Positions 1 to 64,000 of a DNA stretch of 64,000 bases are shown here, piece by piece. The notes under the pieces were generated by a model. That model worked only from the letters and a program-made list of their open reading frames with translations, did no database searches and had not been told where the DNA came from. The translations under genes and the position numbers were made by a program. The stretch's first letter is position 1. Every line of letters starts with the position of its first letter. Source of the DNA: Mantamonas sphyraenae STR306 (lineage: Eukaryota > Protista > CRuMs); the NCBI GenBank assembly GCA_026936335.1, contig JAPMXV010000034.1, forward strand, positions 310,001 through 374,000. The letters run 5' to 3'.

Positions 1-1175
1 CGCCAAAGGCACGATACTGGCGAGCAACCCATGCCCAGTGTTCAAAGGCCTTTCGCTCGTCGCCAAGGAGTCCCTTGTAGACGGTCATGTGGTACTTGAA
101 CTGGTCGACGGCGTGGGTCACCTTGCTGTCGGTGAGGTTGAGGGTGCAGCCTGTGATGTGACAGCGACACAGCTTGTAGTTGATAAAGTCTGCCACGGCC
201 TTGATCTCGGAGATCTTGTCAAAGGCGCGTTCGATTTGAAGCAGATGGGTGTATGCGGCGGAGTAGGACTTGATGGCAGTCTTGTAGTCGCGACGGAACT
301 CGGAGAAGTAGGCCGCCTTGAAGTTGGAGCGGACCATGTACTCGAGAGGCGTGGCACTCTTCTTGGACAGCGTGTCGCCCTTGCCCTTCTTGGCCTTTTT
401 CACCTGGTCCTTGTAGTACGCATCGCACAGGTCGTAGATCTTGCTGCGCATCTTGTTCCAGCTGGCAAAGATGTCGCTGGGCTGGAGGTTGAACACCTGG
501 CTCGAGGACACCTGCATCTGCTTGGCAAAGGCCTTGAGGCGTTCGTCGAGCACATCGGCAGAGGCGCTGCTCGTTGCCACGAGCACAATCACAATCTTGG
601 TTGATCGGTTCTGCAGCAGGTCCCTGCGATTGGATGGCCAGTGTTCACAAGCAACACACAAGCAACACGGCGTGTCAGCTCCGGCAAGGGGTGCACGTGC
701 GCAACACCCCGCAAAACGGGGCTCGGGGAGGGAAAATGTGCCCACGGGAGGTGACCGCTCGAGCCAGAAGAAGGGGCTTTGAGCAGCAAGAGACGCGGGA
801 GAGGGGAACAGAGGGGGCAGGGGCAGGGTGGCAAGTCACTTACTTGATGCCGGTGAGGGTGTGGGCCATGCCCTGGACGCCCGAGTTGTCCTCCTGCGGA
901 TTCCACTCCTGGAAGAGGACCATGACACCGGGTACGAGGTTGCGGTGTTTGTACATAAAGTTTGCTTTGAGAATACCACGTGGCTTTGCGTGGTGGGCAC
1001 CCTCCACTCGCTCCTTCTTGCGGGGCGGCATGTTTCCCTCGTTCAGAGTGAGCAGACGGAGAGGCGTGTCCTTGCCGATGCTCTTGTCCGCCTCGGCAAT
1101 GTCCGGATGCAGAGCGTCGCAGCCATAAAGGCCGACGAGCGGGGTGGGCGAGAAGCGCACCTCGTCCGGGTACAT
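1..1175 (-). CDS. TRAPPC11: Trafficking protein particle complex subunit 11, N-terminal part (runs off the left edge); intron 624-843
   Basis: Exon 1 contains PRGILKANFMYKHRNLVPGVMVLF, matching TRAPPC11 [24 protein letters not shown]. The GTAAGT...CGCAG intron splices in frame into exon 2 (VRSNFKAAYFSEFRRDYKTAIKSY, EIKAVADFINYKLCR, FEHWAWVARQYRAFG). Confidence 0.9.
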
Positions 1176-1252
1176 CTGGGTCGAGAGAGGTGTGTGTGGG
1201 TTTTTGGCTGCGCTGGCAAGTGCAGGCCATCGTCAACATCGTCTCTCTAGCC

Positions 1253-1717
1253 ATGGATTGGGTGCAGGGCGCTGTGGATTACATACTAGGCATCTCTGTG
1301 GGCGCGGTCGCATGGGTGGTGGTCGGATTAGGCGTGGGGGCCGCGACGTTGTTGGCGCTGGTGTTTCTGGCTCAGTTTGTGGGCCAGCTGGTGGGCCACA
1401 TGGCACAGCGCAACTCGGGTGCCGAGGGGCCGTCAAGTGTGGTGCGTTACGCGGTGATGGTACTGCCCCTGGTGCTGCAGGTGTTTGCTGCAGCGATGGG
1501 GGGCCTTGTTGGAGCGCTTGTCTCTGGGCAACCGTGGCTCTCCACTGCCATGGGCTATGGCTTGGGAGGATATGCATTTCAGACGACACAGGCGCAAGGG
1601 ATGAATGGCAACGACCTCCCGGTGTCTGGGCGTCTGGAACTGGGTCTGAAGGTGGGGTCGGCGTTGTCGTTTGCGCTGGGTGGTCTGGCCGGCCGTGAGC
1701 TGTACTGGATGGCGTAA
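1253..1717 (+). CDS. Small Gly/Ala-rich multi-pass membrane protein of unknown function (~154 aa)
   Basis: ORF from ATG 1253 with 4-5 hydrophobic segments containing GxxxG-like motifs; it fills the gap between two recognised genes. Confidence 0.6.
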   Translation: MDWVQGAVDYILGISVGAVAWVVVGLGVGAATLLALVFLAQFVGQLVGHMAQRNSGAEGPSSVVRYAVMVLPLVLQVFAAAMGGLVGALVSGQPWLSTAMGYGLGGYAFQTTQAQGMNGNDLPVSGRLELGLKVGSALSFALGGLAGRELYWMA

Positions 1718-1842
1718 GGGGCAGCACAGGGTGGGACGGGAAGAAAAGGTATGCAGTGGAGAGTGGAAGACTTGAGGAGAATGAACACGAGTCAAGAGAG
1801 AGGCTGTGCAGTTGCGGGGGCGAAGCCAATCGCAACCTGACC

Positions 1843-3682
1843 ATGGCCTCGTACGACGCGCTGCCTCAATGGTTGCAGGGAGAAAACAGCGGTAATGCAT
1901 CGGACGGAGGAGGAAATGGAGGTGGAGGGCCGTCGCAAGGGTCATCAGGCATGGATGTGGAAGAGGGAGCAGGGAAGAAAAAGGTGAACCCGCGGCATGC
2001 TCCGCCTGACGCGTCGCGAAAGCGCCCGCGCGCAACTCGGTGGGAACCTGCGTCGAAGAAGCGCCTTGTGCCGGGCATGGTGATTTATATGAAGAGCGAC
2101 ATTGTCGGTGATGCTGCACACGACTATGCAGGTGAGGTTTGGCGTGCAGGGGGCGTGTTCTGAGGAAGGAGAGGGGGCGGCTGACACAATCTCACCCCAC
2201 AACCACACACGCACACACGCACACACACACACACATGCTCACGCGCACATCCACACACAGACCAAGCGCAAGATCAAACATCTGACACAGGAGATCCTGT
2301 CACGCGCGTTGCCCGAGATGGAGGAGTATGGGCGATACAGGTGCGTACATTCCGCGTGTGTGGCGGCGGGGGAAGAGAGGGGCGAGCGCTGCCGAGTTTT
2401 GAGCTGACACATCACACATGGCACTCCTGCACACAGGTCACCATCGCCACCACCTACGTACGACAAGTGGGGCAAGCGGTTGAACACACGAGAAGCTCGA
2501 CACCGAGATGACCTGCTGCTGGAGAGGCACCATCTGGTCAAGGCAATGCAGCAGCGCAACCGGTCGTACATGCCTCCTCCAGACTACAAGCCGATCATCG
2601 AAAAGATTGTGAAGCGCATTCCGATCCCGGTGAAGAAGTATCCAAACTACAATTTCATGGGTTTGATCATTGGGCCGCGCGGCAAAACGCAAAAGTCGAT
2701 GGAGCGCGAGACCGGAGCCAAGATCTCGATCCGAGGCAAGGGGTCGGTAAAGGAAGGCAAAGGACGACTGAACGAGGCGCAGCTGCAGGCTGAGCCGCAT
2801 GTGGTAATCACAGGCGACAACTGGGACCAAGTGGATCTTGCCACGGCGCTGATCGAGAAGCTGCTGGTGCCTGTGGACGAGTCGCAAAACGACCACAAGA
2901 AGCGACAGCTGCGGGAACTGGCAGCTTTGAACGGCACGCTGCGTGAGGACGAGGTGTGTCGATACTGCAAGTCGATCAGCCACCGGGAGTGGGAGTGTCC
3001 CGAGCGTGGAGGCGGGTCGTGGAAACCGGCCAACGTCCAGTGTTCGATCTGCGGTGACTTTAGCCACCCGACAAGCGATTGTCCACAGAAGATTGGGGGA
3101 ATCCGCAAGGAAGGCGTGCAGCAGCAGTACCGAGCTGGCGAACAGGCGGCGAACACCAACACACCTGCAGATGCGGCGTCTCTGGATGCAGACTACCAAA
3201 GCTTCATGCAGGAGCTGAATGGGGAGCTGGGCGGTGGAAGCACGAGCACGAGCACGAGCACAAGCAGCAGCAGCAGCAGCAGTGGCAGCAGCAGTGGCAG
3301 CAGTGGCATGGATGTCCAACATGAGGCAGGGCCGATGGATCAAGCTGGATCGTCGCAGCAGGCGCAGGGAGCGCAATCGTACAACTTTACCGTGCCTCCG
3401 GATGCGCCTTGGTTGCAAGCGAACAACCGCCCGCCGCCACGTGGAGGAGGAGGAGGATGGGGTGGTCCACCTCCCATGGGCATGCACATGAGAGGCATGG
3501 GTGGCATGGGAATGGGAGGCATGGGAGGCATGGGAGGCATGGGTGGCGGCCTCCCGATGCGAGGACCCAACTGGCAGCAACCGCACTGGATGACGCAGCA
3601 ACAACAGCAACAACAACAGCAGCAGCAGCCGCAACATGGAATGAGCATGGAAGACCAGCCACCTCCGCCTCCCTCGGGCTGA
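1843..3682 (+). CDS. SF1: Splicing factor 1 / branchpoint-bridging protein; introns 2132-2260 and 2341-2436
   Basis: ULM-like RKRPRATRW; RSPSPPPTYDKWGKRLNTRE is rebuilt across intron 2; KH-QUA2 (NFMGLIIGPRGKTQKSME...KISIRGKGSVKEG, LRELAALNGTLR); two CCHC zinc knuckles; Pro/Gly/Gln-rich tail. Confidence 0.95.
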
Positions 3683-3756
3683 GCGGGCACAGGGACGTGT
3701 GAGAAGAAGCATTGAAACACAGATCAAATTTTTCAATTTCAAGTTGCTTCCCCTGT

Positions 3757-4658
3757 TCACTTGGAACTCTCCCCCTCCTCGTCTTCCTCTACCAGCGCAT
3801 ACTTGGTTGTGTACTCGCGGGCTTTTTCGAGGGCAGCCTCCTCATCGTCCTTCCACTGGTCGGCGGCGTCGTTGTTGAGCGGGTCGTCGGGGTTCGGGGC
3901 GCTGAGCAGGGCCTGGATAGAGATGAGCACCGTGCGGATCTGAAGGGCAGGCGACCACTTGTCCTTGAGGATATCCAGACAGATGCGGCCCAGACGGTCG
4001 ATGTTGGGATGCCAGATCTTTGTGATGAAGCGCACCTTGGGCGAGACCATAGGGTAGTCCTCGGGCAGGAAGAGCTCGAGCTCAAAGAGTCCACCTGGAG
4101 TGTGGATGGAAACAACGCATGTAGGGTGTGAGAGTCATGGTGCGTGCGATGAAACCAATGTACAAGCACAGAAAACGGTCTGCCTGCGCGGATCGGGATT
4201 CGAGAGGGGAGGATTGCAAAACGCCGTGCCACACGTCACAGGCTTCTTCTTCGGACACGCGGTCCGGTTGGCCGACGCCGTCGATTTTGCTGTCTGTGCG
4301 CTTACCTTCGTACGCCGACTCGGAGGGACCCTCGATGAGAACCTTGAAGTAGCGCAGGTTGTCCTCGTGCGGGGTTGCGCTGATGCCGGCGTCTGTTCGT
4401 TCGTTCGTTCGTGTTTCCGACGCGCCGCACAGCGTGTTGCGTCGTCGTGTCAGCGTCCAAAGTGCAAGGCATGGCTACCGTCGGGTTCTCACACGTGTGT
4501 TCTGTGGTCAATGTACCCTAGCCTGGCCTTGGATGGGCTGGGCTGGGCCGACTCGCTCGCACAGCAGCAAGAGCGCGCGAATTCCAAACACGGCCAAACG
4601 CACCGGGCTTATTCTGCAGATTCTGGATCTCCTTCACAATGCGTTTGCTCACAGACAT
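3757..4658 (-). CDS. UBE2N: Ubiquitin-conjugating enzyme E2 N (Ubc13), three exons
   Basis: Exon 1 [18 protein letters not shown], exon 2 [28 protein letters not shown], exon 3 [51 protein letters not shown]. Confidence 0.95.
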
Positions 4659-4717
4659 GTGTGTGGATGGTGTGTGTGTGTTGTGTTATTCCGCTGTGCG
4701 GGGCTGGATTGGCTGGT

Positions 4718-7107
4718 TCAGGCGGCGAAGAGCGCCGTCTTTTGCTGCCGATGGCCCAGCATCCGTTTGCCCTTGCGCACGTCTGGCTCGCTTTCCCCAA
4801 TCATCAATCCCGTCTCCTCGTCCTGTTTCTTGGCGGGTTTGAACGTGGTGTAGCCCAGCGGGACTGGGGCGCCGCAGAGAACGCACAGACGCTCACCCGA
4901 AGCGGTGCTGGTGCCATGAACGTGTCCCGAGCACGTGTTCCCCTTCCTTCCCTTCTTCTTGGCCTGTTTGGCGTGTTCGTCCAGTTGCAACTTCCACGAG
5001 CCCAGCAGCAGTTCCTTTGTCTCCAGGGCCTTGAGCCGCTGAGCACGCTTCTCCACCTCCATCTCCCTTTGCACCTTTTCGTCCAACTGCTTGGCCCACG
5101 CCATGTCTGCCTCCTTCTCTGCCTGTTCCTTCTGCTTGCGTGCCTCCATCTGTGCCTCCAGCGCCTGTGCGTACTCGGCCCAGCCCTGCTTCTTTGTCGG
5201 CGTCGGCGGTCGGTGAGCAAAGATGTTGTTCACCGTGTCCTCATCGACAAGGTCAGTGTCGGCGTCGTCCTCCTCGTCCTCGTCCTCCTCTTCCTTGTCC
5301 TCTTTGTTCTCTTGGTTGCTGTCCTGGTTCTCTTGGGCCCGTTGTTGGGCCTTGTGGGCCTTCTTGGCGGCGGCCGCCTGCTGGTTGTACTGGGCCACCT
5401 CCATCGCCTTGCGTCGACGTCGGCTGAGCACATCCAACTCGTGATCCAGGATTTCCAGCTGCTGCGTGGGCACCAGCGACTCGGGGGCGTCCACCACGTC
5501 CAGGAACTGACTGTGTTCGCAGATTTCGTTGTTGCGCGACTTGCACAGGTTGCACACATCGTCGTCCGAAACCAGGTCGTCAGTCTGTCGTCGTCGCGAA
5601 CTCAAAGCCACAATCTCCTCCGTTTCCTCTTCATCCTCCTGCTGATCCTGCTGCTGCTGCTCCTCCTGCTGCTGCTGCTGCTGCTGCGATCGTGCACTGG
5701 ACGACAGCAGGCTGCTCACCTGCTTGGTGCTCATCCACGCCTGGCGTCGGCGGCTGCTGCTGGCCGCTCCGCTGCGTTCGGTGCTCAGTGCTCGGCCCTC
5801 GATGTTGATGGGAGGAACGAGGCTGTGGCCGCTGCTGCCCTTGCTGCTGCTGCTGCTGCGGCGGCTGCTTCCAAGCCCTCCACTCTCCTCAGGATCCTGT
5901 CCAATGTCCACGTCCATGTCCAGGATCTCTCGTTGGGCTTCCAGCTCCTCCTCCTGCTGGGAAATGTCCACCACACCAAACTCGTCCATCACGCTTGCGC
6001 TCGAGGCAATGCTTACCGCGTCGTCGCCGTCCGCCAGCACAACCTCCACCTGTTCAGGCTCTCCTGTGGCCTCTTCTGCCTCATTCGTTTGGTTGCTGCT
6101 CGCCTTGGCCTTGGACACATGCAGGTTCAGGGGCTTCTGGAATTTCCGCAGACGTGCAGGGGTGCCATCGAAGCTCAGGCTATCCTTGGGCTCCTTCTGG
6201 AACAGGCGAAGCTGCTTGACGGTGCTCTTGGGCTGCGTCGGAGACAGTGGGGATTGTGTTCCGGCGGATCGATGGAGAGTCAGCGTCTGGGTGGCAAGGG
6301 GGTGGCATGGGAAACCGAACGAACGCTCTGTGGTGTCGCACTTACGTTGCCCACAAACATGGCATCGTCCAGTTGAGCCAGAAAAGAGCTCTTGAAACGC
6401 ATGCTGATGTAGCCTTTGATGAAGCAGAGGTAGCCGACGCGAAAGTCGATTTGCACGTTCTCGTTGGCGTGCACGTGGTCGGCGATGCGGCTGAACAGGT
6501 CCTTGAGCGCATACACGCTGTACTCGCGCTCAGAGCCCGAACCTTGGACCACGTCCTCCACCATGAGATCGGTTGTTTCGATCCCTTTGGCTGTGTATGA
6601 AGAGATGTGTGGCAAAGGTACATGGGCATCAGCAACCGGGGGGCAAAGGGGGGTACCGACGAAATTTTTGAAATGTGGCGCGCAAGAAGCAAACGGTCGG
6701 GAAAAGCCACGGCACTTAAGGGAACGCAGAGCACAACTGACCTGGCTTGGCACAGCGGTTGAAGCGCATCTGGTTGGAGTTGGCAAACTTGGCCGAGGCC
6801 ACAAAGGCTGGGCTGTATGTGGCATGCTTGGCGCCGTAGCGCTTGGAGCGCGTGTAGGTAAACGTGCCAAAGTTGGGGAAGCGCACGCCCTGCGAGAGAG
6901 GAGAGGACGGGTGAGCAAAAAAAATACGGAATGGGAATGGGAAGATGTAAAATGGGCCAGTGTGCACGCTACCTTTCCGGCGAGCAGCTGGGAGTAGACC
7001 TTGTGGCCGATGGCTCGCCAGATGCGTTCGTAAACGGCGCGGTCGGGGCGCGGAAGGCCACCAGGGTGGCGCACACATTCGGTGATGATGTCTTGGATGG
7101 TCAACAT
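4718..7107 (-). CDS. CCDC81: CCDC81-like protein: two N-terminal HU/IHF-fold domains, a CxxC motif and a coiled-coil tail; about three introns between 6290 and 6975
   Basis: IWRAIGHKVYSQLLAGK|GVRFPNFGTFTY...SPAFV and ENVQIDFRVGYLCFIKGYISMRFKSSFL match the CCDC81 HU domains. The intron at ~6288-6345 splices in frame into the 4718-6118 ORF (VCNLCKSRN, coiled coil). Confidence 0.8.
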
Positions 7108-7228
7108 GGCTGATTGGTTCTTTGTGGGGTGACGAGTGCAGTGAGTCGATGTCGAGTCTTGAGAAAGAATAAAATGCAGGGAGTGAGGGTGTCGTCTTGG
7201 CCGCAGCGCCGCAGGGGCCAGCAAGACC

Positions 7229-8614
7229 ATGAGCACACCTGGAGACGCGCCACAGGTGCCTCCAATGTCGCAACTTCTGTCCATGTTGGCCAATAAGAAG
7301 AGTGGGGAGGACAGCAAGGCGACGAGCACAAAGAAAGAGGCAGAGAAGCCGAGTGGGTTCCAGCCAACTGGCTCTTTGCTGGAAAAGGCCCGGGAAGAGG
7401 CCAAGCAACGCCAGAATGCTCTGCGCATCCAAGAGGAGGCGCGTAAGGAACAAGAATCGCAAGTGGACAAGGTGATGGACGTGGAAAGTGCACAAGCAGT
7501 GCGCAGTGCGGCCAAGTCTGCGGATCTGCCGCCACCGCCACCGCCGTTGGCGCCAACGCGCAGTGGCGTGACAGGTCAGGGCACCCAAGACGGGGTGAGG
7601 CAACCCAAGAAGCGCAAACGCAACCCATATCTGGACAGCGGTGCGGGCGAGGGTACAGACTCTGAACAGTCGAGGAACACGAGCAAAACGGAGTCGGACA
7701 AGGCCAAGGGCGGCGACGAGCGACAGCCGTTGCAGGGGGTACGCTTTGCCATCAGTGCCATTGTCAACCCAGAGCGGACGAGGATTCGGGAGATGGCCTG
7801 TGCTCTGGGTGCCAAGTATTCGCCTCAGTGGCGTTCAAACTGCACGCATCTGATCTGTCCGCAGCTGGGCACCCCCAAGTACCAAGAGGCTATGCGAGAC
7901 CGCAAAATGTGTGTTGTACCTGCTTGGGTGCAGGCGTGCAAGGATCAGAAACGCAGGGTGTATGAAGGTGAGTACCACACCGATGCCAGCAAGCGACATT
8001 CGAGGCCACAAACCGCAGGGAAACAGCCAGCCACACAGGCACCCAAACGCCAACGGGTGGCCTCAAGCGATTCAGACAAGACTGCAGAGCTCACAGATGC
8101 AGAGCGCAAAGAGATGGAGCAGCTGGCAGCCACGATGGATGGAGGCGGGAACGGCAAAGGTGCCGATGACGACGAGGACGCCAAGTCGGACGGAACGGAG
8201 GAGATGACAACCACCACAACCACAACCACAACCACAACCACAACCACAACCACAACGTCAACAAGCAGCAGCGACGAGGCTGTGTCGAGTGTGGCTGCGG
8301 TGGCTTCGTCTGGGTCAACGCTGGGAGGGATGGATGAGCCTCTGGATGGGGTGTGCTGTTTCGTGGACCCTTTCATCACCTTGGATGCAAAGCAGAGTGG
8401 AAAAGTGGAGAAGCTGGTGTCGCTGTTTGGTGGGACACTCCTCGGCACGTTTTCGGACGACGTCAAGATTGTGCTGACAAACCGCGGCTGGTCAGATCAG
8501 TTTGATGACCTTGTGGCAAAGGGCATCCGCGTGGTGAGCATCGACTGGCTCCATGCGCTCATGGGAAATGCGCAGACGCCGATGGAGAAATTTGAGGTGA
8601 AAAAGGCAAAATGA
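7229..8614 (+). CDS. XRCC1: XRCC1-like DNA repair scaffold with two BRCT domains
   Basis: LQGVRFAISAIVNPERTRIREMACALGAKYSPQWRSNCTHLIC..GTPKYQ..WVQAC matches XRCC1 BRCT1; a second BRCT ends in VSIDWL. Confidence 0.8.
   Translation: MSTPGDAPQVPPMSQLLSMLANKKSGEDSKATSTKKEAEKPSGFQPTGSLLEKAREEAKQRQNALRIQEEARKEQESQVDKVMDVESAQAVRSAAKSADLPPPPPPLAPTRSGVTGQGTQDGVRQPKKRKRNPYLDSGAGEGTDSEQSRNTSKTESDKAKGGDERQPLQGVRFAISAIVNPERTRIREMACALGAKYSPQWRSNCTHLICPQLGTPKYQEAMRDRKMCVVPAWVQACKDQKRRVYEGEYHTDASKRHSRPQTAGKQPATQAPKRQRVASSDSDKTAELTDAERKEMEQLAATMDGGGNGKGADDDEDAKSDGTEEMTTTTTTTTTTTTTTTTTSTSSSDEAVSSVAAVASSGSTLGGMDEPLDGVCCFVDPFITLDAKQSGKVEKLVSLFGGTLLGTFSDDVKIVLTNRGWSDQFDDLVAKGIRVVSIDWLHALMGNAQTPMEKFEVKKAK
8208..8256 (+). 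repeat. (ACAACC)n coding microsatellite encoding poly-Thr in XRCC1
   Basis: Direct hexamer tandem repeat in the sequence. Confidence 0.9.
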
Positions 8615-8726
8615 ACAACACAGATCATCAAAGCGAAGAGCATTGTGGAAAAGTCGGATTGACCATCGATGGACTATGCGGACTGCCTTGCGGGTGCGCC
8701 ACTGCAGAGCAAAATTTTAGCGGAGG

Positions 8727-9401
8727 ATGAGTTGCGCGGACGAAGCGACCGAGGTCGACCGACACGAGCACGAACATGAACACCATCATGGCCACGACCA
8801 TGACCACGATCACGACCATGACCACGGTGGGGATGCGGGCGAGGAATATTCACTGTACATGGCCATAGACACGACCAAACTGCGTGCACTGAATCTGGAC
8901 CCGCAGTGCAAGGTGGAGAGTGTGTTCAAGGCATACAGCGACCGTCTGGATGGCGGATTCATCGAGAGTGACGAAGAGGTGGACGAGGAAGTCATTGTAC
9001 ACATCCCGTTTGTGAGCGACGTGCAAATCAAATCGCTGGCGCTGCTTTCCGGCGAGGACGGCAAGGCGCCGGCCAACGTCAAGATGTGGATCAACCGTGA
9101 CGACATCGACTTTCAGAACTGCAACAGTGTCAAGACAACCCACAAGATGGAGCTGGCCAACCAGAACGACGATGTGATCGACTATCCGCTTCCTCCGGCC
9201 AAGTTCCGTTCCGTGGGCCACCTCACGCTTTTCTTCAACGAAAACTATGGCGCAGACACGACCAAGGTGTACTACATTGGTCTCAAGGGTGTGGCCACAC
9301 AAGTGCGCCGTAAGCAGGCAGTCATTGCCAACTACGAGTTGAAGCCAAACCTGAGCGACCACAAGAACCGTGCCGACCAAACAAACAGCCATACTCTGTG
9401 A
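8727..9401 (+). CDS. PITHD1: PITH domain-containing protein 1 with His/Asp-rich N-terminus
   Basis: YSLYMAID, ESDEEVDEEVIVHIPF..VQIKSL, KMWINRDDIDF, KFRSVGHLTLFF..NYGADTTKVYYIGLKG, YELKPNLSDHK. Confidence 0.92.
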   Translation: MSCADEATEVDRHEHEHEHHHGHDHDHDHDHDHGGDAGEEYSLYMAIDTTKLRALNLDPQCKVESVFKAYSDRLDGGFIESDEEVDEEVIVHIPFVSDVQIKSLALLSGEDGKAPANVKMWINRDDIDFQNCNSVKTTHKMELANQNDDVIDYPLPPAKFRSVGHLTLFFNENYGADTTKVYYIGLKGVATQVRRKQAVIANYELKPNLSDHKNRADQTNSHTL

Positions 9402-9513
9402 GCTGGCGTGTGTGACAATTGCAGAGTAAAGGCTTCCTTTCTTTTGTTGATTGTCGAGCACGTTGTCTCCTCCCTCCCGTGCGCCGTAGTGGGCAACTGA
9501 AGATCGCGCATCC

Positions 9514-11099
9514 ATGAGAGACAACAACAGCTGCTGCGATGGCGCAGGTGCCATGGGCAATGACAATGCACGTTGTAGCACAACGATTTGTTGTGCGGTC
9601 TGTTGCTTGTGCATCGGACCAACGTTGCTGCTGATTGGGATGATTCTGGCCGGCAACACGTACGACTCTCGCGCGCTCCATCAACATTGCAGAGTACGAC
9701 GCAGCCGTGGCCACATGGAAGTTATCAAACGTGCCGCAGTGGGCGCAGATGACAAACACGACGATTGCGGTTTCGACGGCCGAGGAAAAGCTGTACGTGA
9801 TTTGTGCTTTGTGGAGTTTGGGTTCCCCGGCTCCTTCGGGCGTGCTGCGAGTCTGTGCGCGCGTTCAGCTGACACACAATCCATCACGGGCAGCAATGAC
9901 ACGCGAGGAGGCTTCGTGAAGAACACACGCTTCCACAAACTCGACTCACAGAGCCGACGCGGCCTGCTGCAACCGGTGTCTGCGTGGGACGACAAGCAAC
10001 ACAGACAGTGAGCATCATCGTGAACGGGTCGTCCATCGAGTGGACGATTCCCGTGATGAAGACGGTGACGGTGTCGGTGACGAGCTCCTGCTCCAGTTCC
10101 GACAGCAGGAAGGGATCGTGTAGCGATTCGGAGTCGAGGGCAAAAGACTGCCAGCAGAAGGGTGGCAAAATGGTGAAGAGCACATGCACCGTATACTTGG
10201 TGCCCGGTCAGCTGTGCGTCAAGGTCAAGCAAAACGAGACAGGGTGGACCCACTCGGACAAGTTTGGCGGCCCAGGCTGCTTCGCCTACGGACGGTGGTG
10301 GGACCCGTACTTCAAGTCGTACACCAACGACATTTCGTCTGAGACCCCACCTGTCCAGTTCTGGGATGTCATCTCGTCGCAGTTGACCGTCAGCGACGAC
10401 GGCAAGGTGTCAGGCTCCATCCCCATCCACGACATCGGGGTGACTGTTCGGCACGAACGGGATCCGATGGTGCTGGCTAGCAACCTCACGCGCAATTCGT
10501 TCGATTTCGGCCCGACACTGGCGGAGTTGCACAGCGCCGGGGTCACCTTGATTGTGATCGGGTCGATCATGCTCCTCCGGGCGTCATTCTCTGCTGGCTA
10601 TACCGTAAGCGCAGGAGCGAGTCGGGAGTGTACTCTGGCCAAGGGACAACTGTGTCCATGCAAGGGACTCAGCCTCAGCAGGTTGGGCGGCCCGTGTCAT
10701 CCCAGCCTCAGCAGCCGCAACCTCAGTCGCAGCCGCAGTCGCAGTCGCAGCGGCAGCCGTATTCAGCGAACCTGGCCAGCCACGGCGTTGCCGTATGGGA
10801 TGGGCACCGTACAAGGAATGGTGCAGGGACAACCGCAGGCGTATGGGCAGCCGCAGGCGTACGGACAGCCGCAGATGGTTCAGGGGCAGCCGCAGGCGTA
10901 TGGACAGCCGCAGATGGTTCAGGCGCAGCCGCAAGCGTACGGACAGCCGCAGATGGTTCAGGGGCAGCCGCAGGTGTATGGGCAGCCGCAGATGACGTAT
11001 GGACAGCCGATGGGACAGCCTCCGATGTACGGACAGCCTCAGACCTCGGGGCAGTCGCAACCGCAGCAGAAGGAGCAACAGGCACCGTCGTACTATTGA
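9514..11099 (+). CDS. Putative two-TM surface protein (Cys-rich N-terminus, ectodomain, Q/P/Y/G repeat tail) with about four apparent frameshifts
   Basis: TM1 [21 protein letters not shown]; Cys-containing ectodomain; TM2 [26 protein letters not shown]. Protein-like sequence changes frame near 9675, 10000, 10578 and 10790; probable intron ~9793-9867. Confidence 0.6.
10822..11040 (+). repeat. Coding tandem repeat of ~39 nt encoding [13 protein letters not shown]-type units
   Basis: Repeated ggacagccgcagatggttcaggggcagccgcaggcgtat units are visible in the sequence. Confidence 0.9.
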
Positions 11100-11255
11100 C
11101 CATAAAAAGTCATCACCCAGTCATCAACCTTACATTGTATTTCATGACCTTCAGCCCTCTGTGTCGCACCGGAACCTGAGGAAGCCACACCACCACGGAA
11201 AGCAGAAGAGGAAGCTCCACCCAACCCAGCAACGTACTAGTAGCACGCGCAGTGG

Positions 11256-11782
11256 TCACCGTTGGCCCCCACCACCAAGATTCTTGGTGAACCACGCCTC
11301 CATCTGTGCGTCGACGCCCGTCCAGATGGCTACTACGGCGAGCACGGCGAACAAGACCAGGGAAAGGGCAAAGGAGATGGCGTTCTGCTTGCGCAGTTCG
11401 CTCAGGTCAGTTTCCAACTTCTTGATGCTCTCCTCCAGGTCGTCTCGTGCCTCCTTGAGGGTCTTCCTGTGGTTTGTGTGGGCACACCGCGCAGGCGCTC
11501 GGTTCCACGTCAGCACACGTCCGCACGCACCGTCACACGGGACGCACTCTCAACGCACCAGGTCTGCGACTCGGAATTCAACACAAGCAGCCTCTGATCC
11601 ATCTGTTGCAGGTTGCCCCGCAGCTTGGTCAACTCGCCCTCAAACTGCTCGATCGAGGCAGCAATGTCGACCTTGCCCTCGTTGAACAGCTTCTGTACGG
11701 CATCGTGGTCGACGCTGTCACTCTCCCTGCCCTGCTGATTGTCTGTAGAGGCACCTGTTGTGCGTTTGCGGGTCTGGGACAT
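11256..11782 (-). CDS. CCDC167: CCDC167-like small coiled-coil protein with a C-terminal TM; one intron ~11467-11558
   Basis: IAASIEQFEGELTKLRGNLQQMDQRL...LETDLSELRKQNAISFALSLVLFAVLAVVAIW parallels CCDC167 (VALEIDGLEEKL...[22 protein letters not shown]). Confidence 0.7.
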
Positions 11783-11861
11783 GTGCTGGGACAGGTGTGA
11801 TGCGATGGCGCACGGCGGGCAAACGCAAGTCTTGCTTTTTGTCGCCCTGGCACCTCCGAGC

Positions 11862-14177
11862 ATGTCTGCACTCACCGAAGAAGACTTTGCGATGCTGCAA
11901 TCGCAGCTGATGGAGCTGAAAACGCAAAACTACGACCTGACTGCCAAACTGAAGGCAGTGGAGGCTGAGAAGGAGAAGCTGCGCATGGTCACGTCGCAGT
12001 ACAAGGCAGAAGTGAGCAAGCTGAGTGCCGTTGTACAACGCTCACGCGACAAACTGGCGCTCAGCAAGCTGAACCAGGAAAAGGAAGATCTGGAGAGGCA
12101 GCTGGAAGAGAGCAGGAACGACAGCGCGCTGCAGGTTGAGGCGCTGCGGGGCAACCTCACCGCGTTGAGCACGCTTCACTCGGAGCTGGAGGCGGAGAAC
12201 AAGCACCTGAGAGACCAACTGAGTGGCAGTGGCGTCAATGTGCAGGAAATGGACAAGCAGCTGCGTGCGGAGCTGGAGGCTCTGAAGGAGGAACACGCAC
12301 AGGTGCTGGAGGCAAAGGAGGACCTGCAACAGGATCTGGACATGGCCAGCACAGACGTGATGACGCTGGAAACGGAGATCTCCGACCTGCGCAGAGAGCG
12401 GGAGAGCACAAAGGCGGACGTGGCCGAATGGAAGCAAAAGATCGGCGAGCTGGCAAAGACCATGGCCACACGCAACGAGGAAAACGAAGTGCTGAAGGCG
12501 GAAAACACAGAACTGCGCAGCAAAATGGAGGCTGCGCGTGCGGCCGAGGCGCAGGTGGAGTTTGAAGCGGAAAAGTCACGGCTGAACAAGTCGCTCGAGT
12601 CTGCTCAGGACACAATCATGGAACTGGAAAAGGCGCGGGATGCCGTGCGAGCGGAGAAGGACAGCATGGCGAGGGAGAACCGGAGAGAGAAGGAGCAACT
12701 GCAGCAGGAGCTTGCCTCGTGCCAGGGGGCGTTGGCAAAGTGTGAGGAGGCCCTCGCTCGCAGCAACGAGGCCCTGGCCGCCAAAGGGGACGAGTGCGAG
12801 GTGGAGCGTACCGCCAAAGAGCAAACCGAAGCCCAGTTGGGTGAGAAGAACGCACAGATGGAGGAACAAACAAAGGAGCTGGAGGAGACGCGTGCGTCCG
12901 AGGCCCAGTGGATGCAAAAGTCCACCGAGTTGGAAGAGCAACTGAGCCAGGCGCAGAGCAAGCTGGAGGAGCTACAAGAAGAGAAGAGCAGCTTTGACGC
13001 ACAAATGGACGATTTCAGGAGCCAGTACAAGGTGGCAGAGCGGAAGAACGTGGAGATGATCCGCGAGCTCAAGAGCCAGGTGCAGAAGCTTCGCAAGGAG
13101 ATCAAGTCGATGGAAGCGCAGGGGAGTGAACAGCGCACAGCAAGCGGATCGCCGCGTGGTGGTGGGTCAGGCACTTCGCCGTCGTCGGGAGGGCGGTCAC
13201 AGAGGGCGCGGAGTCAAACGACTGCATTGGACGGGACACCCAGCAAGGGTCGTGAGTGGACGGCAGGGTCGGAAGATGCAGATGGAAACGGAGCACAGGG
13301 TGAAGTGGAGGCCGGTGGGGAGGCGGAAGACGACGGGGACGAGGAGGGCAACGGTGGCGGGCGAATGGGCCGTGCACGCTCGCTGTCGGTGGCAGTGGGA
13401 CCGAAGCTGAAGGAGCTGCTGAAGCAGGGAACACAAAAGGCCAATTCGTTGAACAACACATCGCCTGCGTCCGCGACGGTGGGCATGCAGCGGTCACAGA
13501 GCGTGTCGAGCAGCGCCGGGACGGTGGCAGCCACAAACACGCAGCTTCAGTACCAACAGGAGCTGGTGAAGCAGTTGCAAAAGGAGAACGACGCGTTGAT
13601 TGCGCAGCTGACAACGTTGAAGCAGGAGCGGTACGAGCTGCAGGACAGGGTGACCCTGATGGAACGGGACGAGCAAATGCTCAAGGAGGATCTGGAGAAG
13701 AAAGGCACGCTATTGCAGCACTATATGAGCAAAGAAAAGGCAGGGGCACTGAGCACGCCGGAAATGGACGCTCAGCGCATGATGCAGGCGAGCAAGGGAG
13801 GGGTGATGGGATCGCTGTTTGGCAGCAGTCACGCAGCAGCAAACAACGCAGCAGCGGCGGAGGCATCGGCTGGAAGCGACAGCAACAGCAACAGCAGTGG
13901 CGGCGGCACATCCAAGGCCAAGGCACGATGGGCAGCGCTGAGTTCAAAGGTGAGCAAGACGCTGGAACAGGCACAAAGCAACATGTCGAGCTCGGGCAGT
14001 GGCGGTGGTCTCAGCGACGAGATCAACGCACACCTGCAACGGGTCATGGAAGACACGGTGCTGCGCAACATGCAGCTTACAGACGACATTGCCAAGTTGG
14101 GAGACGAGGTGGATCGGCTGTCCACCGAGAACAAGCAACTGCGTGCAGAGCTGCTGCAGGCAAAGGAGGAGGAATGA
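11862..14177 (+). CDS. GRIPAP1: GRIP1-associated protein 1 (GRASP-1)-like long coiled-coil protein
   Basis: N-terminal ALTEEDFAMLQSQLMELKTQNYDL and C-terminal INAHLQRVMEDTVLRNMQLTDDIAKLGDEVDRLS match both conserved ends of GRIPAP1. Confidence 0.8.
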   Translation: MSALTEEDFAMLQSQLMELKTQNYDLTAKLKAVEAEKEKLRMVTSQYKAEVSKLSAVVQRSRDKLALSKLNQEKEDLERQLEESRNDSALQVEALRGNLTALSTLHSELEAENKHLRDQLSGSGVNVQEMDKQLRAELEALKEEHAQVLEAKEDLQQDLDMASTDVMTLETEISDLRRERESTKADVAEWKQKIGELAKTMATRNEENEVLKAENTELRSKMEAARAAEAQVEFEAEKSRLNKSLESAQDTIMELEKARDAVRAEKDSMARENRREKEQLQQELASCQGALAKCEEALARSNEALAAKGDECEVERTAKEQTEAQLGEKNAQMEEQTKELEETRASEAQWMQKSTELEEQLSQAQSKLEELQEEKSSFDAQMDDFRSQYKVAERKNVEMIRELKSQVQKLRKEIKSMEAQGSEQRTASGSPRGGGSGTSPSSGGRSQRARSQTTALDGTPSKGREWTAGSEDADGNGAQGEVEAGGEAEDDGDEEGNGGGRMGRARSLSVAVGPKLKELLKQGTQKANSLNNTSPASATVGMQRSQSVSSSAGTVAATNTQLQYQQELVKQLQKENDALIAQLTTLKQERYELQDRVTLMERDEQMLKEDLEKKGTLLQHYMSKEKAGALSTPEMDAQRMMQASKGGVMGSLFGSSHAAANNAAAAEASAGSDSNSNSSGGGTSKAKARWAALSSKVSKTLEQAQSNMSSSGSGGGLSDEINAHLQRVMEDTVLRNMQLTDDIAKLGDEVDRLSTENKQLRAELLQAKEEE

Positions 14178-14229
14178 ATGCGATTCCATTGATGTGCTCC
14201 CTGCGTTCACGTGTTGACTGGTTGTGTAG

Positions 14230-15855
14230 TCAAGCCAAGTCGTCGACAATGGCCTGCCAGTCGTGTTGGGTGTCGTTGGCGGCGAGCTTGGAACGTGCGA
14301 GGGCAAGAAACGCCTCTTTTGGCACGTGCGCTGGCTTTGAGTCCGCGCTGGTCGAGCTCATCCCACATGCGCTTGACGAGACCATCGGTCTGCTCGGTAG
14401 CCAGGGGAGCAAGCTCGACAATGATCTTGTTCATGAGGTTGGCACGTGGCACAATGGCCAGGGCGTCGGTCTCGTCGAGAAAGTTCATGAGCGTCTCCGG
14501 GTCCTTGCTCTCCAGGAGACGCTGGACAACAGCATTGTATGTGGTCACGGTGGCACTGAAGCCCTGTTCGCGCATCTGATGGAACTGTTGGACTGCGCCG
14601 CCGACATCCTTGGCCTGCAGGTAGCCCTTGACCAGGATGGAGTGTGTCAGGTTGTTGAAGCGCATGCCTGTGCCCTGAGCCTGTTCGTACAGTTCCAGGC
14701 CCTCTTGCAACTGGCCGCACTGCATGAGTGCATTGAGCATGGCGTTGAAGGTGACCACTGTGAGGTCAATCGAGCTCTCCTGCGCCAGGGCATACACCTT
14801 GCGTGCAAAGTCGACGTTGCGAATCTCGGTGGCGCCGTTGAGGAGGGCACTGAACATAAACTCGGTGGGTTGCATGGCATCGTTGGACAGGGCGTCGTCG
14901 AGAAGGGCTTCGGCCTTGTCGAGCTGGTTGCAACGTGCGTAGCATGACAGCATGGCAGACATGGTGCGTTCGTCACCCTCCACTCCTTCCTTTTTCATCT
15001 GCTCGCTGATGCGTTCGGCCAGCTCGGGCAGCTTGGCGCGAGCCAGCGCATTGAGTACGGTGTTGTACACACCTTGGTCCGGCTGCACTCCACGCTCCAC
15101 CATCGTGTCCAGGGCCTGGAACACTGCCTGCAGATTCTCCACACGCGACGTGGCTACAATGTATTGGTGGTACGAACGGATGTCGGGCTCGATGCCGTCC
15201 AGCAACATTTCCTCCAGCACATCGGCAGCCTCCAGAAAGCTGTGTGACCACAGGACGGGGGCAGGGCTCGATGTAAGCAGCAGTGGACACATACACACAC
15301 ACATGCGGCACACAATCACACCAACAGTAGTGTGGCGTGTGCACGAGGGCGATAAACGTACCGGTTGGCTCGCAGGTGTTGGCCCATGCGTCGATTGCAT
15401 CGCTCCACGGCAGACATACGCGTGTTTCCGCCGCGCTTGCGTCCACGGCGGTGGACGGGTGCATCGTCCATGTCGGCGTCGTCATTGTCGACCACTTCGG
15501 TGTCCATGGCACGCTCGTACTGCTCATCAAGGTCGAGATCGCCGAGGGCCAGGCCACTGTCGACGCCATCCTCGTGAGCCTGCGCCTGTTCCTGCAGCTG
15601 CAGAGCCACGCGGCCCATGCTTGGGACGCTATCCACGGCTGCGCTGTGAAACGCCAGGGCGTGGGGCACATCTACACTGGGCCAAGCGGACGACAGGGCC
15701 CAGGCAGACACGTTGGAGGACGACGAGGAACTGCAGCCGACGACGGCGAGGCGCTCCTTCGCGGACGACGACACACTGGAGGCAACAGCCACCGCACACA
15801 AGGTCCCACGGGCCTGTGCAGCACGGAATCCTGCACTACGAATGCGACTAAACAT
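14230..15855 (-). CDS. Mitochondrial pentatricopeptide-repeat (PPR) protein; intron ~15240-15360; likely frameshift near 14335
   Basis: Arg/Ala/Ser-rich presequence MFSRIRSAGFRAAQARG; several 35-aa PPR motifs (PDQGVYNTVLNALARAK, VTFNAMLNALMQCGQ, TTYNAVVQRL). Confidence 0.85.
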
Positions 15856-15927
15856 ATGTGCAAGGGGAGTGTGTGTGGGGTCGCGGTGGTGGCCCAGGCG
15901 CCAGCGCAGCCACCAACACACACACTG

Positions 15928-16006
15928 ATGAGCACCCTGGACGCTGTGCAACTGGACGGCCTGGTACGTGCTCCTCCCACATCATCCATTGTATTGCCCC
16001 TCCCCA

Positions 16007-16038
<32 letters not shown>

Positions 16039-17192
16039 CTGACACAGACAGAGGACACAGACGGTGCTGAAGATCATCAAGCACTGCTCAGAGAGCGAGA
16101 ATGCAACAGGCCACCTGCTCGGCCTCGACGAGAACGGTGTGCTCGAAGTCACCAGCAGCTTTCCGTATCCCGCTGAGCTGTATGGGGGTACGTTGTGTGT
16201 GGCGGTGCGATGTGTGCGTCAGCAGCAGCTGCTGGAGCCGCGCCGAAGCGAAGGGGGGCTTCTGGGAAAGGGCGACTGACGCGTGTGCCGCTGTTCTTGC
16301 AACCGCAGCCGAGGATTCCACAGAGCTGGACGTGTATATTTATGACATGATGCGCGCGCATCGCGAGGTGAACTCGGACTACATCCAGGGTAGGTGACGG
16401 CGGCGTACATGGGGAGACGGTGGGGCGCAGACGCTGACATGCATGGCCGACCTCCTCCACGCACCGATTTTGCTCGCTGCAGCCGGCTGGTACCAAGCAA
16501 GCGGAGTGGCAGACTTTTTGTGCGAGGCCACGGTGCAACAGCAAGCAAACATCCAGGAGGACTCGCCCAACACAGTGGCGCTTGTGTACGACCCCGTGCA
16601 GACGCTGAAAGGCACGCTGAGCCTGCGTGCGTTCCGCCTGGGCGACGCATTTCTTCAGGTCTACCGCCAGGAGAACTTCAGCCAGAGCAAGCTGAACGAG
16701 AGCGGTGTGGAATACGCAGACATGTTTGAGGAGCTGCCTGTGCGCGTGCACAACCCCGAGTTTGTGCGTGCACTGCTCTTTGAGCTCGAGGACCTGGACG
16801 AATCCCTGCGCACCAACTTTGACGCCCTCCTGCTCCACAGCGACACCTTTCTGCAGACCAAGCTCGAGGCAGTCATGCAGGACATTGATGCTCTCACCAA
16901 CGAGCAGTACCGCTTCGTGTCGTACCAGAAGCAGCTGAACCGCCAGCAGGCACAGCAGGCCCAGGCCATCACCAAGTTCAAGGAGGAGAATGCACAGCGC
17001 CGCCAGCAGGGCCAGCAACCTCTGTCTGAGGAAGAACTCAACAATGACCCTGCCTTCAAGCCCATCTCCGAGCCCTCCCGCCTCGAGAGCATGCTGCTCA
17101 CCAACCAGATTGACGCCCACCTCGACGAGGTCAACACCTTTGCTAGCGACCGTCTCAGCAAGCTCTTCCTCTCCCGCGGCCTCCAAGGATAA
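15928..17192 (+). CDS. EIF3H: Translation initiation factor 3 subunit H (MPN domain), four exons
   Basis: VQLDGL|TVLKIIKHC..ATGHLLGLD..LEVTSSFPYP, MMRAHREVNSD..GWYQ, VALVYDP..GTLSLRAFRL, FEELPVRVHN, FKPISEPSRLESML. Confidence 0.95.
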
Positions 17193-17230
17193 ATGCAACC
17201 CAACAGGAATCCATCCATTGCCACATCTCA

Positions 17231-19181
17231 TCATCGATCGTGCGCCACGTGCGACACTGCACGCTTTCCCGGCATCCTTCCAAACTCCTGCAACCCGTCG
17301 CCCCCACCGCCTGCTCCGTCCCCTCCCCTGCTCTGTGTGCTTGCGTTCCCATTGTTCCCATTGTCGTCTGCGTCGTTGCCTGACTGTGCGTCACTGTTTC
17401 CGCTTGCGCCTGTGCTGCCTGCGCCACTGTTTCCACTCCTGCCGTTGCCGTTGCTGCTGCTGCTGCCGCTGCTGCTGCCGCCGTGCTGATTGCCCGACGG
17501 CTTGCCAAACAGGCTCTGCTCGTGGAATGCCTGCTTTCGTGCCGCTGCATGCTTCGTCTGTACATCGTCAAAGTGCTGGAGCAGAGGGCCAAAATCGATC
17601 TGGGGCGCGTTGGTGTCCCCAGCCTCCTCGGGTGCCACCAGCTTGCTCGCGGGCAGCATGTGCATCTGTGTGAGCGTGGACACGCTATGCAACCTGTTTT
17701 TCAGCGTGTGGAAGGCTGTGCTCTGCGGCAGCAGCATCAGCAGGCCGTACAGGCACTTGAACAGGTGCGGGTGCATCTCAGGCTCCAGCAGCTGCAGCCT
17801 CAGCGTCGTGAAGATGGGCGACTCGATCAGTTGGATGAGTTTGTCCAGCTCGAGAAGGAAGCCCACCGTGAGTTCCATGCTGGAAAACTTGAAAACAAGC
17901 TCGCAGGCGTGTTCGTACGCCTGGGCCAGCAGGCAGAGTGAGAACGTCGCCACGGGGCTGTGGCACCACGACATGTACAGCGTCACAAACAAGTCACTGC
18001 CTTCTGGCGTGTCCAGGCTCTTGAGCTGGTTGCGCAGGTCCGCATATTCTGGGCTTGTCAGGTAGATCAGGTTCAGGTTGACAATCATCAACGACGCAAA
18101 CTCAAGGTCCTGCTCCTGCTCCAGAATCTTGCTAAACGCACGGAACACCTTTTCCGCGTCCAGGAAGAAGCTCAGCTGGCGGATGATCAGGGAGCCACGG
18201 TTCTCCAGCAACACACGGTCAGTGCTGAACAGTTTCAGAAGCGAGCTCATAAAGAGGGCAAAGTACGTCTCGCTCTGCGAGATGCGGCCCAGCACCTCCA
18301 GATCGAGACGCACCACCTCCTCCACAGGGTCGGACAGGAGCTTGAGCAGGGCCGGAAACAGCTCGTCCACATACTCAAACAGTTTCTCGGGCGATTTCAG
18401 GTGCAGCATCAGGATCCACGTCAGCGCGGCCATGCGTGTGTGTTCGCTCTCGTTCACAAACTGCGTCGTGGCCACGTTGAGCAGCGGCGCCAGAGCAAAC
18501 TCTTCCTGTGTGCCGTTGATCAGCCTGTGGAGCGACTTGTTCGTCACCACCGTCACGTCACGGATCTCCTGCAGTTCGTTCGAGATGTTGGGCAGCAGCG
18601 CAGCCAACAGCTGATCGCTGTACGGCAGCAAAATCTCCTTGCCCAGTGTGATCAGTTCGTTCAGCCACGTGATGGCCGTCAGCCGGCTAAACTCGTCGTC
18701 TGAGCCGCAGTGTGGAATGAGAATTTCCACAATCGCCGCGTACTCCACATTTGCCGCCTGCTGTTTGATTTCAAGCAGGAATTCGGCCAGAGTTGCGTCC
18801 GCTTGTTGTCGGATCATGCGTTGCGGGTCGCTGAGCATGATAAACACGCCGTCGAGAAAGTCGGGCAGGTAGTCCAGCATGTCGATGTCCGGCACTGAGT
18901 CCAGCAGTGAGATCCAGCCCACCAAGAACTGCAATGGCATGTACGGTGTGTATGTGTGTCAGAACCATGTGCATGTGCGCATGTGTGTGCATGCGTGTGC
19001 GTGTGTGTGCGTGTGTCCAACGTACGGCGCGCACAAACGGATTGATGACATAGATGCGTTCACGCAGCAGCGGGATGAACTTTTCCACGTCAAAGTTGTC
19101 GCTCTCGCCCACAATGTCTTTGATGAGGCGGTCCAGCAGCTGTGCACCGTTCTTGACATTTGGGTCGGCGTCGGCCGCGAG

Positions 19182-19220
<39 letters not shown>

Positions 19221-19894
19221 CGAGTGTGTGCGAGGGGCGGTGTGCCCAGACAAAGGGACCTTTCCTTTTGGCAACCCGCACAGCATGCACAGGGATGGTG
19301 TGCGCCACAAGCAGGTGCAATGGCCAAGGCAAAAGTCAATCCGTACGCAAAGGAGGGCGCAGGAGGCAGCACTCACCTTGCACAGGCCGTCAAAGATCTC
19401 GTTGAAAAACACAAGCACGTGCTGGCGAGACACCTTGGCGATGTTGTACAGAGACTCACAGGCGTAGTAACGCACGCGAGAGTCCTGGTCTGTGAAACAG
19501 CGCACCACAGGAGGGATGAGCTCCTCCAAGAAGTTTGCTGTGGCCTGTGCGCAGGTTTGGCGTGTGTGTGTGTGTGAGTGTGGGCTCGGCGGAGTGCAGC
19601 TCTTTGCGCGGCCCTCTCCTCGTCCTTGCCACCTACCTCGGCCAGCCCAATGGCTGTGGCTGCCAAACCGATAAGCCCACCCTTGCGCGAGTTGGCTGCT
19701 GGCGCGTACGCAAAGTTCTTGTTCAGATACTGGATGATCGACCTCACTTTCTGCTCGTCGTTCTCTGCGTACGTCTCGCGAATCAGCTGCTGGATCTCCA
19801 TGGCGGCCAGCTTTCGCTTGTCGTACAGCTTGTCATTCAGATTACGAATCACAGATGGCGGAAACGGCGACGGTTCCGACGACGACGTGGACAT
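17231..19894 (-). CDS. VAC14: VAC14 scaffold of the PIKfyve/Fab1 complex, four exons
   Basis: [108 protein letters not shown]. Confidence 0.96.
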
Positions 19895-19964
19895 GGCGTT
19901 CGTGTGGCCGAACTGTCGCTCCAGCGCTCGCTCTGCCAGCCACTCCACTCCCCTCCTGGGACCC

Positions 19965-20858
19965 ATGACCGACTGTGACTTTCTCCAGCCCTACAAGGTG
20001 GACGTGCCCGTCGACTCCCTGTTTTACGTGCCCGACTTTATCACCGCCGAGCAGGAGGACGACTTTGTGCGCGGCGTCACCTCGGCCCCAAAGCCAAAGT
20101 GGACCGTCCTCGCTCACAGACGCCTGCAAAACTGGGGCGGCAAACCAGCTGACAACAAGAAGAAACCGATGGTGGCTGTCGACCTGCCGCAGTGGCTGGC
20201 ATGGATGGCTGACCAGATGCAGAGCGACGGACTCTTTGAACACAAACCCAACCACGTCCTGGTCAACGAATACCAGCCTGGTGAGGGCATCATGCCGCAC
20301 ACAGACGGTCCCTACTTCCACCCACTCGTCACAATCATCTCACTCGGTTCCCCCTGCGTCATGGATTTCTACGCAGGCCGCCTGCGCAAGGAACGCACCG
20401 ATCTTCCCCAACCAAACGCCATCCAGGAGGAGCAGCACGACGACGACGACGACGACGACGACGATAGTCAGAGCCACACCATGGAATCCAGCGACAAAGA
20501 CGACCTGGAGCAGGTTCAGGAGGAGGAGGATGCATCCTCCTCCTCCTCCTCCTCCTCCGCCTCTTCCTCCAACTCCACCTCCACCAAACGCGTACCGCAA
20601 CGCCAATCTCGACCCGACTACATGTTTTCCATGGTGCTTCAACCTCGTTCCCTCCTCGTGTTTGGCGATGACGTGTACACAAAGTGTCTGCATGGCATCG
20701 AGGAGGCCGAAGAAGACGTTGTCACAGACGCCTACGTCAACTTGGACAACACCGGCGTGGCCGTGGGCGACACCATCCAACGTGACGTCGGACAGCCTCG
20801 CATTTCTCTCACCTACCGCTGGGTGCCCAACACCGTCAAGGTCAAGCTGCGGTTCTGA
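19965..20858 (+). CDS. ALKBH6: AlkB homolog 6 (2OG-Fe(II) dioxygenase) with an acidic/Ser insert
   Basis: FYVPDFIT, APKPKWTVLAHRRLQNWGG, PNHVLVNEYQPGEGIMPHTDGP, LQPRSLLV, LHGI, RISLTYRWVP. Confidence 0.93.
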   Translation: MTDCDFLQPYKVDVPVDSLFYVPDFITAEQEDDFVRGVTSAPKPKWTVLAHRRLQNWGGKPADNKKKPMVAVDLPQWLAWMADQMQSDGLFEHKPNHVLVNEYQPGEGIMPHTDGPYFHPLVTIISLGSPCVMDFYAGRLRKERTDLPQPNAIQEEQHDDDDDDDDDSQSHTMESSDKDDLEQVQEEEDASSSSSSSSASSSNSTSTKRVPQRQSRPDYMFSMVLQPRSLLVFGDDVYTKCLHGIEEAEEDVVTDAYVNLDNTGVAVGDTIQRDVGQPRISLTYRWVPNTVKVKLRF

Positions 20859-20930
20859 AGAAGCCGCAATGTCGAGTTTTTGTTTCCCTTTCGAAACCCC
20901 ATGTTGTGTCCCCAGACACGTCCCTGCGCG

Positions 20931-22799
20931 TCAAAATGTGCCCTTGCCATACTGGCCGTCTTCGGCGTTTGTTTGTAGGCGTGCCCCAATGATATTGAGC
21001 GCTGCAGGGTTGTGAAACTGCAGCGCGTAGTAGTCCACCTTTTGGCGCATCATCTTGGCGAAAAAGACGTCGTCCATAAAGGGCCTCTTTTCCATAAAAT
21101 CGCTCATAAAGGCACGCGCGTCAAGGAGCGCTGTGCGATCGTACCCGGTCACCTCCTGACACCTCTGCGTGCCCCACACGGCCGTGCACACTTCGTTAAA
21201 CGCCACCGCCGCAAGCATGCTCGGCCGATACTGCAGATACTCCACGTCCAGCACACACAAATCCAGAATAGACATCACGCTGACCAGCAGGTCCGCCCGA
21301 AAGTTGGGTGGCAACGGGTCGTGCGCACCACCTGCCTGTCCCACCTCCAGCAGGCCTCCGCTGCCAATCATGATGTCGTTCGACGCCCCACTGCCTCCAA
21401 TCGACCTGTTTCCTCCGTCTCGCCCGGAAAACTGAAGCTTGCGCTTGCGTTTGCCTGCGTGTGAGCTTGCCGTCGCCAACCTCGCGGCCCGCCTCAGGTA
21501 AAACTGCGCCCACGTGTACACTGTGATTGGTGTCAGGTGCCAGTTTAACCTGTGCATCATGAGACGTTCCATCTGTACAAGCTGTCCCATCGTGTATGCA
21601 CTGTCGGTGATCAGCGCATAGTCACGAATCGTCGGCGGGTAGATCTCTTCGATCTTGCTCGCGACAAACAGCGCCGTCACGCCAATCAGCTGCAGTTTGC
21701 TCTTGCCCACGTCGGGCACCGTGTCCAGGAACCGGTCCACAAAGTTTACCGCAAGGTGCATCGTCTCCCTGTGCAGCCTGTACTCCTCGCATACCTCCAT
21801 CATCCAGTCCACCAGGATGTACCGCATGCGTCGATTGATGTTACTCTGCTTCTCGTCGATGAAAGACGGCTCCGGCACGTAGTCCAGTTCCCGTGCAAAC
21901 ATCCAGTCCACGTGTTCTGCCTCTAGGCACTCCTCCCAGTACTCCGGCTTGCTCGGCAACCGGTTGTACTCGTCCATCCTCTCTCCCAACCCTCCCACAT
22001 GTACCACAAGCTCCCCTGGCGAGTTGTGCGACCCTGGCGACTCGCAGTCCACCTCAGCCAGCGCAGCGTGTTCCTCCTCTTCGTCTGCCAGCAGCTCCAG
22101 CGACAGCTGGTCTGTCGAATGTGTCCTCTCCATGGCTGCTCGGCGTGCCTGTCGGGTCAGTGCCGCTGCTGCCACGCCCCGATTGCTGCGGCTCAGTTTG
22201 CTGCTGCTGTCCACGCTGCCCACACTTTCCATAGACATGTCCAGGTTGCCCAGGCGCCCGCTGATGTCCATTGACGACGCAGACGAGACACTCGACACGT
22301 TGTGGTGCGTCGACGAACTGCCCACAGACGATGGCATGCCCACACTCGGCAATCCAAAGTCAGGCGACGAGTGGTCCGACGAATACTCCGTGCTCGATCC
22401 CGTGTGCGGCGCCTCCCGCATCCGCTGGAACGCGTCACTGGGTGTGCTCTGTGTCCATCCTCCAACATCCTCGCTCGCGCGTGCATATCGCTTTCTGCCC
22501 AGACTTGTCGCGCTGCCGCCCACAAACCCGTCCTGTTGCATCTCCATGTCCAAATCGTCCCGGAACGAGCCTTGCCCGTCGAGCTGATCACCTCGTCCTC
22601 GCTTTGTGCCACTCAACCGTCCTGCCTCAAACTGTGCTTCGCTTGTGTCTTCTCGTTTCTTCGGTGATCCGTAGCTGCCCCACTGTGCTGTTTCTGCCCC
22701 GCTGCTCCCGTGCTCAGTCGTCTGCAGCTCGATGTCCTGTGTTGGTTCGGCTTTCGCGCGCTTTTCTTTCGCGCCCTCGCGAAAGTTGAAGAAGCTCAT
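20931..22799 (-). CDS. CCNE: Cyclin E-type G1/S cyclin
   Basis: Cyclin box MRYILVDWMMEVCEEYRLHRETMHLAVNFVDRFL, LQLIGVTALFVASKIEEIYPP, LNWHLTPIT, LDLCVLDVEYLQY; LHRET and the QFHN tail are cyclin E-like. Confidence 0.8.
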   Translation of the reverse strand: MSFFNFREGAKEKRAKAEPTQDIELQTTEHGSSGAETAQWGSYGSPKKREDTSEAQFEAGRLSGTKRGRGDQLDGQGSFRDDLDMEMQQDGFVGGSATSLGRKRYARASEDVGGWTQSTPSDAFQRMREAPHTGSSTEYSSDHSSPDFGLPSVGMPSSVGSSSTHHNVSSVSSASSMDISGRLGNLDMSMESVGSVDSSSKLSRSNRGVAAAALTRQARRAAMERTHSTDQLSLELLADEEEEHAALAEVDCESPGSHNSPGELVVHVGGLGERMDEYNRLPSKPEYWEECLEAEHVDWMFARELDYVPEPSFIDEKQSNINRRMRYILVDWMMEVCEEYRLHRETMHLAVNFVDRFLDTVPDVGKSKLQLIGVTALFVASKIEEIYPPTIRDYALITDSAYTMGQLVQMERLMMHRLNWHLTPITVYTWAQFYLRRAARLATASSHAGKRKRKLQFSGRDGGNRSIGGSGASNDIMIGSGGLLEVGQAGGAHDPLPPNFRADLLVSVMSILDLCVLDVEYLQYRPSMLAAVAFNEVCTAVWGTQRCQEVTGYDRTALLDARAFMSDFMEKRPFMDDVFFAKMMRQKVDYYALQFHNPAALNIIGARLQTNAEDGQYGKGTF

Positions 22800-23283
22800 C
22801 CTGTGTCTATGTACGTCCTCCCTGCTCCTTCTATGCACCCCACATCCCATTTCGTCGCCCCAACGGCGCCCGCACGACTCTGTGTCAGTCCCAGCCCGCG
22901 CCGCCCGCGCTTTTCGCGCCTTGTCGAAAAATTTGGCGCCAATCCTCGGCCCCTAGCCTCCACGCCTGCCACAGACATATCTGCGCCCTCTGCGTGCGTG
23001 TACCACCTTCCCTATGGATGATGAAGCATGCACGCAAGGTCTGGTGGCGCTGCTAGTCTCACCGCATGGCCGCCGTTGTCACCTACCTGCCGGTCGACTG
23101 CCTGTTGTGTTGGCCGGCAATGGGCAGCCTCTGCGATCGCTGTTTGCCAAAACAGCCTTGCATCGTTGGAGTTGGGGACCGGGTGTATGCGACGGACAAG
23201 CAGTGGGCCTCTTTGCAGCTGTGTAGAGTGCTTTTGCGGAACGGCAAGCGAGACGACTGCGCCGGCTCGGCCACGACGAAAAC

Positions 23284-23976
23284 ATGGAGGACGATACCCC
23301 AGTGTGCCGCTTCTATGCCCAGGGAATCTGCAATAGAGGGGAAGAGTGCAAGTTTAGACACGTGGACGGCCTAACAGCCGGCCCGTGGTCGCGCAAGGAG
23401 CGCAAGAAGAAGCGCAAGGAGAGCCGCGAGGCAAAACAGGGCCAAACGCAGGAGGCCAGCGGGGCCCAAACGACAAGCTCGACCGCCCAGCCGTCGTCAA
23501 AGCGCAGCGCGCAGCGCAGAAAGAGGAAGAAGAAGACCAATGGCAACAACAGCAACAATGGCAACATTGTCACCAGCGTAGGCGGCGTGGGCGGCGCCGC
23601 AAACATCGTGCCCCTTCAAGCAGAGGGCAGGGAATTGTGCAAATTTTACGTGCGGGGTTTTTGCCGCAATGGCGACAACTGCCCCTACGTCCACCCAGAC
23701 CTCAGCGTGGGCCCCGTTTTCTTCTCGCAGCCCATCCCGCTGGACACGCGCACCGTGCCCTGCTCCTTTTTCCAGAAGGGCGTGTGCACAAAGGGCGACC
23801 AGTGCAGATTCGCACACGTCCTCATCAACAACACCACTTCCAGCACCACCGAGTCCGCCAAGGACGAATCCACCACAGAAGTTTCCGCCTCGGAAGCACA
23901 GAATGACACCAGCAACAGCAGCGAAACCACCAGCACCAGCACCAGCACCACAACTGAAGACGAGAACGACGCCTGA
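23284..23976 (+). CDS. CCCH zinc-finger protein (three C-x7-C-x5-C-x3-H fingers)
   Basis: CRFYAQGICNRGEECKFRH, CKFYVRGFCRNGDNCPYVH, CSFFQKGVCTKGDQCRFAH; basic NLS-like runs. Confidence 0.85.
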   Translation: MEDDTPVCRFYAQGICNRGEECKFRHVDGLTAGPWSRKERKKKRKESREAKQGQTQEASGAQTTSSTAQPSSKRSAQRRKRKKKTNGNNSNNGNIVTSVGGVGGAANIVPLQAEGRELCKFYVRGFCRNGDNCPYVHPDLSVGPVFFSQPIPLDTRTVPCSFFQKGVCTKGDQCRFAHVLINNTTSSTTESAKDESTTEVSASEAQNDTSNSSETTSTSTSTTTEDENDA

Positions 23977-24090
23977 GAGGGCAAAAAACCCGCCGCTTCT
24001 TTTCTTCCGCCCCTCCCGCCACTTGCTGCTCACTCGACCACCGCACCCTGCCACACTGATCCCCATAACGTGGGGCGTCTTGCGCAGTCC

Positions 24091-26815
24091 TCACACATTC
24101 GCTCGCAAAGTTTGGTTGCTGCGTGTCGACTGCGACACCACTTCTTGCGGCACCCGATGCTCCAGCCACAGCCGTTCCAACGCTGCATACCGTTCGTGCG
24201 ACAGCATCAACGGACGGCCACGTTTCAGGCCTGCATCCTCTTCGCCCCACTCATCCACGTACGGCGATCTCCAGAAACAACCACGGCCACGGTGCAACAG
24301 GATCACCGACGAGTGCCGGATCAGAATGTAGATGCCGATGCCTTCGCCGCACGTCTTGGCATGCGACGTGCACTCGCCCACAGTCACCCCGTCTTCGTTT
24401 ACCGTCTGGCAGCATGGTGTGGCTGCACACACCACCTCGCCACACAACAGGCACAGGCAAGGTTCGCTCGGCACCTGCATGCACTGTGTGCACTTCTGCT
24501 CCAGATAGCGCTGATAGATGCCCTGGTGGTACTTTTGCGGCAGTGCAATCAGAGATACGGGCAAAGAAGGCGACATAAGCGGCAGGATCGACTCCACCTC
24601 GCTCACCAGCTCGTGATCTCCCTCTTCGCCAGACATGGCCCGCCCTCCCTGCTCCAGCCACTTCCGAATTTCATACTGCTTCACCACCATCAGGTCTCGC
24701 ATCCACGTCTGCATGCAAGTCGACAATTCCTCTGCCACCGAGAGCTCAAACAGCGCCTCCACGCTCGGCAGCTCGTAGAAGCGTGCAAACCGTTCCAGCT
24801 GCTCCATCCACTCAGAGCTCACGCTGTGATCTTTCTGTTGCGCACACAACACCTCCAGTTGCTCTACCAGCGCACACGGCTCCGTACTTGCAACCGTCGG
24901 CACCTCTTGGTTGAACAGGCACGTGTACAGAAGCGACGCCCTGCGCAGGAATGGCATCGCGAGGATCACACTCAACACTTGCACACGCTCCATCTGCACC
25001 GAACTCGGTTGTCCTCCATTCAGTGCCACAAACAGCTGCCCCAGCGAACGCGGCACCCCACGGCCAGCTTGTCGCTGCCGTCGCCTGCCTGCTGGCCGCT
25101 TGCCACTGCCAGGTAGGCCACGGCCTGCGTGACCACAGCTGCAAACAGCAACTTGATCAGATGGCGCACGTGCGCTCGCGTCGCAGGCGTGTCGTCAAGC
25201 AGCAGCACACGCGTGAGCGCGGAAAACATGTCGTGCGACAGAAACGGCACATGCAGCATGTTGCTCAACTGGCTGGCATTGATCATGGACAGTACGTCAT
25301 CTTTGCGGCCTGCCCATCCGTACAGAGACAGTTGCACAAACTGCAGCTGCCTGCGCACTCCCAGCACATCCACCCTCACGTCTGTCTCGGTGGACTCCCC
25401 GTCTGTACTCTCCCTCTGCTTGTCTGTGTAATGAGCAGTCATGCTCTGCACCGCACGCAGTAGCACATGCATGTTGCTCCTGTCCTTTGCGCTGATCTTG
25501 CTCCCTGCGTCTGCCGTCTTTTCCAACGCCGCAATCGACGCACTCACCGTGTTGCACAGCACCACAATGCTCTCGTTCTCCATCTGCGCCGTGCTAACAC
25601 TCGATGTGTTTTGCAAATCATTCAACACTGTGTGTGCACGGCTCACAAGTCGCGAAAGCGCGTCGTCCAGCTTCACACTCACCTGTCGCTTCTCCTGGCC
25701 TTGCTCATCCTTTTCTCCTTCGCGGTTGCTACTCGACGACTTTGAGTTGCTGCCAGCCGTCTCTGTGTCCATGGCGTCTTTCCCCGCCGCCGCTGCACCC
25801 GCCTGTGCAATTTCTTCCACAATGCTCGCCAAGACTCTCCTGTTGCAGGCCTAGCCAAGTACCAAACGACTGGTTTTCGTCTGCATCGCCACGTGAAGGC
25901 ATGTAAAGATCCTCGTAGGGCGAATACGTAAACGGAACCAACGTGTTGGACAGCTTGCGGCAGATCGGACACAGAAACTCGCCGTTGTTCAAGTTCACGA
26001 GACGGCTGCCTTCAAACGAGCGTCCGCTCAGATGTCGCTGCAACAGAGAGCCAAAGTACCGGTCGAAGCAGTCCACGTGCACCTGGTGGCCACAGAACTG
26101 GGTGTGGATCCCTGCGTTTTCGTTCACGTTGAACCACAGCTGTTCGATCAGAGCCTGCGTGTGCTTCTCAGCCGTGTCTGTTCCTTGGCCCAACACCTCT
26201 TCATCGTCTCCTCCTACACCTGCAATCGCTCCGGAGCTGCTTTCGCCTTCGCCATCCTCCCCAGTCCCAAGGTCTTCGTCGCGCGAGTTCATGCGACGCA
26301 ACCGGTCCAACAGACTGGACATTGTCATTGTCACGCCTCGTCCTTGCACATGTGCGTCTTCTTCTCTTCCTTCTTCCTCGCCTCCGTATGCACTCGAGTC
26401 ATCTCCCTCTTCTGCACTCTGGTACGCCGAGTCGTGCGACGAGGAAGATGACAGCGAACGCGACCTGTGCGCCAGGCCATCCATGCTGCTCTCGCTCTCG
26501 GGCTCTCCCTGCTGCTGCTCCAGCTCAGGCTCGTCCATTCCCAGCTCGTCACCCGAGTGTGCCTTGTTGCGGCTGCTCCTTCGGCTGCTGTTGCTGCTGC
26601 TTGTGCTGCTCGAGCTGTTGCTCTCCTTGCCATCCTGGTTCATCAGCGACTCGGACGCCTGCTCCGCCACAATCATCTTGACCCGTCGCCGCATTTTGTA
26701 CACATGCATCTTGCGCTTCCTTCCGGTCATCGTGCCTCCACCTACGCCTGCGTCACTCACTGCCATCTTGCCCTTCATCACGGACTCTCCGATGCCACCC
26801 GACGTGCTGCTACTG

Positions 26816-26848
<33 letters not shown>

Positions 26849-29800
26849 TTGTTTCCAACGCCCAGCAGCACCGAGCCTGCTTCCACTCCTCCAGCGACCT
26901 CGTTCAGGCTGCTTGTCTCGCTGAGGTTGCCCTCGTCCACACTGTGCTCCACAATCGGCAGCAGCGTCGACGAGCTCTGCACAAACGACACCAGTGCCAA
27001 CGGGCGAGACGACAAGTCGTCCATGCCCATGTCTTCGTCGCCCTCGCGACACAGCGCACACACCATCTCGTGCTCATAGTACTCCTCGCCTCCCAGCTGC
27101 ATCATCGAGTTGGCCCGCTCTGCCGCTTCAGCACGCTCTTTGCCCGGTTCGTTCTCGTTCTTGCTTGCAAACCGGTCTCGCTGGTTCGCAAACTGCGCCA
27201 AGATTGCCTGCTGCCGTTTGCGTGCTTGCAGCTTGGCTCGTTCTTTGTCGTCCATCCCTTTCAGATCCTCTTCTGCGTCACCCGCTGGCTCAAATTTGTT
27301 CCTGTACAGCTGCGCAGCCACCTCCGAGTGCTCCGCCAGCAACTGCACAATGCACTTGGCCATCAGTTGGTGGTCTTCCGCCACTCCTTCCAGGTCGTAC
27401 AGGTCCAGCAACATCGAGGCCACCGAGCAGTCTTCCATTTTGTCCAGCGTTCCCATCTTGTCCAGCGATCCGTCGTTCTTGGACGATGCCATGTCCCGAA
27501 TCGTCGACAGAAAGCTGCCGAAACCCCGGCCTGTTCCCTCGCCCTGATGCGGCTGCTGCAGTTGCAGCAGATTCTGCAGCAGAGAAAGCGACGACTCCGG
27601 TGTCGCCAGCTCAAACTCCGAGTCCTCATCCTCGTCGCTCGACATAAACTCTTCCTCATCTGCTACATGCTCGGCTCCTTCCGCTGCGCTGCTGTTGTCC
27701 ACAATCGCAAAGCCGTCGACGTCCATCTGATCCTCGATGCCGCCGCCCGACTCGCTCCCGTCACTCGTGGTTGTGCGACCAATAGCACTGCTGCTGGACG
27801 ATGCTGCAGCGCTCGAGTCGGCTGTGGCATCCGAGGAAAGTTCGTCGCCGCCAACAGAGTCAACGCTTTCGCCACGCAACACATTGCGTGCATGCAACAT
27901 GGAGCCTGTGCGCGGACGGCGCAAAGGCATGGCCAAGTTCATGGCTAGGTTGCGTACGCTCTGGGCTTCGTCCACTTGGCGTGCAGCTGATTCTTCGTCG
28001 TCGCCGTTGTACTGGGCCGTGTGCAGGCTCGTGATCAGCAACTGCAGCACCACTGTCAGCAATGTGTCTGACACCATCGGGGACGTCGGCTCGTGAAGAT
28101 AGTGCATGAGTATCGAGTACACAAGGTGGTGCACCAGCTTGCTCCTCAGCAGATCCCGCAGATTGGCAAACGCAGGTCCGTGCGCTTCACGGCATGCGTT
28201 GAAAACAGGCCATTCCTTCAAGGCCTGTTCCTCCAGCTGTGCTGCGTTGTTCTGCTTGCCCTTCTTCTTGCCCTTGCCGCCGCCCCCCTCCTGGATCTCC
28301 GCACGATACCTCTTTGCGTGCCGTTGGTACTGCTCTTCCGCACGCTGCGCAATGTCCCACGTCATGTGCACGTAGTAGGGGTTGTACTCCTGCCAGCACT
28401 CCTTCTTCAGCCGGTATCGCTCAGCTTCCAGAGCATTGGAGCCCGTGCGGACGCCGATTTCCGCAAGCACGTCGTTCAGGCGCGGATGTGCGGCCATGCT
28501 CTTGGGCAGCAGCTTCAACAGTTGACTGTGTGTGTACTCGTGCACAGACAGCAGGTGTACAAGCTCCGTGCGAATAAGCTCCTCCTCCCTGTGTGCCGTC
28601 GTCAGGCTCGTGTTGACAGCAAGCTGCACCAGCAGACGCAGGCAGTCCTCGGCCAGAGAGCACCTGCGCTCCAGCTTCTCTGTGTTTTCGTCCCACTTGC
28701 CCGCACGAGTCATGTCCAGAAGCTCTTCGCTCCACGTGCGCAGGCCGTAGCGTTGCAGCAGGATGAACAGCGTGTGGTCGGCCTCCAGCTGCGCAGCCAC
28801 ACACTGCAGGAAAAAGTAGTCCATGTTCATGGCGTACTCCAGGCAGTGGATAGTGCGGTACATCGAGTGCATGTTCACGAACGAGCTCCCGTTGCGCCTG
28901 CACATCCCGGCACGCGCCTGTGCTCGCTGCACCTGGATCCGAAGCGGATGTTCAATCCACTTGACCAACGTTTCTGTCACTGGCCGCTCGCTGCCAAACA
29001 CAACTTCTTGAAAGTCTTTCATAGCGTAGCCGGGCCAGTGGTGACTCAGAATCTGCACCACGTGGGCGAGGACCCGGTGGAGGGGCACATGCATCGATAC
29101 AGCCCCACGGCTCATCGAGAATTGCGACACCGGCATGCCCACCTTGGACAGCATGGCCCCTCCAGCGAGACGTCGTACGTGCGTGCGTGCAAACAGGTTG
29201 AAATTGTGCCGCACGGGCACGGCCGAGGAGACCTGAAAGTCGCACCCTTCAGACCAGTCCCACAGCTCGTCCGCACAGATTCGAAGCGCCTGCTCCGTCA
29301 TCTCCTTGAGCTGTGCGTACTCCTGAGATGAAGTGTCTGTCAGCAACGCCTGCGTGTCCTCATCTTTCAGTGTATCCAGCATCCAGGCAAACACCTTGGG
29401 CAGGTTGCTCATCAGCTCAATCTCCCAGTTGTATGCACCTGTCCAGCCTTGGTTCTCCTCGTGGCCGCTTGTGCGCCGTGCTACCGGATTGCAGTTCTGC
29501 ATCAGGCTGCACAGCGACACCCACTCGCCCAGCAGTTCGGGGCACTCGTCCAGGATGAAGCGAGACAGCGCAGGATGGTGCATGCTGTAGTTGAAGTCGT
29601 GCGACAGACGCCAGTATGTGCGCTTGGCCAGGATCGGATCCAGCGGATTCACAACCAGTTGCTGTGTTTCCTGCGACAACGTCGCCGTCGCTGTGAACAC
29701 AGAGTGCATGCCGCAGATCAGCTTGTGCAGAAGAAGCTCCTCACGCGCCATCACAGGCATGACAATGGGCACTGTGAACACCTGCACCGCAAAGCTGGGC

Positions 29801-30006
29801 AGGTCGCATTCGTCCGGGATAGGCGCAGGCTGTCGCAGCCGCACTCGTTCCACAAACATGTCGTAACAGCGCGCAAACTGACGCGTGAACCGCAGCTTGA
29901 AATACATGTCTGTCAATTGCTTGTAGTACAGGTCGTGAAAGGCATATGCCACCAGCTCCGACACTGTGTGCATAGTAAACAGTTGGTACAGGATCGTTTC
30001 CGGCTC

Positions 30007-30040
<34 letters not shown>

Positions 30041-31550
30041 TCATTGCTCGCGTTGCTTCCACGTTGTTTTGGGTCAGCGAGTGTGTTGGATGTGGAGATG
30101 GACGAGGACGACGCGTCGTTGCTGTGGCCTTCTTCGTCGTCGGCGGCTGAGGAGAGAGCCCAGGACGACGTCGTGGTGGAGGGTGCGCCGTGCTCGGCGG
30201 GAGGTGTCCATTGAGAGTCGACGGTGAGGCCCAGTGGGTCTGCGTCTGGAGAAAGCAGGGCCACAGATACCATGCGTACGTAGATGGAGCCCTGGTTGAC
30301 AACAAAGATGAGCCAGCGGACGAGTTGTTCCGCACGGCTCTCCAGCACAGCACGCTCCGTCTCTGTCTCTCCCATCTGTTCCAATTGCCTGAGATAGTCG
30401 CGTAGCACCGTGAGCACTGTGTGGATGACCACGAGCATGTGCCGAGTGATGGCCCGCGGCACGTTCTGCAGCGGGTTCGCCGCGTCGTCCGGTCCCTGAT
30501 GGTCTTTGCAACACCCGGATTTGTTCCAGGCCTCTGTATCACCACAGTCACACACTCCGCCACCAGTGCGGATCATTCGGTCTGCACACGTGTCCACGCG
30601 CGAGTCAGCGGAACATTCCTCCGGTTCAACCAGCCCTCGCTCATTTCGCCCCTCCTTCCACCTTCCCTAACGTACAATCGTGGCCCTCGTGGTCACCGTT
30701 GTTGAAGCAAGGGATACAAATGGCACTGTGGATCGCCCAGGAAGAGGTCAGCAGCATGCTTCCACCGCGCGTGCGACCTGCTTCGTCTCGGTGTTTGTGC
30801 ACCTCTCCTGGACATGCGGAAACACGCCTCGCACCGGGTCAAACGTACCATGTTGGGTCGCGCTCACAAGTGATACACTTGTACGCAATGTCACCAGGCT
30901 GCCACACCTTGCCACACACGCCCATGGGGATTCCATAGTCGCTTGCAAGTTGCTGCAAGATCTGTTCCGCCTGAGCACCCTTTGCTGCCAGCTGTTCTTT
31001 GCCTACGCCCATCCAGCCTTCTGCGTCTTCATCTGGACACAGGTACACACGAAGCAACCATCCGATCTTCTCTTGGTCCTTGAGCTCCAGGATGGTCTGC
31101 ACGACGTCCTGTTCCTGCATCGTTGGGTTGCCTCTCTTTGCGAGCCCACAGTCAAGATCCTGCTGCAGCTGCTGCTCCACATCCCCGCGCCAAAAAACCA
31201 TTCGTTCATTGCATTCTGTGTGTTCCGAGTGGCTCCTGTCATGCGTTTGGATCCCACGCCTCTGCTTGTTGCTGCTGTTCCCGCTTGCTTCCGGCTGCCC
31301 CTCCGCCCCCGCCCAGTGCTGCGTGCCGATTGGCGCTGGTCCGGTCCAAAAACTGCTTTCCCGTCTTGGCAAACTGTCCCGTCTGTACAATGCTGCCCAT
31401 GTTGACGCTGCTGTCGTGGTCGGGCGAGTCCACATCCAGCGCCGTCAGACCAGGCCCGCTTTCAGCAAGCCGCATTGCCTGAGCCACGCTCAGCTTCGCA
31501 GTGTCTTCCCTGGCAAACTTGGGCAATGCTCCTGTGCTTCCACAATCCAT
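24091..31550 (-). CDS. UBR-box/RING N-recognin E3 ligase (PRT6/UBR3-like); two introns in the UBR box; frameshifts near 31250, 31183, 25835 and 25060; start codon uncertain
   Basis: Spliced UBR box CGKVWQPGDIAYKCITCERDPTC|AICIPCFNNGDHEGHDY|RMIRTGGGVCDCGDTEAW; split RING CALCRE...CGHQVHVDCF...FLCPICRKLSN; C-terminal CLCLLCG, SPYVDEWGEEDAGLKRGRPL. Confidence 0.9.
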
Positions 31551-31594
31551 GCCAAAACGCACACACGCCCCGTCAGCTCCGAACTACCACGGCC

Positions 31595-32032
31595 TCACTC
31601 GCTCAAGTCTCCTTGCCACCTACCGCGTCCTTCCTCCTCACGTAACCGCGAGTCTTTCCGCTCCAGTTCCTCCACTTTCTTCAATGTCACCCTACGCTTG
31701 AGATCAATGCTCGCCGACTCCTGTGTGTGCGTCAACTGCGTCAGGTTGCCGACTTCTCGGCGATTTCTCCCTACCCCGTTTCCGTCTCTTGTGTGACGTA
31801 CCGCTTCGCTGGGAGGCTCCTCTCTGGCGTAGGCCAGCCAAGATTGCCACTCTGCAGGCACGCTATCTGGTTCGTAGGACGACGGATCATCTTCGTGTTT
31901 GTGCTGCACTTTGCGCACAAGGCCTTCCGCTCCCTCCACCTCGTAGTACACGTTGCCATGCTTATCCTTGCCCACCACATTGCGCGCACTGTTCATGCTG
32001 CCCGCCAGTCGCTTGCGAATGGTGGACCACAT
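31595..32032 (-). CDS. NDUFAF2: Complex I assembly factor NDUFAF2 / NDUFA12 family; one intron ~31722-31802
   Basis: VVGKDKHGNVYYE and VPAEWQSWLAYAREEPPS motifs followed by a charged helix. Confidence 0.8.
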   Translation of the reverse strand: MWSTIRKRLAGSMNSARNVVGKDKHGNVYYEVEGAEGLVRKVQHKHEDDPSSYEPDSVPAEWQSWLAYAREEPPSEAVRHTRDGNGVGRNRREVGNLTQLTHTQESASIDLKRRVTLKKVEELERKDSRLREEEGRGRWQGDLSE

Positions 32033-32082
32033 GCTGCTCTCGTTTGCCCCGGCCGTCGCACAGGAAAAACGCCCCCCTCCCA

Positions 32083-33307
32083 ATGGTCAACATCACTGTT
32101 CTCGATAGCAACGCCGAAATCAACGCCAGCGAGCTTGAAGCGCGCACGGGTGTCCTCCTCTTCACCATCCCCACTGAGAACTACGAGGACGAGCTGGACA
32201 AGATCTGCAAGGAGCGCGGTTACGTCAACCGCGACGAGATCAAGCTGCACAAGGACATTCCCGACCTGGAGAGCAAGCTGGAGGTGTTCTTCACCGAGTA
32301 TGTTTTCCTTTCCCCATACAAAAGCAACGGCGTGCTCATGTGTGCTGACGCGTGCACCCACAAAAAACTAGACACCTCCACGACGACGAGGAAATCCGCT
32401 ACATCCTCGATGGAGAAGGCTACTTTGACGTGCGCGACAAGGACTCGGACGAGTGGCTGCGCATCCATGTGCAGAAGGACGATCTTTTGATCATGGTGCG
32501 TCTCCATGGCCAGCCGCACGCCAGCCCGTTGGAACACCCCTTTTTGTGCTGACACACTTCCGACCTCGGCCCACGACACAGCCCAAGGAGCGCTACCACC
32601 GCTTCACACTCACCGACTCGCGATCGATCCACGCCATGCGCCTGTTCCAAGACGATCCCAAGTGGACCCCGCTGTACCGCAAGGACCGTGAAATGGAGAC
32701 GGAAAGTGCATCGGCATCTTCGTCCTCGTCCTCGTCCACGTCTGCGCTGAGCTTCAACCACGAGACTCTGGCTGCTTACGGAGCTCCCGTGCACTTTGAC
32801 ACCTGGCTGCAGGCAAACAAGGGCGACCTCAAACCTCCTGTGGGAAACAAGCTCATGTGGGGTGCCGGCGACTTCAAGGTCATGATTGTGGGTGGACCCA
32901 ACGTGCGCTCAGACTACCACATCGAAGACGGCGAGGAGTACTTTTACCAGCTCAAGGGCGACATGGTCCTCAAGGTCGTCGACAACGGCGAGTTCAAGGA
33001 CATTCCCATTAAGGAGGGGGAAATGTTCCTCCTCCCTGGCAACATCCCGCACTCACCTCAGCGCAAGTCGGACACCGTAGGTCTCGTCATGGAGCGCGAG
33101 CGTCGTGAGGGCGAGCTCGACGGTTTGCGCTGGTACTGCGACAACGAGGACTGCCGCCAGATTTTGTACGAGGAGTTCTTCCACTGCACTGACCTCGGCA
33201 CCCAGCTCAAGCCCGTCATCGAAAAGTTCTACTCTTCCGACGAACTGCGTACCTGCAAGGCCTGCGGACACACCTCGGAGAAGCCCACTGCGCCGGAAGG
33301 ATGGTGA
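32083..33307 (+). CDS. Fusion of acireductone dioxygenase (ADI1/ARD) and 3-hydroxyanthranilate 3,4-dioxygenase (HAAO/BNA1); introns 32298-32371 and 32496-32581
   Basis: ARD: [56 protein letters not shown] Ser-rich linker follows, then HAAO: [60 protein letters not shown]. No in-frame stop lies between the domains. Confidence 0.9.
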
Positions 33308-33528
33308 AGGGAAGGTTCAAACTCCAATTCATTGACTGATTGACTGGAAGTGCACTTCCGGCGGCTCCTTCGTCTGCTTCGCCTCCTCTTGCGATGCAAC
33401 GCACCGAACTCATCACTGTGTGTCTGTGTCTGTGTCTGTGTTTGTGGACGCGGCATTTTCCGCACAATTCCAAGCCTCCCCAATGTGCATCCGCGTTTCC
33501 ATCCACACTCACGACCAGTCATCATCGT

Positions 33529-36010
33529 CTACTGCGCTCCACCTCCATTGTTGCTGTTGCTGTTGCCGCTGTTGCCGCTGTTGACGTCCCCTCGCTCGAC
33601 CGTCAGACGCGCAACAGATTCAAACAGGCGCTCAATCTCCGGGGCACAGTGCACAAATCCGTGGCCCCAGAAGTTGTAGCGCTGGTTTTTGATCAGCTCA
33701 ATAAAGGTGATGAGAAGGCCCCATGGTGTGGGGCGGTTCACAATCAAGCGCTCCAGCAACACGCGCGTAATCTGCTCCTGCAGGTGTTCCTTCTTGGTGT
33801 CGGAGAAGAGGAACAGGAGCACGCAGCTAAAGTAGTGCGTGTGCGTGTTGGGGTAGCGCAGGTGGTTGGCCACTGCGTTCAGGAACACATAGCGGCCTTC
33901 CGGCTCCAGGTCCACAAACAGCTGCTGGTAGATGTCCATCGACGCGTTCTGCGTGAGGTTGTGCTGCTTGTTTTGCATCTGGATCATGGCTTGCATGCCT
34001 ACGTACAGCACAAGTGAGTTGATCAGACTCACGTTGTACACCGCTCCGGTACGCTCCTGCTCCTCCTGCGGCAGCTGCACCATCAGCTTCAAGTCGCTCA
34101 GGAAGCTGCTCGGCGAGCGGTTGGCCAGGTAGGCGTCTACGTCCTTGCGGAAGGGGGCCACGCCGTGCATGTAGTCCGACAGGATGCGCGGCGGCTGGTG
34201 GATCTCGGGCAACAGGTCCACCTTGAGGTTGGGGGTGAACGCGTCCGGAAGACGCATGTTGCGCGGAAACGCACTCAAGATCAGGTTGCGCATCTGGATG
34301 CACATGGGCGGGATCACGTCGCAGAACGCAAAGTGGTAGTCGCAAAGGAACTCGGGAAAGTCGTGCAGGACCACAAGCAGCACACGCAGCGTGCCCTTGT
34401 ACAGCAGACTCACGGGCTCGCTCAGCTCCGTTGACTTGATGTGCACCTGAAAGAACTTGAACAGGTCCACAAACAGAGTTTGGTACAACGCCCAGCCTTG
34501 CGACGATTGCGACAGCAGCAGGTACGGCATAAACTGCCTGTGCGAAATGAGCTCCAGCCACGCAAACGCAAACGCAGGAAAGTGCAGCGGCTGCAGCAAG
34601 TGGAACGTGTTGCTGAACGCATTCAGCACCTGTGTTTTGATGGCGTCCAGACCACTCTCGGACGAGATCAGGCCGCTCAACCACAGGGAAAACAGGCGGA
34701 AGTACGGCCGCTGGTTGAAGCCCATCGGGTTGCTCTCGTAGTCGTTGACCAGCACGCGCACAACCACAAACAGGATGCGCGTCAACAGGTTGACCTTCGG
34801 CGCCGTGCTCATGCTGCCGCCGTAGTACTTCACCAGCAGCACCACCAGGCTGGCGTACGCATCCAGCGCTTCATACGCCAGCTTGTCGCCGCCACTGCCG
34901 TTGCTGCTGCTTCCATCCAGTGCCATTTTGACACACAGCTCCGTCATCAACTTGAAGAACAGCAGCGACAGCTCCTCCTCCTGCAGGATGCGGTGCTGCT
35001 CCATCTGCGCCACAAACGAGATGAACATCTCGTCGTTGTAATTGCTGTGGTAGTGCAGCTGCATCCAGTCGTTGAGCAGGCTGCGCACAATCTCGCGCAT
35101 CTGCGGTGCCTCATGGTGGTCGTGTGCTTCCAGCGACGTCGACGAGCCTGCACTGTCGCCTCCGTTGGCAAACGCGCCCGTGCCGTAGCCCGTGCGCGTC
35201 AGCTTTTCGTACTCGCCGCGCATGCGCAGGTACGACGGCCGCTGCACAATGTGAGTCATCTTGCGTGCCTCGTCTAGCATGGATTGCAACGCACGGCCGT
35301 CGTTGGAGCGCTCCGCGAGCATGCTCAGCACATCCAGCACGGGTCGAAACTCGGTTGCGCTGGCACTCTTTTCCTCCAGCACACACTGTTTGACGAGCAT
35401 GATGGCCACCGACACAGCTGTGGACGAACTCGTCTTTTCCACAAACGCAGCCACGTTGGCAGCAAACTCGGCCACGTTCACAAGGCGCATACGAACCAGG
35501 GCAATGAGCAGCTCGACGTGCGGCGGGTTCTCGTTCTCAATGGTGAACGTGGCCCACTTGGTCAGGTCCTGGTCAATGATCACCGAACCACACACGTCGC
35601 AAATGATTTCCAGCATGACCAGGTCGACGTGCTGCGGCAGCTTCAGCGCGTTTCGAGGCGACTCGAGCAAGCGCTTGAACAGACGCTGCGCCACAGTGAC
35701 GCCCAGCTTCACGGGTTGCTTGCTGCGCGAGAATGTCACCGCAATCATGTACAACAGACGGTGCAGATCCGACTCGCGCGGGATCTTGGCCAGTTCCACA
35801 TCGTAGTTCTCGCGCACAAACGCGTCGATGGCTTCTGCGTGCACCTGGATGGCTTCCAGCGCATGCTGAGGCGAAAGGTCGCCTGCTGTTTCGTCCACCA
35901 CAAGCGACGGGTTCCGGTAGCCTGCTCCAGCGCCCGCGTTGACTCCTCCTTGCATGCCAACTCCGCCTGCACCGCCTGCCTTGCCCGCGTGAGTGCCTGC
36001 ACCACCACCA

Positions 36011-36042
<32 letters not shown>

Positions 36043-39000
36043 GCTACTGCTTCCTGCACTACTGGTCAGGCTCAAGTTGGGCAGGCGTGTCCAGTCCTCG
36101 TACACCCGGTGCTGGTTCTGCTTCAGGCCTCCCAGTCCCGGGCGCAACGACTCTGGCAGCGCCTGCGTGGCGGTGCTCGTGCGCGGCATGTACTGCTGTC
36201 CACGTTCGCGTGCACTTTGCCGTGCCAGGTACGCGTTCTTCAGCATGTCGTCCACCTGCAGCACTGCCTTTTCCACAGCCGCCTTTTCAAACAGAGCGCA
36301 CGCTCGGTCCAGGTTCTCGCGGGTCACAACAACCACCGCTTGCTCGATCGACTTTTGCATCTGCGCGTCCTGCGCATTGCTGATGTTGCTCGACAGCAAC
36401 TGTCTCATGTGAGACTGGATCGACTGCCGCAGGTGGTCCTTGCACGACACCACCGCGTGAGCGCCAACCAGCGTCTGCACCATCATATGCGCCGCACTGC
36501 GCATCTTGCGCTCGTCCGGCTCTGTCGCAAAGTCCTTCATGATCATGTGCGTCGTCGTCGTCGCCGCAATGCCCGACGACCGGTCCACAATCATGGTGAT
36601 GATTTCGCGGATGGCTCTGTCCAGCGCAGCAAACGCAAGTCGTCGCAGGTCCGGGTACTGCTGAAACAGCTCCACACCTGTGTTGATGAAGAAGTAGGAT
36701 CCTTCGCTGCCTCCTCCTCCTCCGCTGCTGCTGACACCCTGCGAACCCGACCCGCCGTTGGCCTTGGCTTGCATGTCTTCGCGTGCCGCCTGCTGCGCCG
36801 CCTGCTGCTGCTGCTGTTGCAACAGCGCGTTGCGTTGCGTAACTTTGTATGCCATGCTGTTCGGTCCGCTGTTCTTGCTGTTGAAGTCGTCGGCCGCAAT
36901 GGGCACAATGTTGGCCAGCAGCGTCGTCGGCGCAAGTTCGTTCAGGTTCACCCCCAGCGCCTGGCACAGGCCGTCGATTTCAAACTTCAGGTTCAGTTTG
37001 AGATCCTCAAACTGGTAGATCTCGCCCAACAAGCGCAGCATGGCCATGGTCCACGGGTTGGGCACGGCAAACACCTTGCCCTTGCCCTTCTTGCAGCCCT
37101 CCAGGGTCTTGGCCACAAACGGGATCACTGCAATCAAGCGAGCCTGCTGGAAAGCTTCCACAATGAGGTTCTTGAAGTGCAACTGCTTGGCCAGCAGCGG
37201 CTTGTTCTTGGCAAGGGTGGTTTTACCAAGCCAGGCGCCAAGGTTCTTGAGCAGCGCGCGCTCGGTGGTGCTGCTTGTGATCTGATCGCTAACCAGCAGC
37301 ACCTGCACGTTGCGCAACACACACACAAGGATCAGCTCGTCCAGCTCGCGTGAGTTGATCTCTTCCACAAACTGCAGGTACACGGCGTGGAAATTGGGCT
37401 CCATAGAGATGCGCTTGACCACCAGGTATTGTGCGAGGAACGGATACACGCTGGGTTTGACCACCTGCATCAGATCTGCGACCTGGCTCTTCAGATTCGC
37501 CTTGCTCAGGTTGTTGAATGTAAAGTGGATTGCGTCCTGCACCTCTTCGTCAGCCAAATGCGACTGGTCCTGGTTGGCCATGAGCAGCGTGTCCACATTC
37601 AGCGAGGTGAACGAAGGCGCAGAGCCCGACAGCATGGTCTTGCCGTTGCCTCCTGCTGCACCTCCGCCTTGGCTCGACGAACCTCGCTTGCCAGCTGCTC
37701 CCTGTTCACGCACAAGGCCACCACTGCTCAGCATGTCGCCCTTTCCTCCTGCGCCTGTGTTTCCTCCGGCCTTGAGCGACTGTTCAATCTGCGACACAGA
37801 CATGGCGTTGATGGCGGCGCCGGCCCCAGCAGACGACGAACTCAGAGGCGCCGCACCCGTGTTCTGGATGATCTTGTCGATGTCGCTGTCCTCGTCGTCC
37901 AGAGAGTGGCCCGTGGAGCTCGATGCACCTGCGCTTGCGCTCGAGCCAATCATGGAGCCCATTGCACCTGCGCTGCCTGCCATTTCGCTCGCACCGGGAG
38001 TGGCCTGCCCGTTGGTAGAGATTTGCTGCAGCAACAGGGCCTGTTGCGTGTTGAGTTCACCTGCGCCACCGTCGGTGCCCATGTCGCCCACAGAGAGGCC
38101 TGTAAGGGTGGGGCTTGCACCGGCCGCATTCAGCGAAGCCTGGCTCAGATCCATCTTTTCCATGGCCTCCACGATTGCCGGGCGGCTTTGACGCAGAGCA
38201 GGGATCTGCAGGAGGTGTGCACAATACATAGGCCACTCCTGAAGGCGCGTGCGGAACTCGTCGATAGCACACAGGCCGAATTTGAACATGCGGCTGTCAG
38301 CTTGGTTGTGCAGTGCGTCGAGGACGTAGCGCAGTGCTACGCCAAGGGGAATGTACGTGACGAGTCCCGTGTTGATGATGGAGCCGAGGAGGCGGCCGGT
38401 GATGCACAGCTCTTCCTCCGGGTAGCGCGGGAAGAAGCGGTACTCGTCAAAGAGGTTGTGGATCATGCAGGCAAAGATGTCCTGTTCCTTCTTGTTCTTG
38501 GAGGTCTTGAAGCGCTGCAGGAGCGCAATGATCTCCTCGATGGAAATGACGCGTGTGTAGATTTTCTGGAACAGAGCGTTTGCGGTGTCCTCGATCTCGC
38601 GAGAAAACTGTTCGCTCTGGCCTGCCGTCGTGTGTCCCGGATCATTGCTGTTGAAGTTGATCAATTTGGGGTTCGCCTGCGCACACGAGGCGTACAGGAG
38701 GCGCAGTTCGTCGACGACTGCTTTGGAAAACTGGTTGACGTTGTCGTTCAGGACGCGGAAGAAGATGATGAGTGTCTCGAGGGAGAGGGCAATGGTGGGC
38801 ACGGAGGAGTCGGTCTGTGCACGCAGCGTCTTGTCCTTGAGGTACTCGATGCAGGCCTTGGCAAAGGTTGTGCCTTCGCGTTGGATGCGCTCCTGCAGCC
38901 ACAGGTCGAGGTTGAGGAACTCGCGGCGTGCAGCCAGAGCGGCAAGGTCGATGACAAACGGGTAGGGTCCCATGTCGAGGATGGAGGTGAGGGCCTTGAG

Positions 39001-41071
39001 CTCCTGGGCAAAGTCGAGGATTCGGCTGAGTGTGTTGCCGTTCTTTTGCGTGAGTTCGACCATGCCCTTGATGACAACCTTGGGCTTGCTTTGCCAGAGT
39101 GTGTGGATGACATTGGAAGAGTTTGGGTGCATCTGGAGGAGGAAGAGGGGCACGAGGACCAGGTAGAGCTCGGAAAGCATGGTGGTCCAGGTGGGATTTG
39201 TCTGGCTGATGCCGAGGAGGAGGATGTCAGGACATTGCTTGATGCCCATTTGGAAGATGTTCCACACGGCAGAGTAGTGCTCGGTCTCTGCGAGTTGGAG
39301 GAGGGTGTTGATGAGGTCGAGGGAGTACCAGTTTGCACGCGGCCCGGCGATGGCGAGACTTTCCGGTGTGTTTGCCTGCAGGTTGGAGGTGTTTGAAAAA
39401 GTGAGCACGTCCATGGGGGCGGCGACGGCGAGGTGGAGGAGGGCGAGCTGGGCAGGAATGTTTGTCCAGCGTCCGAGGAGGTTCTCCACGGGGAAGGGCT
39501 CCTTGGTGGATTTCATGTACACGGCGACAATGAGGAGGAGACCAAGCTGGTCGTGGATGTGGAATTCCTCATGGTCGAGGTGGCGGATGACGAGGGGCCA
39601 GCTGATGCGAGGAAAAAGTTCACGGACGGTGTCGACGAAAACGTCGATGTTCCACGTCTCTGGCTGGGTAGGGTCAACATCGAGGGCGGACGAGTCTGCA
39701 GTGGAAGAAGAGGCTGCGGAGGAGTTGAGGTCGTCGCCTGCGTTGTGACTGAGGGTGTCTGAGTGCATGAGAAGGGCGTCTGTGTCGCCGTCGAGGTCGA
39801 GGCTGATGACAGATGGCTGGAGACCCTTGTGTGTGCGCGCCATCATGCCAACAATGCGTGCAATGTCGACTTCGGAGACGGTGCCTTCCGTGAGGCTGGT
39901 GAGTTGTTGGAGGAGCGTTTGAAAGGTGGCGTGCGTGGACATGCACGGGTACCCAAGGTCTTCGATGACCTTGTAGATCTCGACGGACGAGGCGGTCTCT
40001 GTGACGAGATCGAGGTGGTTAGGCTCGGTGGTGTCAAAGTTGCGCTGGGAGTCGCCAAACTGGAGCTGCACACGGCGAGACGACGAGCGGCGCGAGGGTA
40101 AGGCTCTGCGGAGAGGAGGGCTGGTTGCCGCCAGCTGCGGAGGAGCTGTACAGTTGGCTGAGGAAGGAGGAGACGTTCTTTGAGATCTGCTCGTCCTGAT
40201 GAGTGGCGCAGAAGGCGAGGAGGTTGTGCATGATCCCCGAGTCGATTGTTTCGACGAGCGAGGCGTCCAGGTTCTGCACCTGGGCAAAGAGAAAGTTGAG
40301 GCCTGTGGGAGGGGAAGGACAAGTGCACATGACGGGGCGAGGCAGGGGCGGAGTGAGTACGCGGGACGAGGATGGCGGAGGGCGAGGGAGCGTGCAGCGT
40401 GGGGAAAATCTAGGGCAGGAGGGCAAAAAGCGGAAGGGCGTCCGAGAGCAACTGACCCTCATAGCGGATCTGAGGCTCGATGCTCTGGGCCAGGGCAAGG
40501 CCGACCATGATACGGAGTTCGAGAGTGAGGTTGAGTTGATCTGTGGTGCTCAGAAGAGAGTTCTGTGTGGGACGGGAGGGCGGCTGGCGGTGAGCGAGGT
40601 GCGGAATGGCGCGGGACGAGACATGCGCCGAGGGTGCAGGACGGGAGGAGGAATGGCATGAGCCGGATTGCGGGAGGATGGGCACAAAACGTACCGCAGA
40701 CAGGTTCTCCATGCAGCTAAAAACGCGGTTGATGTCCGAGACAAAGCTGGGCGAGTCCGAAAGGCGAGCAAACTCGCGGGCAAAGAGATCCAAATGCAGG
40801 CTGTCGGCCGTGTTGGCCACATGCTCCTCCATGAGGGCCTGCAGCGTAAAGATGTGTGCGTCGTGACCATAAAGATCGATGAGCTGGGGTACGGGATGGG
40901 GCAGAGTGTGAGCATGGAGTCGAACGGGAGGGTTTCAGGAACTGTGTGTGCGCCGCGCCAGCGTCTTACATGGTGCAATTCTGCTGTGTGTGACTTGACG
41001 GTCTTTTTGTTGATGTCTGCGACGAGGTACCTTATTTGGGACCCGACGAGAAAAGAGAAGGAGCAATTCAT
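33529..41071 (-). CDS. CNOT1: CCR4-NOT complex subunit 1; several 5' introns between ~40070 and 40970
   Basis: QIRYLVADI N-terminus; [116 protein letters not shown]. Confidence 0.97.
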
Positions 41072-41139
41072 TGCCGGCTTCCCAATGTTGGGCGAGCGAG
41101 GGCCGTCGGCATCACGCGACGCAGCACGTGGGATGCTCG

Positions 41140-42558
41140 TCACGCATCGCGAAGCAGCAAATGGGGCCGTGTGTCGATGATATGGAGGATGAGGCGGGCA
41201 AAGAGGGAGTTGGCCATGGCAAACCAGCTGCGTGTGAAGCGGCAGGGTGCATCGACGTTGAAGCTCTCGTGCATGAAATGTGTGTCACATGTGGTGTTCT
41301 TGAGTGTGTGTAGCAGTTGGAGGATTTCCGCGTCGTTGTCGCTGGTGTAGGCCTGCATGACGAGGCTCATGGGCCAAACACTGCCTGCTGGTGTGTGTGG
41401 AGAACCAATTCCCGCAGCGGCGCTACCCTCGAAATAGTAAGGGTTGAGGGGTGAGAGGAGGGCGGCACGCAATTTGCGGTAGCTTTCAGTAGAGAGGATG
41501 TCTGGACTCAGGTACGGGGTGGCGAGCAGGGAGGGCATGTTTGCGTCATCCATCGAGTAGGCGTTGCCAAATCCGTCGAGCTCGTACGGTACACGGCCCA
41601 GCTCATCCTGCTGTGACCATACATGTGTGTCGAGAGCCTGATCGATCGTGTGTGCCAACTGCTCGAGCTGGTTGGCCAGGGTGGGGGCCTGCGCGTGTTT
41701 GTGCAGCAGGGCGGCCAGCGCACGGAGTTGCTGCACAGCCATGACATTGTCGGGCACATTGAAGGGCAACTTTGCAGCGTCGTCGGAGGGGCGGAAACAG
41801 GTTGCGCTAAGGCCCGTGTGGCGGCGGGGAGGTCCAACGGCGTGTTCGAGGGTGTCTGTGGGCACGTAGGTGAGGCGTTCGAAGGAATAATCCTGTGGGG
41901 GTGTGCCAGCTTGGAAATTCTGGATGATTGTAAAGATGGAGTGGATGGCCTGCTGCCACTGGGCGTCTGCAAGAATGGATGCGTCCGCAGTGGCCTCTAC
42001 GTATGCTGTGGAGAGCTGGAGGACAGAGAGCAACGAGTCGAGCTCGTATTTACCCTCAAAGACGGCTGGCCCCATCCTGGGCTTCCTCTGGTCGCTCTGG
42101 TGGCCAGCGCCGTTGGCGTCGTAGTTGAACGCGTTTGCAAACGGATCGAGCAGCACCGAGTGCACCTGGCGGCGCAGGAGGCCGTGGAGCATGTCCTTAA
42201 GGTTTGTATCCTCTGGGGCAAAGCGTAACAGGTGGAAGACCTGGTTGGTTGCGTCGCGTAGCCACATGGCAGGGATGTCGCCCGTCACAACAAAGGTGTC
42301 GTCGGCAGAGGCGTTGACGACGGTGGTGTCCAGGGTGTTGGGCAGGGTGTTGACAACAAGCAAAGCAAGGTCCTGGTCGATGAACCGTGGGATCGTTGCG
42401 TTGAGCCAGGCCTCCACAGCCGGTGACACAAAAAGGCGTTCTCCGGGCGGCGGTCGCTGGTTGTCCACAAGGGGATTCAGAGCAAATGCAAAGGCAACGG
42501 AGCAAACCAAAGAGAACAAAACAAGGGCGAGGGACGACGGGGGCGCACCAGAACGCAT
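41140..42558 (-). CDS. Secreted glycoside hydrolase family 125 (exo-alpha-1,6-mannosidase-like, DUF1237)
   Basis: Signal peptide; PNTLDTT, FVVTGDIPAMWLRD, EGKYELDSL, FRPSDDA, MDDANMPSLL, GIGSPHT, FMHESF, FTRSWFAMANSLF. Confidence 0.93.
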   Translation of the reverse strand: MRSGAPPSSLALVLFSLVCSVAFAFALNPLVDNQRPPPGERLFVSPAVEAWLNATIPRFIDQDLALLVVNTLPNTLDTTVVNASADDTFVVTGDIPAMWLRDATNQVFHLLRFAPEDTNLKDMLHGLLRRQVHSVLLDPFANAFNYDANGAGHQSDQRKPRMGPAVFEGKYELDSLLSVLQLSTAYVEATADASILADAQWQQAIHSIFTIIQNFQAGTPPQDYSFERLTYVPTDTLEHAVGPPRRHTGLSATCFRPSDDAAKLPFNVPDNVMAVQQLRALAALLHKHAQAPTLANQLEQLAHTIDQALDTHVWSQQDELGRVPYELDGFGNAYSMDDANMPSLLATPYLSPDILSTESYRKLRAALLSPLNPYYFEGSAAAGIGSPHTPAGSVWPMSLVMQAYTSDNDAEILQLLHTLKNTTCDTHFMHESFNVDAPCRFTRSWFAMANSLFARLILHIIDTRPHLLLRDA

Positions 42559-42661
42559 GGTTTGGAACGCTGCGAGGGTGGGGTTTGTTTGCATCTGTTC
42601 ACGCGGATGCTTCGCTTGCAGATGGCTTGCATTGAACGCTTGCAGACGGTTTGCATTGGTT

Positions 42662-43771
42662 TCATTCCTCCTTCTCTTCGCCATCCTCCTTCTTGACTGC
42701 ATGTTGTTCGATCTCTTCCATGTCGATGTCGTCTGCGTCGAGGGTTGCTGCGTCCTCTGGGTTTGGAAGCGGGTCGAGGCCGTACTTGGCGACCAGATCG
42801 TCGTACATGGTGTTTTCTCCTCCGTGTTGAGTGAGCAGGTGCTCCTCGGGCAGGATGGCCGCGAGGTCGGCATGGCTGTCGAGAACGACAAACTTGTCCG
42901 AGGTGCGCTTGTTCATGAAGGTCTTGACGACGGAAAAGAGGATGGTGAAGGCGCGGTTGCTGTGCATGACGGCCACACGGAAAAGAGTCTCTGGGTAGTG
43001 GGCCTGCAGCACGGCAAACAGCTCCTTGAGCATGGGAAAGTCGAGGTTGGGCTTGTCGAAGCCACGGCGATCATATACCACCAGGATCTGCTCCACAGGG
43101 CTTCCTTCGGGCACGGTGGCCAGAGCCTCGTCAATGACATAGGTGGCCAGGTTGACGACCTCGTGGGCCTCGCTTTCAGCCTTGAAATGGCGGGCGGCGA
43201 AAAAGTACACGACAGGGTGGCCGCGCTTGTCGAATCCGCAGTTGACCACTTTGCACTTGGCGTACTCCGACTCCACAGTGGAAAACTTCATGGTTCCGCG
43301 TTCCTGGCGCCAGTCGCACGTGGCCAGGATCGCCTCAAACGCGTCCTCGGGCTTGAAGTTGTACGCAATCAGGTAGCGGCGGATCATTGCATCGCTGATG
43401 TCCTGGTCCTCAAAGCCGACGAGCAGTTCCTTGAGCTCGGCCAGTTTCTGAGCGACGGACGTGTCAGTTTCGTGCGCAAGGACCGTGCGAACAAGAGCGG
43501 AAGAAAAACGAGGGTTTGCCAAAAACGTGCTTTGGCTCTCGTCCAGGGCATGCCCTCCATGCAGAGGGGCAGAAAGGCGCGCAGACATCACGGCTTGGGT
43601 GTGTATGGATGGATGGGCATGGAGTGTTGGCCTGCAGAGTGTGCTTTGTGTGTGTGCGGAGGCAAACGCAACGACTGACCTTGCGCTCCTTCTCGTGTAC
43701 TGGTACATTCCCTCCGTGTTGGGGTAGATGCGGTCATCAGGACAATCCTCGTGAGAGCTTCCGTTTCCCAT
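42662..43771 (-). CDS. CRAL-TRIO/Sec14-like lipid-binding protein with a probable N-myristoylation motif; probable intron within ~43545-43680
   Basis: MGNGSS start; SDAMIRRYLIA, WRQE, GFDKRGHPVVY, LQAHYPETL, FSVVKTFMNKRTSDKF, LLTQHGG. Confidence 0.88.
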   Translation of the reverse strand: MGNGSSHEDCPDDRIYPNTEGMYQYTRRSARSVVAFASAHTQSTLCRPTLHAHPSIHTQAVMSARLSAPLHGGHALDESQSTFLANPRFSSALVRTVLAHETDTSVAQKLAELKELLVGFEDQDISDAMIRRYLIAYNFKPEDAFEAILATCDWRQERGTMKFSTVESEYAKCKVVNCGFDKRGHPVVYFFAARHFKAESEAHEVVNLATYVIDEALATVPEGSPVEQILVVYDRRGFDKPNLDFPMLKELFAVLQAHYPETLFRVAVMHSNRAFTILFSVVKTFMNKRTSDKFVVLDSHADLAAILPEEHLLTQHGGENTMYDDLVAKYGLDPLPNPEDAATLDADDIDMEEIEQHAVKKEDGEEKEE

Positions 43772-43921
43772 TGTGTGTGCGGTGTGGCGTGAGTTGTCTT
43801 GGGCAGCGTGGGGCTCCACCCCAACCGCATGGTGACGCAGAAGGAGGAATCAAGATCGAGATTTGTTGGATGTTTTCACGGTTTCGTGCCCATGGAGAAG
43901 CCGTGCACGCAACACAGGCGG

Positions 43922-44476
43922 TCACTGGATGGAGAACGCCGGATCCAACTTGATCCACACGTTCTGCGGCGGCTTGCCGTAGTTGTGGGTGTGCAGGTTG
44001 CTGCTGTACACAAGCTGGTTGGTCTCGTCGGTGACGGCTTTGGTGATGGTGACGAGGCCGGCCTGGCGGTACATGTACACGAGGTCGACGTACTCATCCA
44101 CGCTCTTTGGCACGCCCTGGCTTGCGTCAAACAGGACGACGTAGTCGACCTCGAGTTCGTTGCCCACATAAGTGGCGATGCTCTTGCGGTCCTTGGCCAC
44201 AAAGTCACCGTGCATGTTGTACACGGCGCAGGCGAGGGTGCGCGTGTCGGAAGATTCGGCCGGAGTCACGTTCACAGTGACGTTTTGCGAGGCATAGCAG
44301 GGGGTGAAGCCGGCTTGCACGGATCCACGAAAGGTGCAATCCATGTTGGGGGCGGGAGAAGGCGCGTTGGCACACAGCAGGATGCCCGGGTAGGCCTGCG
44401 AATAGGCAGCGGACACACTGCCGGCCAAGCACAAGACGGCCATAAACAGACAGCAACAAGTCACTCGAGCAGACAT
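43922..44476 (-). CDS. Hypothetical secreted protein (~184 aa, beta-rich, four Cys in the mature part)
   Basis: Signal peptide MSARVTCCCLFMAVLCLAGSVSA; GC3-rich coding-like codon usage; no recognised family. Confidence 0.65.
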   Translation of the reverse strand: MSARVTCCCLFMAVLCLAGSVSAAYSQAYPGILLCANAPSPAPNMDCTFRGSVQAGFTPCYASQNVTVNVTPAESSDTRTLACAVYNMHGDFVAKDRKSIATYVGNELEVDYVVLFDASQGVPKSVDEYVDLVYMYRQAGLVTITKAVTDETNQLVYSSNLHTHNYGKPPQNVWIKLDPAFSIQ

Positions 44477-44630
44477 AAAGGACACTCTGGAGGAGGCGTA
44501 TGTGTTTCTGGTCGGGTGAGAATGGATTGTTTGTGCGACAACGCGCGTTTCAGCTTTCGCCTGGGCATCGCCGCCCAGCCACACACGCTTCCACCACACA
44601 CACGCACACACGCAATCACCAGAGACAACA

Positions 44631-45809
44631 TCAGCGCGCGAGTTGCTGCAGGTGCCACTGGACCTCGTTGGTGCGCTCGACAATTTCGACGTACTCGTTG
44701 ACAAGGGCAGTGAAGGTTCGGCCCGCCTGCTGGTACTGGTCGAGGGCACGGCTGCTTTCCTTGTACTTGGCCTGCACCACTTGGTACTCATCGGCCAGGA
44801 GGGCACGGATTGTGGACAGCGCCTGCAGGGTGTCGGCGTTGTAGGTTTCACTCATGTACTGGTACTTGAGCACGTTGAGCTTGAGGGACATGGTCTGGCA
44901 GCGTGCAAGCAACCATTGAAACACCACCTGGTCGCGCTCGGGCTGGGCCTCGAGCATGAAATCGCGCAGCAGGCGGACAACAAGCTCAAAATTGTCGCCC
45001 AGTACCGCGTACCACTGCCAGAACTGGGCATCCTTGTTGCGTTCGGCCTCCTTCAACTGGGACAGAGCCTTTGGCAGGGCGCGTGTCCTGTTGACGACAC
45101 TGCCTGCGAGAGGCACGATGCGGCCTGCCTGTTCCCCTGCGTACTCACACACTGCATCGCTCTGTCCGCGCACTGTGCGCTCCACGTACTCGTGGATGCC
45201 CGAATCCTGCAGTCGTTTGCTGTTCCAGCTTGTTTGTTGGTCCACCAGCTGCAACACACTCTCGGGCGACACCCCAAACACGTGTGTGTCTTCGTCGCTC
45301 TCGCGTGCTTCGCCTTGGCTCTGCTGCAGCTGCTCCTCCTCCTCCTCACTGTGCAATTTCAATAATAATGACGCCTGTGCGCCAGCCAACACCTGGTCTG
45401 CTCCTTCCAGAATCTATACGTGCACCCAGATGAGTATGACAGGTGCTGCGAGTGTGAGAGTGTGACGCGCGCCAATTTTCCCATTTTGCCTGCCTGCTCT
45501 TTCTACGCCTACCTGCAGCTCTTGCGACTCGCCCATGCGGTACTCGTTGTACCCGTCGCTCTCTGCACACTTGATGTTGTGCACCTCGATGCTCTCTTCC
45601 AACGCAGTCATCAACACCGCACTGCGCGCCCAGCGCTCCTGGGCCCTGGTCCACTCCTGCTCCGCCTCCACCACGCCGGTCTCGTCCAGCATGTGCAGCA
45701 CACTTGCATCCTCAGGATCCAAGTGGGACTCGTGCAGATCCGCCAGGAGTGCTGCCAGGCCCGGATTGGCCTCCAGGAGACCAGGGTCGTCGGTGTGCAC
45801 CCCAAACAT
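44631..45809 (-). CDS. HAUS4: Augmin complex subunit 4; intron ~45414-45512
   Basis: LLEANPGLAALLADL N-terminus; WLLARCQTMSLKL..SETYN..YQQAGRTFTALVNEY..WHLQQL matches the HAUS4 C-terminus. Confidence 0.8.
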
Positions 45810-45910
45810 TCGTTCGTTCGCTCGCTTGCCTTGCACCACTGTGCGCATGGGAGATTGGCACGAAACAGATGCAGAGTTCATTCGGGTTGTTTGATTTGTT
45901 CTCTTCCTGC

Positions 45911-47402
45911 TCACTGCTTGAACTGCTCCATGAGCGAGCGGCCGATGAGGAAGCGGCGGACTTCGGAGGTGCCTGCACCGATCTCGTACAGCTTGGCGTC
46001 ACGAAGGAAGCGGCCAGTGGGATAGTCAGAGGTGTAGCCGACGCCGCCGAGAGCCTGAATGGACTGAAGGGCAATCTGGGTTGCGGTTTCAGCGCAGAGG
46101 AGGATGACACCGGCGCAGTCGCGGCCCTGAGCTCCCTGCTGGTCAGTGACGCGTGCGGTAGAGTACAGGTAGGAACGGCAGGCACCCATCATGGTGTACA
46201 TGTCGGCCAGCTTGCCCTGCATCAGCTGGAAGTTGCCGATGGGCTGTTCAAACTGCTTGCGCTCGTTGACGTAGGGCACGACGACATCCATGCAGGCCAG
46301 CATAAGACCTGTGGGGCCGGCGGAAAGGACGAGGCGCTCGAGGTCGAGGCCGCTCATGAGCACCTGCACGCCGCGGTCGGTGACGCCGAGGACGTTCTCC
46401 TCGGGCACCTCGCAATCTTCAAACACCAGTTCGCAGGTGTTTGAGCCACGCATGCCCAGCTTGTCGAGCTTCTGGGCGGTGGAGAAGCCCGGAAAGTCCT
46501 TTTCGATGATAAAGGCAGTGATGCCCTTGCTTCCGCCGTCGGGCTGGGTCTTGGCGTACACCACCAGCGTGTCTGCGTCCGGTCCATTCGTGATCCACAT
46601 CTTGTTGCCGTTGAGCACGTAGCGGCCGTCCTTCTTGACTGCGTTCAGCTTCATGGACACCACGTCGGAGCCTGCGCCGGGCTCGCTCATGGCCAGCGCT
46701 CCCACGTGCTCGCCCGAGATCAGCTTGGGCAGATACTTCTGCTTCTGCTCCTCGTTTCCATTGCGTGCAATTTGATTCACGCACAGGTTCGAGTGTGCGC
46801 CGTAGCTCAAAGCCACTGCGCCCGACGCACGGGACAGCTCCTCCATTGCAATCACGTGCTCCGTGTACCCGAGCCCGGCGCCCCCGTACTCCTCCGACAC
46901 CGTGATACCCAACAGTCCCATGTCGCCCATTTTGCGCCACATGTCCTGTACACGCGTACGCCCGCACGAGTGAGATCCCGTCAGTGTGTGAGTGAGTGTC
47001 CGTCGGCGCGGCGAGGTTTGGCGGACGGGAAAAAGTGCCGAGCTTGCCCACAACAGAGCGTGCCTACCTGCGGAAAGTCGTTTGCACGGTCGATGTCGTC
47101 GGCACGCGGTGCCAATTCCTTCTGTGCAAACTGGTGTACGCTTTCGCGCAGCTGTGGTTGTTTGTCGCGTTGCCCAACAGGTGCAGGTAGGGAGGGTGGG
47201 GTCAGTGGATGGTCCGTTAGCGTTGTCAACGGGCCCCGTCGTCCACACACGTGCCACTCACCGCCTCTTGCGTGTCTGTCAGCTGGGCCATGCTGTTGCC
47301 CAGCTCGATGGCATAGCCTCGCGAGGCACCGGTGCTGTGTTGCAGTGCAGACGCCGCGCTTGCGGCGGCCGAGGAGGTTTTGGACGAGAGACGAGAAAAC
47401 AT
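45911..47402 (-). CDS. IVD: Mitochondrial isovaleryl-CoA dehydrogenase; two introns near the 5' end
   Basis: Presequence; [82 protein letters not shown]. Confidence 0.97.
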
Positions 47403-47585
47403 GACTGAGACGATGAGGATGTGTGGAGGCATGTGTGTGTGTCAGTGTGTGTGTGTGTGTGTGTGCTCATAGGTCACAAAACAGGGGGCGGGGTGTGATC
47501 AATCTCAAGGGCGCACCTTGTGCCTTGCGTCGAGCTTGGTTTCAGGGTGGTTTGCCAAGTGCGTTGAAACAATCCCATGTCAACT

Positions 47586-49319
47586 TCATTCCGACGATGG
47601 CCCCTCGCCAGCTGGAGGGAAGGGCGCCACGTAGTCCAGATCGTCCTGGGTGAAACGCTCGGGATATTTGTCCTTGTTGTGCTGGATGACGTACTCGGCA
47701 CACATGGCCAGATGCGTGCTGTGCGGCTGGTTACCGGCATACTTCATCTCATCCAACACGGCACGGAAGTTGCCGTCGTTCATGAAATTCTGCGTCACGG
47801 CAGAGGTGTGCTCCAGGTTGAGCACGGCGTGCCACCAACCGCCAGGCACAAAGATCACGTCACCTGTCTTTTGCAGACACTCCAGCGGTTTCTTGTCTGC
47901 CGACAGATGCGGCAGAGTGTGTGCGACCCATTCGCGGATGGTGCCCGAATCATCCGTCGACTCGTACCGATGGTTCTTGCCCTCGCGGTACATTCCTGGC
48001 GGCACGTACGTCGTAGGAGGATACAGTTCCCAGCGCTTCACACCGTCCGACAGCGCGTTCCATGCGCTCGTGTTGAATGGATCCAGATGCCACTGCGACC
48101 CGGATCCGGCCGGCGCCACGATCCACCACCGGTAGTCCGGTTTGATGTTTCGCGAGATGGAGTGCAGGAAGTTGTCCTCCTCCGGAAAATACTTGGGCTG
48201 CTTGTACTCCTTGATCCAGGTTGGGTAAATGTCGAAAAAGTCGTTCATGAAAATCATGACCGGATCATAGTCGTTCGTGCTCTCCGCGTACTTGAGCACA
48301 AGGGTGTCAGTGGTGGAAACCACGGCAATGGTACGTCATCCTGCATGCCTTGACCCCTTGACCCCTTGACCCCCCAAAACACTCCATTCGCACCCTGCAC
48401 TCACCTTGATAAACTTCTTCATCTTCACCATGCGGTCCTTGCCCAAGCGCACCTTGAGGTTGCGTCGCTTCTTCTTCATGTGCGCAAACTTCCACTTCTT
48501 CAACGCCAGCCAGTCCTCCATCTCTCCCTCGATGACCACAGGCGTGCCTGTGCGTCACACGTCGTCGTTCCCATCCCGTGTCAGTGCACTTGCGAGTCTT
48601 TGCCTTCTAGGTGCCGCTCCACGCTGCCGGAATCGAGAGGGTGCACGAAAGAAAGCCTCTCCTTCACCTGTGTTTTGCCCGCTCCCTCCTCATGCTCCCC
48701 ACAGCTTACCTGTCATGATGTACTTCTGCTTAAACTCATCGTAGCTGATCTCGCTTGCCTTGACGCGGTCGATGTCGCAGTGGTCAATCCACAAGTCCTT
48801 CAAGTCGGGCACCTGGAGCGGCTCCTTCAAGTCAGCCTGGCGCACACGCTGCATCTCGCTGGCGTTCAGCTTGCGCAGCTTCAGCGCGTCACGTGCTGTC
48901 CAATAGTGAAACGGTGCCACGCTGACATCTGTCTGCCTCTCCTGTGGCGTCGACGAGGCGTCCAGCGGCTGTTCCTCAGCCACATTGGCCGCGTTTCCTG
49001 CTGCTGCCGTTGCTCCACTGCTGCTGCTGCTGCTGCTGCCGCTTCCACCCGCTGCAGTCGTTGATGCGGCTTGGCCTTTGCTGCTGCTCCCGCTCTTCAC
49101 CTTTTTGGCGGACTGCTTGCGCTCAAGCGGCACCTCCCGGTACATCGGCTGCGTGTCGTCGTCGCTGTCCACAGGTGGTGTCTTGATGGCAAATGCCGGC
49201 GGGGCGTCCATGTTTAGATTGTTGACAGAGGGACGGAAACCCAGGTCTGGGCGAGCTCCCATGACCACGCAAACGAGCATGGCCGCCACGAGAGAAAGTG
49301 CTCGAAGGTTCAGCGTCAT
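47586..49319 (-). CDS. JMJD6-like JmjC oxygenase with an N-terminal signal peptide; two introns (~48549-48709, ~48291-48405)
   Basis: LSLVAAMLVCVVMGA; TPVVIEG..DWLALKKW, MKMKKFIK|YAEST..DPVMIF, PKYFPE.DNF, PDYRWWIVAPAGSGSQWHLDP..TSAWNAL..GVKRW, FVPGGWWHAVLNL..AVTQNF. Confidence 0.88.
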
Positions 49320-49438
49320 GACGGGGGGGTTGGGGTGTTTGTGTGCCTCGTGTGGCGCATGAGATCCATTTCATTACGTACAGTTGCAATGCATGGTCTG
49401 CACAAAGTGCATCCAATCCCTCCCATGGGTGCTCAACC

Positions 49439-51285
49439 TCAACCTCGCTGTAGCTTGCGGTCGACCACCTCCGCCAGCACCCGGCTCAGCTCAAAGTGCA
49501 GTTGCTGTGTACGGTACAGCGAGTCCTCTTGGTGTTCCAGAGTCCGTAGATACATCATGGTCCAACCCAGATCGCAGCTGAGATGCCGTGTGGGCACCAC
49601 GTCCTCGTGATTCAGCGTGCCCACCATGGTCTGGATCACCGCTTGTAAACTGGTGTTTGGGAATCGTCGCTGCGTCTCCATCAGCTTCTGCTTCTCCAAA
49701 TTCTGTTGCTTCAGGATAAACTTTTTCTTGCGGGCAACCTCGGCTTCGCGGAAGGCCCTCTGCTGCTCCTTGTCCTCGTTGGTCGCCTCCTCCAGGTTTT
49801 GGATGATCACACCGATGAACAGATTGGTAAAGATAAAGTGGCCGATGAAAATAAACACAATAGTCATGTAGCGACTGGTCACGTCCACTTTGTCCAGCTC
49901 TGTCTGGATTTCTACCCAGCCGTCTACCGTCACCAGGATGAATAGCGAGAACATTGCACGACCCAGCGTGCCCCAGTTTTCCTGGTCGCCGGTTTCGTCA
50001 AAGCCATACAAGTAGTAGGCCACCACTGCAAACACGTACATGATGAGGATGAGCAGGATCACAAGGTTGACCACAGCCCGAAGCGTCTTGAGCAGCGCAT
50101 TGACCACCACCTGCAACGGACGGATAAATGACACCGAACGCAACGCTCTCAGTGCCCTCAGAGCACGAAACACTCGCAGGAACGTCAGATCGGCCGTTGT
50201 GCCCGAGTTGCTCACGCCCAATTGGACCTGCGTACGGTCGCCCAGGCGGCGGCAGAGTGCGACGGCAGGAGTGTTAGCGTGACGTGTCATGGGCATTCCT
50301 TCTGTGCTGTGGGAAACACAACTCCAGCTGGGTCACGTACATAGGACATAGCGAGGATAGCCACGTCAAACTGGTTGTAGCTCGACGACCAGTACCCACG
50401 CGGCTCCGCGTAGAGCTTGAGCACAAACTCGGCTGTGTAAATGACCAGAAACACCAAATCCATGGCCTGGAACACCGCAGAATAGTTGCGCGCAATGCTG
50501 CGGTCCGTTTCCAGAGCGATGGAGATGGCGTTCACAAAGATGGTAAACATAATGAACGCGTTGAAAGCGTACCACTGTAAGTTGGGCGTGCAGAGAGCCA
50601 CCATGCATCGTAAAGAGATGGTGGCCGTGTGTGGTCACGTGTGTCAATTGTCGTGCGCTCCTTCTGCGGTCCGAGGGTGTCTTTGAACGCACGGACCGTT
50701 TCCTCGACCGCGCAGCCGCGCACACCGAGGCGCTCAACGCCACCATGAACGGGTAGGAGGGCATGGAACACATGCTGCGTGAAGGTTCCTTACCTTTGTG
50801 ATCTTGTCCACAAACTCGTGGATCTTCCAGTCCGGTCTGCGCTTGTCCTCGTGGTGAAGCCGATGCGCCGAGTCGGAGCGCATCGCTGCCAGCAGCTCCT
50901 CCACCTGCCGCGCCTTGTGGTCGTATTCTGTCTGTGCTCCGGCAAGTTGCGGCGTGTGTTTTGGATTGCGGTGATGGTGATGGTGATGGTGATGGTGGTG
51001 ATGGTGATGGTGGTGCTTGTGCTTCTTTCGCCGCTTTTCCTTCTGCGGGTTGTAGTATAGCGTGCTGGGTGCATCCCACTTGACCCATCCGCTGGTGCTG
51101 TGGTGCCCGTCGTGTCGGTGTGACAACATGCCGCTCAGCGAGCGCACACTCATGTTGCGACTCAGCGAGCGACTCGCTTGGGACTCGGGTCGCGAGTCCA
51201 TCCCAGTGCTGCTGTCCGTCGCTTCCCCCTCAGACAGAAGCGACGACAACGACGAGTCGCTGCTCTCACTGTCTGTTCGACTCAT
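49439..51285 (-). CDS. CATSPER3: CatSper alpha subunit, CATSPER3-like (6TM voltage-sensor Ca2+ channel); introns ~50575-50793 and ~50228-50340
   Basis: S4 LRVFRALRALRALRSV; pore LVTVDGWVE; S6 FIFTNLFIGVII. The tail ILKQQ..LMETQ..TLNHED..YLRTLEHQEDSLYRTQQLHFELSRVL parallels CATSPER3 (ILQRQ..TLSHTD..YFSTLDYQD..LQELYYEIVHVL). Confidence 0.88.
50971..51015 (-). repeat. (CAY)15 poly-His tract in the channel N-terminus
   Basis: The gtgatg/gtg repeat on the + strand translates to 15 consecutive His on the - strand. Confidence 0.92.
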
Positions 51286-51345
51286 GGCAACTGGCCTCCT
51301 TTTTTTCTGTTGGCGCAGGCAGGGCCACACTCCCTTTCTTCCGAC

Positions 51346-52817
51346 ATGCGCCTTGCTTTTTTGCTGCTGACGACAGTGTCGGTGATTCTGCTGCTTTCCG
51401 CTGCTCATGGCCAGGACCTTGAGCCTGAGATGTTTCCGGAAGCCAAGGAAGAAGCTGCGCAAGCGGCCGTGTTGCCCCCGTGAGTTCTCCTTTCTCCACG
51501 GCTTGCATGTGCTTGGATGAGTCCATGTGCACCTGCGCACATTCCCCCCGTGGAATTGCTTGCACGTTGTCGGCATGCTTGCGCTGGCCGCACGTACAGG
51601 AGCGAGGGTTTTGTTCGGTGGCACACAGAAGTTGCGAGAAAGAAGGCGCACGACGCCAAACGCTCACTCACCCACATGCCGCGTACACAGCAACCGGGAA
51701 TTCATGAAGGACATTGACCGCGTGCACAACATTTCGTACACAGATTTTGTGTTGAACTACATGGTGCCTCGCAAGCCGGTGGTGCTGCAGGGCCTCATGA
51801 AAGGCTGGCCAGCGCTGGAACAATGGACGCCCGAGTACTTTGCCAAACGCTGGCCGCGTACCAAGTGCGACGCACAGATTGGCAACCGTGTGACACGCAC
51901 ACAGATGAGCATTTCGCGCTTTGTGTCATACATGCGCAAGAACGAGGACAAGGTGCCCATGTATTGCGAGTGGGACACGGCGCAGCTCAGCGACGAGGAT
52001 GTCAGCGACTTGATGCGCATGGTGGAGATTCCCGACATGTTTGCGAACGACTGGTTCGTCGGCTGCACTGCGCAGTACACACGCATGCCCAACACCAAGA
52101 TCACGCCCCGTGCACTCTACTTTGGAGGAAAGAACAGCGGGATTGTGAACCACCAGGACAACCTCAACACCTGGGTGTTTTCCTACCAGATTGCAGGACG
52201 CAAGCGCTGGAAGCTGTACAGTGCCGCCAACCACCCTTTTGTGTACGACGGCGCCGTCGACATGTTCCGCACCCCGGATGACCACCCGGACTTTCCCCTG
52301 CTCAAGTATGCCCGTGGCTACGACTTTACCACCACCGCAGGCGACATCCTGTTCTGGCCCGTAGGCGAGTACCACACCACCCTGGTCGAGGAGAACAGCA
52401 TCGGGTTTTCTGGTAGGTGCTGGACTGGTGGCGACGAAGGGAAGAGTGCGACGACACACCACGCATCCGCCCCTTGCACATCGTCCCTTCCCGTCGTCAC
52501 TGTTTATTTTCTCATGTGTCCACACCTTCACCTTGTCGCCGCCCCTTGCTCAAGCTGCGTGCAAGTGGCCGCTAACACACACACGCACACATCCACACAC
52601 AGAAAACCTTGTCAACTACTTCAACTACAACGAGTTTATCCACTCTTTCCACAGGATGTGCGAAGAATCGCCCAATATTCAACAGTGCCAGTATGTGGAA
52701 AAGTGCCAGCCGTTCTGGAACCGTCTGTTCGGCAAGGGCCCGCGCATGACCCCGTGTGCTCGCCGCAGCAAGCACCACTATTGCCGCACCCTCAGGGGCT
52801 TTGACAAACCCAACTAA
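51346..52817 (+). CDS. Second signal-peptide JmjC oxygenase; introns ~51480-51599 and ~52413-52602; likely frameshift near 51680
   Basis: MRLAFLLLTTVSVILLLSAAHG signal; PRKPVVLQGLMKGWPALEQWTPEYF, LYFGGKNSGIVNHQD, GRKRWKLY, GDILFWPVGEYH, |ENLVN; Cys-rich tail. Confidence 0.82.
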
Positions 52818-52940
52818 GGAGGAGACGTGGGAGAAATGAACAGACAAACGAGAGTGTTGCTGGATGCCAGCCAAAGGTCTGCTGTCATTGCGCTGCCCGG
52901 GCTCGTCCAGCCCATCCAACCCCTTCCCCCATCGTTGACG

Positions 52941-54499
52941 ATGGACATCGATGTGCCAGAGCTATCCACACGTGACATACGTACTATGCGACGGCTCCAG
53001 GTGCAGCATGAGGCAGCCGAGGCGGCTCAGGCCGCAGAGGAGCTACAGCGGCAGGAAGAGGTTGTGCAGCGCACACGTGAACTGCAGAAGGACCGTGCAA
53101 CTGCACGATCCAAGGGTCGCCGTGGACCGACATTGATCGAGCTGGAGCAAGTAAGCGTGATTGCAGACACGGCCGACCAGGCCAAGGGGCCTCGGGTGTC
53201 AGAACAGGACAAAAAGGCTCTGGAGAGGCAGCTCGCTAGCGAGGGAATCAGCCTGACCCGAGCCCAGAAGCGAGCCCTGTTTAACGAACAATCGTCTCAG
53301 GTGCACAAGGACTCGTTGATGTACTTTAACATCGAGGCGGAACAGCAGTGGCAGGTCCACAAGCACAAGCGCAGAAAGTACTCACGCGGTGCAGACGACG
53401 TACGCAGGACGTCCACCTCCTCCTCATCCTCGTCATCATCGTCGTCGACGACATCGTCTTCTTCGTCGTCCTCGTCGGGCTCGGCCTCTTCGTCGACGTC
53501 GTCGCCTCGCAAGGGCAGGCGACGCAATCGCGCTGTGTTGCAAGCGACGCCGACCGCCGTCCTGCTGCACATGCTGCCGGGCATGTGTCGACGAATTGTC
53601 CGTAGGATAGAAGAGCGCACGGGGCGCGTGCTGATGGACACGTGGCCCGTTCAGACCATGCTGATCGACTGTGCGTTGGACCTGAAGCGCTTTGACGGAC
53701 AAACTGTGGAAGGTAGGGTGCCCTGGGCGAGTGTGGGGTGCTGGGGTCACACAATGCGCGCTGACACACACACAACACATCCACGAAACACACACGCGGC
53801 ACAGAGAACGAAGCCAACATCGAAGAGTGGGTGATGAAGGAGATTTTGTCGTTGAGCGAAAAGGAGCTGAACAGGCTGGGCACCATCGACCGCAGCACGC
53901 GTGTAGACGACGTCGTACAGCGCTACGACACGCTGTTGGCCTCGAGCGAATGGTGTCGCAAACGTAGCTGGCGTGTGGATGGTGAATCTCGCTTCCGCTG
54001 GACCATGAAGCACGCGCTGCGCTTTGTTGAGGCGTTTGAGCGGTATGGCGACGGACCCACGTGCAACCGCAAGATTGCCGCCCATGTGGGCGACAATGCA
54101 CACCCCAACCATGTGGCCTACTTCAAGGAGAATTACAAGCGCCAACGGTACCGCAAGGGCGTGGCGGCGCAGGCCTTGGAGAAGCACCAGCTGCGCGTGT
54201 TGCAGGATGCCCTGATTGCTCAGGCACACAAGGTCTTTATGCAGGAGGATGAAACGTCGCAAGACAGCAGCGCAAGCTCCAGCAGCAGCCACAACGACAG
54301 CGAGGGGCTTCAGAACAACATTGGCAACGATGGCAGCGGTGGGCCGGCCAAACTCAGCGAGCCCCCGCTCGATGACGCGGATCTCGAGTATGTCATCCAG
54401 CGGACCAACAGCACAAAGCGCATCGACCGCAGCAAACCCTACACCATCCAGGTGGCCACTGGTACCACGCCTGCCACCACGAGCAACAGCGAAGAGTGA
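52941..54499 (+). CDS. Putative Myb/SANT-domain nuclear protein; intron ~53713-53803; start may instead be 52836
   Basis: RFRWTMKHALRFVEAFERYGDGPTCNRKIAAHVG..NHVAYFKENY resembles a divergent SHAQKY/GARP-type Myb repeat; basic NLS-like runs. Confidence 0.6.
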
Positions 54500-54502
54500 A
54501 AA

Positions 54503-55885
54503 TCAAAGTTTCAATCCCGAAACTTGCTCATCCCAATCACGCTTTCCACCATCCTCCATCTCGTCGTCGTCGTCGTCGTCGCCCCCGTCGCGACTCTTGC
54601 GCTTGTGCACCCTGTGGTCACCCATGAGCTCGGCCTCCTCGTCGTCGTGCTCCAGGTTGTCCATCTTGACGTCGCCCGCCGCGTCGTCTCGATCGCGGTC
54701 GCCCGTGATCATGTACACTCCCAGGAAGGTGACGATGCAGCCTGCAATGAAGCCGACAATGCGGGAAAACTCGATGCCGGCAAACTCTTTGTAGAGGACG
54801 GCGGCGCCGACGATGCACATCAGGGTAAAGGTCACGTAGTACACAGGCACGACCTCGGTGGCTCCAAAGTTCTCCATGGCCTTGTTGAGGTAGCGGATCT
54901 GCAGGACGCCCGAGCAGGCGCCGACGATGATGAGGATCCAGGCCAGGGGCGAGTTGAAGTTGTTCTGGCCGGCAAACAAGAGGCGCAGAAAGTTGGACAC
55001 GGCCTTGACACACAGGACCGTGATGGCACCCAGCAATGAGCAAATCATGATGTACACCAGGACATACTGCTTGCCAAACTGCGGCGAGTAGTAGATAAGA
55101 ATGCCCACGGCAACGATGAGGAGGATCATAAAGACAATGAAGAGGGGCGAGCTCAGGTCGGCCACCAGCTGCTTGACAGACACTCCATCGGCATCCTGTG
55201 CAAAAAGTGTGCAGAGTCAGCAAACAAGAGTCAAGCGAGTGGTTAGAGCAGGGTACGGGTGGCGTAAAAGTGGCGGTGGGCCTGCCAAAACGCCCGGGCT
55301 GGAGAGAGGGTCGCGGCGGCAAGAGAGTGAACGTACGCTTGGCGCAAAGATGACCAGGACGACGCCGCCCACGGTGGTAAAGACGGCGCCGACCTTGTCA
55401 CGGCGTCGCATGGTTTCGCCCAGGAAGGACGAGGCCAGGATGGCGTTGAAGATGATGGTGACAGCGCCCATGGGACTGACAAGCGAGGCCGGAGCAAAGC
55501 CGTACGCGCTGAAGTTGCCCAGCTCGCCGAGTGCCATGGTGGCCATGCCCAGCCTAGCACGCAACCAGATGGTACAGAGGCCAAACGACAGGTGTGTCAG
55601 CGAGATACAAGCCCAATAGATGTGCAGGATGGTGGCAGATGGGCGTGCACGTGCGTGCCCAAGGCATGAGACGCGTGCAAAAAGGTGGGGAAAAGGGGAG
55701 GGGACGTACCACCAAACGGGCATCCGCGTGTAGTCGATGGACGGCATGGGCGAACTCTGGTTGATATTGTGCGCATGCTTGGTGATGGTGAGGGAGAGGC
55801 TGATGAGCGCGTTGCCCACCAGCGCCAGGATGATGCCTGTCGTGTTTGAGCCGGCATCGTGAGGCGGAGCTGCTGCGGCTGACAT
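54503..55885 (-). CDS. NIPA-family Mg2+ transporter (NIPAL2/3-like); two introns
   Basis: GIILALVGNALISLSLTITK, LGELGNFSAYGFAPASLVSPMGA, YIMICSLLGAITVLCVKAV, QIRYLNKAM..FGATEVVPVYYVTFT. Confidence 0.93.
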
Positions 55886-55959
55886 CGTCGTTGTGGATTT
55901 CGCTGCCTTGACCAGCGACCAACACACCGCGCACCCATTGTGTGTGTGTGGTTCATTCC

Positions 55960-57399
55960 TCACAGTAGCACGCACGCCCACCCGTCGTCCTGCTCCTGCT
56001 CTTGTTCCTGTGCCGCGTCGTCGACCGCCACCGCCACCGCCTGCGGTGTGGACGCGTGAGGCTCCTTCACAGGCTCAAAGAAGTAACCGGTGAGTTGGAG
56101 GAGATTGGTGCCGCCCTTGGGGTGTTCTGGAGACACGTAAACGGCTCGGCATGGCACATAGGCGAGTGCACTTGCCATTTCTCCTGCATACCGATGATCC
56201 TCGGGGGCCGTGTCGACCCAGTACGTGCTCAACACATCATAGTACGCCTCTCCGAACACGGTGCCCTTCATCGTGTCCTTTCCAGAGTACACGGTGCAGC
56301 ACGAACTCCACAGAAACACAGGCGCATCCCACGGCGCGTCTTCGTTGGGAAGGGGCAGCCCCAGAGTCGAAGCGATGTTGTTCACCAGACTCATGTGCCT
56401 GCTGGTAGCCCCACCAAAGTTGTCAGCATGATCGAAGCTCCCTTCAAGGAAGGTAAGTGAGTCCCACATGATCTCCGGTTCACCGTCCTCTCGCAGAAGA
56501 ACCATGGACTCTTGCGGCTCATCCATCTCGGTGCTTGTGGAAATGGATATCAGACGCTCGCTGGCAACGTCTGTGGCGACAGCGATGGTGTGAAGCTGCA
56601 CAGTGGCGCCAAAGGGAAGCTGGTCGACGAGAACGCCAGTGATCTGCCCCGCGACGGGCGAGACCTGCGTGTCCTGGCTCTGCCACAAGCTTAGGGCTTC
56701 TTGAAGGGTGGCGAAATGGCTCAAATCCTTGACGAGAACTGTGTACTTGACACAACGGCCAGGCGCGGAGCCGACAGCCGCGAGTCGTTCACGCAGCTGG
56801 TCAATGAGATCCGCACATGCGTCATCCAACTGCTTTCGGGTGCTGTGGAGCGCCTCCACAGTGACCACGTCACCCACACGAGCCGCTGCTGCGCTACTGC
56901 CGTTCTCTGTGCCGTTGGTGCACAGGTAGGCGTCGAGTTCCACTCGCGCGTTCTCCTCCACCGGTGCCACGACACACGCGGCCACGACCACCTGCTGGCC
57001 AAAATGGACGCGCACAGCCTCCATGGCCTCCAAAACGTCGCTTTCCACGCCCACGCGCACATTGACGCTCACCACATGGTCAGGCCACTGCACGGAACTG
57101 TCGAGCGACTCTGCTGCGGCGCGCACCAGTTCTGCCACGCGCTGCACCTGCTCCTTCACCCCCAGGTCCCGGATGGAGCTCGGATCCATGGATGCCCCTT
57201 CCACATATTCGTTTGCATTCTCTGCGTTGGCCAGCACGCCACCCACGTGGATGTGCGGCCCTGCTCGCGATGCACCCAACGGCGTATTCCACAGACACCA
57301 CTCGTCCTCCCCGTCCTCCTCAATGCGACTGTCCGTTTCAACCTCCACCTCCTTTGTTGTCTGCACGTCATCCAGATTTTCCGCATCGAGCGTGGACAT
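55960..57399 (-). CDS. Tandem RidA/YjgF/UK114-like repeat protein with a C-terminal CAAX box (CVLL)
   Basis: Repeat 1: RAGPHIHVGG..EQVQRV..HVVSVNV..ARVELDAY. Repeat 2: LAAVGS..CVKYTVLVKDLSHFATL..VDQLPFGATVQL. Repeat 3: YW..PCRAVYV..HPKG..LLQL. The protein ends ACVLL*. Confidence 0.65.
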   Translation of the reverse strand: MSTLDAENLDDVQTTKEVEVETDSRIEEDGEDEWCLWNTPLGASRAGPHIHVGGVLANAENANEYVEGASMDPSSIRDLGVKEQVQRVAELVRAAAESLDSSVQWPDHVVSVNVRVGVESDVLEAMEAVRVHFGQQVVVAACVVAPVEENARVELDAYLCTNGTENGSSAAAARVGDVVTVEALHSTRKQLDDACADLIDQLRERLAAVGSAPGRCVKYTVLVKDLSHFATLQEALSLWQSQDTQVSPVAGQITGVLVDQLPFGATVQLHTIAVATDVASERLISISTSTEMDEPQESMVLLREDGEPEIMWDSLTFLEGSFDHADNFGGATSRHMSLVNNIASTLGLPLPNEDAPWDAPVFLWSSCCTVYSGKDTMKGTVFGEAYYDVLSTYWVDTAPEDHRYAGEMASALAYVPCRAVYVSPEHPKGGTNLLQLTGYFFEPVKEPHASTPQAVAVAVDDAAQEQEQEQDDGWACVLL

Positions 57400-57470
57400 G
57401 GTGGAAGACACGAAGGAACGTTTGTTTGCTTTGCAACTCCCGTCGCAGCGCAGCCCAGGAGCTTCAATCG

Positions 57471-58322
57471 TCACCCACTCGCTTCCTGCTCCTTGACCAC
57501 TTCTGGGTCAACAAGCAGGTCCCACACGTACGGGTTTTCGTAGAGGTCGTAGGCTGCGTTCTCAAACATGGTGTCGTCCTTGATCTTGACGCCCGGCTCG
57601 TCGTGCACATGCCCAAACAGGTGCACCCGGGGCTTGACTCGCTTGAGGACATGCTCACGCAGGTACGGACAGCCCCAGTGACGGTAGCCCGGATGGACGC
57701 TGCCACAGACCTCGCACTCGTTTTTGTCGACGTTCTTGGAGTACGCCAGGTCCAGCATGTTGAAAGGAGGCATGTGTGTGATCAACACATCCGTGTCTTC
57801 CGGAATCTGCTTCCACTTGGCATTGATGTCTCCGTGGCTGGCCGAGAAGCCCATGTTCCGCGACGTCGTCCAGGGGCTGCCCCAAAACTTGACACCATAC
57901 AGCGTCACCCCCGAGTCCTGCAGGTACGTTGCGTTGCTCAGCGCCTCTTGGATCTCCTCTGCGTCGTGTCCGTTGAAGCCGATCTCGTGGTTGCCCGCCA
58001 CAAACAGCTTGTGCTTGTGTGGCAACGTGCCCAGCCACTCGTTGAATTCGGCCAACGAGTCGGCAAACTCGTTCTCCCGCATGCGCTTGCTGTAGTCGCC
58101 GCTATGGATCAGAATATCGCCTTCGGGCACCAGCATGAAGCCGTGCTTCATGTGCGTGTCCGAGATGTGCACCACACGCACCGCTTCCGCGTTTTCCCTG
58201 TCCGACGCAAACACAACCGACGGCGCGTACACCTTGGCAGACGCCTGCTCCTCGTTCTTCTTCAAGGGCGAAAGGTCAAACAGGTCCGTGTTGATGGATG
58301 AGTGTCCGCTGCTGCTGCTCAT
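57471..58322 (-). CDS. Metallophosphoesterase, MPPED1/2 (239FB)-like
   Basis: HISDTH, GDILIHSGD, FNEWLGTLPHKHKLFVAGNHE, DVLITHMPP, GCPYL, HLFGHVH. Confidence 0.92.
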   Translation of the reverse strand: MSSSSGHSSINTDLFDLSPLKKNEEQASAKVYAPSVVFASDRENAEAVRVVHISDTHMKHGFMLVPEGDILIHSGDYSKRMRENEFADSLAEFNEWLGTLPHKHKLFVAGNHEIGFNGHDAEEIQEALSNATYLQDSGVTLYGVKFWGSPWTTSRNMGFSASHGDINAKWKQIPEDTDVLITHMPPFNMLDLAYSKNVDKNECEVCGSVHPGYRHWGCPYLREHVLKRVKPRVHLFGHVHDEPGVKIKDDTMFENAAYDLYENPYVWDLLVDPEVVKEQEASG

Positions 58323-58540
58323 GGTTGAGGATGAGATTCTGTTGCAGCAACGGCCGCGTCACGCATCCACAGCCCCACACATGCCAACCATGGACAGAGG
58401 GACATCCCCCCGGTGTTTTGGGGGGTGGTACGTTGGACACCATGCACAGCGTCCCGTGCTGGTGGGTGGTTGTGTCCGAGCTTGATGGGAGCTGAGACGC
58501 CGCGCGCCGCGACACCCAGCACAACAAACCGCAAGCAAAC

Positions 58541-59545
58541 ATGGTGAGTGAATCACACTGCTCCCGAACACACGCCGAGACACGGGACAAGGACATTGCG
58601 CAGAGAGGAGGCACATGTGCGTGTGGTCTTGTGTGCAGCTGTGCCCAGGGATAGGGCGCGCTCGTTGCGTCGAGGCTGGGCCGCAATTTGCTTGGCCCAA
58701 TCCTTCATTCTTTGCCAGGCGCTGCTAGCCCGGCTACGCAGCCGCACACACCACTCGCGTCGGCACTTGCCGGTGGGGATGTATGGCTAGCCGTGTATAT
58801 GGGTGGTCATGCGTGAGCGTGCCATACAGACGTGTGTGCGAGGCCGTTTGTGCTCGCACATGCGGTTTGCATGAGCTCCGCTTGGTCCCCTTGAGTGTCT
58901 TCTGGGGCACCTGCTGCCAGCCACGACGAGTGCACTCCTCGATACGCATGCCCTTGTGCCGACCTAGGCTACCCTCTGTCTCCCTGTCTCGCTGCCTGCA
59001 CGCATGTGTGTCTGCCACGCCCCGTGCAGCGCGGCGGAGCAGAGGGGAAAAAATGCACTTTGCCGGGGGTCGCCCCGCAAATCCCGCCAGCACGCGTGCC
59101 TTTTTGCTCACACGACGATGCGCTCGTTGCCGCGACACACACCAACAGGGACGCGTTCGCACCAAGACTGTGAAGAAGGCCGCCAAGGTGATCATTGAGA
59201 AGTACTACCCTCGCCTGACGATGGACTTCCAGACCAACAAGAAGATCTGCGACGAGGTGGCTCAGATCCCCACCAAGCGTCTGCGCAACAAGATTGCCGG
59301 TTTCATCACGCATCTGATGTACCGTATCCAGAAGGGCCCCGTCCGCGGCATTTCCTTCAAGCTGCAGGAGGAGGAGCGCGAGCGCAAGGACAACTACGTC
59401 CCGGACGTCTCGGCCGTCAAGACCGACGTCATCGAGGTCGACCCGGAGACCAAGAACATGCTTGCCAGCCTCGGCATGGCCAAGCTGCCCGGCGTTGTTG
59501 TGCCCCAAGTACCACAACCGCCGCAACAACCGCCGCCGCGAATAA
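58541..59545 (+). CDS. RPS17: 40S ribosomal protein S17 (eS17): ATG-only exon 1, intron 58544-59148; an extra C near 59504 probably masks the true end [14 protein letters not shown]
   Basis: ATG|GTGAGT...CAACAG|GGA gives [21 protein letters not shown]...[10 protein letters not shown]...[23 protein letters not shown]. Confidence 0.96.
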
Positions 59546-59712
59546 TTGTGGTGTTTGAATTCCAAATGCACCGTCAGAATCCCTGGGGCTTGTTTCAGTG
59601 TCCATCTGTGCGCTCTCCCCCTCTTGCCCATGGCCGTGTGTGTTGCCTCGTCCTGCTACGCGCGCTTCTGCAGCCAACACACACGGAGAATTCCCAGGCC
59701 ACCCACGCACCC

Positions 59713-60965
59713 ATGCCCACCACTGTCATTGTCGGAGGTGGTCAGGCTGGTCTGGCGGCTGCCTATCAGCTTCAACTGCAAGATCCAGAGCATGACTACG
59801 TGGTGTTGGAGGCCAACGACGCCATCGGCAGGCAGTGGGAGCAGAGGTGGGATTCGCTGAAGCTCTTTTCGCCTGCCAAGTTCAGCCTGCTCGCTGGCTC
59901 GGACGAAGTGCCCCTTGCAGATGGCGACCTGTCCACGTTTGCCACCAAGGATGAGGTGGCCGAGTACCTGCGCGCGTACGCCGACCACCACAAGCTCAAT
60001 GTGCGGCTGAACGCACGCGTCGACCGCATCGAACACAAGAGCGGCTCCAGCTGGCTGGTTCACCTCGAAGCAGCAGAGGGGGAGGACACAGAGACTTTGG
60101 AAGCCCAACATGTGGTCCTGGCCACGGGTGGGTTTCCCAAGGCGCGGCTGCCCCACTGGACGGACGAGCTGGACAAAGCTGGTGTGCCCTGGCTCCACAG
60201 TAGTCAGTACCACAACCCCAGCGACATCCCAACTGCTGGAAGTGTCGTTGTGGTTGGGGTGGGTGCCTCGGGTGTCCAGATTGCCAGCGATCTGCTCGAG
60301 GCAGCCAAGGACACACACGCGGAGGTGTCCCTGTATGTGGCCGGCCGTGACGTCGGATCCATGCCCAGATCCATCCTTGGCGTGGACATTTACTCCATTC
60401 TCAATTCCACAGGCATGCTAGCGATGAAGAAGGACTCGTGGATGGGGAAGAAGGTCATCGCCGACTCGTTTGACCTTGGGGACATCCTCGTTGGCACATC
60501 CCTCTCGGAGATTGTGCGCCAGGGAGCCACACACATCGACATGAGAGCCATTGGCTGTTTGGTTGAGGAGAATGACAAGGCCACCGTATGCTTCTCTGCA
60601 GACCGTGACGCCGAGAAACGCCTTGCCAGCTACGACAGCGTCGATGAACGTGCAGACACACTCGCTGCAGAGACGCAGAACCAGATCCAGGACGTGGCCT
60701 GTGTGTTGTGTTTGCCACAGGGTTCCAACCTGACTTTGGTTCCATCCTTGACGTCGACTCTTTGCAGCTGGACGACGAGGTGTTGTTGTTCGACGAGCAC
60801 GGCTACCCGAGGCAAACAGACGGCACCGTGGACGTGTCTGGAGCGGAGGGCCTTCACTTTCTGGGTCTGCGTTGGATGCGCACGGCAGCGTCCTCGCAAT
60901 TGTGTGGCTGTTCCGACGATGCGGCAGTGGTGGCCGCACGCATCGTCAGCCAAAGCAATTCGTGA
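59713..60965 (+). CDS. Flavin-containing monooxygenase of the bacterial CzcO/ArsO/TrkA type; frameshift near 60705
   Basis: [12 protein letters not shown] (FAD), [51 protein letters not shown] (NADPH); [11 protein letters not shown] and GLHFLGLRW lie in the next frame. Confidence 0.88.
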
Positions 60966-61039
60966 GCAGAGCACCTGAGGAGAAAATGTACAGTCTTGGC
61001 CATGGGTCCACGCGAAGGACAACCATTGCCACCACCTCC

Positions 61040-62275
61040 ATGGTTGCCGTTGTTGTTGTCGTGCTTGCCTGCACGTTTGCGGTGTCGGCGGCACAGGAGG
61101 AGCGGACACCCGAACGGCTGCGGGCAGGCGAAAAGGTTCCCGCTGCCTTTCGTGGCAAAACCTACTACGGCATCCTGGGCATCCCTGCGGCGTTGGCTCG
61201 ACAGGCCACGCCCAAGCAGATCCGCACGGCGTACCTCAAGGCGGCACGCAAGTACCATCCGGACCGCAACAAGCGCGAGCTACGCGCAGCGGCCGAGGCC
61301 AAGTGGATGCTGGTGCGCACAGCCATGGGCGTGCTCACAGACAAGGAGAAACGTGAGGCATACGACGACCTGCTGCAGCATGGATGGGTGGACCACCTCA
61401 ACTTTGGCTACGACTGGGACAGCTTCTTCACCGACACCATGGACACCATCGAACGCAACATGGAACAGGGCCAGCCCCCAATGGGTGACGACACCTCCAT
61501 GCCCTTCAACCCATACGCCGACGAAGCACCCTGGCGCACCTCCCAGGGCATGGAGTGGCTCGAGGTTGCTGGTATGCTTGCCCTCGTCCTGCTCTTTGCC
61601 GTCCCGGCCGTCTACCTGTGCACCACAGACGCCAAGCCCAGCAAGAAGAAGCGCTCGCGCAGGCGCACAGCCGCCACAAACCTCCTCTCGGACACCGACG
61701 GCGACAGCGGCGTCGAATCCACTGCATCCACGCGCAAAAGCAACCGCCCACGTCAGCAGGCCACTCAGCCCAAGCCCAAGCCGGCTCGAAAGGCGGCCGA
61801 ACCTGCGCCCGCTCAGCAAGAGGAAGCGCAGGAAGCGACGCCACGGCCCTGGACTGAGGACGAGCTGAATAACCTTCGACTTGCCCTGGCCAAACATGCA
61901 GGGAACAAGCGGTGGAAGAAGATCGCCAAGGAGATTCCAGGTCGCAGCCGTCAAGAATGCACAGAAATGGGGCTTCAGCTGGAAGAAGGCACACCAGAGA
62001 GCAATCAGCCTACCACAAGTGCAAGTGCAAGTGAAGATAGGTTACCAACAACCGCAAACACACAGGAGGTCAGCGAGAACAGCAGCAGCAGCAACAGCAG
62101 CACCAGCAGCACCAGCACCAGCAGCAACTCACAGGCAGTGGTGGTGGATTTGGACGCTGAACGCAAGCAAGAGAAGGAAGAGAAGCTGCGAAAGCGCAAG
62201 AAATTGAAAGAAGAGATGGAGGCCAAGCGGAAGAAGGAGCTGGAGGAACAAAAGCTGGCCATGGAGGAGTGGTGA
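61040..62275 (+). CDS. DNAJC1: ER membrane J-domain protein with signal peptide, TM and SANT domain (DNAJC1/ERdj1-like)
   Basis: Signal peptide; TYYGILGI..ARKYHPDRN..LTDKEKREAYD; TM GMLALVLLFAVPAVYL; SANT PWTEDELNNLRLAL..RWKKIAKEIPGRSRQEC. Confidence 0.72.
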   Translation: MVAVVVVVLACTFAVSAAQEERTPERLRAGEKVPAAFRGKTYYGILGIPAALARQATPKQIRTAYLKAARKYHPDRNKRELRAAAEAKWMLVRTAMGVLTDKEKREAYDDLLQHGWVDHLNFGYDWDSFFTDTMDTIERNMEQGQPPMGDDTSMPFNPYADEAPWRTSQGMEWLEVAGMLALVLLFAVPAVYLCTTDAKPSKKKRSRRRTAATNLLSDTDGDSGVESTASTRKSNRPRQQATQPKPKPARKAAEPAPAQQEEAQEATPRPWTEDELNNLRLALAKHAGNKRWKKIAKEIPGRSRQECTEMGLQLEEGTPESNQPTTSASASEDRLPTTANTQEVSENSSSSNSSTSSTSTSSNSQAVVVDLDAERKQEKEEKLRKRKKLKEEMEAKRKKELEEQKLAMEEW

Positions 62276-62298
62276 GGTTTTGGCGAGTGACCACAGCT

Positions 62299-64000
62299 TC
62301 ATCCGACCCAGATCCACACATCCACACTCTCTGCCTTGTCCTGCAGAGCCTGGGCAACCATTGCAGACAAAGATTCGTCAGTAAACACTTCGCCCGAGAC
62401 CACGTCGCAGATGGTGACCTCACTGCCCGCCGGGACGTCTTCCGGAAACGTCTTGGACACCATGCGGTTGAGCATGCGCACACGAATCTTGGTGGACACC
62501 TGCATCAAATGCTTGCGCAATTGCTCTCCGTCTTCACGTTGCATGTTGCCGAAGCACTTGATGCGCTGCTGCGGCTTCTTTTCCGGACTCACGCCGCCCT
62601 TGCCATCGTCGGCACGCGCTTTGCGTTTGGCTGCCAGTTTGGCTGCCACACGAGCCTTGACATCGAGCTCCTGGGAAGAGACGTCGCCAGCAGAGTTGGC
62701 GGACGCGGTCTGCGCCGCCAGCCTCTGAGCCTGCTCCGGATTCTTCTGCGCCACGGCACGCAAGGCCATACGTCGAAAGTCACTGCTGTGGCTTGCAGCC
62801 CCGCGCTCACCCATGCTGGGTGACACCGATGAGTCGCTCTCGTAGTCGCCCACATCCGACACATCGATGCTCAGATGGCGTGTGGGCGAGGAGATGTCAC
62901 CACCACTGTCCGATTCTGCGTCCGTGTCGATGCTGCCCAAATCACTCAGAGCTGCACCGAGCATGTCGATATCCAGGTTGGACCCACTGCGGCGTGGGGT
63001 GTCTTCGCTGTTGCTGCTTTGCAGACCCTGGCTGTGCGTCACGCTGCTGCTTGACGACATCGTGCCAACCTCACTCTGGCTGTGCGTCAGCGTGCGGCCA
63101 AACGTGGGCTTGGTCGTCAGCGAACCCGATCGACGACGTGTAAGTCGACGCACATCCAGAAACCGCGAGTGCAGCTCTGATTCAGCCTCGGCCGCGTCTC
63201 GCACAGCCACGTGCCACTCGCCCATCGCCTCTGCTTCCCCCTCGGCAAACACCAGCTCCACCTGTGTTCCCTCAGCCCCTGCCACAGTCAAGATGCCCGC
63301 ACTTGCATCTAAGCCAACCTGTGCCCCAAGAAGCGGCACAAAGGCGTTCATCTTGTAGGTGCTGGTACTCTTGCGTGTGAACCCACTGCTGGCTGTGCTG
63401 ATCAGCAGCATGTCGTTGAAGAGAAAGGCGTACCGTGATTGGGCCTTGCCTCGTTTCCCCTTCTTGTTTGCCTTGCCTGCTTCACTCACATTGCCCTCTT
63501 TCACCAGCATGCGTCCTTCCTTTTGGATGGCCAGGTCCCCTCGGTGGTGGATGGCCTCTTCCAGGGCGCTGAGCTTGTCGCTGACCTGCTCCGCGGCTCG
63601 CTTCTCCTCGTTGATGAACGTGTTGACCTTGATCATGTCCTCCACAGCTTGCTCGAGGCCTTCGTAGTCGGGATGCTGTGGCCATGTGTGCTTGAGCATC
63701 TCTTGCAGGAGCAGTTGGTAGCGTGGCATGCGTTGGACGAGGGTGATGAGAAGTGATTGCAGATTCTGTCCCTGGCAACGCGAGTCTTGGATGGCCTGGT
63801 TGCAAAAGAGGACAAAGTCGCGGTTGACACCCTTTTGACACAGGTGTGTCCACAGACCCATGGCTGCGTCGTAATTGACAACGTATTCGGCGTACTCGGT
63901 GAACTGCTCCATCATGTCCAGGAAGAGGTCAGAAACGATGGGGCGTGTCTCTCCATCGAGGTTCCACACGCGGTTGTAGAGTCGCTTCTGGAACGGAGCA
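62299..64000 (-). CDS. Dbl-family RhoGEF (DH-PH), 5' part beyond the window edge; possible beta-grasp C-terminal domain
   Basis: YAEYVVNYD, LQSLLITLVQRMPRYQLLLQEMLKHT..HPDY, INEEKR; PH RMLVKEG..RYAFLFNDMLLI. Confidence 0.9.
   Translation of the reverse strand, partial: APFQKRLYNRVWNLDGETRPIVSDLFLDMMEQFTEYAEYVVNYDAAMGLWTHLCQKGVNRDFVLFCNQAIQDSRCQGQNLQSLLITLVQRMPRYQLLLQEMLKHTWPQHPDYEGLEQAVEDMIKVNTFINEEKRAAEQVSDKLSALEEAIHHRGDLAIQKEGRMLVKEGNVSEAGKANKKGKRGKAQSRYAFLFNDMLLISTASSGFTRKSTSTYKMNAFVPLLGAQVGLDASAGILTVAGAEGTQVELVFAEGEAEAMGEWHVAVRDAAEAESELHSRFLDVRRLTRRRSGSLTTKPTFGRTLTHSQSEVGTMSSSSSVTHSQGLQSSNSEDTPRRSGSNLDIDMLGAALSDLGSIDTDAESDSGGDISSPTRHLSIDVSDVGDYESDSSVSPSMGERGAASHSSDFRRMALRAVAQKNPEQAQRLAAQTASANSAGDVSSQELDVKARVAAKLAAKRKARADDGKGGVSPEKKPQQRIKCFGNMQREDGEQLRKHLMQVSTKIRVRMLNRMVSKTFPEDVPAGSEVTICDVVSGEVFTDESLSAMVAQALQDKAESVDVWIWVG

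Follow-up and report, generated by a model that had tools for sequence, protein, structure and literature searches.

Organization of the locus

The window analysed here is a stretch of 64,000 nucleotides from Mantamonas sphyraenae STR306, with a GC content of about 57–62%. The FALCON assembly of this genome comprises 25.06 Mb in 78 contigs, with 59.19% GC; it was built from PacBio long reads and polished with Racon, followed by a second polishing step (PMC10492846). Reading of the sequence gave a three-exon gene on the + strand at 32083–33307, with one frame of 354 codons, flanked by two genes on the opposite strand. The features of the locus are as follows.

31598..32032, − strand: NDUFA12-family neighbour (Pfam NDUFA12, 47.1 bits), outside the fusion
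32083..32297, + strand: exon 1, from the ATG at 32083; N-terminal part of the ARD (ADI1-type) domain
32298..32371, + strand: intron 1, 74 nt, GT..AG
32372..32495, + strand: exon 2; core of the ARD cupin, bearing the metal motif H-x-H-x3-E
32496..32581, + strand: intron 2, 86 nt, GT..AG
32582..32671, + strand: first part of exon 3; completes the ARD domain and carries the fourth ligand, the His of Y-H-R-F (Pfam ARD positions 128–157; ADI1 residues 131–161)
32672..32758, + strand: linker between the domains, containing a Ser-rich run and the in-frame Met 32693, as read from the exon 3 translation
32759..33307, + strand: HAAO domain, C-terminal tail and stop (Pfam 3-HAO, NCBIfam equivalogs, human HAAO residues 9–160)
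33532–40287, − strand: CNOT1 neighbour, intron-less, 2252 aa, with Not1, CAF1-binding, TTP-binding, HEAT and DUF3819 domains

The coding length is 215 + 124 + 723 = 1062 nt, equal to 354 codons, followed by a TGA at 33305–33307. The last 2 nt of exon 1 form part of a split Glu codon, and removal of intron 1 restored the reading F-T-E-H-L-H, colinear with ADI1. The junction of exons 2 and 3 was likewise colinear with ADI1, at residues 125/131. Searches were run exon by exon, with each exon as a separate query. Against solved structures, exons 1, 2 and 3 matched human and mouse ADI1 residues 32–85, 88–125 and 131–161, in that order, and this colinearity validates both splice junctions. The coordinates, the two canonical introns and the motifs proposed in an initial annotation of this DNA were borne out by the sequence, the exon translations and the colinearity with ADI1.

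The ARD tail, a Ser-rich low-complexity linker and a full 3-HAO domain share one open frame, that of exon 3. Since this exon alone carries both the ARD tail and 3-HAO, the two domains lie in one uninterrupted ORF under any intron model. The initial annotation had also read the ARD through the linker into HAAO without a stop, which agrees with exon 3 being a single ORF with both Pfam matches, and had reported an out-of-frame TGA before the linker Met. This TGA was found at 32689–32691, just ahead of the in-frame ATG, which is the 38th codon of exon 3 and begins at 32693.

The NDUFA12-family gene is arranged head-to-head with the ARD-HAAO gene, with the two ATGs about 50 bp apart, implying a very short bidirectional promoter. 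At the other end, CNOT1 converges on the 3′ end of ARD-HAAO, and the stop codons are ~220 bp apart.

Two other origins of the continuous frame were weighed at this point. In the first, the locus would encode two proteins from an extremely compact gene pair: the ARD would end near 32691, through an indel or an unrecognised splice or polyA site, and HAAO would start at Met 32693, translated from a transcript of its own or from an internal one. The TGA and the ATG do fall exactly at the ARD/linker boundary, a 1-nt assembly indel within the 24 nt that precede the TGA would fit two tightly packed genes, and tight packing is seen at this very locus in the head-to-head ATGs. However, the assembled ARD frame has its first stop at 33305, and the long reads behind the assembly were polished in two steps. 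In the second, the junction would be an assembly chimera or mis-join. Nothing specific points to this beyond the generic risk carried by long-read assemblies, whereas the junction is in frame and inside a continuous coding sequence, and the flanking NDUFA12-family and CNOT1 genes are intact.

The N-terminal half resembles ADI1 and retains its metal ligands

Exon 2 aligned to positions 88–126 of the Pfam ARD model (PF03079) with 51.8 bits, and residues 1–30 of exon 3 to positions 128–157 with 42.6 bits, both above the gathering cut-off of 27 bits. Exon 1 by itself gave no Pfam match at E ≤ 0.1; it weakly matched human ADI1 residues 32–85, at the expected position, in a phmmer search of the PDB (E = 1.5 × 10−3). 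The similarity between exon 2 and mammalian ADI1 extended over 39 residues with one single-residue gap (48–50 bits).

Three of the ligand positions lie in exon 2, namely His at 32373–32375, His at 32379–32381 and Glu at 32391–32393 (exon 2 positions 1, 3 and 7). The fourth, the His at 32597–32599 (exon 3 position 6), lies in Y-H-R-F. All four aligned to ADI1 His88, His90, Glu94 and His133 in comparison with 5I8S and 4QGN; we take these residues (human numbering) to be the metal ligands of ADI1. Intact ligands, together with the strong similarity of exon 2 to mammalian ADI1, would indicate selection for catalysis in Mantamonas. By these features the N-terminal half is a canonical ADI1/MtnD-type acireductone dioxygenase, with a predicted activity in methionine salvage.

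The likeness to ADI1/MtnD (PF03079; human 4QGN, mouse 1VR3/5I8S) comprises the same H-x-H-x3-E...H ligands and a near-identical cupin core. ADI1, however, is a stand-alone monomer of ~180 aa, while in Mantamonas its usual C-terminal tail of ~20 residues is replaced by a linker into a second enzyme.

The C-terminal half is a predicted 3-hydroxyanthranilate dioxygenase

Residues 69–217 of exon 3 matched Pfam 3-HAO (PF06052) over positions 6–151, with 219.4 bits (E = 2 × 10−65; cut-off 25). Two NCBIfam equivalog models were also matched above their cut-offs, NF009763 with 228.1 bits (cut-off 220) and TIGR03037 with 220.2 bits (cut-off 145.95), and the half aligned to residues 9–160 of human HAAO (2QNK). 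The Fe ligands are His at 32918–32920, Glu at 32936–32938 and His at 33050–33052. These correspond to exon 3 His113, Glu119 and His157, which align to His47, Glu53 and His91 of human HAAO (2QNK), the 2-His-1-Glu Fe(II) triad of that enzyme, and are invariant with the Diphylleia protein described below. Equally invariant with that protein is a rubredoxin-like Cys4 site formed by exon 3 C186, C191, C225 and C228 (within 33137–33265).

From these matches, the C-terminal half is a complete 3-hydroxyanthranilate 3,4-dioxygenase, predicted to act in the kynurenine pathway to quinolinate and NAD. The initial annotation had described complete ligand sets in both halves, and each was recovered by alignment: H, H, E and H at ADI1 88, 90, 94 and 133, and the Fe triad of human HAAO in a domain that passed two equivalog cut-offs.

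The HAAO half is most like the single-cupin Cys4 enzymes (yeast Bna1 1ZVF, Cupriavidus NbaC 1YFU; TIGR03037) in keeping the 2-His-1-Glu triad and the four Cys. Those enzymes are stand-alone proteins of ~175 aa, and form homodimers, whereas the Mantamonas HAAO carries a cupin of an unrelated pathway covalently on its N-terminus. One proposal is that the Cys4 site of HAAO acts as a reservoir of iron for the catalytic metal site (Liu et al. 2015, JBC 290:15621, as cited in PMC10143591).

A counterpart in Diphylleia rotans

The same architecture was found in Diphylleia rotans, another member of CRuMs (EukProt EP00002, P015187, here P0015). Its Trinity ORF of 336 aa encodes ARD (residues 58–134, 49.7 bits) followed by 3-HAO (residues 173–315, 189 bits). 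The HAAO half was 63% identical to that of Mantamonas, and the alignment reached into the pre-domain segment H..L..YG.P. The ARD half was 33% identical to exon 2 (E = 1 × 10−6). Thus the two proteins share the ARD-then-HAAO order and closely related HAAO halves; they differ in the ARD ligands and in the linker.

In the alignment, which was partly extended manually, P0015 has Phe and Arg at the His positions of H-x-H and Arg at the His position of Y-H-R-F, a loss of three of the four ligands. Diphylleia was the only other organism in which the fusion was seen, and its ARD half is catalytically degenerate by this loss of ligands. Dual catalysis would therefore not be what the history of the fusion has conserved.

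Pairwise alignment with P0015 also showed that the Mantamonas linker contains an insertion of ~21 residues, rich in Met and Ser, which the Diphylleia linker does not have. Met 32693 and the Ser run both lie in this insertion, making Met 32693 unlikely as an ancestral HAAO start. P0015 has a single Met between residues 120 and 190, the stretch that leads from its ARD tail into HAAO; this Met, residue 128, belongs to the ARD tail, and a start beyond it would already lie within the HAAO domain.

These comparisons bear on both of the alternatives raised above. The compact gene pair is countered by a continuous ARD-HAAO ORF in an independent Diphylleia transcript, and by the position of the Met and Ser run in a lineage-specific insertion into a linker that is common to Diphylleia. 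Taken with the open frame, this leaves two separate genes a rather improbable reading. A mis-join is weaker still, to the point of being barely credible, as the junction is matched in the transcriptome of an independent organism. The presence of the same join in Diphylleia indicates an old fusion, not an artefact. The reading of the initial annotation as a real in-frame fusion, not two mis-read genes, is sustained by the position of the junction within one exon, the ligands kept in both halves, and the same order of domains in the Diphylleia transcript ORF.

The age of the fusion was assessed from the HAAO domains. A maximum-likelihood tree of 70 HAAO domains was built under LG+C20+F+G4 PMSF, omitting five long-branch rows (P0106, P0058, P0046, and the N- and C-terminal domains of P0005). 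The Mantamonas and Diphylleia HAAO halves were recovered as sisters (UFBoot 95, SH-aLRT 90); a quick tree of 117 rows gave the same sisterhood with SH-aLRT 88. The sister relationship suggests a single old event within CRuMs, before the split of mantamonads and diphylleids, with the fusion inherited from an early CRuMs ancestor. A complex prediction for the N- and C-terminal halves of the Diphylleia protein returned a score of 0.00, which counts neither for nor against docking of the domains.

The architecture is rare

Relatives of exon 3 were collected by a word-indexed search of 5.8 billion proteins (top 120) and by exhaustive HMMER searching of 1.84 billion representatives (top 150). Both lists were ranked by HAAO similarity, and clustering into representatives at 50% identity can conceal fusions, as in the case of P0015, which was absent from the top 150 representatives. 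The best relatives were stand-alone HAAOs of ~170 aa, HAAO-HAAO tandems of 317–455 aa, and one protein with PF03079 and PF06052, P0015. When the 266 fetched HAAO relatives were searched by phmmer with exon 1, exon 2 and the ARD tail as queries, ARD-like sequence was found in P0015 only. The N-terminal region of P0015 (residues 1–165), used as a query, recovered no relative besides itself. The 80 best loci on metagenome contigs all stopped short of residues 1–25 of exon 3, which lie in the ARD tail, and the ESM Atlas search gave plain 3-HAO clusters only, with no ARD-HAAO architecture.

A literature search found no description of an ARD-HAAO fusion, in line with the claim of the initial annotation that none had been described. 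That annotation had also asked whether the ARD + 3-HAO architecture was already common in databases. It was not common among the relatives screened, and no Atlas cluster found contained it, but it does occur once more, in the EukProt entry for Diphylleia. The ARD-HAAO fusion would thus seem to be rare and apparently undescribed; it brings the domains of two well-known enzymes together in a new combination.

Paralogues and pathway context

Copy numbers were taken from a six-frame search of the whole genome (25,061,354 bases, 78 contigs). The fusion locus was the single 3-HAO locus genome-wide. For the ARD family, the matches were the fusion locus and one weak, divergent ORF, a stand-alone ARD-like sequence of 168 aa at G000:C56:4621-5040 (−), equivalent to L003:1456-1959 (−), with 34.7 bits to Pfam ARD. 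It keeps the H-x-H motif and the last His, and has Ala at the position of the canonical Glu ligand. As a query in the word-indexed search against 5.8 billion proteins it retrieved no homologue, and no NCBIfam model matched it. Because this ORF is so divergent, with its low score, the Ala at the Glu position and the lack of relatives in that search, the fused ARD is, as judged from sequence, the only canonical ARD in the genome, though not the sole ARD-family gene. The possibility of stand-alone paralogues, which the initial annotation had singled out for checking, is answered in part: there is no second HAAO and no second canonical ARD in the genome, but there is one very divergent ARD-like ORF on C56.

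Other members of both pathways were found in the genome, as listed here.

C51:372571-373294, + strand: MtnB, two exons, 124 + 64 bits
C51:373962-374711, + strand: MtnC/enolase-phosphatase, 204.9 bits, above its cut-off
C53: TDO, kynurenine pathway
C59: kynureninase, 456 bits, above its cut-off
C15: QPRT, kynurenine pathway

The presence of MtnB and MtnC means that the methionine-salvage pathway needs an ARD.

The two methionine-salvage genes are themselves close together. At C51:372571-374711 (+; L085), MtnB, which has a long Ser-rich C-terminal tail, and MtnC lie ~100 bp apart on the same strand. A stop separates them and their frames differ; they could be two neighbouring genes, or one fusion gene joined across an intron in the manner of DEP1, the MtnB-MtnC enzyme of plants.

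Comparison with other fusions of ARD or HAAO

A review of methionine salvage mentions two fusions only, Tetrahymena MtnBD and MtnAK (PMC2759508, PMC3698126, PMC6302742). Of described ARD fusions, the literature search found Tetrahymena MtnBD alone. In T. thermophila MtnBD the ARD/MtnD cupin is covalently joined to MtnB (PMC2759508, PMC3698126), so that a protist ARD cupin is attached to another enzyme, as in Mantamonas. The partner in Tetrahymena comes from the same pathway and the ARD is C-terminal, whereas in Mantamonas the partner is HAAO, from another pathway, and the ARD is N-terminal. The Mantamonas protein is therefore not of the MtnBD type: its partner domain is 3-HAO, and MtnB is encoded separately on C51.

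Two-cupin HAAOs form a second group for comparison. HAAO-HAAO tandems were found in P0001, P0002 (Pigoraptor chileana) and P0010, of which P0001 and P0010 are from environmental protists, on contigs that look eukaryotic. Corallochytrium P0019 has a degenerate N-terminal HAAO-like cupin followed by HAAO. HAAO with a C-terminal cupin occurs in animals (human 2QNK, 286 aa) and in Balamuthia, and P0110 is also of this type. Two-cupin HAAOs recurred among the relatives, in P0001, P0002, P0010, P0019, P0110 and P0124.

Animal HAAO (2QNK) and the tandems resemble the Mantamonas protein in joining HAAO to a second cupin in one chain. They differ in that their second cupin is HAAO-like (by weak homology of the C-terminal domain in 2QNK), while that of Mantamonas belongs to the ARD family and has an intact metal site. 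At the Mantamonas locus the N-terminal cupin matched ARD and not 3-HAO, and there was one 3-HAO stretch. The N-terminal cupin might have been a HAAO copy that had degenerated, like that of Corallochytrium P0019; its strong match to ARD and the absence of a match to 3-HAO rule this out.

Interpretation and possible function

ARD and HAAO are textbook stand-alone cupin dioxygenases of unrelated pathways. We consider that the locus is best explained, with a probability of roughly 0.8, by a genuine three-exon fusion gene that encodes a bifunctional ARD-linker-HAAO protein of 354 residues, inherited from an early CRuMs ancestor. The gene would be transcribed and translated as one polypeptide, in which a flexible Ser-rich linker of ~30 residues would separate two independent cupin dioxygenase domains. 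Each half would perform its usual Fe(II)/O2 reaction, giving a bifunctional protein, and the fusion would have arisen once, before Mantamonas and Diphylleia diverged. The most economical selective reading would be that two Fe(II) cupins are in this way necessarily expressed together.

The N-terminal cupin might in addition partner HAAO structurally, since in Diphylleia the ARD cupin persists despite the loss of catalytic ligands. This retention in Diphylleia, taken with second cupins gained by HAAO through duplication elsewhere, suggests that a structural contribution may well be made. Carried further, the fusion could be real and the ARD half still serve HAAO chiefly as a second cupin with a structural or regulatory role, making the protein a heterologous two-cupin HAAO and not a working methionine-salvage enzyme. 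In favour of this, the Diphylleia ARD half is retained with three of four ligands lost, HAAO is repeatedly found with two cupins (P0001, P0002, P0010, P0019, 2QNK, P0110), and the C56 ORF provides a second ARD-like gene in the genome. Set against this, all four ARD ligands are intact in Mantamonas and exon 2 scores 48–50 bits to mammalian ADI1; the C56 paralogue, far diverged and with Ala in place of the canonical Glu, has no relatives that the word-indexed search could detect; and with MtnB and MtnC present, the pathway needs an ARD. We regard a mainly structural ARD as unlikely for Mantamonas, where the intact ligands and very high ADI1 similarity argue that this half still works as an enzyme.

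Beyond a bifunctional fusion protein, any role becomes less certain. Co-regulation of the two pathways, or a shared iron or O2 status, as put forward in the initial annotation, is speculation. A link through iron handling is conceivable given the Cys4 iron-reservoir proposal for HAAO, as that proposal is cited in PMC10143591. In its fullest form, which we offer only tentatively, the fusion would be a synapomorphy of CRuMs, present in Mantamonas and diphylleids and perhaps also in rigifilids, and would work as a heterologous two-cupin unit. The ARD would pack in the place of the second HAAO subunit or domain, and the Cys4 site would help to keep both sites, especially that of the metal-promiscuous ARD, loaded with Fe(II), thereby coupling methionine salvage to de novo NAD synthesis.

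If the bifunctional reading is correct, the fusion would be a natural Rosetta stone that ties NAD synthesis to methionine/SAM recycling, a connection open to biochemical testing. It would also be an independent case of HAAO gaining a second cupin, beside the HAAO-HAAO tandems and the animal bicupin, and such repeated gains would point to a structural need of HAAO that different lineages have met differently. CRuMs lie near the proposed eukaryote root and have few molecular synapomorphies. A fusion common to two deep CRuMs lineages would be a candidate rare genomic change, and may serve as a marker for the group. Gene fusions are common in protists, and the significance of this one is limited to two known reactions, predicted from sequence; it may also have value as a curiosity of enzymology.

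Two further HAAO relatives, both from the set of representatives, carried domains other than cupins, and either could be a gene-model artefact. In P0228 (356 aa) an IBR half-RING is joined to a partial HAAO, and in P0165 (474 aa) MoCF_biosynth and FLAD1_M, forming a FAD-synthase-like N-terminus, are joined to HAAO.
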